Shown here: positions 1 to 42,998 of the stretch, in pieces | Position numbering within the stretch: position 1 is the first letter of the stretch | How the letters are laid out: each line of letters begins with the position of its first letter | NCBI GenBank assembly: GCA_033764315.1 | Contig: JANRJA010000210.1 | Span: 1 to 42,998, forward strand | Length of the DNA stretch: 42,998 nt | Origin: Oculatellaceae cyanobacterium bins.114 | GTDB lineage: Bacteria; Cyanobacteriota; Cyanobacteriia; Elainellales; Elainellaceae | Reading direction: 5' to 3' | The notes under the pieces: generated by a model | Database searches by the model: none | What the model was told of the DNA's origin: nothing | What the model saw: only the letters and a program-made list of their open reading frames with translations | Program-made: the position numbers and the translations under genes

Positions 1-650
1 GTTGCTCCATGAATCGCACACAGCAGAGCACCCCCTAAAACACCTGCCACTCCCATCATGTGGAAGGGGTTGAGGGTGAAGTTGTGGAAGCCTTGGATGA
101 ACAAAATGAAACGGAAAATGGCAGCAACTCCAAAGCTGGGCGCAAAAAACCAACCCGATTGACCCAATGGGTACATCAAAAAGACGCTGACAAACACCGC
201 AATCGGCGCGGAAAACGCCAGCGCGTTGTAAGGACGAATCCCCACTAAGCGAGCAATCTCAAACTGTCGCAGCATGAAGCCAATCAACGCAAAGGCTCCA
301 TGCAGGGCGATGAAAGCCCACAAGCCGCCGAGCTGACACCACCGGGTGAAATCCCACTGGGCTTCAGGGCCCCACAAAAACAGTAAGGAGTGACCCAAAC
401 TGTTAGCCGGGGTGGAGACCGCAACGGTCAAAAAGTTGCAGCCTTCTAAATAAGAGCTTGCCAATCCGTGGGTGTACCACGAGGTGACAAAGGTGGTTCC
501 AGTCAACCAGCCACCCAGTGCTAAATAAGCACAGGGAAACAGCAGGATGCCTGACCAGCCAACGAATACAAATCTATCGCGCTTGAGCCAGTCGTCGAGG
601 ACGTCAAACCATCCTCGCTCTGCTTGCGCGCGCCCCATTGCTATGGTCAT
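1..650 (-). CDS. psbD: Photosystem II reaction centre protein D2 (5' part; runs off the left edge)
   Basis: Not in the ORF track. Manual minus-strand translation from ATG at 650 gives [34 protein letters not shown]...[23 protein letters not shown]...[29 protein letters not shown], which is clearly D2. Confidence 0.99.
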
Positions 651-1102
651 CTCATAACCTCTTAATATTGCAGGGAGTTCTCTAAATCCCTACAGTACAA
701 AATTTTCAACAAGAGTGAAAGTGTCTGTAGGTGCGAGCTTTAGGGTTGGGTTCTGGTGCGGTTGGCTGAAAGCAGCGTTGATGACGCTCAGGCGCAGGCT
801 CAATTGCCCTTGCCAAATCCAGTTCACCGCTCATCTATATTCAAGAATGACAGATGAGGGATGCCAGAATAAATTGAATGTTTCTATATGATAAGGAGAG
901 ACGATAAATTTTACAATCTGATACGTAATTTCTCAGCAATTTATTGGCTAATTGGGTTTAGGGGTAAGTATTTATCCTTACTATTCGTTTCTGATTATTA
1001 ACTCTGCCGACGCAGAAGTCTTGCTGCAATAGATAATAGATCGTGTAAGCGGTCAAAATTGTTTGGCTCTTGTGAATCTTTCAAACCTTTTAGCAACTGC
1101 TC

Positions 1103-1669
1103 ATGACTGCATCGACTACATCCACTGAAAATCATTTGTTGCGCCAACGAGTAATCGGTGCTCGTCGTTTTAGCAATTATTGGTGGGCAACCATCATTTT
1201 GGTTGGCGCGTCTGGCTTCTTGTTATCGAGTATTTCCAGTTACTTGCATGTCAACCTGCTTCCCCTGAGCGATGCTACAGAGTTGATTTTTGTGCCGCAG
1301 GGCTTGGTGATGGGGTTGTATGGTTCGGCGGGTCTGTTGCTCTCGCTGTATTTGTGGCTAATTATTCTCTGGGATGTTGGGGGTGGCTACAACGAGTTCA
1401 ATCGCGATACGGGAACGGTGCAAATTTTTCGGTGGGGCTTTCCAGGGAAGAACCGTCGAATTGAGTTAAATTATCAAATCGAAGATGTGCAGGCTGTCAA
1501 CGTGATGGTACGAGAAGGGCTGAATCCCCTTCGGGCACTTTATTTGCGGATTAAAGGGAAAGGCGATATTCCTTTAACTCGAGTAGGGCAACCAATGGCA
1601 TTGGCAGAGCTAGAGACCCAAGGAGCAGAACTGGCCCGGTTTTTGAGAGTTCCTCTAGAAGGGCTTTAG
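1103..1669 (+). CDS. ycf4: Photosystem I assembly protein Ycf4
   Basis: GARRFSNYWWA, FVPQGLVMGLYG, FRWGFPGKNRRI and IPLTRVGQP motifs; 188 aa; divergent from psbD. Confidence 0.97.
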   Translation: MTASTTSTENHLLRQRVIGARRFSNYWWATIILVGASGFLLSSISSYLHVNLLPLSDATELIFVPQGLVMGLYGSAGLLLSLYLWLIILWDVGGGYNEFNRDTGTVQIFRWGFPGKNRRIELNYQIEDVQAVNVMVREGLNPLRALYLRIKGKGDIPLTRVGQPMALAELETQGAELARFLRVPLEGL

Positions 1670-1965
1670 AGGGCAGAAGGGCACCCCCCCGATGGCTTGT
1701 TTGGTGCTAATGCTTAAAAAATAATTGGCAAAATTGTGCAAATCATAGATTTTTATAATGGTTTGCGACTTTTTGTAACATGAGTTGTGGGTTTACAGAG
1801 CTTTAGAGGAGACAGTGAGGTCAACTGGGGAACGTTGGTGATGAGGCTGGCGATCGCCTCTTTACCTACCTAGTTATTCGATCCTCTTCCCACTTTAGGA
1901 GTGCAAGCGGTAACTTCGAGCGTGTCAGAATCGTCATTGCAATGTGTTGAAGTGGAAAATGACTT

Positions 1966-2742
1966 ATGCGAATTCGTCAATGGTTTGTGACTGCCCTGCT
2001 GATCGGTGCTGTTTTACTGGGTGGATGTTCGTCGCAGGGTAGTTCACCTACCGCGAGTCCTTCTGCGGCGGCAACCACAGCTCAAGCCTCACCCGCTCCG
2101 GTTGCGACCCCAACTCCTGCTAATACCCCAACCTCAGGGATGGCTGGGTTGCGCCGACTTCAGGGGAAAGCCACGATAGAGATGGTTGTCAAGGGATCGG
2201 CGATCGTCATTGAAGTAAACGGGGACGATGCACCTGTCACGGCTGGAAATTTCGTTGATTTGGTAAATCAAGGGGTCTATAACGGATTGGCATTTCATCG
2301 TGTGATTCGTCAACCCGAACCCTTTGTAGTGCAGGGAGGCGACCCTCAAAGCAAAGATCCTAATTTCCCGATTGCTCAGTTAGGAACGGGCGGATATACG
2401 GATCCCGCCACCAATGCGCCGCGCTATATTCCTTTAGAAATTAAGCCGGAGGGAGCGACGGAACCCATTTATGGTCAAACGTTGGCCGATGCTGGTGTCT
2501 CTGATCCTCCTGTGTTAAAGCATGAACGAGGGGCAGTGGCAATGGCGCGATCGCAATTTCCTGATTCGGCATCGTCTCAGTTTTACTTTGCCTTGGCCGA
2601 TTTAGCCTTTTTAGATGGCAGCTATGCGGTGTTTGGCAAGGTCACATCGGGGATGGAAGTGGTTGATCAGATTGAACAGGGCGATCGAATTGAGACGGCT
2701 AAAGTCACAGCGGGTTTAGAAAATCTGCAAGCGGCTCAATAG
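1966..2742 (+). CDS. Cyclophilin-type peptidyl-prolyl isomerase, lipoprotein
   Basis: APVTAGNFVDLV, FHRV, VVQGGDP, GAVAMARS, SASSQFYF and YAVFGKV motifs; lipobox LLGGC followed by an Ala/Pro/Thr linker. Confidence 0.93.
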   Translation: MRIRQWFVTALLIGAVLLGGCSSQGSSPTASPSAAATTAQASPAPVATPTPANTPTSGMAGLRRLQGKATIEMVVKGSAIVIEVNGDDAPVTAGNFVDLVNQGVYNGLAFHRVIRQPEPFVVQGGDPQSKDPNFPIAQLGTGGYTDPATNAPRYIPLEIKPEGATEPIYGQTLADAGVSDPPVLKHERGAVAMARSQFPDSASSQFYFALADLAFLDGSYAVFGKVTSGMEVVDQIEQGDRIETAKVTAGLENLQAAQ

Positions 2743-2762
2743 ATAAGGTGAGCCTGTGATGT

Positions 2763-2792
2763 CGCAGGGGCGTTTCGCGAAACGCCCCTACG
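2763..2792. repeat. REP-like palindrome between convergent genes
   Basis: CGCAGGGGCGTTTCGCGAAACGCCCCTACG; on the minus strand it reads GTAG followed by a hairpin. Confidence 0.75.
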
Positions 2793-2845
2793 TAGCTATC
2801 TGCCACAATCAAACCTTAAAGCGGTATCACTTCATCCCTTTGAGA

Positions 2846-4330
2846 TCAGCTTTTTCTCAGCTCTACCAATCCGGTATAGGCTTCCATCCCGTGTTCGCTG
2901 ATATCCAATCCTCGCAGTTCTTCTCCGGGTGACACTCGAATGCCCAATGTTCCTTTAATGGCTAACCACGCTGCCAAACTAAACAGGCAACTAAACCCGC
3001 CAACGGCAATAACGCCGATCAGTTGGGCAAACAGTTGTTGAAGTCCGCCACCGAACAATACCCCCATTGCAGGTCCCGCCCCCTCTGTGTACCAAGAATA
3101 GACACCGGGTCCGGCACTAAACAGACCAACGGCTAACGTGCCCCAAATGCCACAGACAAGATGAACTGAGACGGCTCCGACCGGGTCATCTACTTTTAAG
3201 CTATCAATGATAGTGACCGAGAAGACAACTAGCACCCCAGCGATTAAGCCAATAAAGAAAGAACTGCCAACACTGACAAAAGCGGCGGAGGCGGTCACTC
3301 CGACTAACCCTGCCAAAATGCCGTTGATAATCATAGACAGGTCAGGTTTACCCAAATAAAGCCATGAGGTCAGGGTTGCGGCAAGCCCCCCCACCGCTCC
3401 AGCCGTGTTAGTCGTCAACAAAATATGCCCGATTGCCTCTGGGTCAGCTGCGAGAGTTGATCCTGGATTGAAGCCAAACCAGCCTAACCACAAAATTAGA
3501 CATCCTAGCGTTGAGATGCTGAGGTTGTGACCCGGCATGGCAATTCCGCCGCTCTCTTTGTAGCGACCTAGTCGTGCTCCTAACAAGAGAGCACCGATTA
3601 AACCTGCCCAACCGCCCACCGAGTGAACCACCGTAGAGCCTGCAAAATCCCAAAAGCCTAGTTGAGCCAGCCAACCACCGCCCCAAATCCAGTGTCCTGT
3701 GATGGGGTAAGAAACGCCAACTAATAGCAGGCTAAACAGTAAAAACGCCAGAAATTTGATGCGTTCTGCAACGGCTCCTGACACAATGGTGGCGGCTGTT
3801 CCGGCAAACACCAGTTGAAAGAAAAATTTAATCGAAAGCGGAATGCTCGCCCAACTTAATGAGCTAAAGACTCCTTCATAAGCCTCGCCTGTTAAGGGAC
3901 TATTATCTGCCCCTTGGAGCAAAAAGCCAGAAGTGCCAAAAAATGGAGTGCCATCTCCAAACATTAAGGCAAAGCCAATTGTCCAATAAGCTAGGGTCGA
4001 TAGGGCAAAGACGATGAGGTTTTTGGCTAACAGGTTAACAGCATTTTTGCTACGGCAAAATCCGGTTTCTAGCATACAAAAACCAGCATTCATAAAGAAC
4101 ACTAGACATCCGGTAATAACGACCCAAAGGCTGTCTAAGATGACCTCAATCTCAAAAGGAATCTCGTTTGGTAGAGCGTCTTGGGCGATCGCTGCACTGC
4201 TCCAAGCAAAGACGATTCCTACGGCAATTAATAAGCAAAACCGCCAGTTTGAGAGGGAATAAGATCTACGAAAAAGTTTTCTGACAGGTTTCAAACCATG
4301 TTGAGCAATTGATTGCAACCACCTATACAT
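2846..4330 (-). CDS. amt: Ammonium transporter (Amt)
   Basis: [65 protein letters not shown] and GLDISEHG motifs. Confidence 0.97.
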
Positions 4331-4401
4331 GAACTACGATACCTCCAAGATAAGTCAGGGTTCTCTTGATAGGTAGATGCTTAAGCTATGACTGGTTTAA
4401 T

Positions 4402-4450
4402 CTATCATTGATTACATGAAATGCAATTCTCTGAATGCATTGGTTGATAC
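4402..4450 (-). promoter_or_regulatory. Two possible NtcA-like sites upstream of amt
   Basis: Minus-strand GTA-N8-TGC (4437-4450) and GTA-N8-TAG (4402-4415), each one mismatch from GTA-N8-TAC. No clean -10 element at canonical spacing. Confidence 0.3.
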
Positions 4451-4856
4451 CAATTTGCAAATCTATTTCGAGTATCGTAATTTTTGGATTGGCTTAAACC
4501 TTTTTAAGGATGGACGTTAGAGCGATCGCCAGCTGCATAAGATTCCTTGATTCTTGACCTAATATCAATGTGAAGAAATGGTGTTTCTTTGTAAGATCTA
4601 AACAGAGAAATATGAGTGTTAGGAATATTTGAAAATTTGAAGAAAATTTGTTAAAGGATACTGATCCGGCTCTATAGTAACTGAAAGAGTAATCAGCAGT
4701 GCTTTAACTTTCATTCATACGAATTTGTATGGATGTAATCATTCGCATTCATGTTCGTAGTCAGGGTGATCGGATTCAGGCACTTAATGACCGGGTGCAC
4801 GTCATACAGTGTTCGTTCAGGTGCGCTTTGTTCAGTTCTCTAGCTGATTTCCATTG

Positions 4857-5645
4857 ATGGCTGACTCGCAACGCTTGGTGTTAATGATTCAACCGACTCG
4901 GCTTCAAGGGCTGATTTGGCAAGCTGTCTTGAAGTCTCAACAGCTTGCTGTAATTTGGGAATCACCGGAAACCAACTTAGAAGAAAATCTGAGTCAATTG
5001 CAGCAAGCTGGTCTGGCACTCCCTGATTTGTTATTGGTTGATGTCAGGCTCCGCAACTTTAATCCCTATGCTTTTTGCCGTTGGTGTCGCGACCATTGTC
5101 CTGACATCAAAGTGGTTCTTATCAACGCGTCTAAAAAAGAGATCATCCCATCTGAACGCCAATGGGCCGTTTTGCAAGGGGCAGCCGATCTATTGCCAGC
5201 GTTTGATCCAGAAAACTTGGTGACAACAGTTGCAGATGGAGTCAAGCGGGTTCTCAAAGTTTTAGATGAGCAATCTCTCAACAATGGGGCATTAATTTCA
5301 GTACTGCTTAACATCAAGCGAGAGCTAGAGCGTCGAGGCAGTGGCTCAGATCCGGCTCATAATGGTGGCGATGTGACGCGCAGCAGTTCTCCTAATGGAG
5401 CGATCGCCCCTACCTTAGAAGAACCGTCTGGTCCTTTGAGCAAAATCAAGGATAACCGCTCCATTATTCCTAAGTTAATCAAAAATTCACCTCCACCCCC
5501 TCCTCCCAAGCAGATCAACCCCGCTCACAATGGGCATGCCAACCCTGACTTAAGCAACATTGATGCAGAGTCAGTCGTCGCAGATGATGACATCCCAACG
5601 GACGACCCACCCCCAACCCGCATGTATCGGGGCAGAAAGTATTAG
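4857..5645 (+). CDS. Atypical receiver-domain protein with a disordered C-terminus
   Basis: Receiver-like pattern PDLLLVD...FCRWCRDHCPDIKVVLI...QGAADLLP; Pro/Asp-rich tail ending RMYRGRKY. Confidence 0.7.
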   Translation: MADSQRLVLMIQPTRLQGLIWQAVLKSQQLAVIWESPETNLEENLSQLQQAGLALPDLLLVDVRLRNFNPYAFCRWCRDHCPDIKVVLINASKKEIIPSERQWAVLQGAADLLPAFDPENLVTTVADGVKRVLKVLDEQSLNNGALISVLLNIKRELERRGSGSDPAHNGGDVTRSSSPNGAIAPTLEEPSGPLSKIKDNRSIIPKLIKNSPPPPPPKQINPAHNGHANPDLSNIDAESVVADDDIPTDDPPPTRMYRGRKY

Positions 5646-5873
5646 GTTAGAAGGGACGAGGGCTGCCGTTAACGACCTTAAGCATGACGGTGACAGGTCA
5701 ACGGTTAGGGGCATTTTGCGACACACCCCCGATCGGGATCTTGATGCGTAGTCCACCTGGCTAAAAATGGTATAACCCTTAAGAAGGATTGATCTTGACT
5801 AAGTTTAATTAAGAAGAGTGAAGAGAGACACGGTAGGATCAAAGAGTGGCTGTATTTCTCGTGGTCTGATTCA

Positions 5874-7469
5874 ATGACCTCAACCAACCCTGTAGTAGAA
5901 CAGATTCTGACATCGATTCCTGGCACTGCTTTGGAAAACTTGCGGCAGGTCGATCGCCTCTGGCAGGGCTATAAGCAAGACACCCTGCCGTTGATCGAGG
6001 TAGTCAAGCAAAACCCTGAATCACTGGATGCTGTTGATTGGGATGTCGTGATTTGTGGGGGAACCCTGGGGATCTTGTTAGGGGTGGCATTGGCTCAACA
6101 CGGTTGGAAAATAGCTCTGCTAGAACGGGGAGTGCTCCGAGGACGTGAACAGGAGTGGAATATCTCTCAGCGAGAATTAACAGAATTGGTGGAGTTAGGG
6201 CTGCTGTCGGCTGAAGAGTTGGAACGTGCGATCGCCACAGAATACAATCCGGCTCGACTCGGCTTTCACTCCGATGCCTCTGGTGACGTGGAACTGTGGG
6301 TGAATGACATTCTCAACATTGGAGTCAGCCCGGTGACTCTGCTGGAACTGCTCAAACACAAATTTCTTGAGGCCGGGGGGCAATTATTTGAGCACACTCC
6401 GTTTAATGGCATGGTGGTACACCCTAATGGGGTCAACGTGCAGGCAGGCACATCGTTTAAAACTCGACTAGTCCTCGATGCTATGGGGCACTTTTCGCCG
6501 ATCGCTCGTCAGGCACGGGGGGGACGCAAGCCCGATGCAGTGTGTGTAGTAGTGGGCAGTTGTGCCCAGGGGTTTCCCAACAACGACACAGGAGATTTGT
6601 TTGTCTCCTTTACGCCGATGCAGAACCAGTGTCAATACTTTTGGGAGGCGTTTCCGGCTCACGATGGTAGAACCACATACCTCTTTACCTATCTAGATGC
6701 AGCGGGCAATCGCCCCAGTCTGGAAGACTTTTTTGCCGATTATCTTCACCTGTTGCCGCGATATCAAGCTGTTGAGTTGTCTCAACTCCAGTTTCAACGA
6801 GCCTTATTTGGCTTTTTTCCGTGCTATCGCGACAGTCCATTACAGCCTCCCTGGAATCGAGTTTTAGCGGTAGGCGATAGCAGTGGTGGTCAATCTCCAC
6901 TGAGCTTTGGGGGATTTGGGGCAATGATTCGCCATCTCAAACGGCTGTCATTTGGCATTCACTCAGCCTTGCAAGCTGATGTGCTCGATCGCGAAGCTCT
7001 TGGCTGGTTGCAGCCCTATCAACCCAATTTGTCTGTTACCTGGCTGTTTCAACGGGCCATGAGTGCCAGGATCAATCAAACCGTTGATCTCAATCAGGTA
7101 AATATGTTGCTGACGGCTGTGTTTCAGCAGATGGCGGCATTAGGAGATGCCGTGCTTAACCCATTTTTGCAAGATGTGGTGCAGTTTTCGGCACTCTCAC
7201 AAACGTTGCTGAGAACCGCGATCGCCCATCCTGGTTTGGTACTCAAAATCATTCCTCACGTTGGGGTGCTGACGTTATTGGAATGGCTGGTGCACTACCT
7301 CAATTTGGGGCTATACACGGGCTTATATCACAGCTTTAAGCCCTTGAAACCCTGGTTTGATCAATTACCTGAGCGATTTGGCTGGAAGGGCAACTATTTT
7401 GCCCCACGCTTTTATTGCCAACGCCTTTTAGAGGCATGGCAATACGGTTCTGGGAACGACTACAGCTAG
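5874..7469 (+). CDS. cruP: CruA/CruP-family FAD-dependent lycopene cyclase-like protein
   Basis: WDVVICGGTLG FAD motif, REQEWNIS, DAMGHFSPI and GDSSGGQSPLSFGGFG; 531 aa fits CruP better than the longer CruA. Confidence 0.7.
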   Translation: MTSTNPVVEQILTSIPGTALENLRQVDRLWQGYKQDTLPLIEVVKQNPESLDAVDWDVVICGGTLGILLGVALAQHGWKIALLERGVLRGREQEWNISQRELTELVELGLLSAEELERAIATEYNPARLGFHSDASGDVELWVNDILNIGVSPVTLLELLKHKFLEAGGQLFEHTPFNGMVVHPNGVNVQAGTSFKTRLVLDAMGHFSPIARQARGGRKPDAVCVVVGSCAQGFPNNDTGDLFVSFTPMQNQCQYFWEAFPAHDGRTTYLFTYLDAAGNRPSLEDFFADYLHLLPRYQAVELSQLQFQRALFGFFPCYRDSPLQPPWNRVLAVGDSSGGQSPLSFGGFGAMIRHLKRLSFGIHSALQADVLDREALGWLQPYQPNLSVTWLFQRAMSARINQTVDLNQVNMLLTAVFQQMAALGDAVLNPFLQDVVQFSALSQTLLRTAIAHPGLVLKIIPHVGVLTLLEWLVHYLNLGLYTGLYHSFKPLKPWFDQLPERFGWKGNYFAPRFYCQRLLEAWQYGSGNDYS

Positions 7470-7621
7470 ATAAATAATAGCTATAGAATTCCCAATGAGG
7501 ATGTGATAGGTCATGATTGCGGGGCAGACGGGCAGTGCTCATTAACCCACAAGCATGACCGAGAGATGCTACCAGATCTATGACTGGGGCATGAATGTAA
7601 GTTGGTGTGAGGCTTTTTCCC

Positions 7622-9301
7622 ATGACAAATCTTTTATTCTCGCTGTTGAACCTTGTTATCGAAGCATCGCGGGCAAAATTTGTGCGTCAAACGCGCCAGA
7701 CTGCCGCCGTTCAAGAAAAATTTTTGCTGACCCTCCTGCGAGCCTACCAAAACACAGCATTGGGGCGCGATTTTGGGTTAGCTGACATTAAAACGGTGGA
7801 TCAGTTTCGGGAACGGGTGCCAATTTTGCCCTATAGCCAATATGAGCCATATATCGAACGGGTAGCGCAGGGTGAACCCAACATTTTGACCCCTGACCCA
7901 GTCGTGTATTTGAATTTGACCAGTGGCTCAACAGGTAAACAAAAGCTGGTACCTGTCACTAAGCGATCGCGCCAAATATTGCAACGCGCCCAACAAACCA
8001 GCATGGGGTTTGGAGCCGCTGCCGCCCGCAAACGAGGTTTGCCCATTGGTAGACTGTTACTGACCAGTTCGGTGCAACTCTTGGGTCGTACTAGCGGCGG
8101 CATTGAATATGGGCCAGTCAGTGTAGGCAACTTGCGCCACAGCAATCTATTTTATCGGCAAATCTTTGCTCAACCCTTTGAGGCACTGCAAGCGACGGAT
8201 AGCCTGACTCGGCATTATCTCTGTCTCTTGTTTGCGCTCCGCGATCGCGAAGTATCCGCAATTGGGGCAAACTTTCCAGTGCTGGCACTGCGGTTGTGTG
8301 ACTATCTGGAGTGTCATGGCGAAGATTTAATTCAGGATATGGAGTCAGGAACGATCGCTCCCTGGCTTAAATTGGAACCGGAACTGCGCGTCAAGCTAGA
8401 AAAAATGTGGTCAGCAGATCCCAAACGAGCCGCTGAGCTGCGCCAATTTTTGAAGGCAGAAGGTCGCTTGATCCCGAAATCAATCTGGCCCAAATTATCG
8501 GTTGTGACGACTGCACGGGGCGGCACGTCTAATTTCTATTTCGAGAGATTTCCAACCTATTTTGGCGACACTCCCATTTTTGGTGGCATCTATGCCTCTG
8601 CTGAAGCGACTTTTGGGGTTTACCACGAGTTTAATAATGACGGCACGATTTTGGCGATCGAGAGTGGTTTCTTTGAGTTCATTCCCGAAGATCAGTGGGA
8701 GTTTGAGCAACCCAAGACCCTATTAGCCGAAGAAGTCACTCCTGGACAGTATTACCGTATTCTTGTGACCAACTACAACGGCTTATATCGCTATGACATT
8801 GGTGATGTGGTTGAGGTGTTGGGCTTTTATGAAAAAGCACCTGTACTCGTCTTTCGGCATCGGTTGGGTGGGTTGCTCTCCTCCACAACTGAAAAGACCA
8901 CTGAGTTTCATGCCACTCAAGTGATGCAACTGTTGCAGCAAGAATTCAACGTTCCCCTTGAAAACTTCTGCATCACCTTGTCAGATGATGTTGTTCCGGC
9001 TCCCTATCTGGTCAATATTGAGTTGCCAGCAGGCCATACCTTGCCTGACCCAAAAGCCTTTTTGTCGCAGTTTGATCACCGTCTTAAAGAGATTCACGTC
9101 TCTTATGAAGTCAAGCGGCGCGATCAGGTGCCCCCTCCACGATTGCGAATTTTAGAACAGGGTAGCTTTGCCGAAGTGCGGCAACGGTTGCTAAGACGGG
9201 GCATTCCAGAATCACAACTGAAATTTCCCCACATTAGTGAAGATCGGAAGATTTTATCAGGACTGCGGGTTGAAAAAGAAGTGAGGTTGGTGGAAGGGTA
9301 A
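7622..9301 (+). CDS. GH3-family acyl-adenylate/amido synthetase
   Basis: LTSGSTGKQKLVP (motif I), YASAE (motif II), YRYDIGD (motif III) and FFEFIP. The ATG at 7622 is preferred to the GTG at 7607. Confidence 0.9.
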   Translation: MTNLLFSLLNLVIEASRAKFVRQTRQTAAVQEKFLLTLLRAYQNTALGRDFGLADIKTVDQFRERVPILPYSQYEPYIERVAQGEPNILTPDPVVYLNLTSGSTGKQKLVPVTKRSRQILQRAQQTSMGFGAAAARKRGLPIGRLLLTSSVQLLGRTSGGIEYGPVSVGNLRHSNLFYRQIFAQPFEALQATDSLTRHYLCLLFALRDREVSAIGANFPVLALRLCDYLECHGEDLIQDMESGTIAPWLKLEPELRVKLEKMWSADPKRAAELRQFLKAEGRLIPKSIWPKLSVVTTARGGTSNFYFERFPTYFGDTPIFGGIYASAEATFGVYHEFNNDGTILAIESGFFEFIPEDQWEFEQPKTLLAEEVTPGQYYRILVTNYNGLYRYDIGDVVEVLGFYEKAPVLVFRHRLGGLLSSTTEKTTEFHATQVMQLLQQEFNVPLENFCITLSDDVVPAPYLVNIELPAGHTLPDPKAFLSQFDHRLKEIHVSYEVKRRDQVPPPRLRILEQGSFAEVRQRLLRRGIPESQLKFPHISEDRKILSGLRVEKEVRLVEG

Positions 9302-9313
9302 AGAGGTGGAAGA

Positions 9314-9440
9314 GTGAAAGGGTGAAAGGGTGAAAGGGTGAAAGGGTGAAAGGGTGAAGAGGTTCTGAAGTTTGAGGGTTGAATGTTGAGTTGAAGCTTT
9401 CACTTGAGAATTCAAAACTCAAAACTCAAAACTCAAAACT
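9314..9440. repeat. Short tandem repeats: about five GTGAAAGG and four CAAAACT (STRR-like)
   Basis: Octamer run at 9314-9358 and heptamer run at 9413-9440, both read directly. Confidence 0.9.
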
Positions 9441-9629
9441 CTCTCTAACATACACACCCTTCCCCTTGGCTCTATTTTGGTTGGTGGCTTGTGAAAGTCT
9501 CTCATATGGCAACTGTTGAGACAGTTGAGACAAAGGAGGGCAGGGGTTCCACCGCCCTAATCAACCCTTTGATGGCTATATCAAACCAGAGAAACATCGT
9601 AAAAGTTTGCAGAATGGGTGAGGTTGTAA

Positions 9630-10343
9630 ATGGGTAAGCTGATTAGTCAAGTTATTAAAAAGTTAGAAGGTCTAGTGCCTCAATATTCCAAAGTGGGAAA
9701 TTCGGTGTTTTTTACGACTGACCAATTTCCCTGGTCAAAGATGTTGGAAGCCAATTGGAAGGTAATTCGCGAAGAGTTGGATGACGTCATGGAGCACACA
9801 GATGCGCTTCCCAATTTTCAGGATATTTCCCCACGTCAGCACCGCATTGCCAATGACAACCGTTGGAAGACTTACTTCTTTTGGGCATTTGGGTTTAAGT
9901 CAAAGGTCAACTGCGATCGCTGCCATGAAACCACAAAGTTACTCAAAAAGATTCCAGGCTTGAAGGTTGCCTTTTTTTCAATTTTGGCTCCGGGGAAGCA
10001 TATTCCCGAACACTACGGCAAGCACAAAGGGCTGATTCGCTATCACCTAGGCTTGAAAGTGCCAGAACCGCGAGAAAAGTGCCGCATTCGGGTGGCAGAT
10101 CAAATTGCTCATTGGGAAGAAGGCAAGAGCTTGCTGTTTGATGACACCTATATGCACGAAGTTTGGAATGACACGGATGGCTATCGAGCCGTGTTGTTTT
10201 TAGACATTGCTCGACCGATGCGGTTTCCGCTCAATCTGGTGAATGCGATCGCCTGTTACATCCTCGCACTTTCTCCGGTGGTGCAAGTCGCACGGGGCAA
10301 CCACGAAAGTTGGGAGAAGCAGTTTGAGAAGATGATGCGCTAA
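9630..10343 (+). CDS. Aspartyl/asparaginyl beta-hydroxylase family 2OG-Fe(II) dioxygenase
   Basis: LEANWKVIREE, WKTYFF, FSILAPGKHIPEH, RYHLGLKVP, WEEGKSLLFDDTYMHEVWN and YRAVLFLD motifs. Confidence 0.9.
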   Translation: MGKLISQVIKKLEGLVPQYSKVGNSVFFTTDQFPWSKMLEANWKVIREELDDVMEHTDALPNFQDISPRQHRIANDNRWKTYFFWAFGFKSKVNCDRCHETTKLLKKIPGLKVAFFSILAPGKHIPEHYGKHKGLIRYHLGLKVPEPREKCRIRVADQIAHWEEGKSLLFDDTYMHEVWNDTDGYRAVLFLDIARPMRFPLNLVNAIACYILALSPVVQVARGNHESWEKQFEKMMR

Positions 10344-10394
10344 GGAAAAGCAGAGTGTAGCGGGAGAGGGCTGGAGGTGATGTAAGGATGAAGT

Positions 10395-10466
10395 GTTGAG
10401 TTTTGAAGGTTGAGTTTTGAAGGTTGAGCTGCACTTTCTAATTCAAAATTCAACACTGAGAATTCA
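10395..10466. repeat. STRR-like tandem repeat GTTGAGTTTTGAAG (about 2.4 copies) with a partly complementary arm
   Basis: Read directly; the arm ATTCAAAATTCAAC follows at 10441. Confidence 0.75.
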
Positions 10467-10657
10467 GCCCCCTCTCCCCATTCTCTACTCTCATCAAATT
10501 CCGGACTTATTCCAACTATTGGTGTGGTATATCGATAGAGAGATTGGTCAGTTGAATGGGTGCAGTTTGAGATCAGGGGCAGTTTGGGATCAATGGCAGA
10601 CCCAAACGAGATGCCCACGCTGTTCATTTAGCCTCATCAACCCAGACGGAGGATGCC

Positions 10658-11254
10658 TTGGAGACTTTATTGAGCTTGATGTTGGGGGTAAGCCTCAGTG
10701 CTGCCTGTGGATTTCGGATTTTTGTGCCCATGTTGGCAATGAGTATTGCGGCACAGTCAGGGCATATGACGCTTGCCTCTGGGTTTGAGTGGATTGGCAC
10801 TCCTGAAGCCTTTGCGGCGTTTGCGATCGCCACCGTTCTCGAAGTGGGGGGCTACTATATTCCCTGGCTCGATAATGTGTTGGACACCGTTGCGACTCCA
10901 ACGGCGATCGTTGCAGGCACCATTGTGACCGCCTCTGCGGTGGGTGAGGTGAGTCCATTGCTGCAATGGACCTTAGCGGTGATCTTGGGCGGTGGGGCTG
11001 CTGGGTTAACTCAAGGCATGACCGATGTATTGCGAGTAGTGTCTACTTCGACCACCGCTGGGCTGGCAAATCCTGTGCTCTCGACGATGGAGTTGGGAAC
11101 AGCTGCAACCTTATCGGGGCTTGCCATCACTGCACCTGCTTTGGCGGGAGTTTTGGTGATTGGCTTATTAATCTTTTCGGTGCAAAAGCTCTGGAAATTT
11201 CTTCGTAAACGGTCTAAATCCAAAAGATCAGAGGCTCTAGCACAGTTGGAATGA
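10658..11254 (+). CDS. DUF4126-like membrane protein
   Basis: GVSLSAACGFRIFVP, LEVGGYYIPWLDNVLD and STTTAGLANPVLSTME motifs; several hydrophobic helices. Confidence 0.8.
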   Translation: METLLSLMLGVSLSAACGFRIFVPMLAMSIAAQSGHMTLASGFEWIGTPEAFAAFAIATVLEVGGYYIPWLDNVLDTVATPTAIVAGTIVTASAVGEVSPLLQWTLAVILGGGAAGLTQGMTDVLRVVSTSTTAGLANPVLSTMELGTAATLSGLAITAPALAGVLVIGLLIFSVQKLWKFLRKRSKSKRSEALAQLE

Positions 11255-11390
11255 GCGATCGTCGGCACACCAAGCCAAGATTGTGCAAATCGGATAGGAA
11301 CAAAAGGCATTGTGCTCTGATTGCTCTGATGGAATGGCTAAATCCTGGTACTGGGTTTTCCCTTCTATTCAATTAAGTTTAGTTGCCGGG

Positions 11391-11448
11391 TTTCGACTCC
11401 GCTCAACCCTCTTCTCGTCAGGAGTTGAACATTGAGCCTAGTCGAAAT
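11391..11448. repeat. REP-like inverted pair
   Basis: TTTCGACTCCGCTCAA and TTGAGCCTAGTCGAAA form an imperfect inverted repeat. Confidence 0.6.
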
Positions 11449-11796
11449 GCGTCTTACAAGTAATTACGTCTTCCTACGTGTTAGCTCTCAGTGATTTCTC
11501 AGCCAAGGCTAAACAACGCTTCATCCGAGGGTGGTTTACTAAGCCTAAATCAACCAAGTTCCTAAAACTAATTCTCCTGGATTCCAGGAAGGATTGGATT
11601 TGGGATGCGGAAATTTATGACCGATCCTCTCATCTCAAATAGGCTGAGCTAGTTGTACAGAATTTTGTTGCGGAGTGTCACTTGACCCCTATCCCCAATG
11701 AACCTCCCCTTGAACTAAGGGAAGGGTTGGAGAGAGGCGTTTTGTGGGGCTACTTTGTCATCGGATTTTGTATCAAACATTATTTAGGAGTGAAAC

Positions 11797-12051
11797 ATGA
11801 ACATGACTCGAAAACTGAGTATGGTGCTCGGTCTGCTTTTGGTTGCTGGTATGACTGCCTGTGCTAGTGAACCCAAGACTGAAGCGGCTCCCAGTGCTGC
11901 GCCTAGTGAGGCGATGGAATCTCCTGATGCCATGCAATCTCCTGATGCCATGCAATCTCCCGATGCAATGGAATCTCCTGACGCCATGAAGTCACCCGAT
12001 GCCATGGAGTCACCTGACGCGATGGAGTCTCCCAGTCCATCTCCGCAATAA
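11797..12051 (+). CDS. Small methionine-rich repeat lipoprotein
   Basis: RBS AGGAG upstream; signal peptide ending in lipobox MTAC; seven tandem (D/E)AM(E/Q/K)SP repeats with synonymous third-position variation in this frame. Confidence 0.88.
   Translation: MNMTRKLSMVLGLLLVAGMTACASEPKTEAAPSAAPSEAMESPDAMQSPDAMQSPDAMESPDAMKSPDAMESPDAMESPSPSPQ
11908..12033 (+). repeat. Seven 18-bp coding tandem repeats
   Basis: Units such as GATGCCATGCAATCTCCT encode EAMESP DAMQSP DAMQSP DAMESP DAMKSP DAMESP DAMESP. Confidence 0.95.
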
Positions 12052-12170
12052 AGAGTAGCGATTGGGATGGTGTCATCGTGTTTTAGAGTGGCAGCATCAA
12101 AGCCCTTTGTCTCGTCAGTGGATGGGTATAAACGACCACAGAAGCGAATTGTCTCTGTCACTAGTGAACT

Positions 12171-12776
12171 ATGAAAATAAATCGACTCCAGCGACGGCAA
12201 TTGCTTGGATATTTTGGGTTAGGAATTGTAGGTGCGGGTGCGACTGCCCTGCTGCTTCAGCGCAATACGCGGAGTAGCCTGCCAGAGCAAACTACCTCAC
12301 TTGCTGATGTTCCTGCTCCGAGTAACCCTTCTTCCCTCCCTGAACCGATGCACCTCCCAGAGTTTCAAGGCATCAGTCAATGGCTCAACTCTGAGCCTTT
12401 GACGATCGCTGACTTGCGGGGAAACGTAGTCCTGATTCAGTTTTGGACGTTTGCCTGCATTAATTGCATCCGCACGCTGCCCTATGTAGTGGGTTGGCAT
12501 CAGCAATATGCTGAGCAGGGGTTAAGGGTGATTGGCGTGCACTCCCCTGAGTTTGCCTTTGAGCGCGAGGTGAGCAATATCCAATCGGCGTTGACAGAGC
12601 ACCAGATTACCTATCCGGTTCCGTTGGATAACGAGTTCAAGACCTGGAAAGCTTACAAAAATCGATTTTGGCCCCATCTATTTTTGGCAGATCGAGATGG
12701 TATTTTGCGCTATGACCACATTGGTGAAGGGGCTTATGAAGAAACAGAGCAAACGATTCGGCGATTGCTCGGCTAG
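12171..12776 (+). CDS. Thioredoxin-fold redoxin (TlpA/DipZ-like) with a probable Tat signal
   Basis: FWTFACINC CxxC motif, GVHSPEFAFE and HIGEGAY; N-terminal QRRQLL followed by a hydrophobic stretch. Confidence 0.9.
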   Translation: MKINRLQRRQLLGYFGLGIVGAGATALLLQRNTRSSLPEQTTSLADVPAPSNPSSLPEPMHLPEFQGISQWLNSEPLTIADLRGNVVLIQFWTFACINCIRTLPYVVGWHQQYAEQGLRVIGVHSPEFAFEREVSNIQSALTEHQITYPVPLDNEFKTWKAYKNRFWPHLFLADRDGILRYDHIGEGAYEETEQTIRRLLG

Positions 12777-12797
12777 GGTGATAACGGGTTAAACGCT

Positions 12798-13499
12798 ATG
12801 GCACCCTCTCCACTGTCGTTGGGTCTGGCTCTCTTGGGAGGATTGTTGACCGTCCTCTCGCCGTGTATTTTGCCCATTTTGCCGATCATTGTGGGGCGAT
12901 CGCTACAATCTCATCGCTATGGTCCCATTGCGTTGGTGTTGGGGTTGGTGGGTGGGTTTGCACTGGCAGGCAGTTTGCTCGGCATTACGGCTAGTTGGTT
13001 AGCTCAGGTTGCCGATTTATTAAGGACTGGGGCGATCGCTCTACTGCTATTAGTAGGCTTGTTGGCACTCTTTCCAACCTGGAGTTATCGGCTTTTGAGT
13101 TATCTGCCCCTTAGTCAATGGCTGGGACGATGGAGCAAAGAGCCACATCTGGGGTTAACCGGAGAGTTTTGGTTAGGGACTCAACTGGGCTTACTCTGGA
13201 CTCCCTGTGCAGGTCCGGTGTTGGGCAGTATTCTTGTGTTAGCCGCCGTGGATCATCAAATCGGAGGATCGTTTGGATTGTTGGTGTTGTATGGCATTGG
13301 GGCGTCATTGCCGTTATTAGCGTTTGCCTATGGTGGACGGTATGCCAGTCGTCGCTTGCTCAACCTGCGGGCTCATAGTGCCACATTGCAACGAGTTGGC
13401 GGAGCGATCGTAGTGACTACGGCGATCGCCATTCTGTTAGGTTGGGATGTCCAGATTCAGCTTTGGCTCGCTCCATTTTTTCCCGCTCTATCGGTTTAA
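12798..13499 (+). CDS. ccdA: CcdA/DsbD transmembrane electron transporter
   Basis: Two Pro-Cys motifs, LSPCILPILP and WTPCAGPVL; about six TM helices. Confidence 0.88.
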   Translation: MAPSPLSLGLALLGGLLTVLSPCILPILPIIVGRSLQSHRYGPIALVLGLVGGFALAGSLLGITASWLAQVADLLRTGAIALLLLVGLLALFPTWSYRLLSYLPLSQWLGRWSKEPHLGLTGEFWLGTQLGLLWTPCAGPVLGSILVLAAVDHQIGGSFGLLVLYGIGASLPLLAFAYGGRYASRRLLNLRAHSATLQRVGGAIVVTTAIAILLGWDVQIQLWLAPFFPALSV

Positions 13500-13505
13500 T
13501 TTTTT

Positions 13506-14117
13506 ATGAGTGCTTCAGAGTCCATTCGACGTGCTAAAAAACCTCCAGTCGCGCCAAAACAAGCCCTTTTAGCTAAAGCGTTTCACTGGGTCAACATCAT
13601 CAGTTTGCTCTTGATGATCACGAGTGGGTTGCAAATCTATAATGCCAATCCGGTGTTTGGTGGACGAGCCGGTTGGCGGTTTCCCGATATTGTGTTGTTG
13701 GGTGGCTGGTTAGCGGGGGGGCGACACTGGCACTTTGCCATGATGTGGGTGTTTTCGCTCAACTTGTTGTTGTATGGACTCTTTATTGTCGTGAGTCGTC
13801 GCTGGAAACGGCGGTTTGTCTCCTCTAGCGATGTTGAGGTGCTGCAAAAAGGGCAAAATCCTAAACGCAAAACCTATGCCTGGCATCGATTGATTTACAC
13901 TGGCATTATTCCGGTGCTACTGCTGGCGATCGCGACAGGTTTAGCCATGTATAAGCCCGCTCATTTCTACTGGCTCTCTGGGTTGTTTGGCAGTTGGCAA
14001 ATCTTACGCACAGTTCACTTCATTACTGTGCCAATCGTTGTTTTATTCACACTCCTCCATTCGCTGCTGGCACTCAATGTCGGTCAGTTTCGGTTAGTCA
14101 AATCCATGTTTACCTGA
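13506..14117 (+). CDS. Membrane cytochrome b (hydrogenase cytochrome b type)
   Basis: About four TM helices with candidate heme ligands in FHWVN, GRHWHFAMMW, RTVHF and LLHS; also SGLQIYNANP. Confidence 0.85.
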   Translation: MSASESIRRAKKPPVAPKQALLAKAFHWVNIISLLLMITSGLQIYNANPVFGGRAGWRFPDIVLLGGWLAGGRHWHFAMMWVFSLNLLLYGLFIVVSRRWKRRFVSSSDVEVLQKGQNPKRKTYAWHRLIYTGIIPVLLLAIATGLAMYKPAHFYWLSGLFGSWQILRTVHFITVPIVVLFTLLHSLLALNVGQFRLVKSMFT

Positions 14118-14147
14118 TGTTTCCTGCTCTCACTTCACTCAACTGAT

Positions 14148-14882
14148 ATGCACCCCAATCAACCGTCTCATCCTGTCTCTCAAGGGGCACTGACGCGCCG
14201 TCGCCTGCTGCAATTGTCTGGATTATCTGGAGCTGGTCTGCTGTTGAGCGGTTGTCGTTCTACGCTGTTTTCTAAAGAACTCGATCAGACGTTTGAGCCG
14301 CTCAACCAGCGGGTTGAAGAATTGCTGTTGCGCCCTCAGTCTCCCGTTCCTGAATTTCCAGTTAGTGCGATCGAACCTGACAAATTGCTGATCAACACCT
14401 TTGACAATACGCCCCAACTTGACCCAACAACTTTCCGATTAAGCATCGAGGGGGATGTCAATCTGCCGATGCAACTCAGCATGACCGATCTGCAAAAGAT
14501 GCCACTGACATCGATGGTGATTCGCCATGTTTGTGTTGAAGGGTGGGCAGCCATCGTGCAGTGGGGAGGAGTGCGGTTGAGAGACTTAGCCGTGTTAGCG
14601 CAGCCCAAACCTGAAGCCCGCTATGTCTATTTCCAATCGGCGGATGGCTATTACGAAAGCTGGGATTTGGCGTCCTCCCTGCATCCACAAACATTGATGG
14701 TCTATCAAAAAAATGGTCAGCCTTTGTCAGTCGAAAATGGTGCACCCATTCGTCTGGCGTCTCCTATTAAGCTCGGCTATAAACAGAGCAAATGGGTGAC
14801 TCGCGTTATTTTCACCAGTCAGTTGATGGCACAGACCGGATATTGGGAAGACCGGGGCTATGAGTGGTTTGCTGGTTTATAA
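14148..14882 (+). CDS. Sulfite-oxidase-family molybdopterin oxidoreductase (MsrP/YedY/YuiH-like), Tat lipoprotein
   Basis: HVCVEGW (Mo-ligating Cys), NGAPIRLASPIKLGYKQSKWV and GYWEDRGY; N-terminal TRRRLL...LLSGC. Confidence 0.9.
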   Translation: MHPNQPSHPVSQGALTRRRLLQLSGLSGAGLLLSGCRSTLFSKELDQTFEPLNQRVEELLLRPQSPVPEFPVSAIEPDKLLINTFDNTPQLDPTTFRLSIEGDVNLPMQLSMTDLQKMPLTSMVIRHVCVEGWAAIVQWGGVRLRDLAVLAQPKPEARYVYFQSADGYYESWDLASSLHPQTLMVYQKNGQPLSVENGAPIRLASPIKLGYKQSKWVTRVIFTSQLMAQTGYWEDRGYEWFAGL

Positions 14883-14909
14883 AATATAAAAGTGAAGCAA
14901 GCGATAGAC

Positions 14910-15812
14910 TCAGTGCGATCGCTCACGAGATTGCAATAATCCTTTAATCTCTCGCCAAATCGTAGGTTCTCCAACATTGGCTTTGGGTTGAGTCAAAACA
15001 CCATGAGTCGGGCTAAACAACAGAGCCAACACAAATAACCCGGTGACGACTAGCACGATCGCTGGCCCCGATGGCAAGTTAAAGGCATAGCTCAAATACA
15101 TGCCGCTAATACTGGAAACGATGCCGATCGCGGCTCCTAGCGTCATCACTAAATGCAAGCGGCTGACCAACAAGTATGCGGTTGCCCCCGGTGTGATTAA
15201 CAACGACAGTACCAAAATCACACCAACGGCTTTCATGCTGGCGACGATCGTTAAAGCAATCAGCACCATCAAGCCAAAGTTGAGCAGATTGGTGGGCAAT
15301 CCTGCGGCTTGAGCCCCCAACGGATCAAAGGTGTAAAACAATAATTCCTTATACAACGCCACCACGACCACCAACACCACAACTGAAATTAAGGCAGTTT
15401 GCCAGACTTCGTCTGCGGTTACTCCTAAGATGTTGCCAAACAAAAAATGGTTTAGGTCGATTTTATTGTCGTGTTGAATCAGCGTGATCAGCGTGATGCC
15501 CAGGGCAAAACAGGCTGAAAAGACAATCCCCATAGCGGCATCTTCTTTAATCGGCGATCGCGCCCGAATCCAAGCGATCGCCATCGTACTCAAGATCCCT
15601 GCAATAAACGCCCCTACAAAAATATTGGCACCAATCATAAAGGCGATCGCCAACCCCGGCAACACCGAATGACTGATGGCATCTCCCAACAACGCCAAAC
15701 GTTGCACCATCAGGTAGCTGCCCACCACTGCACAGATTAGCCCAACCAACACCGCCACGATCAGTGCCCGTTGCATAAAACTGTATTGCAGAGGTTCGAG
15801 AAGAAAGTCCAT
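14910..15812 (-). CDS. mntB: Mn/Zn ABC transporter permease
   Basis: LLGDAISHSVLPG, EDAAMGIVFS, LFGNILGV and SGPAIVLV motifs. Confidence 0.88.
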   Translation of the reverse strand: MDFLLEPLQYSFMQRALIVAVLVGLICAVVGSYLMVQRLALLGDAISHSVLPGLAIAFMIGANIFVGAFIAGILSTMAIAWIRARSPIKEDAAMGIVFSACFALGITLITLIQHDNKIDLNHFLFGNILGVTADEVWQTALISVVVLVVVVALYKELLFYTFDPLGAQAAGLPTNLLNFGLMVLIALTIVASMKAVGVILVLSLLITPGATAYLLVSRLHLVMTLGAAIGIVSSISGMYLSYAFNLPSGPAIVLVVTGLFVLALLFSPTHGVLTQPKANVGEPTIWREIKGLLQSRERSH

Positions 15813-15830
15813 AGCAGGAGATTAAAGATA

Positions 15831-15968
15831 GGAATGGAAGAGACGCGATTGATCGCGTCTACATTGGGGAATGGAAGAGACGCGATTGATCGCGTCTGTA
15901 ATGGGGGAGAGACGCAATTAATCGCGTCTACATTGGGGAAGTGAGAGAGATGCAATTAATCGGGCTAC
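15831..15968. repeat. Cluster of four REP-like palindromes (core AGACGCGATT(G/A)ATCGCGTCT)
   Basis: Two near-identical 37-bp units plus two more diverged units between mntA and mntB. Confidence 0.9.
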
Positions 15969-15978
15969 CCATCCACCC

Positions 15979-16818
15979 TTATGCTGCAAAGGCAACTCTG
16001 CCGCCATAGGTTTGATACAGATTCTCTTGGGTCAAGACCGCAGTGCGATCGCCATGAGCAATGAGCGACTGGTTCAGCAAAATCAGATCGTCAAAATGTT
16101 GAATGCTCTCACCCAAGTCATGGCTGACGACTAGTACAAGCTTGTTAGCAGCTGCTAATTCATGAAAAATATCAAAAATAATGTCTTCAGTCTTTTGGTC
16201 GATGCCAACAAAAGGTTCATCAAAGCAAAACACTTCGGCTTCTTGGGTCAGGGCACGAGCGATGAAAACTCGCTGTTGTTGACCTCCAGAGAGTTGACCA
16301 ATGGGGCGATCGCGATAGGCCGTCATGCCCACCCGGTCAAGCGCAGCAGTGGCAACCCGACGGCTCACCGTTGAGAACCGCTGAAACCAGCCTGTTTTCT
16401 GAACTCGACCCATCATCACAACATCCCAAACCGTAGCTGGATAGCTCCAATCAATTTGCGATCGCTGCGGCACATAGGCAACGCGATCGCGTTGTTCAAC
16501 TAAGGGGCGATCGCCATAGACGACTTCACCTTGAGAGGGCACCAACCCCAACATGGCTTTAATCAACGTGCTCTTACCTGCCCCATTAGGCCCAAAGATA
16601 CCTGTCAACCGTCCGGGTTGAATGGTCAAGTTGACGTCCTTGAGAGCCTCAACTAATCGATAATTGACTCGCAACCGACTGACCTGAATGGCATTTGCAG
16701 TGGTGCTCACTCGCCCATCTATAGACACTGGCCGAAACACACGCTGAGGAGGATTGGGATAATTTGGGCTGCTATCAACCGTTAATGAATATGGCAACGC
16801 TCTCATGTTCATGCCCAA
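15979..16818 (-). CDS. mntA: Mn/Zn ABC transporter ATP-binding protein
   Basis: Walker A GPNGAGKS, YVPQ, signature LSGGQQQR, FDEPF and H-loop VSHD. The start codon is uncertain. Confidence 0.9.
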   Translation of the reverse strand: MGMNMRALPYSLTVDSSPNYPNPPQRVFRPVSIDGRVSTTANAIQVSRLRVNYRLVEALKDVNLTIQPGRLTGIFGPNGAGKSTLIKAMLGLVPSQGEVVYGDRPLVEQRDRVAYVPQRSQIDWSYPATVWDVVMMGRVQKTGWFQRFSTVSRRVATAALDRVGMTAYRDRPIGQLSGGQQQRVFIARALTQEAEVFCFDEPFVGIDQKTEDIIFDIFHELAAANKLVLVVSHDLGESIQHFDDLILLNQSLIAHGDRTAVLTQENLYQTYGGRVAFAA

Positions 16819-16853
16819 AGACCTCCAATCCCCGTGTAGTAGGTGGACTTAAA

Positions 16854-16872
16854 AATGAAAAGATAATGAAAA
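16854..16872. promoter_or_regulatory. Probable ManR-type direct-repeat operator
   Basis: AATGAAAA-GAT-AATGAAAA in the divergent mntA/mntC spacer fits the recalled ManR consensus (T/A)ATGA(G/A)A(A/G)-N3-repeat. Confidence 0.7.
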
Positions 16873-16992
16873 GCTCTTTCATTCCCATTTAAGCAAAAAA
16901 TGAATGAAAAATGAAAATAACTTAAGGTAGGTTTTTAAGGGTGAATTTAGAGTCTTTCTCCAGAAACAGAAGCAATATAGGTAGAAATTCTT

Positions 16993-17940
16993 ATGAGATG
17001 GTGGTGCAAAAAAACACGGTTTAGAGGAGCGATCGCCGCATTTCTAATAGGGCTTTGGGTGACTGCCTGTACTCCCGACGACGGTATTTCGACGAGTGGC
17101 AAACCGTTAGTCGTCGCAACCAGTACCGTGATTGCAGATTGGACTGAGCAGGTGGCGGGCGATGCCATTCAATTGCGCGGCATCTTAAAGCCAGGGGTTG
17201 ACCCACATGTCTATGAGCCTGTGCCCGCTGACAGTGTTGCCTTTGAAGAAGCTGACCTGATTCTCTATAACGGCTATAACCTGGAACCGGGATTGATTCG
17301 CATCATGAATGCAGCAGGGGCAGAAGCCCCCAAACTGGCGGTGGGTGAAGTGGTGCAACCCCTGGAAATGGACAAACAGGGGGAACGAGTGCCCGATCCT
17401 CATGTGTGGGGCAATGTGCAAAATGCGATCGCCATGACTCAGGCCATTCAAGATGCTTTGAGCCAGCTTTTACCTCAAAACCAGGCCACATTTACTGACA
17501 ATGGCGATCGCTTCAAAGCTGAGCTAGAGCGACTGCACACCTGGATTGGCGAACAGATTGCCACGATTTCACCCGATCAACGCAAGCTAATCACGACTCA
17601 TGATGCGTTTGAATATTATGCTCAGGCTTATGGCTTAGACGTAGTAGGAACTCTGATTGGCATTAGCACCGAAGAGCAACCCAGTGCCCAAACCGTGCAA
17701 AGGCTGGTGGAATCAGTCAAATCTACTGGAGTCCCGGCGATCTTTGCCGAAACCACCATCAACCCGCGACTCATTACAACGGTGGCTGAAGAATCTGGTA
17801 TCGCACTTTCGCCTCAACAGCTCTACTCAGACTCCATCGGTGCCCCTGGAAGCAACGGAGACTCCTATATCAAAATGATGGTCGCCAATACCCAGGCGAT
17901 CGTCGAAGCATTGGGTGGGCGATATACCCCATTTGAATAA
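16993..17940 (+). CDS. mntC: Mn ABC transporter substrate-binding lipoprotein
   Basis: Lipobox VTAC; DPHVYEP, DPHVW, STEEQPS and LYSDS give a His/His/Glu/Asp ligand set; no His-rich ZnuA loop. Confidence 0.85.
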   Translation: MRWWCKKTRFRGAIAAFLIGLWVTACTPDDGISTSGKPLVVATSTVIADWTEQVAGDAIQLRGILKPGVDPHVYEPVPADSVAFEEADLILYNGYNLEPGLIRIMNAAGAEAPKLAVGEVVQPLEMDKQGERVPDPHVWGNVQNAIAMTQAIQDALSQLLPQNQATFTDNGDRFKAELERLHTWIGEQIATISPDQRKLITTHDAFEYYAQAYGLDVVGTLIGISTEEQPSAQTVQRLVESVKSTGVPAIFAETTINPRLITTVAEESGIALSPQQLYSDSIGAPGSNGDSYIKMMVANTQAIVEALGGRYTPFE

Positions 17941-17942
17941 GA

Positions 17943-18025
17943 GAGAGACCCGATTAATCAGGTTTGTAAGGGGAGACGCGATTAATCAGATTTGTAAGGG
18001 GAGACGCGATTAATCGCGTCTGTAC
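17943..18025. repeat. Three REP-like units of the same family as 15831-15968
   Basis: GAGACCCGATTAATCAGG, GAGACGCGATTAATCAGA and GAGACGCGATTAATCGCGTCTGTAC, spaced about 28 bp apart. Confidence 0.85.
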
Positions 18026-18121
18026 GGGAGCGGGATCTGATTCGTGCTTGAACTCTGGCCGGATGAGAATTATTTTTAGGTTGGCATCTGCTCTTTGCCT
18101 CCTGCCTTTATACTCAAACCT

Positions 18122-18820
18122 ATGGAAGACTATCCTGATATTGATTTAGCCGAGTTTATCGATCACGCTCTCTTGATTCCGATCGCTACGTCTGAGCAGG
18201 TTGCCCAGTGGTGTGATGAAGCCGATCGCTTCAAGTTTCCAGCAGTGTGCGTGTTTCCTACCCATGTGCGGCAGGCGGCAGGCTTGTTGCATAACTTGCG
18301 GCCTAAGGTGTGTGCGGTGATTGGTTTTCCGTCGGGGGCGACCACTTCAGCGGTCAAGCTTTATGAAGCCCAAGAAGCGGTTGAGAATGGAGCCACAGAA
18401 TTAGATGTGGTGCTCAATCTAGGATGGTTAAAGGCAGGTAAAACAGAGGAGTTGCATCGGGAGATCGCTGAAATTTGTGATGCCACTGACCAACCTGTAA
18501 AAGCTATTTTGGAGATGACTGTTTTAACTGATGCAGAAAAGCGATTGGCGGCTGAAATCTGCATGGATGCTGGAGCCGCCTATCTCAAAACCCACACTGG
18601 CTGGAATGGGGGCGTAACGGTAGACGATGTGCGGCTTTTGCGCGAATTGACCAAAGACCGAGTGGGCATCAAAGCCGCTAGTGGCATTCGCACCGCAGAG
18701 CAAGCGATCGAACTGATTGTGGCAGGGGCAACCCGCATCGGCACTTCTCGGGGGCCTGATTTAATCCGTCAGCGCGTTAGGCTAGACAAGAAAGAAGAGG
18801 CAAGAGAGAAGAACGAATGA
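18122..18820 (+). CDS. deoC: Deoxyribose-phosphate aldolase
   Basis: [26 protein letters not shown] (Schiff-base Lys), GIKAASGIR and RIGTS. The ATG at 18122 is preferred. Confidence 0.93.
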
Positions 18821-18890
18821 TCAGGTATAGACCTGATGCTTCATTCCCCGTAAGCTTCACTCTTCTTTTTTCCTTTTTCATTCTTTAATT

Positions 18891-19877
18891 ATGGCTGGAA
18901 CCTATAAAGCAACTGGAATTAACCTAAAAGGCATACCGTTGGGGGAGAGCGATCGCCTCTTAACAGTGTTGACCCGAGAATTTGGGTTAATTCGGGTGGT
19001 TGCACCAGGGGCACGCAAGCACCAATCCAGTCTGCGGGGGAGAAGCGGATTATTTGTGGTGAACGAATTACTGATTGCTAAAGGACGTAGCTTAGACAAG
19101 ATTATTCAGGCAGAAAGCTTGGAGTCCTATCCCAGCTTGAGTCAAGACCTGCGAAAGCTGACCGCCAGCCAATACATTGCTGAACTAGTGCTCTATCAAG
19201 CCCTCAGTGACCAACCCCAAGATGAGCTGTTTGATCTGCTCAATCAACTCCTGAGCCTGATTGAGCGATTGCCGGGGGCTACAACGCTGGCCCTGTTGGT
19301 GCAAGCTGTGTTTCATCTACTCACACTGGCGGGGGTTGCGCCTCAGGTCAACAACTGTTGTTTGACGCAACAGGCTCTGATGCCCGATTTAATGAATTCT
19401 GACTGGCGGGTTGGGTTTAGCGCAAGTGCGGGTGGTACTGTGGACATGGCCGCCCTGAAGCAATCTTTATCTAGACCGATCAAAGCAAAGGAGCGTTTAT
19501 CTACCCAACGACAGTCTGTTTCTCTATCAACTGTCTCTTACCCGTTCGCAAGGCAAAGCGGTAAAGTTGTTCAAGGAGCGATCGCTTCTTCAGAAGTAAC
19601 CCATCGCTCTTATTCGTCGCCTGACTTTATAGCACACCTTGATGCCATTCAGTTGACCCTTTTGCAACGATTAGCTCAATCGGACTTGCCTCAAGCGGGG
19701 CAGCCGATCCAGCCCCCAGAGCAATCCTTGCCTACTCCCGTCTCTGATAATGTTTGGCTCTCGATTGAGCGAGTTCTGAGAAATTACGCTCAATATCATT
19801 TTGAGAAGTCAATCCGCTCGGCGACGTTAGTTGATACCTGTTTTTTGTCCACGCCCCCGCTCTCCCCCGAACCATGA
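18891..19877 (+). CDS. recO: DNA repair protein RecO
   Basis: TYKATGINLK, GESDRLLTVLTREFGLIRVVAPGARK and EKSIRS motifs. Confidence 0.93.
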   Translation: MAGTYKATGINLKGIPLGESDRLLTVLTREFGLIRVVAPGARKHQSSLRGRSGLFVVNELLIAKGRSLDKIIQAESLESYPSLSQDLRKLTASQYIAELVLYQALSDQPQDELFDLLNQLLSLIERLPGATTLALLVQAVFHLLTLAGVAPQVNNCCLTQQALMPDLMNSDWRVGFSASAGGTVDMAALKQSLSRPIKAKERLSTQRQSVSLSTVSYPFARQSGKVVQGAIASSEVTHRSYSSPDFIAHLDAIQLTLLQRLAQSDLPQAGQPIQPPEQSLPTPVSDNVWLSIERVLRNYAQYHFEKSIRSATLVDTCFLSTPPLSPEP

Positions 19878-21613
19878 TGCGATTGTCCGATTCAGATTTG
19901 GGAATGTACCAGCCGCTGCTCAGCCAGCTTGATGCTGGTACAGACGGTACGTTGCAACCACGAGTGGGGCAACCAGAGCCAAGCCAGCCGGATGTTAAAG
20001 AGCATGCCTCAAACGGCAATGGTCACACAACAACCGCTCATTCTAATGAACGGTCTGATGAGCCTGACTCGTCAGAGGCTCCTCCAGAAACTAGTGCTGC
20101 CTCAGCTATCCAAGAGTTGGTACAAGCAGCGACCAATAGTTCTTTACCTAACAGCTCTTTATCTGACCTAGAGCCATCTACTGAAGATGCTACTGAAGAT
20201 GTTGCCAATGGTCATGCCTCGAATGGTCGTCAGGGGGAGTCTGCCGTCTTATCCCAAAATGGTTCCCATCCGACTTTGGCTGATGCACCTCAAGAACCCA
20301 TTTTGGAAGAGGTAGAGCACGGATTTTTACCGGTTCTCAAAAACCGCAATTTTTTGGCGTTATGGAGTGGTCAGGTTTTTTCTCAACTGGCTGATAAGGT
20401 TTACCTGGTGTTGATGATCATGATCATCACCAGTCGATTTCAGGCGGAGGGGCAGACCATCAGCGGTTGGGTGTCTGCGGTTATGATTGCCTTTACGATT
20501 CCAGCTGTGTTGTTTGGGTCGATCGCTGGAGTGTATGTTGACCACTGGCCTAAAAAAGCGGTGTTGGTCTTTACCAACCTCTTGCGGGGAGGCTTGGTGC
20601 TGGCGTTACCGATGTTGCTCTGGGTTTCTCAGGGATGGGCACCGCTTGCGGGCATTCCCATTGGTTTTACCGCGTTATTAGGGATTACCTTTTTGGTGTC
20701 AACGCTGACCCAGTTTTTTGCTCCGGCTGAGCAGGCTGTCATTCCGCTGATCGTCGAACGCAAGCATTTGTTATCTGCCAATTCGCTGTATACGACAACG
20801 ATGATGGCTTCGGTCATTATTGGTTTTGCAGTCGGGGAGCCATTGTTGGCGATCGCTGATAGTTTGATTGACCAGTTCAATGCGATCACTAGCCCTGATA
20901 TTGGCAAGGAATTGCTGGTTGGGTTTAGTTATGCGATCGCAGGCTTTTTATTATTGCTCTTGCGTACTAACGAGAAAGCCGACCAGGATGACCAACCCCC
21001 TCCGCAGGTTTGGCAGAATATCCGGGATGGGCTGCGCTATTTACAAGAGCAAAGCAAGGTTCGAGCAGCTTTAACGCAGTTGGTCATCTTGTTTTCTATC
21101 TTCGCAGCTTTAGCGGTTCTCGCTGTGCGGTTGGCTGAGGTGATGCCTGCCATTAAGTCATCGCAGTTTGGCTTTTTGCTGGCGACGGGTGGGGTTGGCA
21201 TGGCGTTGGGGGCGGTGCTGATTGGTTACTTTGGGCAACGCATCTCTCGCACCCAACTCAGTCTCTATGGCTCTACGGGAATGGCAGCGTCTCTGGTCGG
21301 TCTGTCGCTCTTTACTGAGCGATTGGTACCTACCCTGCTGTTGCTGGCCTGTCTGGGGGCATTTGCAGCGATGGTGGGCATTCCGATGCAAACGGCCATT
21401 CAAGAAGAAACACCTGAAGAAATGCGGGGCAAAGTTTTTGGGCTACAAAACAACGCTATCAATATTGCTCTCAGCCTGCCGCTAGCCTTGGCTGGGGTGG
21501 CTGAAACCTATCTAGGGTTAGGAGCAGTGTTTGTTGGGTTAGCCATTCTGGCGATCGCTGGAGGGGTGATTACATGGTCGATTTCACGAGCAGAAGAAAC
21601 CAAATTGCCCTGA
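19874..21613 (+). CDS. MFS transporter with a long acidic N-terminal extension
   Basis: NRNFLALWSGQVFSQLAD, AGVYVDHW and EEMRGKVFG motifs; about 12 TM helices; overlaps the recO stop. Confidence 0.9.
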   Translation: MMRLSDSDLGMYQPLLSQLDAGTDGTLQPRVGQPEPSQPDVKEHASNGNGHTTTAHSNERSDEPDSSEAPPETSAASAIQELVQAATNSSLPNSSLSDLEPSTEDATEDVANGHASNGRQGESAVLSQNGSHPTLADAPQEPILEEVEHGFLPVLKNRNFLALWSGQVFSQLADKVYLVLMIMIITSRFQAEGQTISGWVSAVMIAFTIPAVLFGSIAGVYVDHWPKKAVLVFTNLLRGGLVLALPMLLWVSQGWAPLAGIPIGFTALLGITFLVSTLTQFFAPAEQAVIPLIVERKHLLSANSLYTTTMMASVIIGFAVGEPLLAIADSLIDQFNAITSPDIGKELLVGFSYAIAGFLLLLLRTNEKADQDDQPPPQVWQNIRDGLRYLQEQSKVRAALTQLVILFSIFAALAVLAVRLAEVMPAIKSSQFGFLLATGGVGMALGAVLIGYFGQRISRTQLSLYGSTGMAASLVGLSLFTERLVPTLLLLACLGAFAAMVGIPMQTAIQEETPEEMRGKVFGLQNNAINIALSLPLALAGVAETYLGLGAVFVGLAILAIAGGVITWSISRAEETKLP

Positions 21614-21678
21614 AATAATTAATTAATGATTAAATTCATATATTAGACAGATTATTTCAAATGGCAAACCTAAATTAA

Positions 21679-22836
21679 ATGCATATTGCTTGGCTTGGAA
21701 AGAAGTCCCCATTTTGTGGGAACGTCACCTATGGTCGAGAAGTTACAAACGCTCTCTTAGATCGTGGACATCGAGTTAGTTTCGTACATTTCGCGCAGGA
21801 TGAAGCTGATGAATCAGCTGACGGCACTGGGCGAGATTGTCAAGAAGTATCGATTCCGTTTTTGTATAAGTCTCAGATTTATACGATTCCTTCCTTCAAA
21901 TCGAGTAAGGTCTTGATACAAGCCCTGAGCCAGCTCAAGCCCGATCTGGTGCATGCTTCTTTGACGCTGTCTCCGCTTGATTTTCTGCTTCCAGAAATTT
22001 GTCAAGAGTTAGATCTGCCGTTGGTGGCTACGTTTCATCCGCCGTTTGACCGCAAGCGGCGTAACCTGACATCGGGCACACAGCACTTGATGTATCAGCT
22101 CTATGCGCCTTTTTTAGCAAATTACGATCGCGTCATCGTTTTTTCTAACATTCAGCAAGAGTTGCTGGTGCGCTTAGGGGTGCCGTCGGCCCATGTTGCC
22201 GTGATTCCCAATGGGGTTGATGTCGAAAAATACTCCCCTGGATTGTCGCGCGTTAAAGCCGAGTTAGGGGCGCAGCGACTGTTTGTCTATCAAGGACGGA
22301 TTGCCCCTGAGAAGAATGTTGAATCCCTGCTGAAAGCCTGGAAACACACCGAAATGGGCGATCGCAGTAAGTTGGTCATGGTGGGTAACGGGCCTCTAGC
22401 AACAACGCTGATGCCCTTTTATGGTGAGGAACACGGCATTATCTGGCTAGGGTTTGTGGCCGACGAACAGCGGCGGATTGAAATCTTGCGGGGTGCCGAT
22501 GTGTTTATCTTGCCTTCTTTAGTCGAGGGACTATCGCTCTCACTGCTGGAGGCTATGTCGTGTGGAGTCGCTTGTCTGGCAACCGATGCTGGAGCCGATG
22601 GCGAAGTTTTAGAAGATGGTGCGGGGGTGATTCTCAACACCAGTCGAGTTGCCACGCAATTGCAAACCTTGTTGCCATTGTTCCGTGATCACGCAGAACT
22701 GACCACTCTTTTGGGTCGCAAAGCCCGTCAACGAGTGCTCGATCGCTATACTCTTAACCGCAACATTAGTCGCGTAGAAGAGTTGTATTATCAGGTGTTA
22801 CAACAACAACGCGTGCACTTGAGTCGCTCGGTGTAA
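21679..22836 (+). CDS. Glycosyltransferase family 4
   Basis: VIPNGVD, GRIAPEKN and FILPSLVEGLSLSLLEAMSCG (E-X7-E). Confidence 0.92.
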   Translation: MHIAWLGKKSPFCGNVTYGREVTNALLDRGHRVSFVHFAQDEADESADGTGRDCQEVSIPFLYKSQIYTIPSFKSSKVLIQALSQLKPDLVHASLTLSPLDFLLPEICQELDLPLVATFHPPFDRKRRNLTSGTQHLMYQLYAPFLANYDRVIVFSNIQQELLVRLGVPSAHVAVIPNGVDVEKYSPGLSRVKAELGAQRLFVYQGRIAPEKNVESLLKAWKHTEMGDRSKLVMVGNGPLATTLMPFYGEEHGIIWLGFVADEQRRIEILRGADVFILPSLVEGLSLSLLEAMSCGVACLATDAGADGEVLEDGAGVILNTSRVATQLQTLLPLFRDHAELTTLLGRKARQRVLDRYTLNRNISRVEELYYQVLQQQRVHLSRSV

Positions 22837-22949
22837 GCGAGAATATCGGTGTAAGCGAGTATAGATGGAGTGAATGAAGGGCTAGAGGGTGTGATGACAA
22901 ATAGCCATTCACTCTCCCACTCAGCCCCCTTGCGTTACCACAGCCTTCT

Positions 22950-23711
22950 TTAGGCCATCACCTGACGGGCGATCGTATCAATCACCTTGGTCAAAGGATG
23001 ATCGGGATACTTGATTGAGAAAACACCCGCACTGGCCAACACCATCATTTCGTCGGAGTGTGGCAAAATGCCTGCGACTTCGGCTTCGTAGGTTTCTTCA
23101 ACTCGACGCTTTAGCTGAGCAAAATCAAATACGGTAGGAGCCTTGTTTACCACCATCAGCAGCTTGGGCACCTCTAGTTTGCGAGCTACATCCACCGTCA
23201 CAGCGGTACCTTGATAGTCTTGCTGGTCTGGGCGCAAAATCAGCACTAGCACATCAGAAATGGTGATGGAGAGTAGCGTCTCTTCGTTTAAGCCAGGATG
23301 GGTATCAATAAACAGGTAATCTAACTGAAGGGCTTCAATTAAGTCTTGGAACCCCTCATTGAGCAAGCCGACATCGTAGCCCTCGCGCAAGACTCGTGCA
23401 ATTTCGCCCGCTTTAACACTAGAGGGAACCAAAAAGACTTTGCTGCGACTATCGCCTCTGCCTTCTAGCACCGAGGTGACATCATAGGCTACATCTCCGA
23501 TCGCCCGCCGTCCCCAGAGGTAGTCATTTAGAGAGCGATCGATACTGTCCTCATCAAACCCAAACAAAACATGAATTCCAGGTGATTGAATGTCGGTATC
23601 GACAATTCCAACTCGATAACCATATCGGGCGACAGTAGCGGCGAGATTAGCAGTTGAGTTAGATTTCCCAGTTCCACCCCGATAAGAGTGAATGGAAACA
23701 ATTTTGGACAT
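22950..23711 (-). CDS. MinD/ParA-family ATPase
   Basis: Deviant Walker A HSYRGGTGKS, plus VDTDIQSPG and FIDTHPG. Confidence 0.88.
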   Translation of the reverse strand: MSKIVSIHSYRGGTGKSNSTANLAATVARYGYRVGIVDTDIQSPGIHVLFGFDEDSIDRSLNDYLWGRRAIGDVAYDVTSVLEGRGDSRSKVFLVPSSVKAGEIARVLREGYDVGLLNEGFQDLIEALQLDYLFIDTHPGLNEETLLSITISDVLVLILRPDQQDYQGTAVTVDVARKLEVPKLLMVVNKAPTVFDFAQLKRRVEETYEAEVAGILPHSDEMMVLASAGVFSIKYPDHPLTKVIDTIARQVMA

Positions 23712-24120
23712 GGTTTACCTCAGAGTTCGAGAACAAATTAGGGTGTATAGAAATATTGCCAAGTCAGGAGTGAGTTGTCGCTGGTTGGTCATCAGGGATG
23801 AGAACACCGATATTAGAGCTTTAGTGAGGCTGTTATGCGCCTATGTCATGTCTACGTAAACCCATCTCTATCTATAGGGTGAGGCAGAAGCGTGTCCTAA
23901 ATATCTAATCAAACCACATCTTTGCTTCACTGGGGAGTCAGGACATGGAGGGTAGGAGTGTGAGGGGGGAAATAAGTGAAACGTTAAAAGTCAAAGGTAT
24001 GTCATGAGTCATGGGTTATGGGTTTTACCCTTCTCGGTAGAGAAGGGCCGTAGACGAAAAGAACCCTATTCACGTTTGAAGGTGAGTGTACATGTCATAT
24101 CACCTTTTACCTTTTGCTTT

Positions 24121-25284
24121 TTATGCCTCAACAGAACTGCCTTGTTGATGCTTTCGCATGGCTTGGACAAACTGCTCAAATAAATAGTCAGCATCGTGAG
24201 GGCCGGGGCTAGCTTCAGGATGGTATTGCACTGAAAATAAAGGCAGAGTTTTGTGACGTAATCCAGCTACGGTGCGATCGTTTAAGTTGAGGTGAGTGAT
24301 TTCGACTTCAGCATGGGGCAGTGACTCAGCGGCGATCGCAAAACCGTGATTTTGGCTGGTGATCTCGATCCGCTGCCGCAACCCAGCAGGCTGGTTTAAG
24401 CCTCGATGGCCAAACTTTAACTTAAAGGTTTCAGCCCCCAAAGATAAGCCCAAAATTTGGTGCCCCATGCAAATGCCAAAAACAGGTTTTTGGGCGGTTA
24501 AGAGGGCTTTTGTCGTGGCAATGCCTTCGGTGACGGTTGATGGGTCACCTGGCCCATTAGAGAGGAAAATGCCATCGGGGTTATAGCTCAAGATCGCTTC
24601 TGGAGACGTATCAGCTGGAACGACAATGACTCGACAGCCATAACTTGCGAGTCGCCGTAAAATGTTGCGTTTAATGCCAAAGTCAAGGGCAACCACCGTT
24701 AGGGGAGCGTCACTAGACGGGGTGGTAGTGGTGTTAAATTCCCATACAGAGGTGGTGGGGTCAGACCATTCATACACTTCTTTGGTGCTGACTTCTTTGA
24801 CCAAGTTAAGCCCTGCCATGCTGGGTGCTTCTTGTACTTTAAGCAGCAATTCTAGTGGATCGAGAATGTCGGTTGAGATGGCTCCATTCATCGCCCCTGT
24901 CGAACGAATTTTGCGGGTTAGAGCACGAGTATCAATTCCGTAAATGCCTGGAATCTTGTGTTGTTTTAAGTAGTCAGGTAGTGACTGAGTCGATCGCCAG
25001 TTACTGGGACGAGGACAAATGTTACGGGCGATCGCCCCGGCCACCTGAGGAGCTTGTGATTCTTCGTCTTCAGGGTTGACGCCTGTGTTTCCCAATTCTG
25101 GGTAGGTGAAGGTGACGATTTGACCGCGATAGCTGGGGTCGGTTAAAACTTCTTGATATCCAGTCATGCCCGTGTTAAAAACAACTTCACCGATCGCAGT
25201 GCCTGATGCACCAAACGACCACCCTCGATATGTGGTTCCATCTGCCAAAACGAGCAAAGCAGGCTGGGCGGTAGAAAATGACAT
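24121..25284 (-). CDS. carA: Carbamoyl-phosphate synthase small subunit
   Basis: [28 protein letters not shown] and [12 protein letters not shown] motifs. Confidence 0.98.
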
Positions 25285-25538
25285 AGAACCTCGGTAAGCA
25301 ATATGAGATAACGATAGGAGGGAGCAATTAACTCCATCACGGAACTGCTGCGCAACGCCTTTAATCCTAAACTTGAATCAGGGAATATTGAAGTATAAGA
25401 TTTACCATCATTTTTATTGAATTCCAGGTAGACCCTAGAGAGGTATGGTGCACCTCCTGGTTGATTTTAACTCCTGGTTGATTGTAGCCAACCGCTAAAA
25501 CTCCTCTGCTCAACTCTTTTGCGTGACTTATTACAGCC

Positions 25539-26435
25539 ATGCCTACTTCTCTTCAGTCCGGCGCAACGTTCACCTTACTGTTTAGCTTGTTGGCGATCGC
25601 CAGTGCCAGCTGTGGCGACACCAACTCCATCAATTCCAGTGCAGTGCAGACCTCGGCTCCTGTAGCGAGTCCAGTTGTGGCTCCGAGCACAGATCCAGTT
25701 GAGGTGGCAGCTAGCCCTGCCCCCGCCCCCCAAACTGATTCCTATCAACGGGCGATTACTAGAGCCTCTAGTGCTTACACCATTGGTCAATCAGCCCAAT
25801 CTCAAGACGATTGGCGTTTAGTGGCGAGTCGCTGGCAACAGGCGATCGACCTGATGGCATCGATCCCGACAAGCAGCCCCAATCATGCTTTGGCGCAACG
25901 CAAACTGCCAGAATATCGCCGCAATTTGACCTATGCTCAACAACAGGCCAGCCGTCCGACCACGAGCAACAATCCAGGGCGAATTGTTGTGTCACCTCCA
26001 GAGGGGGCAGTCCAAGGGGGTGCTCCGATCAGTGCTGTGCCCGCACCTCGCAGTCTCACTGGGGATGGAGTGTTTCGCGTGCCCATTGCTCGCCGGATGG
26101 GGGGCACTCCGGTCGTGAATGTCACGTTTAATGGTAGTCAAACCTATGAAATGATTTTGGATACTGGAGCCAGCGGGACTTTGATTACACAAGCGATGGC
26201 TGCGGCATTGGGGGTGACTCCTGTGGGTCAGGTCAGAGTAGATACGGCGAGTGCTCGTGATGTGTCATTTCCCCTGGGGTATGTCAATTCGATTGAGGTG
26301 GGAGGGGCGATCGCGACAGATGTGGTGGTTGCCGTGGCGGGTCCTGATCTGACGGTGGGTTTGTTGGGACATGACTTTTTTGGTAACTATGATGTCACCA
26401 TTCGGCAGAATGAAGTGGAATTTCGGGCGAGATAG
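25539..26435 (+). CDS. Retropepsin-like aspartic protease, probable lipoprotein with an N-terminal helical domain
   Basis: MILDTGASGT and GLLGHDFF motifs; signal peptide ending ASASC. Confidence 0.85.
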   Translation: MPTSLQSGATFTLLFSLLAIASASCGDTNSINSSAVQTSAPVASPVVAPSTDPVEVAASPAPAPQTDSYQRAITRASSAYTIGQSAQSQDDWRLVASRWQQAIDLMASIPTSSPNHALAQRKLPEYRRNLTYAQQQASRPTTSNNPGRIVVSPPEGAVQGGAPISAVPAPRSLTGDGVFRVPIARRMGGTPVVNVTFNGSQTYEMILDTGASGTLITQAMAAALGVTPVGQVRVDTASARDVSFPLGYVNSIEVGGAIATDVVVAVAGPDLTVGLLGHDFFGNYDVTIRQNEVEFRAR

Positions 26436-26448
26436 CAAGGGAGCTGCC

Positions 26449-27579
26449 TCAACTCTTTAAAAACTGAGCTAACTGCTCGACTTTATCCCAAGCGGCTCCG
26501 CTTTTGAGGATTTCTTTGGCGATCGCCACTCCTTGGCGATAGACCTCAAGGGCTGAGGCGTTGGTGAGATCAATGGGGATGCCGCCCCCGACGCTCAGTG
26601 CCAGAGCCGCATTAAAGGCAACGACATCGTGTTGAGCTTGCGTCCCTTTGCCTTGCAAGACGGCTCGCAAGATCTCGACATTTTCGTCAACCTCTCCCCC
26701 TTGCAGGGCTGTGGTTGGGGCAGAGATGAGTCCTAACTCAAGCGGATCTAGGGTCATTGACTCTAGGCGATCGCCCGTAACGACAGCGGCATGGGTCACA
26801 TCTGCCAAACCTGCTTCATCTAATTTTTCGCGACCGTGTAACACGATGGCCTGGGGTCTGCCCAATGCTTGAAGGGCCTGGGCGATCGTCTCAACCAGGT
26901 TTGGGTTAAACACGCCAATCACTTGTCCCGTGGGCTGTAGTGGGTTCACCAGAGGCCCCAACAAGTTAAACACGGTTCTCACTTTGAGCGTTTTACGAAT
27001 GGGGGCGACATACTTCATCGCCGGATGCCAACCGGGGGCAAACAGGAAGGTGATCCCCACGGCATTGAGAGCCGCTTTTGCCTGGTCGGGTGGGGCTGTG
27101 ATGGCGATCCCAAGGGCCTCTAACACATCCGCAGAGCCGACCTTGCCCGATGCTGAGCGGTTGCCATGTTTTGCCACGGGAATGCCTGCGGCGGCGGCCA
27201 CAAACGCCACAGCCGTAGAAATGTTGAAGGTGGATGCACCGTCGCCCCCAGTGCCACAGGTGTCGATGCGCACGGGAGGAAGCAAGGTAGCGTCGATCGC
27301 GGCTCCTAATGACTGCTCTAGTAAAACTTGCGCCATGCCTGCTAGCTCTATTGCCGACACACCCTTGGCTTGAATAGCAGCTAAAATTGCCCCCGACAGA
27401 GCTGGGGAAATCGCTTCGGTTAACCAACCCTGCATCAGCTCAGCGGCTTGTTGACGGTCGAGTGATTGACCGTCGATCAGTTGTTGCAGCAAAGCTGGCC
27501 AATGAGAGGAGGCGATCGCGTCAGGTGTAGGGGTGACAGCAGGGGAGGTAGTCATAATCGGGAAGAGGTGATCTATCAA
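26449..27579 (-). CDS. trpD: Anthranilate phosphoribosyltransferase
   Basis: [34 protein letters not shown] and [13 protein letters not shown] motifs. The true start may be the ATG at 27555. Confidence 0.97.
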
Positions 27580-27629
27580 AAGTCATAGTCAGTATCAACC
27601 ATTATTTCCTGATTTGGTTACGACAGACG

Positions 27630-28955
27630 TTATGAATTAAACGGTTTCAAGGTTTTAGGGACTTGAAGAGCGAGGGTAATGGCACGCGCTGCCATAAAAG
27701 TGGTTAGAGCAAACCAGAGCAGCTGAACGCTGTGCAACCACCAGGTGATCGCCGCGAGTGGGGCAAACCCTATGCCAGCGGCAATCAACGTAGAGGTTTT
27801 GAGAATGCGTCCCTCGGTCAAGCCTAAAAAGTAGCCATCTAGCATGTAGGCGATCGAGCCAAAGCCCAAGATGGGTAAGAGCCACCCGACATAGTTACCC
27901 ACTTGATTGAGAATGTCAGTGTGACTGGTCAACAGCCGAAAGATGGGCAGGGGCATCACAATAGGGGCGATCGCAAAGAGAAACCCCAATCCTAAACTGA
28001 CACTGCCTGATAGACGCACCAAGGCGAGTAGTTGATCGTGCGCTCCCCTGCCGCGAAAGATGCCTGCAAAACTTTCGGTAGCAAAGGCTAACCCATCAAT
28101 AAAATAAGCGGCCAGGGTGACGATCTGGAGTAACAGCGTGTTGATCGTCAAAATCGAGGTGCCAAACGCTGAACTCAAGTTAGTAAACATACTAAACGTT
28201 GTCACCATCGCAAAGGTGCGAATCAGAATATCGGTATTGAGGCTAAAAGCCGCTTTAAGGGCAACTGGGTTAAAAATTTGGGGAGTCATGGCTCTTATGT
28301 GTTGCCAATTGACCTCACGACCGATCAACCCCAGCCCCACCACCAGCATTAAATATTGGCTCAACGCGGTTGCCCAACCTGCTCCAGCACTGGCCCAGCC
28401 CCATTGCACAATCAGCAAATAATTCAACACCACATGGGTCAGGTTACTCACTGCCGACAACACCAGCACTTTATTGCTTTGGGCTTGCCCTAAAAACCAA
28501 CCCATCAAGACAAAGTTAATCAAAGTGGCAGGGGCACCCCAAATCAGCGCATCAAAATAGGCGATCCCAGACGCTTTGACATCGGGGGTGGCACTGAGCA
28601 GAGCAAAACCCAGATCTCGCAGGGGAGCATGCAACACCAGAATCAGCAGCCCTAACCCCAGTGCCAATAATCCGTTACGGAGTCCGGTTAGCCAAACCTC
28701 GGTGCGATCGCCCCGTCCCAAGGCTTGAGCGGTGGTGCCCGTAGTCCCCATCCGCAGAAACCCAAACGTCCAGTAGATGTAGTTGAACAAAACCGTAGCA
28801 AGTGCCACCCCTGCTAAATAGTGGATCGCGTCTAGATGTCCCAAAAATGCCACATCGACCAAGCCCGCCAACGGCACCAGCAGATTTGAGAGAACATTGA
28901 CGATCGCCAACCGCCCGAACGATCGATAAAAACTAGATGATGCAGATGGAGTCAC
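27630..28955 (-). CDS. MATE-family (DinF-like) efflux transporter
   Basis: PLAGLVDVAFLGHL, FGFLRMGTTGTTAQALG and YFIDGLAFATE motifs; about 12 TM helices. Confidence 0.92.
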   Translation of the reverse strand: MTPSASSSFYRSFGRLAIVNVLSNLLVPLAGLVDVAFLGHLDAIHYLAGVALATVLFNYIYWTFGFLRMGTTGTTAQALGRGDRTEVWLTGLRNGLLALGLGLLILVLHAPLRDLGFALLSATPDVKASGIAYFDALIWGAPATLINFVLMGWFLGQAQSNKVLVLSAVSNLTHVVLNYLLIVQWGWASAGAGWATALSQYLMLVVGLGLIGREVNWQHIRAMTPQIFNPVALKAAFSLNTDILIRTFAMVTTFSMFTNLSSAFGTSILTINTLLLQIVTLAAYFIDGLAFATESFAGIFRGRGAHDQLLALVRLSGSVSLGLGFLFAIAPIVMPLPIFRLLTSHTDILNQVGNYVGWLLPILGFGSIAYMLDGYFLGLTEGRILKTSTLIAAGIGFAPLAAITWWLHSVQLLWFALTTFMAARAITLALQVPKTLKPFNS

Positions 28956-29290
28956 ACAGGCTCAGGGAGAAAAAGGCAAACCGACAAAGGAGTAGAGGAG
29001 TAATTTAGCACTCCATTCTCTGATCTCGCCATGTTGATTTTGATCGGTTTAGTCAAGTCAGTTGTATTAATTCTTATATGACCCCTACATCTGGAATTTG
29101 TATAGCTTTCCATCGGTATATCTAGTAGTCTAGTTAAGCCAAGATCAGAGGTTAGGGTTCGGAGCAGCGATTCAGGCGTTGGGTGTCTACCAGAGATTAA
29201 TTCTTCAAGTAATCACACTCACTTGTCAGAACGAAGCACCTATAATCGTAACCTCTGATTTATCAGCGATTAGGTAGGGGTTGAGCAGCC

Positions 29291-30679
29291 GTGGAAATTA
29301 CCTTAGAAAATTTCTGGAACCGAGTTTTAGAGCGTTTAGAGTTACAGTTGAGCCGCCCCACCTTTGATACCTGGGTAAAATCAGCCAGCGTTGAAAGATT
29401 TGATCAAGATTGCCTGGTGATTTGCACCACCAATCCGTTTGCCCGTAACTGGTTGCAGAAATACTATTTCAAAACCATCGTCGATGTTGTGACTGAGGTT
29501 TTGGGGCGATCGATCGATATTCACATCACGGCTCGACCCGGCAGCGAATTGGAAGAAGGAGCAGAGACCGATCTGTTGTGGCCCCTGCCTAGTGCCGCGC
29601 CTCCTGCCGAAGCCCCACCTGCGGCAACCCCGTCTAAGCATAAGCAGCACAATGATTTGAACCCCAAATATGTCTTTTCCCGATTTGTGGTCGGTTCTAA
29701 TAACCGCATGGCGCATGCCGCCTCGTTAGCGGTCGCCGAGTCACCCGGTCGAGAGTTTAATCCGCTCTTTTTGTGTGGGGGGGTCGGATTAGGAAAGACC
29801 CACTTAATGCAGGCGATCGGGCACTATCGCTTAGAGATTGACCCCAACTCCCGCATCTTTTATGTCTCAACCGAGCAGTTCACTAACGATCTAATCGCAG
29901 CTATTCGCAAGGACAGCATGCAGAGTTTTCGGGAGCAATATCGAGCCGTCGATGTGCTGTTGGTGGATGATATCCAGTTCATTGAAGGCAAGGAATACAC
30001 TCAGGAAGAATTCTTTCATACCTTTAATACCTTGCATGAAGCGGGTCGGCAAGTTGTGCTAGCCAGCGATCGCCCCCCCAATCAAATTCCTCGGTTGCAA
30101 GAACGCCTCTGTTCTCGGTTTTCGATGGGCTTAATTGCTGACATTCAACCCCCCGACCTCGAAACGCGGATGGCGATTTTGCAAAAGAAAGCCGAATACG
30201 AAAATATGCGGTTGCCCCGTGAGGTCATTGAATACATTGCCTCTAGCTATACCTCTAACATTCGAGAATTAGAGGGTGCGCTGATTCGGGCGGTGGCCTA
30301 TATCTCTATTTCGGGGTTGCCGATGACGGTCGAAAATATTTCCCCTGTGCTCAATCCGCCTACTGAACAGGTTGCCGCCTCTCCTGAAGCCGTGATGGCA
30401 GCGATCGCCGATACGTTTAATGTCTCAGTGGATGACCTCAAAGGATCATCTCGGCGGCGTGAAATCAGCGTGGCTCGTCAGATCGGGATGTTTTTAATGC
30501 GACAACACACCGACTTGAGCCTGCCCAAAATTGGCGAAGTGTTTGGCGGCAAAGACCATACCACCGTGCTCCACAGCTACAACAAGATTGACCAGCTTAA
30601 AGAAACCGATGTCGATCTAGCGCGAACACTGCGGCAACTCAATGAGCGGATTAATCTGTCAAACTCGACTCGTAAGTAA
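29291..30679 (+). CDS. dnaA: Chromosomal replication initiator DnaA
   Basis: [40 protein letters not shown] and [11 protein letters not shown] motifs. Confidence 0.99.
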
Positions 30680-30799
30680 GATTGGGGGCTAGGCAACCTT
30701 TTCAGCCGACGGTCAATACTTGTTGATTGGTATGCCATACAAGCTTTTGGTCTATCACTAGCCCTTTATGCGAGGGATTTTGAAGACGCGATCGCTTAG

Positions 30800-30917
30800 T
30801 ACTGCTTTTCACAGATAGGGTTCGGAAATAAAACCAAGGGGGTGCAGGGGCTGCGCCCCCAGCCAGGGGTTTCACCCCTGCACCCCAAATTCCCACCCCT
30901 ATTTACGACGAGCTGTA
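30800..30917. mobile_element. 118-bp MITE with imperfect terminal inverted repeats and a CTTAG target duplication
   Basis: CTTAG at 30795-30799 and 30918-30922; left end TACTGCTTTTCACAGATAGGG versus right end (reverse complement) TACAGCTCGTCGTAAATAGGG; internal GGGGTGCAGGGG...CCCCTGCACCCC stem. Confidence 0.75.
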
Positions 30918-31211
30918 CTTAGTTCTCCAGTCTTTATTTTTGAGAAAACCAGTATTTATTTACATACTTTGTGCCTTCTGACGCAAATTGAACTACACTA
31001 TCGGAGATTAAGACACGCTATTGTGCGATCGCCAATAATCAGTCTTCCATTTATGGATTTAGGTGAGCCACCTATGATTCAAGCGGTTTAAGCATGGCTG
31101 TCAATATTAGAATGCTAAAATCAGGGGCATTTTTGAAATTGAGTTACGAATGATCCGTTTTCGGTTATCATCAAATTTTTTATCAGCAGTAAAGTTGGCA
31201 GGAGTAGTGGA

Positions 31212-32531
31212 ATGCGACGACGTGCCTCCGCAGAACCCTCTTCACGTTCAGAGCAATTCTTGCATCCCGTTCTTCAAGCAGCACTCGAAAGCTTGGATGT
31301 TGGACTCGACGAAGAGTTAACTCGTTATCGGCGAATGCGAGGGCGTAAGCCTGGTCAGATTGAGCGTAAACAACGCGATCGCCAACCCGACACAATTGTA
31401 ATAGGGGCATCTAGTGCGGCTCACCTGCCTTCAGATGCTACTTTGGCGACATCAGCCAGTCACGCTGATGGCTCACTCCCTATCCCTCCGCTGGCGATCG
31501 CGGCTGACCCCCTCAGTGATCCATTTGCTGACTATGGGCTTCAGTCGAGTCTGACCCCCTTTAACCCTGAGACAGGTCAGCCTTTGACCGAGCATCAGTC
31601 AGAAGAGGGAGAACCTGACAATTATTTGGCATCTTCTGAGGAATTACTGAAAAGCATTGCCGAAGAAGAAGATTTGCGAGCAGAACAAGAACCTGGAATG
31701 TTGGAGAGCTTGCTGACTCCCCTGGGTATCGGTTCTATGTTGTTGCTGTTGTTGTCAAGCATCACCTTTGGCTATTTGATTATGAACCCCAATAGCATCA
31801 GCGTTTTGGGGATTGATAAGCTATTTGGCGATCGCACAGCGACCTCTAACCAATCCCAAGATGCGGCGACAACAACCGCCAATGCACCCGCTGCTGTGTT
31901 GCCTTCGCCCAATTTGGCAGATCAAGAATTTCGGGATCTGAACCTGGATACCCTTAGCACCTTGCCGACTGGAGAGTCTGCTCCGGCAGGGGTGGTTGGC
32001 TCAACAGTTGCCCCAAGCGTCAGCCCTGGAGCCGCTCCTGCCACGTTACCAGATCCCTCCCCCGTCGCTAACTTAGAGCAACGTCAGGTGGCAACCGCTT
32101 CGAGTACGGGGCCAAGCCAACGCCCTCAGGCGAGTGGGTCTGTGCCCGCCAATCGACAACGTTCTGATGTGAGACAGCCGAGCCGCACCAATTCCACCGC
32201 TGCCCGTCAAGCCACAGCAACCCGTCCTACGACTCCGGCTCCGGTTCGCTCTACGGCTGCGGTTAGCAGTCCTCGTGCTGCCTCACCTGCTCCAGCGGTT
32301 GCAACTGCACCAACCTCGTCCTCCCAGGGTAATCTCTATCATGTGGTGACGGAATATAGTGGCGATCGCAGCCTTGAGCAAGTCCGCCAGGTGGCAGGCG
32401 ATGCCTTCTTGCGAAACACAAACGAAGGTGCCCGTGTGCAAGTTGGAGCCTTTAGTGAGCAGTCTCGCGCCGAAGAACTGGTGCAAGATTTACAACAACA
32501 GGGCATCTCAGCGCGGATCGAGCGACGTTAG
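31212..32531 (+). CDS. Single-TM protein with a C-terminal SPOR-like domain
   Basis: N-terminal LDEELTRYRR, a central TM helix, a low-complexity linker, then ARVQVGAFSEQSRAEELVQDLQQQGI. Confidence 0.75.
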   Translation: MRRRASAEPSSRSEQFLHPVLQAALESLDVGLDEELTRYRRMRGRKPGQIERKQRDRQPDTIVIGASSAAHLPSDATLATSASHADGSLPIPPLAIAADPLSDPFADYGLQSSLTPFNPETGQPLTEHQSEEGEPDNYLASSEELLKSIAEEEDLRAEQEPGMLESLLTPLGIGSMLLLLLSSITFGYLIMNPNSISVLGIDKLFGDRTATSNQSQDAATTTANAPAAVLPSPNLADQEFRDLNLDTLSTLPTGESAPAGVVGSTVAPSVSPGAAPATLPDPSPVANLEQRQVATASSTGPSQRPQASGSVPANRQRSDVRQPSRTNSTAARQATATRPTTPAPVRSTAAVSSPRAASPAPAVATAPTSSSQGNLYHVVTEYSGDRSLEQVRQVAGDAFLRNTNEGARVQVGAFSEQSRAEELVQDLQQQGISARIERR

Positions 32532-32857
32532 CCAACAGCAGACCCATTGAATTTCGATAGGAAGGGTTCGCCTGGAATTCACCCATGCGACTCAAAAACT
32601 TTGGCTCAAGGCAGTGCTCTAACACCTGCTCAAATGAGCCGAGACGTGACTAGATTAATCTCTCAGGACACACCGCAGGGCGATCGCCAGGGCATTAGAC
32701 AAGCCAGCAGATGTTACCAGATGCCATGTCCCTAGAGAGATCAAAGGTCAAGCGTCAATTAAGAGATTGACAGACCGCATATCCTCCCTACGTTTCGTTG
32801 CTCAACAGATTCTCTGGTGTAGTATGAAACTAGAGCAGAAGCTTCTGGAGTTTTGTC

Positions 32858-33616
32858 ATGGGATTACTAGACCGAATTGGTCGGTTGATTCGAGCAAACT
32901 TGAATAGTCTGGTGGGTCAAGCGGAAGACCCCGAAAAGATCTTGGAACAGACTGTTCTAGATATGCAAGATGATTTGATCAAGTTGCGACAAGCCGTAGC
33001 ACAAGCGATCGCCACCCAAAAACGCACCGAACGACAACTCTCGCAAGCCTCAACCACCGCAAGGGAGTGGTATCAGCGAGCGCAACTCGCCCTGCAAAAA
33101 GGCGAAGAGGCTCTGGCCCGTGAAGCCCTGACTCGTCGCAGCACCTATGAACAAACCGCTACTGCCTTAAAAACTCAACTAGAGCAGCAAAATGGCATCG
33201 TGGCTCAGATGAAACAAAACATGGTGACGCTCGAAGGCAAGTTGTCTGAGGCAAAAACCAAAAAAGACATGTATATTGCCCGTGCTCGCTCTGCAAAAGC
33301 TTCTGAAAAGCTGAACGAGATGATGGGACGGGTAGGAACCACTGGTGCAATGGCAGCCTTTGAGCGCATGGAGGAAAAAGTGTTGCAACTGGAAGCCCGA
33401 TCTCAGGCGATCGCTGAATTGAGCACCGACACTCTGGAACAAAAATTTGCTTCTCTTGAAAGTGGCGGTGATGTCGATGCAGAACTGGCAGCCATGAAAG
33501 CACAACTGTCGGGCGGCTCGACTCAAAGCAGTTTGCCCGCTAGCCGTCCTGCAACGTCTAATCCGGCGATTGATGCTGAGCTAGAGCAACTGCGTGCTCA
33601 ACTCGACGAGAAATAA
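32858..33616 (+). CDS. vipp1: PspA/IM30 family protein with a Vipp1-type C-terminal helix
   Basis: MGLLDRIGRLIRANLN, AEDPEKILEQ and AFERMEEKV motifs; extra terminal helix IDAELEQLRAQLD after a linker. Confidence 0.8.
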   Translation: MGLLDRIGRLIRANLNSLVGQAEDPEKILEQTVLDMQDDLIKLRQAVAQAIATQKRTERQLSQASTTAREWYQRAQLALQKGEEALAREALTRRSTYEQTATALKTQLEQQNGIVAQMKQNMVTLEGKLSEAKTKKDMYIARARSAKASEKLNEMMGRVGTTGAMAAFERMEEKVLQLEARSQAIAELSTDTLEQKFASLESGGDVDAELAAMKAQLSGGSTQSSLPASRPATSNPAIDAELEQLRAQLDEK

Positions 33617-33728
33617 GTGTGAAGGGATGGCGATCGCGATCGCGATTGGATGTGATTTCTACAGGTTTTTTGAGAAGTCCGTAAATTGCTCAACCTCCTG
33701 TGTTAACATTATTAACCGTGGATCAAGC

Positions 33729-33810
33729 GGGTCGGTGCCCGAGTGGTTAATGGGGGCGGACTGTAAATCCGCTGGCTACGCCTACGCTGGTTCAAATCCA
33801 GCCCGGCCCA
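33729..33810 (+). tRNA. trnY: tRNA-Tyr(GTA)
   Basis: Acceptor stem GGGTCGG/CCGGCCC; anticodon arm GCGGA-CTGTAAA-TCCGC; long variable arm; T-loop GGTTCAAATCC; CCA not encoded. Confidence 0.97.
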
Positions 33811-33903
33811 TCCACATCATGTCGAAAGGGTAGAGTATAAAGGATAAAGGCTTAATTGATTTCTTTAATCCTTCAGCTTTTATCTTCTATCCTTTCATTG
33901 TCT

Positions 33904-33975
33904 GCCCGTGTGGCTCAGTGGTAGAGCACACCCTTGGTAAGGGTGAGGTCATGAGTTCAATCCTCATCACGGGCT
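33904..33975 (+). tRNA. trnT: tRNA-Thr(GGT)
   Basis: Acceptor stem GCCCGTG/CACGGGC; anticodon arm CACCC-TTGGTAA-GGGTG; T-loop GTTCAAT. Confidence 0.97.
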
Positions 33976-34275
33976 TTCTTAAAATTGTTGTTCTGGCTCC
34001 CTGCAATCAGCTAGGTTATAGCCAACATGATTCCTCAGCTATCAAACAATCTATTTGCAGCAATCCCAAGTGGGTTGTGAGAGGCGCGCCCAACCTATCT
34101 CGCAACTGATTTAGGATTGCTATATTTTGTTAAATAGATTTTATTTTGTTAAACAGATTTTGGGGCACATCAAAAATTCGTAGATCTAGTAGAGCTTTTG
34201 CGAAACTTAACAATTAAGAACTTTGAGTCTTGCGTTGTTTTATTTGATGTGGGCAACTTTTAGGGGGGCAAAAAC

Positions 34276-35157
34276 GTGAAAGGTTTTAAGCGACAAACCG
34301 AGGGAAGTTGTGTTTGTGTTTTTTGTAATCAACTTATTTCGGTCGATAACCCGATCTGTCCTCAATGCAATCGTAAAAATCCTAGTCTGTGGGGTTACTC
34401 TCGCAGTTTGCGTCGTCTGGGTGCTGATCTTGGCTTCACAAAAATCGTGATTTGGGGATGTGTTGCTCTTTATCTGGCAACACTTTTGATTGACTTTAGC
34501 AATATTCACAGTAGTGGGTTGTTTGATCTCTTGTCCCCTAGCAACCTGAGCTTGGTGCTTTTTGGTGCCAGTGGAGCGATTCCAGTATTTGAGCTAGGAC
34601 GTTGGTGGACTGTTTTAAGTGCAGGTTGGTTGCATGGTAGCCTGCTACACATCTTATTTAACCTGCTTTGGATTAACCAATTTGCTCCTCAGGTGGCGCA
34701 AGCATTTGGGTCAGGGCGATTGGTAATTATCTACACAACTGCAATTGTCGTTGGCTCTTTGTTAAGTAGCATCGCTGGGCAAGTTTTTCTGGGAATACCC
34801 ATTCTGCAAGGGGCTCAAGTCACCATTGGAGCATCTGGTGGGCTTTTTGGGTTGTTAGGGGCGTTAGTTGCCTATGGTCAAATTACAGGCAAGTTTTCAG
34901 TTAAGCACCAGGCATTAACCTATGTCTTAATCATGTTTTTGTTTGGGTTCATCATGCCCAATGTCGATAATTGGGCACACTTTGGTGGTTTTTTAGGAGG
35001 CTATCTTGTCAGTATTTTAGGGGGCATGGATCCGCGTCGTGCTGAGAGTTTGCGTCATCTATTCTTAGCGATCGCTTGTCTTGCATTGACGATAATTAGC
35101 ATCCTAGCGTCCATATTGCATGGACTTTTGTGGCTCACGCAGCAATTCTCGTCTTAG
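34276..35157 (+). CDS. Rhomboid intramembrane serine protease with an N-terminal zinc ribbon
   Basis: WLHGSLLHILFN, catalytic GASG and WAHFGG; N-terminal CVFC...CPQC. Confidence 0.9.
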   Translation: MKGFKRQTEGSCVCVFCNQLISVDNPICPQCNRKNPSLWGYSRSLRRLGADLGFTKIVIWGCVALYLATLLIDFSNIHSSGLFDLLSPSNLSLVLFGASGAIPVFELGRWWTVLSAGWLHGSLLHILFNLLWINQFAPQVAQAFGSGRLVIIYTTAIVVGSLLSSIAGQVFLGIPILQGAQVTIGASGGLFGLLGALVAYGQITGKFSVKHQALTYVLIMFLFGFIMPNVDNWAHFGGFLGGYLVSILGGMDPRRAESLRHLFLAIACLALTIISILASILHGLLWLTQQFSS

Positions 35158-35400
35158 ATAAAATCCCAATGCCTGCCAATCCTCTCTAGCAGGAGGAGGT
35201 TAAAAGGGGTTAGCTATGTAGCCTTAAAGAAAGAATTGGCTAACACTTTAAAGTTTCTGTGAAGTGATTCAGGCTTTAGTTAAAGGCTCTGTCAAGTTTT
35301 CCATATTAGAAGTGAATTGTGTCTGTCTAAACCCTTCTGTTTTTGAATTTTGTATAAGAATAAGCACCGTTTGACACTTCATAAATTGGTGCTTCTCAGA

Positions 35401-36492
35401 ATGAAAAAATCGCTTTTAGGTCTTCCTATTGCCGCCAGTTTGGGTGTCCTTGCTTCGTTTGGAGTCGGTGTCTCCGGTGCCGAAGCTGCTCTGTTAGTCG
35501 GCAATACACGAGGCAACAATGTTCTAATTTTTGATGAACGCAGTGGTACATTCGGCGGAGAATTCATTCCCGCAGGCACAGGCGGGTTGCAAGATCCGGA
35601 TGACCTCACCTTTGGTCCCGATGGCAACTTATACATCACGAGTGGGAGTGCAACTTCGGGTGCAATCCTCAAATTCGATGGCAAAACGGGTGAGTTTTTA
35701 GGCAGATTTGACCAGGGGGGAACATTACTCCGTCCCTATGGTTTGGCGTTTGGTCCTGACAACAAAGCCTATGTCAGCAGCTTTCTCACAGACGAAATTC
35801 TCCGGTATGACGCTATAACTGGAGAGTTTATTGATGTATTTGCATCTGGCTTAGGTACGGTCAATGGGTTAAACGGTCCTAACGACCTGCTATTTGGCTC
35901 GGATGGCAGTCTTTTTGTTACCACTCAGGGCAGTGTGAGAGGTAGCTTCAGTGTCTTCTATGAAAGCCAGGTGTTGAAATATGACATCACGACAGGAACC
36001 TCTAACGTATTTGTGCCACAGCCCACTCCGTCTCCTGAAAGTTTTAACTTTGTTAGCTTTTTGGGATTAACTTTTGGGCCAGATGGAGATCTCTTCACCA
36101 GTGATTTTGCGAATGGCATTCGTCGCTACGATGAAATCACAGGTGAGCTGATAGACACAATTTCAACGAACTATACGGGTACGATTCCCAGTAACAATTT
36201 CATCGGTAATTTGACCTTTGACCCAAATAATATTCTCTATACGGTTGGGTTTGACTTTACTCAAGGCAATCAGGGAGCCATCCTCCGGTTTGATGGCGAA
36301 ACAGGAAATCCGTTACCATCTGATGGACAAAGTAGCTCTATCTTTGTGCCAACCAACTCCCTGTTAAAACGCCCGATCGGGATTGCCTATTCACCGATTG
36401 TTGTGCCTGAGCCAGGGTTAGCGATCGCCCTTCTAGTGTTGGGTGCAGCGGGTATTGCATCCAAGACAAAACGCGATCGCTCTCACTCTTAA
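35401..36492 (+). CDS. PEP-CTERM surface protein with NHL/beta-propeller repeats
   Basis: Signal peptide; repeated (L/F)xFGPDGxL(Y/F) blades; C-terminal VPEP, TM helix and basic tail. Confidence 0.9.
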   Translation: MKKSLLGLPIAASLGVLASFGVGVSGAEAALLVGNTRGNNVLIFDERSGTFGGEFIPAGTGGLQDPDDLTFGPDGNLYITSGSATSGAILKFDGKTGEFLGRFDQGGTLLRPYGLAFGPDNKAYVSSFLTDEILRYDAITGEFIDVFASGLGTVNGLNGPNDLLFGSDGSLFVTTQGSVRGSFSVFYESQVLKYDITTGTSNVFVPQPTPSPESFNFVSFLGLTFGPDGDLFTSDFANGIRRYDEITGELIDTISTNYTGTIPSNNFIGNLTFDPNNILYTVGFDFTQGNQGAILRFDGETGNPLPSDGQSSSIFVPTNSLLKRPIGIAYSPIVVPEPGLAIALLVLGAAGIASKTKRDRSHS

Positions 36493-36516
36493 ATTTCGTT
36501 TCTAATGGATGCTTAG

Positions 36517-36545
36517 ATCCCCAGAGTTTTCAAGGTTCTGGGGAT
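36517..36545. terminator. Hairpin after the PEP-CTERM gene
   Basis: ATCCCCAGA...TCTGGGGAT followed by a T-rich run. Confidence 0.6.
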
Positions 36546-36626
36546 TTTATTTGCTTGTCCTGGTTGATATAGAAAATTGTGTAAATAGGTGTAGAGCTAC
36601 TCGGCATTCATTGACCACTACAAAAT

Positions 36627-36750
36627 ATCAACATTTTCTCTGGGAATACTGAAACAGGTATCCCATTTTTCGCTGCACTACATACTCACTTCTATAACAC
36701 CACCCACTTTGCTCGAACTCGCCAAACAAGGCAACCTAAAGGCGATCGCG
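36627..36750 (+). pseudogene. Upstream region and 5' gene stub, copy 1, ending at HIP1
   Basis: From 36694 it reads (I)TPPTLLELAKQGNLKAIA, with ATA where copy 2 has ATG; aligns with 37728-37853. Confidence 0.7.
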
Positions 36751-36760
36751 GCTCGGCAGT

Positions 36761-37567
36761 CTAGAACGAAAGACCTAGAGCCAAACAAGAATTGCTTTCA
36801 GATGCACTAACGTTATAGGATTGCGTCTCAATTGTTGTAGCAACCACTAACATGTTCTCCCCAAAGCTTGTGCCATTGATGGTACAAACTCCCCTGAGCA
36901 CGAGCAGATAGTTTCCGATGTACTCGTAGGGTTGAGATGACGTGGTTTGAACAAATTTAGAACTCATGCCACCTTGAGGATCGAGGGAGATATTGTAGAC
37001 TGAAACGCCATCTTGCACAGTCTCAAATGGATATAGGGTTTCAAGGTCAGGAGCAGCGGTATTGATTTGAACAGGTGTATAGTCCTGGATCAAAGCTGTA
37101 TTAGCAAAATCTGGAGGCGCAGCGTAGGCAAGGATAAAAAATCCGGTGCTATTTGAGATCTCGTGCCCACTACCAGGAGGGTTAAAGTAAAGTGATCCGG
37201 TTGGATAAACGCCCTTTGCGTCGGTCTGGGTACCGTCAATGGCATAGACAGACTCAGTCATTGCATGGTAATGCAGCCCAACCCTACCATCTGGAACGGT
37301 ATACCACAGGATGCTGATGTGCTGGGTATCAGCAGCACCAGAAAGAATCAGCTTTTCTAAATTAGGTCTGAAGTTAAAGAAGTCATAGTTTTCAGGATTT
37401 GCAGTCAGATCATTTAGATCGACAATCGTTGAGTTGCTTAGACCCGCATTAGTTTCTTCCAGTGCAACGAGTGCCCTTGGTTCGTCTGTTGCTATGACGG
37501 GGGTAACAATACCTATCAATGAAATAAATCCCAGTGTTGTTACAGACACAGTTTTAATAAGTCTCAT
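36761..37567 (-). CDS. Secreted cupin-domain protein
   Basis: VGLHYHAMTE...YFNPPGSGH cupin metal motifs; signal-like N-terminus; RBS GAGGAG upstream of the ATG at 37567. Confidence 0.75.
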   Translation of the reverse strand: MRLIKTVSVTTLGFISLIGIVTPVIATDEPRALVALEETNAGLSNSTIVDLNDLTANPENYDFFNFRPNLEKLILSGAADTQHISILWYTVPDGRVGLHYHAMTESVYAIDGTQTDAKGVYPTGSLYFNPPGSGHEISNSTGFFILAYAAPPDFANTALIQDYTPVQINTAAPDLETLYPFETVQDGVSVYNISLDPQGGMSSKFVQTTSSQPYEYIGNYLLVLRGVCTINGTSFGENMLVVATTIETQSYNVSASESNSCLALGLSF

Positions 37568-37727
37568 AGCTATCATCTCCTCACAAAAGTGATGCCAAAA
37601 ATGCAAGGCTTAACCGTACCATGTGTAGGAAAATGAATTTGCTACCTACTATCCATTTTTCCTAGCAGGCGTAGGAAGTTGAGTAGATAGGTATAGGGTT
37701 GCATTAAGCAGAATGACCCCTCCAGAT

Positions 37728-37853
37728 TTCAAAATTTTCTCTGAGAATATTTTGAAATAGGTATTCCGTCGTTCGCTATATTACACACGCACTCCCATGA
37801 CACAACCTAATCTGATCGAACTTGCCAAACAAGGCAACCCTTAGGCGATCGCG
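37728..37853 (+). pseudogene. Upstream region and 5' gene stub, copy 2, ending at HIP1
   Basis: From ATG 37797 it reads MTQPNLIELAKQGNP*AIA, with TAG where copy 1 has AAG. Confidence 0.7.
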
Positions 37854-37899
37854 ACATGAATTGCGCTGACAGACAGTAGTTGAAATTTAGAGACGCAGA

Positions 37900-37942
37900 A
37901 GTCCATTGAAATGGACTAAAACGCGGGTCATTTCAATGGACT
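37900..37942. repeat. REP-like inverted doublet
   Basis: AGTCCATTGAAATGGACT followed by GGGTCATTTCAATGGACT. Confidence 0.75.
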
Positions 37943-37998
37943 AGAAGCTTGGCTCAGTTAAGGATGAAACAGATCTGGTATTGTTTCAGCTCAGTTCT

Positions 37999-38535
37999 CT
38001 ACCAAAGCCCTCTGACAGGTGCAGGAGTAGTAGATGCGGTTGCGCTGACTCGAATGGGTGCATAGCCAAAGGTTGCGTTGGCCATACGACACCAGATCAC
38101 AACCGATTGAAAGTTGCTGAGGTTCACTGCATCAGGAATTGGATATCGCTGAGCACCTGTAGGTTGTCGAAGCCCACCCAAATTAATATATTGTCCACTC
38201 TGTTGCTCTGAGTAAGATGCAGGTGGAGTTGCAGAGGGGCTGAGCAGCACATGTAGGTCAGGGCCTTGACTGCTAGTGCTGAAATTGTCACCTAATTCTA
38301 AGTACCGTGTTCCATCGTCTCCCAAAACGATTCGAGCACTGCCCGTAGTGGGTTGTTCAGCAGCCACAAAGGTTCCAGAGGCTAGGGCTGTGGGGCGACT
38401 CTGAGCTACCAGTGTTCCAGGTTGAGTGATAGCTGTTGATGGGAGTGCAACCCCATTGTCTATAACGGTTGAGAGAACAGCAACCATCGTCACTAGCCCA
38501 GCAGCACTGAATCGAATCAAGCGGTTGAATTGCAT
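37999..38535 (-). CDS. Secreted DM13-domain protein
   Basis: GPDLHVLLS, YINLGGL, GAQRYPIP and SVVIWCRMANATFGYA motifs; signal peptide. Confidence 0.88.
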   Translation of the reverse strand: MQFNRLIRFSAAGLVTMVAVLSTVIDNGVALPSTAITQPGTLVAQSRPTALASGTFVAAEQPTTGSARIVLGDDGTRYLELGDNFSTSSQGPDLHVLLSPSATPPASYSEQQSGQYINLGGLRQPTGAQRYPIPDAVNLSNFQSVVIWCRMANATFGYAPIRVSATASTTPAPVRGLW

Positions 38536-38675
38536 TTCCTTAAATCCTCAAAGAATGAGAATCAAAGCGACCAGAAGCGATCGCCTCAATCTAGAGCTCA
38601 TTGTGTCGCAGTTTATTCAGTGAATTGTGATTTTTTGCTGAGAAATGATAACGTCGCTGCCTATACACTGCATTA

Positions 38676-39269
38676 CTAAGCGGTTAGATCAGGATCTACG
38701 GCAAAGCTCACATCTTCATAAAGCGTCTCGATCGCCCCTTCAAAGTTGATGCTCTCTAGTCGAAAGGTTGCCTGTTGATTGGTGTAAGACTGCAACACCC
38801 ACAAGCCTGCTAGATCGCGCCGAAAACACTCAACTCGCTGACGTTTGACATTAATCAAGACGTATTCTTTGAGGCTATCGAGTTCTTGATAGTCGGCAAA
38901 TTTGTCGCCGCGATCGAAGGCTTCGGTGGAGTCAGACAACACTTCGACAATCAAACAAGGAAACCGCTTTTCTAATGGGGTTTCTTGATCGCGGGGATCA
39001 GACGTTACCAAAATATCGGGGTAAAAGTAGCGGTTGAGTGACTCAATCCGCGCTTTCATATCTGAAATGTACACTCGGCAACCCTTTCCCCGAAGATGGC
39101 TCCGCAAAAGGGTAAACAAGTTGCCAGCGATCGTCACATGGGCATCGTTTGCCCCCACCATTGCATAGATCTGCCCGTCGATGTATTCGTGCTTGATGGG
39201 GCTGTGTTCCTCCATTTGGAGGTACTCTGTGGGAGTGAGGTAAGGCTGTTGCGCTGCAATCATCGACAA
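38676..39269 (-). CDS. Uma2/DUF820 family putative endonuclease
   Basis: KHEYIDGQIYAM, YFYPDILVT, LIVEVLSDSTEAFDRGDKF and LKEYVLI motifs. Confidence 0.93.
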   Translation of the reverse strand: MSMIAAQQPYLTPTEYLQMEEHSPIKHEYIDGQIYAMVGANDAHVTIAGNLFTLLRSHLRGKGCRVYISDMKARIESLNRYFYPDILVTSDPRDQETPLEKRFPCLIVEVLSDSTEAFDRGDKFADYQELDSLKEYVLINVKRQRVECFRRDLAGLWVLQSYTNQQATFRLESINFEGAIETLYEDVSFAVDPDLTA

Positions 39270-39340
39270 ACCTTTTTGAGGAGATAGTTTTATTCTGCCA
39301 TCTTTGTTTGAGAGTGATGAGAAGTGGTTCCCCTGATGGA

Positions 39341-39520
39341 GCGATCGCCCAAGCCGCAGGTGATCGCGTGGTGGGACGAGTCGATCAAATTGCTAATGAG
39401 CAAGCTCTGCAAACTCGGATCGGAAATACTCGCTTGGTGGTGATTCGCAATCCCAATAGCCCTAATACACTGGTGGCACTCAATCAAAACTGTCCTCAAC
39501 TTAGTAAGACACGAGGATGA
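39341..39520 (+). pseudogene. Probable truncated Rieske-protein fragment
   Basis: RLVVIRNPNSPNTLVALNQNCP resembles the sequence leading into Rieske box 1 (CxHxGC), but the motif breaks after CP and a stop follows. Confidence 0.45.
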
Positions 39521-39627
39521 GGAGTGAGGAATCAAGATGCTGGAAAAACAAGCTCTTGGGGCGATCGCTAGACGGTTGCCTTAGGATATGAGTATATAAA
39601 GATTTATTACGTTGCTTTTTTGACGAA

Positions 39628-39891
39628 ATGGCTATGGATTTGCCAACACTGGATACTGACACGATTGACCGTGTGATTGAGATGGCATGGGAAGACCGCA
39701 CTCCCTTTGAAGCGATCGCCCTTCAGTTTGGGTTACAGGAGAAACAGGTGATTGCCCTAATGCGGCGAGAGATGCAACCATCCAGTTTCAGAATGTGGCG
39801 CAAGCGTGTCAGTGGACGCAAGACAAAACATTTGCAACAGCGTGACTTTTTAGAAGGACGCTTTCGATCGCAGAACCAAAAAGGGTCTTAA
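39628..39891 (+). CDS. TIGR03643/DUF2805 family protein
   Basis: IDRVIEMAWEDRTPFEAI...SSFRMWRKRV signature. Confidence 0.9.
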   Translation: MAMDLPTLDTDTIDRVIEMAWEDRTPFEAIALQFGLQEKQVIALMRREMQPSSFRMWRKRVSGRKTKHLQQRDFLEGRFRSQNQKGS

Positions 39892-39919
39892 GGGTTTTGC
39901 ATGAAAATAAAATACCAAC

Positions 39920-39949
39920 GTAGGATGGGCAAAGCAGCGCGTGCCCATC
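39920..39949 (+). repeat. GTAG-type REP palindrome
   Basis: GTAG-GATGGGCA-N10-TGCCCATC. Confidence 0.65.
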
Positions 39950-40043
39950 ACCCTCAGAACCTTGAAATGAGCACAGGCGATCGAACATAAGCAGCAATGA
40001 GGCAAAATCATAAATACATCCTGCCAATGCTGAATACAACCCT

Positions 40044-40865
40044 ATGTCTGTTGAAATTTGTTCTATTCCGGTTGCCCTGACGATCGCTGGTTCCGATAGT
40101 GGCGGTGGTGCCGGAATTCAGGCTGATTTACGCACGTTTTCGTTTCACAAAGTGCATGGCACCAGTGCCCTAACCTGCATCACGGCTCAAAACACGCTGG
40201 GGGTGACGCGAGTAGATGCCCTGCCACCCGAATCAGTTGTGGCTCAGATTGAGGCAGTTGTGAGTGATATCGGCGTACAGGCCACCAAAACAGGAATGCT
40301 GCTCAATCAGGCAATTATTGCAGCGGTGGCACAACAGGCAAGAACTTTAGATTTGGGGCAGTTGGTGGTCGATCCGGTCATGGTGTCGCGCACCGGAGCA
40401 CAGTTAATCGATGATGAGGCGATCGCCACTTTGCGAAGTGACCTGATTCCTCTAGCAACTCTGTTGACCCCCAACCGCTATGAAGCACAAATCCTCAGTG
40501 GATTGGAAATTACAACACTGACCGATATGCAAACCGCTGCCCAAAAAATTTATAGCCTTGGGGCAACCGCTGTGTTAGTCAAAGGCGGTGGCATGAGCGG
40601 TGAGTTGCGGGGGGTGGATGTGTTGTTTGATGGTAACTGCCTGGAAACGCTGCAAACGACGACCGTGGAGACAACCGATACCCACGGCACTGGATGTACC
40701 TTATCAGCCGCGATCGCCGCAAATTTGGCACAAGGACAAGACCTTTTCACCGCGGTGCAAAACGGCAAACAGTATGTCACCACGGCTCTCAAACACGCCC
40801 TCCGCATCGGCAAAGGACAAGGCCCTGTCGGACACTTCTTTCCGTTACTGGGAAGTAGGGAGTAG
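40044..40865 (+). CDS. thiD: Hydroxymethylpyrimidine/phosphomethylpyrimidine kinase
   Basis: LTIAGSDSGGGAGIQADL, VVDPVMV, LTPNRYEA and THGTGCTLSAA motifs. Confidence 0.97.
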   Translation: MSVEICSIPVALTIAGSDSGGGAGIQADLRTFSFHKVHGTSALTCITAQNTLGVTRVDALPPESVVAQIEAVVSDIGVQATKTGMLLNQAIIAAVAQQARTLDLGQLVVDPVMVSRTGAQLIDDEAIATLRSDLIPLATLLTPNRYEAQILSGLEITTLTDMQTAAQKIYSLGATAVLVKGGGMSGELRGVDVLFDGNCLETLQTTTVETTDTHGTGCTLSAAIAANLAQGQDLFTAVQNGKQYVTTALKHALRIGKGQGPVGHFFPLLGSRE

Positions 40866-41066
40866 GGAAGAGGCGCGATTTATCGCGTCTGTACAGATGG
40901 GGGGTAGGCAGAGGGATTAAACTAATGACTATGAAGCATTAACCATTGATCACTGACCGTTCGACTGAAGCATACGGCGAAGCCATTGACCACTGGCTAC
41001 TGACCAACCACTATCCACTGACAAATAATCCGTATCTGTTCCCTCCCCACTCCTCACCGTGCTGTT

Positions 41067-41564
41067 ATGAAGAACTTAGATCGCAACAGAAATCAAGTCT
41101 CGTCGCAGCATGTTGAATATTTCAAGCAGGGGCGGTTGCACCAGGAAAATGAGGATCTGAGAAAACAAGTTGACCACGCATGGCAACAATTTGAGGCTGT
41201 GAATGCTCAGGGTGAAGAATTGCAAAAAACGGTTGAAGAAGTAACTGCGATCGCCCACCGAGAACAACAAGAAAAACAGAGTTTGATGCACAAACTCCAG
41301 GACGCGATCGCCTCTCGCAACTCCATGCGCGGTCGATTGGGCAACATGACCGCTCAACGCAACAAACTATTTGAAGCACTCAAAACCAACATCGATCGCC
41401 TCACTGATGCCCATCAGAAAATTAACCAACTGCAACAAGAATACGACAGTGACCTGGCAGAATTTGCCAGAGTCTATCTAGAAATGACCCCAGAACAACG
41501 ACGCGCACTTCCCCCTAAATTAAGACGATTGTTAGAGCAAGTCGCCCGCGACTATCAAGAATAA
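41067..41564 (+). CDS. Hypothetical coiled-coil protein
   Basis: 165-aa Q/E/K-rich heptad ORF; no family recognised. Confidence 0.7.
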   Translation: MKNLDRNRNQVSSQHVEYFKQGRLHQENEDLRKQVDHAWQQFEAVNAQGEELQKTVEEVTAIAHREQQEKQSLMHKLQDAIASRNSMRGRLGNMTAQRNKLFEALKTNIDRLTDAHQKINQLQQEYDSDLAEFARVYLEMTPEQRRALPPKLRRLLEQVARDYQE

Positions 41565-41598
41565 CCCCATTCAAAACCCGAAATATCAAAACAGAGCT

Positions 41599-42141
41599 AT
41601 GAGAAGCAGATCTGAACGCAACCAAGACTTTGAAGCGATTAAAACTAACTTATTTGAGGCAGGAGTCGCCGCACTGCAAGCTGCCCAAGCCGGAGAACAC
41701 CTGTTTGACCGATCTATAGAGGCGATCGCAGAAGCGATGGACATTCCCCAAGAAGGTACCGTTTTCCCTAACAAACCTGTGCTCACGGAAGTTAATCTGG
41801 TCTACGAGATCGTGTTTGCCGAAAAACAAGACGCAGAGGCGATCGGCAACTATGATGCCTATGTCACCGCTAGCCGCAAACTCCAAACGTTGGAAGAACT
41901 TGATGTTGAGCAGTTAGAACGCGAAGCCCGCAAACTTGAAGCTCAACTCCGCATTGTGAATGCTAAACGACAGTTAACTCAACTCTCTCAACCTTCTTCG
42001 CAATCCTCCACCGAATCCGCCTCATCTCCCTGGACAGAGAGCCGACTGAAGAAGGAATTTAAGACGTTAGAAGCGGTTCGCAGTGCGCTAGGCATCGAAG
42101 CCCGCACCTGGAAAAAAGCGGTGGAAGAAGCGAATCAGTAG
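41599..42141 (+). CDS. Hypothetical protein (coiled coil plus small C-terminal domain)
   Basis: 180-aa ORF 34 bp downstream of the previous gene; a Ser-rich linker precedes WTESRLKKEFKTL...GIEARTW. Confidence 0.7.
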   Translation: MRSRSERNQDFEAIKTNLFEAGVAALQAAQAGEHLFDRSIEAIAEAMDIPQEGTVFPNKPVLTEVNLVYEIVFAEKQDAEAIGNYDAYVTASRKLQTLEELDVEQLEREARKLEAQLRIVNAKRQLTQLSQPSSQSSTESASSPWTESRLKKEFKTLEAVRSALGIEARTWKKAVEEANQ

Positions 42142-42384
42142 GAAAGCAAAAGGGCGATCGCCCAATGTCTCAGTTCAAGGTAGGCAACCAGAACTGGCAA
42201 ATGCATAAATGGTTAGACATAAACGTATCTTCATGAAAGAGCCAATTATGAAGTTGTCAGCCTATCTACCCCATATTGGGATCTTAGGCGGAAAGTTTCC
42301 GTCTAAGAATAGTTATGCTGCAATTCTCTGGTGGGGAAGTAGCTGATATTTCATCTGCTAGTATCAAAGTCTAATAGGGTAAAA

Positions 42385-42705
42385 ATGGCTTGCTATCAAG
42401 ACCTTGAAACAATCGATTACTTTCCAGTAGATAGCAGTATTGTGCTACGTGCTGTGGGATGGCTAGGTACAGAGTGCAAGGTTCCAACTGGGAAAGTAAC
42501 ACAGCAAGTCTTTAATAAACTTTGTGAGCTAGCAGAAAATCCCTGGCAAGCTGTAGTATCAGCAGGTTTTCATGTTTGTGAGCTTTGTCAATTTCAGGAT
42601 TACGAGCATACGGCAAGAGGAACAAACAATTTATTTATTCCATTCAGTGGTGTAATTTACGTGGCACCTGAGCTAATTGTTCATTACATCAACGTGCATC
42701 ACTAG
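42385..42705 (+). pseudogene. Cys/His-motif hypothetical protein, probably truncated by an IS
   Basis: GFHVCELC...YVAPELIVHYINVHH; the final G of its TAG stop is the first base of the putative IS end GGGAGC. Confidence 0.6.
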
Positions 42706-42998
42706 GGAGCATGTCACCTTTGTAGTGAGTAAAAATACTTAAGAGGTTGAGGTACTGGAAAATATAAGCGGTATCCGTCAGAATCAGAGCAATTAACTCT
42801 GCCAACAAGACCATGCAACCTGAACAAGAGCAAGCCCTCAAAGCCCATCTTCAAGCCATTGCCAAAATTCTCTATGAGGACAGCGACCCAGATGCCATGC
42901 AAACGCTAGAAGGGATTGAAATGACCGTCAGACAGAAGATTCAAGCGCACGTGGGTCCAGAGTTGGGAAATTTTTTATTAGAACGATTACAGGAACAA
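42705..42998 (+). mobile_element. ISKra4-like insertion sequence, left end (runs off the right edge)
   Basis: Putative end GGGAGCATGTCACCTTTG. An ORF from ATG 42813 (MQPEQEQALKAHLQAIAKILYED...LEGIEMTVRQKIQAHVGPELGNF) resembles cyanobacterial ISKra4-type N-termini as recalled. Slippery site T_TTT_TTA at 42971-42977. Confidence 0.75.

Follow-up and report, generated by a model that had tools for sequence, protein, structure and literature searches.

The closest described counterparts of the locus analyzed here are MrpX-YedY1Z1 of Azospira suillum and BcrXQP of Brucella melitensis, each a Met-rich peptide with MsrPQ (PMC4436054, PMC8315932). These systems combine an exported Met-rich repeat protein with a Tat-exported molybdoenzyme (Mo enzyme) of the SUOX fold and a membrane b-type cytochrome. 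MrpX has a signal peptide, contains 20% Met and 44% charged residues, and is oxidized by hypochlorite, its re-reduction by YedY being proposed (PMC4436054); the MXKDX family is called homologous to MrpX (PMC8315932). A second repair route, leading from CcdA or DsbD through a thioredoxin to exported MsrAB, is established in S. pneumoniae with CcdA-Etrx-MsrAB2 (PMC3914529), and a review tabulates Trx/CcdA- or DsbD-fed exported MsrAB for other species, from Haemophilus, Fusobacterium and Neisseria (PMC13488963).

These two routes, described so far only separately, would be combined in five co-oriented genes of the window, the 42,998-nucleotide stretch of cyanobacterial DNA that was analyzed as a whole. 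The genes occupy 11797-14882 on the plus strand, with gaps of 119, 21, 6 and 30 bp in the ORF listing. The original prediction had given the same gaps and product types, and both are confirmed by ORF coordinates, Pfam matches and invariant residues (Table 1). We propose, with a probability of about 0.6, that the five genes encode an extracytoplasmic defense against methionine oxidation, in which the lipoprotein would absorb oxidants and then be repaired. What the analysis establishes directly is which genes are present, their export signals, their cofactor and redox residues, and a synteny that is conserved and co-varies repeatedly. The same gene set is kept in other cyanobacteria, so its arrangement is not due to chance. 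A literature search found no cyanobacterial description of such a system, in agreement with the original prediction, which knew of no characterized cyanobacterial version.

The cluster is preceded by a 542-bp gap and followed by a convergent metal ABC permease gene, which ends 27 bp past the stop codon of the Mo gene. GGAG lies 6-9 nt 5' of the ATG of the lipoprotein gene. The promoter match listed in Table 1 is the sole promoter-like site in 11200-15100, where shuffled sequences average 3.8, and is thus not significant alone.

Table 1. Features of the five-gene cluster (positions within the window)
Feature	Position	Strand	Basis
Weak sigma-70-like promoter match (TTGTCA, 17 nt, CATTAT)	11755..11783	+	14 nt before first start codon
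Met-rich lipoprotein gene, 84 aa	11797-12051	+	ORF listing
Tandem repeat array coding for hexapeptide units, 18-nt period	11907..12033	+	TRF scores 140 and 156
Exported DipZ-type thioredoxin-fold protein (Trx), 201 aa	12171-12776	+	Pfam, solved relative, invariant residues
CcdA-type membrane thiol-disulfide electron transporter, 233 aa	12798-13499	+	Pfam, invariant Cys
Membrane cytochrome b (CytB), PF01292, bacterial b561 / Ni-hydrogenase cytochrome b family, 203 aa	13506-14117	+	Pfam, invariant His
Small Tat-exported lipoprotein, SUOX-fold Mo domain, 244 aa	14148-14882	+	PF00174, MsrP model, solved relatives

The proposed defense would face the periplasm or the thylakoid lumen. Its sink would be a flexible chain that lacks His, has one Met in every six residues and is tethered to a membrane by the lipoprotein anchor; oxidants such as HOCl, chloramines, H2O2 or singlet oxygen would oxidize the Met of this chain to methionine sulfoxide, sparing envelope proteins. 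Two routes would then restore Met in the sink and in other oxidized envelope proteins. In the first, electrons would pass from quinol via the PF01292 cytochrome b to the Tat-exported Mo enzyme, which would act like MsrP in reducing protein-bound methionine sulfoxide. In the second, suggested by synteny and known pathways, they would pass from cytoplasmic thioredoxin via CcdA and the exported DipZ-type thioredoxin to exported MsrA and MsrB, whose genes are on another contig here and inside the cluster in other cyanobacteria.

The lipoprotein begins with a signal peptide, a hydrophobic segment that runs up to a lipobox-like GMTAC (Cys22), followed by seven [ED]AM[EQK]SP units in the order EAMESP, DAMQSP, DAMQSP, DAMESP, DAMKSP, DAMESP and DAMESP. 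The mature chain of 63 aa contains seven Met (11%), 24% charged residues and no His. It differs from the soluble MrpX and BcrX peptides in being a lipoprotein and in its acidic hexapeptide repeat, and from MrpX in its lower shares of Met and charged residues. For positions 11914-12032, Tandem Repeats Finder reports 6.6 copies of an 18-nt unit, at 83% matches and a score of 140. Pairwise codon differences between the units are synonymous in 48 cases and non-synonymous in 20, an excess that fits selection on the plus-frame peptide. A 138-aa ORF on the opposite strand (11784-12200) arises as a side effect of the repeat. The nearest relative of the lipoprotein, with 59% identity in tblastn and SPDAME repeats, lies in another cyanobacterial locus (L001:2662-2880), and the 36,199 genomic ORFs of 40-300 aa include no other DAM-type Met-rich lipoprotein. 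The model TIGR02953 (MXKDX, MrpX/BcrX type; cut-off 41 bits) matches neither the window protein nor any other protein of its genome. When 12 Met-rich ORFs were scanned (11 syntenic relatives and one of another type), three passed this model (L016, 89 bits; L080, 61.8 bits; L028, 53.4 bits), L050, L007, L029 and L002 stayed below the cut-off at 33.1-17.7 bits, and five had no match. By this model some of the ORFs belong to the MXKDX family, which counts in favor of the original prediction and is a point in common with MrpX and BcrX.

A Met-rich exported ORF is syntenic in 31 of the 80 cyanobacterial loci compared, all of which contain an ortholog of the Mo enzyme; a lipobox is found in 29 of these ORFs, and their mature chains contain 7-19% Met (median 11%). 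The distribution is uneven: such an ORF is present in 29/32 loci with Trx and CcdA and in 2/48 loci without them, or 2/30 once at least 3 kb of upstream and 1.5 kb of downstream DNA are required. The Met-rich partner that the original prediction expected in homologous loci is thus present at most loci with the full module, and the finding survives. The exceptions are L053, L064 and L078, which have Trx and CcdA without a DAM-type Met-rich ORF, and L026 and L036, where a Met-rich gene lies upstream of CytB-Mo and no Trx-CcdA was detected in the locus. Mapped onto the tree of the Mo enzyme, Trx-CcdA requires 17 changes, at least five of them forced by supported branches; among 5 independent pairs, the Met-rich gene changes in the same direction in 4.8. 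Its presence goes with the Trx-CcdA module and not with the CytB-Mo core alone: of the 48 loci without Trx and CcdA, 46 lack a Met-rich ORF, and many of these 46 contain CytB-Mo. The CytB-Mo pair thus does not depend on the Met-rich sink. A gene for an ECF sigma factor (PRK12519, 281.8 bits vs 222) adjoins 6/80 loci and one for an RskA-type anti-sigma factor 5/80, which recalls the control of mrpX and bcrX by SigF/NrsF and BcrS/AbcS, although the flanking cyanobacterial sigma factor is of the SigK/RskA and not of the SigF/NrsF type.

Trx matches the Pfam families AhpC-TSA (47.4 bits) and Redoxin (43.8 bits), and its twin arginine (R8, R9) and the two cysteines of its active site, C96-I-N-C99, are invariant in 35 orthologs. 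Its best solved relative is the C-terminal domain of M. tuberculosis DipZ (2hyx, E 8e-44), where the CINC motif is also found. DipZ consists of fused CcdA and thioredoxin-like domains, whereas the window has two neighboring genes; fused CcdA-Trx frames of 479-561 aa, with 34-50% identity, occur in other cyanobacteria. To our knowledge, the substrate of DipZ itself is not established. CcdA is recognized by the Pfam model DsbD_TM (46.8 bits, cut-off 27.1) and has two Cys, C23 and C137, invariant in 31 orthologs; a second copy on contig C127, with 28% identity, is presumably the housekeeping CcdA. A Trx ortholog with at least 60% identity occurs in four of 300 other genomes sampled from the phylum, plus one broken copy, and every one lies within about 3 kb of a Mo gene.

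The window's own cluster contains neither msrA nor msrB. Exported MsrA (PF01625, E 6e-58) is encoded in 9/80 loci and exported MsrB (PF01641, E 1e-50) in 5/80. These genes are placed either between those of CcdA and CytB, as msrA is in six loci, or just after Mo, which msrB directly follows in five. Counting genes in or beside the cluster, one or the other is found at 14 of the 80 loci, nine of which are among the 32 with Trx and CcdA. The window's genome carries an msrB-msrA pair with export signals outside the cluster, on contig C217, which is 50-68% identical to the cluster-embedded copies, against 38-45% for the cytoplasmic MsrA of the genome. The thiol repair originally assigned to the CcdA-thioredoxin arm is not the best reading, since the five products of the cluster contain no conserved cysteine target and exported msrA and msrB are embedded in other cyanobacterial clusters; on this comparison, the arm more likely feeds exported MsrA and MsrB. 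The joint encoding of CcdA with an exported thioredoxin-fold protein, and the linkage of both to an exported MsrA or MsrB at nine related loci, resemble the S. pneumoniae type of route (PMC3914529, PMC13488963). Unlike in that route, MsrA and MsrB are separate proteins, unlinked to the cluster in this genome, the thioredoxin is of the DipZ type with a Tat leader, and the module comes together with a Mo enzyme, a cytochrome b and a putative Met-rich substrate of its own.

CytB belongs to the Ni_hydr_CYTB family (PF01292, 65.1 bits, cut-off 30.1), with H27, H76, H127, H171 and H185 invariant in 26 orthologs; it is not a hydrogenase subunit itself, as judged by TIGR02125 (32.7 bits, cut-off 121.5). 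Full-length CytB is encoded directly upstream of Mo in 62 of the 76 loci with enough upstream DNA, and 13/76 have no full CytB beside Mo. This adjacency suggests a partnership with a membrane b-type cytochrome like that of E. coli MsrP/MsrQ (YedY/YedZ), the putative partner coming here from another protein family. The FRD-type family of MsrQ, PF01794, has a single match in the genome, in a 456-aa frame on contig C207.

The Mo enzyme matches Oxidored_molyb (PF00174) with 116.2 bits (cut-off 24). R17, R18, the lipobox C36 and C129-V130-E131 are invariant in 27 sequences, as are R17, R18, C129, V130, E131 and W133 in 27 sequences that include the canonical MsrP of the genome, with which the enzyme shares the motif Cys-Val-Glu-(Gly/Ala)-Trp containing the Mo-ligand Cys. 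It has Tat export in common with E. coli MsrP, which is also its best solved relative by sequence (1xdq, E 8.9e-18, against ~1e-7 for sulfite oxidases) and by fold (1xdy/1xdq, E 1.3e-15, weakly separated from sulfite dehydrogenases at E 1e-13). It is, unlike that enzyme, a lipoprotein, and alignment A1 shows that its clade lacks three segments of canonical MsrP: NNFYEFG, which we take to line the MsrP active site, an internal loop of 18 residues and a C-terminal extension of 45. With the MsrP model NF003767, it reaches 92.1 bits, its best score (SoxC 58.5, SorA 48.8, SorT 24) but under the cut-off of 207, and it is 30% identical to the canonical MsrP encoded elsewhere in the genome, on contig C32 (409.9 bits). 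Its sequence thus places it as a YedY/MsrP-like enzyme of a separate clade, not canonical MsrP. Owing to the score below the cut-off, the missing NNFYEFG segment and the separate canonical MsrP, methionine sulfoxide is a putative substrate; with MsrP already encoded in the genome, there is no need for another methionine sulfoxide reductase. The MsrPQ-like recycling pair originally predicted gains from the recurrence of Met-rich ORFs beside the Mo enzyme and a non-MsrQ cytochrome, and loses from the failure of the enzyme at the MsrP cut-off. The locus differs from the MrpX and BcrX systems in this shorter clade of Mo enzyme and in its PF01292 cytochrome, as well as in the added Trx-CcdA module and in its cyanobacterial host.

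These properties of the pair would also suit a mixed envelope redox island, in which CytB-Mo would be a quinone-linked oxidoreductase for some other small substrate (such as sulfite or another S- or N-oxide), and a link to methionine would be confined to the Trx-CcdA-(MsrA/B)-lipoprotein part. Most loci have CytB-Mo without Trx-CcdA and without a Met-rich gene, and the pair occurs in 44 of the 300 sampled genomes, against 4-5 for Trx; the low MsrP score, the missing segments, the close second place of sulfite dehydrogenases in the fold search and the MsrP encoded elsewhere point the same way. We consider this reading unlikely: MsrP outscores the SoxC, SorA and SorT models, among solved relatives E. 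coli YedY leads by ten orders of magnitude in sequence E-value, the CVE(G/A)W motif is shared with canonical MsrP, all high-identity Trx orthologs of the sample adjoin Mo, the msr genes are inserted around CytB-Mo as described above, and L026 and L036 pair a Met-rich gene with CytB-Mo alone.

Copper or silver handling would assign yet another role to the lipoprotein, the binding of envelope Cu(I); Trx-CcdA would resemble the ScsB/ScsD copper-tolerance module, and the Mo/cytochrome pair would counter oxidation caused by copper. Metal ABC transporter genes do lie next to the window's cluster, L053, where no DAM-type ORF was found, encodes a Met-rich protein with a DUF305 match (27.7 bits, cut-off 27) upstream of CytB, and a two-component system is found near about 10 loci, with a heavy-metal sensor kinase-like protein (TIGR01386, 236.1 bits, below 292.55). 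PMC11494321 describes Met-rich segments as Cu(I) ligands in CueO-type proteins, and PMC3322552 bears on the ScsB analogy. This role is quite improbable: 28 of the 31 members of the Met-rich family have no His, and the Met residues of the family are spaced mostly by 5, 6 or 9, with no MxxM or MxM seen. Such motifs are typical of Cu(I) sites. The CopM/DUF305-like lipoprotein of the genome (C243) is quite different, being Met/His-rich. The 25 most recurrent neighbor families of the 80 loci include no copper pump, oxidase or chaperone, msrA and msrB do recur as neighbors, and DUF4126, the one flanking gene from the window that served as a query, is found at 0/80 loci. That the lipoprotein is no redox sink, and instead a disordered low-complexity tether or spacer with incidental Met, or a functionless short ORF, is very improbable: its Met content is modest, it matches no family model and the repeat unit varies widely by lineage (DAMKG, KDKAGDAM, SPDAMK, SPDAME, AMEE), but Met and the preceding Ala/Gly are constant in every repeat type while other positions vary, the repeat codons have their synonymous excess, the signal peptide and lipobox are retained in 29/31, gains and losses of the gene coincide with those of Trx-CcdA, and the genome has no second lipoprotein of this type.

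The methionine-oxidation defense proposed above may have a wider, and doubtful, extension: cyanobacteria might possess a dedicated membrane-tethered Met redox buffer powered at once from plastoquinol, by a new MsrPQ-analogous pair of a small SUOX-fold lipoprotein and a PF01292 cytochrome b, and from cytoplasmic thioredoxin, by a split-DipZ CcdA/Trx feeding exported MsrA and MsrB. Such a buffer could face the thylakoid lumen and, if so, shield the photosynthetic machinery from there. In Synechocystis, an exported MsrB is reported near the PSII oxygen-evolving complex (PMC9764255). Another relative of the Trx domain is found in chloroplast SOQ1 (E 1.2e-21).

The five genes of the cluster are separated by gaps of 119, 21, 6, and 30 bp, and both the ORF listing and the Pfam matches agree with the original prediction, which was right in all details of coordinates, gaps, and gene identities. 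The cluster is bounded upstream by a 542-bp gap followed by a DUF4126 gene, which was the sole flanking gene of the window used as a query and does not recur next to the cluster at the 80 related loci, and downstream by a convergent metal ABC permease gene ending 27 bp past the Mo stop codon. This permease belongs to a divergent metal ABC transporter set with a ZnuA/MntC-type binding protein. The locus is best seen as a cyanobacterial variant in which an MrpX/MsrPQ-like system of sink and reductase is fused with a CcdA-thioredoxin-Msr route. The lipoprotein would act as a methionine-rich sink, re-reduced by a shortened YedY-like Mo enzyme fed by the PF01292 cytochrome, and the thioredoxin-CcdA arm would supply electrons to exported MsrA/MsrB. 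We give the overall theme, envelope methionine repair, a probability of about 0.6, and each single step a lower one. The earlier interpretation is partly supported: this retains from it the methionine-rich sink, the YedY-like Mo enzyme, and a cytochrome other than MsrQ at recurring loci, but not the thiol-repair role.

Coordinates of the cluster genes and of other features in the window, in the same genome (C-numbered contigs), and at related loci (L numbers)
Feature	Location	Strand	Evidence or remark
Met-rich lipoprotein, 84 aa	window 11797-12051	+	ORF call
Thioredoxin-fold protein	window 12171-12776	+	Pfam AhpC-TSA, Redoxin
CcdA	window 12798-13499	+	DsbD_TM, 46.8 bits
PF01292 cytochrome b	window 13506-14117	+	65.1 bits
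SUOX-fold Mo domain protein	window 14148-14882	+	PF00174, 116.2 bits
Metal ABC transporter set	window 14910-17940	- and +	permease and ATPase -, binding protein +
Canonical MsrP, 330 aa	C32, L083:1162-2154	+	NF003767, 409.9 bits
msrB-msrA pair	C217, L087:1432-2765	-	near contig end
Met/His-rich lipoprotein, 232 aa	C243:18992-19690	+	
PMQPMQ/MQM protein, ~180-200 aa	C188:27677-28270; L011:2699-3226	-	
AMEE/AMED-type lipoprotein	L002:6208-6459; L019:6817-7026	+	
Secreted protein, ~125 aa	L016:1638-2060; L017:1060-1437; L028:683-1060; L034:602-979; L041:3824-4267; L047:3068-3445; L048:3111-3482		no Pfam match

The top family model for the Mo enzyme is MsrP, with a score of 92.1 bits that lies far under the 207-bit cut-off, followed by SoxC (58.5), SorA (48.8), and SorT (24). 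Its nearest solved relative by sequence is E. coli YedY, at an E-value of 8.9e-18 versus ~1e-7 for sulfite oxidases, and YedY is also narrowly ahead by fold (1.3e-15 versus 1.1e-13 for SorA), as judged on a structure model of moderate quality (mean pLDDT 71.9). When aligned with the canonical MsrP of the same genome (30% identity), the clade of the window enzyme is devoid of the NNFYEFG segment, of an 18-residue loop, and of the last ~45 residues. Judged from its sequence, the enzyme is YedY-like, but not MsrP. Its twin arginines, lipobox Cys, and C129-V-E motif are invariant among orthologues, as are five His in those of the partner cytochrome, which belongs to PF01292, outside the MsrQ family, and matches no solved structure by sequence at E ≤ 0.1. 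Within the genome, PF01794 matches a single frame, of 456 aa, on contig C207 (L084). Because the MsrP score is below the cut-off, segments are missing, and the partner is not MsrQ, methionine sulfoxide is a putative substrate of the Mo enzyme, which we infer from relatedness and gene neighborhood. The canonical MsrP encoded on contig C32 carries a Tat motif and a lipobox-like LIGC; no MsrQ gene lies beside it, and the window cytochrome is one candidate partner. A protein atlas search returned only generic names for the cyanobacterial clusters ("molybdopterin-dependent oxidoreductase"), and no paper pairing a sulfite-oxidase-family enzyme with a cytochrome b561 was found in the openly accessible literature.

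Eighty cyanobacterial loci were collected via the Mo orthologue (64–80% identical), and thioredoxin and CcdA were scored as present on matches of at least 150 aa. Of the 76 loci that include 700 nt or more of upstream sequence, 62 have a full-length cytochrome b gene immediately before Mo. Thirteen of these 76, chiefly from Nostoc, have no full cytochrome gene beside Mo; remnants of 47–154 aa (tblastn) are kept upstream of an intact Mo gene in five of them, mostly Nostoc (L003, L004, L013, L059, and L066), and the cytochrome-less genomes tested (L005, L010, L012, L054, and L075) all keep one intact cytochrome (62–63% identity) and one Mo orthologue on separate contigs. At other Nostoc-type loci, the Mo gene comes after the ribosomal protein genes rplU-rpmA. 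Thioredoxin and CcdA are both present in 32/80 loci, where the usual order is Met-rich gene, thioredoxin, CcdA, cytochrome, and Mo, with the thioredoxin-CcdA pair oriented divergently to cytochrome-Mo at some loci. The thioredoxin-CcdA module is scattered over the Mo protein tree: the best tree requires 17 changes, and supported branches force no fewer than 5 of these. When 300 additional genomes of this phylum were sampled, 44 had the Mo orthologue and 4 a thioredoxin orthologue (at least 60% identity), plus one broken copy of the latter, and every such thioredoxin copy lies within ~3 kb of the Mo gene. The cytochrome-Mo pair is thus the core, and the Met-rich gene, thioredoxin, and CcdA form an accessory module that, within the 300-genome sample, occurs nowhere but beside that core. 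Since the core occurs in many more genomes than the module does, we keep an appreciable, albeit minor, likelihood for cytochrome-Mo acting on another substrate, with only the accessory module being concerned with methionine.

The methionine-rich sink itself has a hydrophobic leader terminating in GMTAC, followed by seven [ED]AM[EQK]SP hexapeptide units specified by a tandem array of 18-nt period (TRF score 140). Pairwise codon differences between the units are 48 synonymous versus 20 non-synonymous, an excess that argues for the plus-frame peptide as the conserved product; a 138-aa antisense ORF was rejected as a by-product of the repeat. Low-complexity matches to Osteopontin (Pfam, 18.7 bits, below 25) and, for relatives of the lipoprotein, to IgA-binding proteins were likewise discarded. 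No other DAM-type Met-rich lipoprotein is encoded by the 36,199 ORFs of 40–300 aa in the genome. The 119-nt gap that follows its gene shows no RNA structure (z = 0.57; 143/200 shuffles fold equally well), and a terminator scan of this gap found none. The NCBIfam model TIGR02953 for pentapeptide MXKDX repeat proteins does not match the window lipoprotein, an acidic hexapeptide variant, and places 3 of 12 Met-rich ORFs from related loci above its cut-off and 4 below. Across 301 genomes of the phylum, it gave no match above cut-off in a search that also missed cluster-holding genomes; four weak matches in three genomes were rejected as translations of simple DNA repeats that lack export signals.

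The methionine-rich partner on which the original prediction depended does recur at homologous loci: a BLAST-independent compositional scan detected exported Met-rich repeat ORFs in 31/80 loci, 29 of the 32 with thioredoxin and CcdA versus 2 of the 48 without (2/30 when restricted to loci with ample flanks). In independent pairs on the tree, the Met-rich gene tracks thioredoxin-CcdA in 4.8 of 5 (sign test p ~ 0.06, five pairs being unable to reach 0.05). The near-identical Nostoc loci L026 and L036 carry a Met-rich gene upstream of cytochrome-Mo, with no thioredoxin-CcdA detected, and the scan found no DAM-type ORF at the full-module loci L053, L064, and L078. The repeat units differ by lineage (DAMKG, KDKAGDAM, SPDAMK, SPDAME, and AMEE) around a constant Ala/Gly-Met core, leader, and lipobox, the last being present in 29/31 ORFs, and Met accounts for 7–19% of the mature chain. 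Copper handling, the main alternative for such a Met-rich envelope protein, is improbable here: a DUF305 Met-rich protein does replace the DAM-type ORF at L053 and metal-sensor-like kinases lie near some loci, but only 3/31 ORFs contain any His (28/31 have none), their Met residues are widely spaced, mostly by 5, 6, or 9, no copper genes are found among the recurrent neighbors of the 80 loci, and msrA/msrB are present as neighbors. A purely structural role of the lipoprotein is highly improbable. The genome also encodes, on contig C243, a Met/His-rich lipoprotein distinct from the DAM-repeat one, with two repeated HHEGAV-containing halves, which looks like a CopM/DUF305-type copper-binding protein.

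The nearest solved relative of the thioredoxin is the C-terminal domain of M. tuberculosis DipZ (E-value 8e-44), with the CINC motif common to both. Orthologues of the thioredoxin all keep its twin arginines and CxxC, and those of CcdA keep its two Cys; outside these two proteins, Cys is invariant only in the lipobox and as the Mo ligand, and the orthologue alignments reveal no conserved cysteine fit as a thioredoxin substrate in any of the five products. When all ORFs of the 80 loci were clustered and representatives scanned against family models, MsrA (PF01625, E-value 6e-58) carrying a signal or anchor at its N-terminus was found in nine loci, between CcdA and the cytochrome in six of them, and MsrB (PF01641, E-value 1e-50) with a signal peptide directly after Mo in five. 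In total, msrA or msrB occurs in 14/80 loci: nine belong to the 32 with thioredoxin and CcdA, and four of the other five are cut off upstream. Because a conserved Cys target is lacking and msrA/msrB are embedded in clusters elsewhere, we read the thioredoxin-CcdA arm as a probable electron supply for exported MsrA/MsrB; the general thiol repair proposed for it earlier is not favored. The cluster of the window itself contains no msrA or msrB. Contig C217 of the same genome carries an msrB-msrA pair with export signals on both products. These are orthologues of the MsrA and MsrB encoded within clusters of other cyanobacteria, with which they share 50–68% identity, compared with 38–45% for the cytoplasmic MsrA of this genome. 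An ECF sigma factor (PRK12519, 281.8 bits versus 222) flanks six loci and an RskA-type anti-sigma factor five, all with thioredoxin and CcdA, and a CusS/HprS-like two-component system, below its family cut-offs, flanks ~10. In G005, G062, G148, G156, and other genomes, frames of 479–561 aa with a thioredoxin domain 34–50% identical to that of the window probably represent DipZ-like fusions of CcdA and thioredoxin, so that split and fused forms would both exist in the phylum.

Oxygenic phototrophs produce reactive oxygen beside their membranes. To our knowledge, previous accounts of sacrificial Met-rich sinks that MsrPQ recycles come from Proteobacteria, and those of exported Msr enzymes fed by CcdA and thioredoxin come chiefly from host-associated bacteria. 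The locus would unite these two known routes, the Met-rich sink with a YedY-type reductase and CcdA-thioredoxin with exported Msr. It differs from the MrpX/MsrPQ systems in that the putative sink is a lipoprotein, the Mo enzyme is shortened and YedY-like, and the cytochrome is of another family. MrpX is reported to be strongly induced and quickly oxidized by hypochlorite, with YedY proposed to regenerate it (PMC4436054), and bcrXQP to be induced by HOCl and to add to HOCl resistance (PMC8315932). The CcdA-Etrx-MsrAB2 route is reported as established in S. pneumoniae (PMC3914529), and a 2026 review tabulates the CcdA/Trx-Msr route for other species (PMC13488963). For cyanobacteria, a Limnospira transcriptome study notes an MsrP-like gene and reports that MsrQ was sought and not found (PMC8400943), and in Synechocystis, an exported MsrB, Sll1680, is reported from proximity labeling to reside near PSII in the thylakoid lumen (PMC9764255). 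In the openly accessible literature, we found no cyanobacterial description of a system combining a Met-rich sink, Mo enzyme, and thioredoxin-CcdA. The locus suggests that oxygenic phototrophs merged both methionine-repair routes around a lipoprotein sink and that another cytochrome family may serve a YedY-like Mo enzyme. Confirmation would assign a function to a "molybdopterin-dependent oxidoreductase / cytochrome b" pair that is widespread in cyanobacteria (44/300 genomes), give DipZ-type thioredoxins a candidate physiological partner, and provide a testable methionine repair route outside the cyanobacterial cytoplasm.

In seven loci, the Met-rich gene or the cytochrome is closely preceded by a gene for a secreted protein of ~125 aa, which may be a further accessory component. 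The AMEE/AMED-type lipoproteins of L002 and L019 have a C-terminal PCA[AP]E and are encoded downstream of Mo, not upstream of the thioredoxin. Contig C188 and locus L011 encode related proteins in which a PMQPMQ/MQM stretch has 14 Met within 40 residues and the C-terminus is Cys-rich and resembles a zinc ribbon; they have no obvious signal peptide, the L011 gene lying ~0.8 kb downstream of msrB in a Mo cluster. Locus L063, from a record titled Tatlockia sp. MAG, holds a full cyanobacterial-type cluster with a Mo protein 73% identical to that of the window, and probably represents cyanobacterial DNA binned by mistake, not a Legionellales gene.
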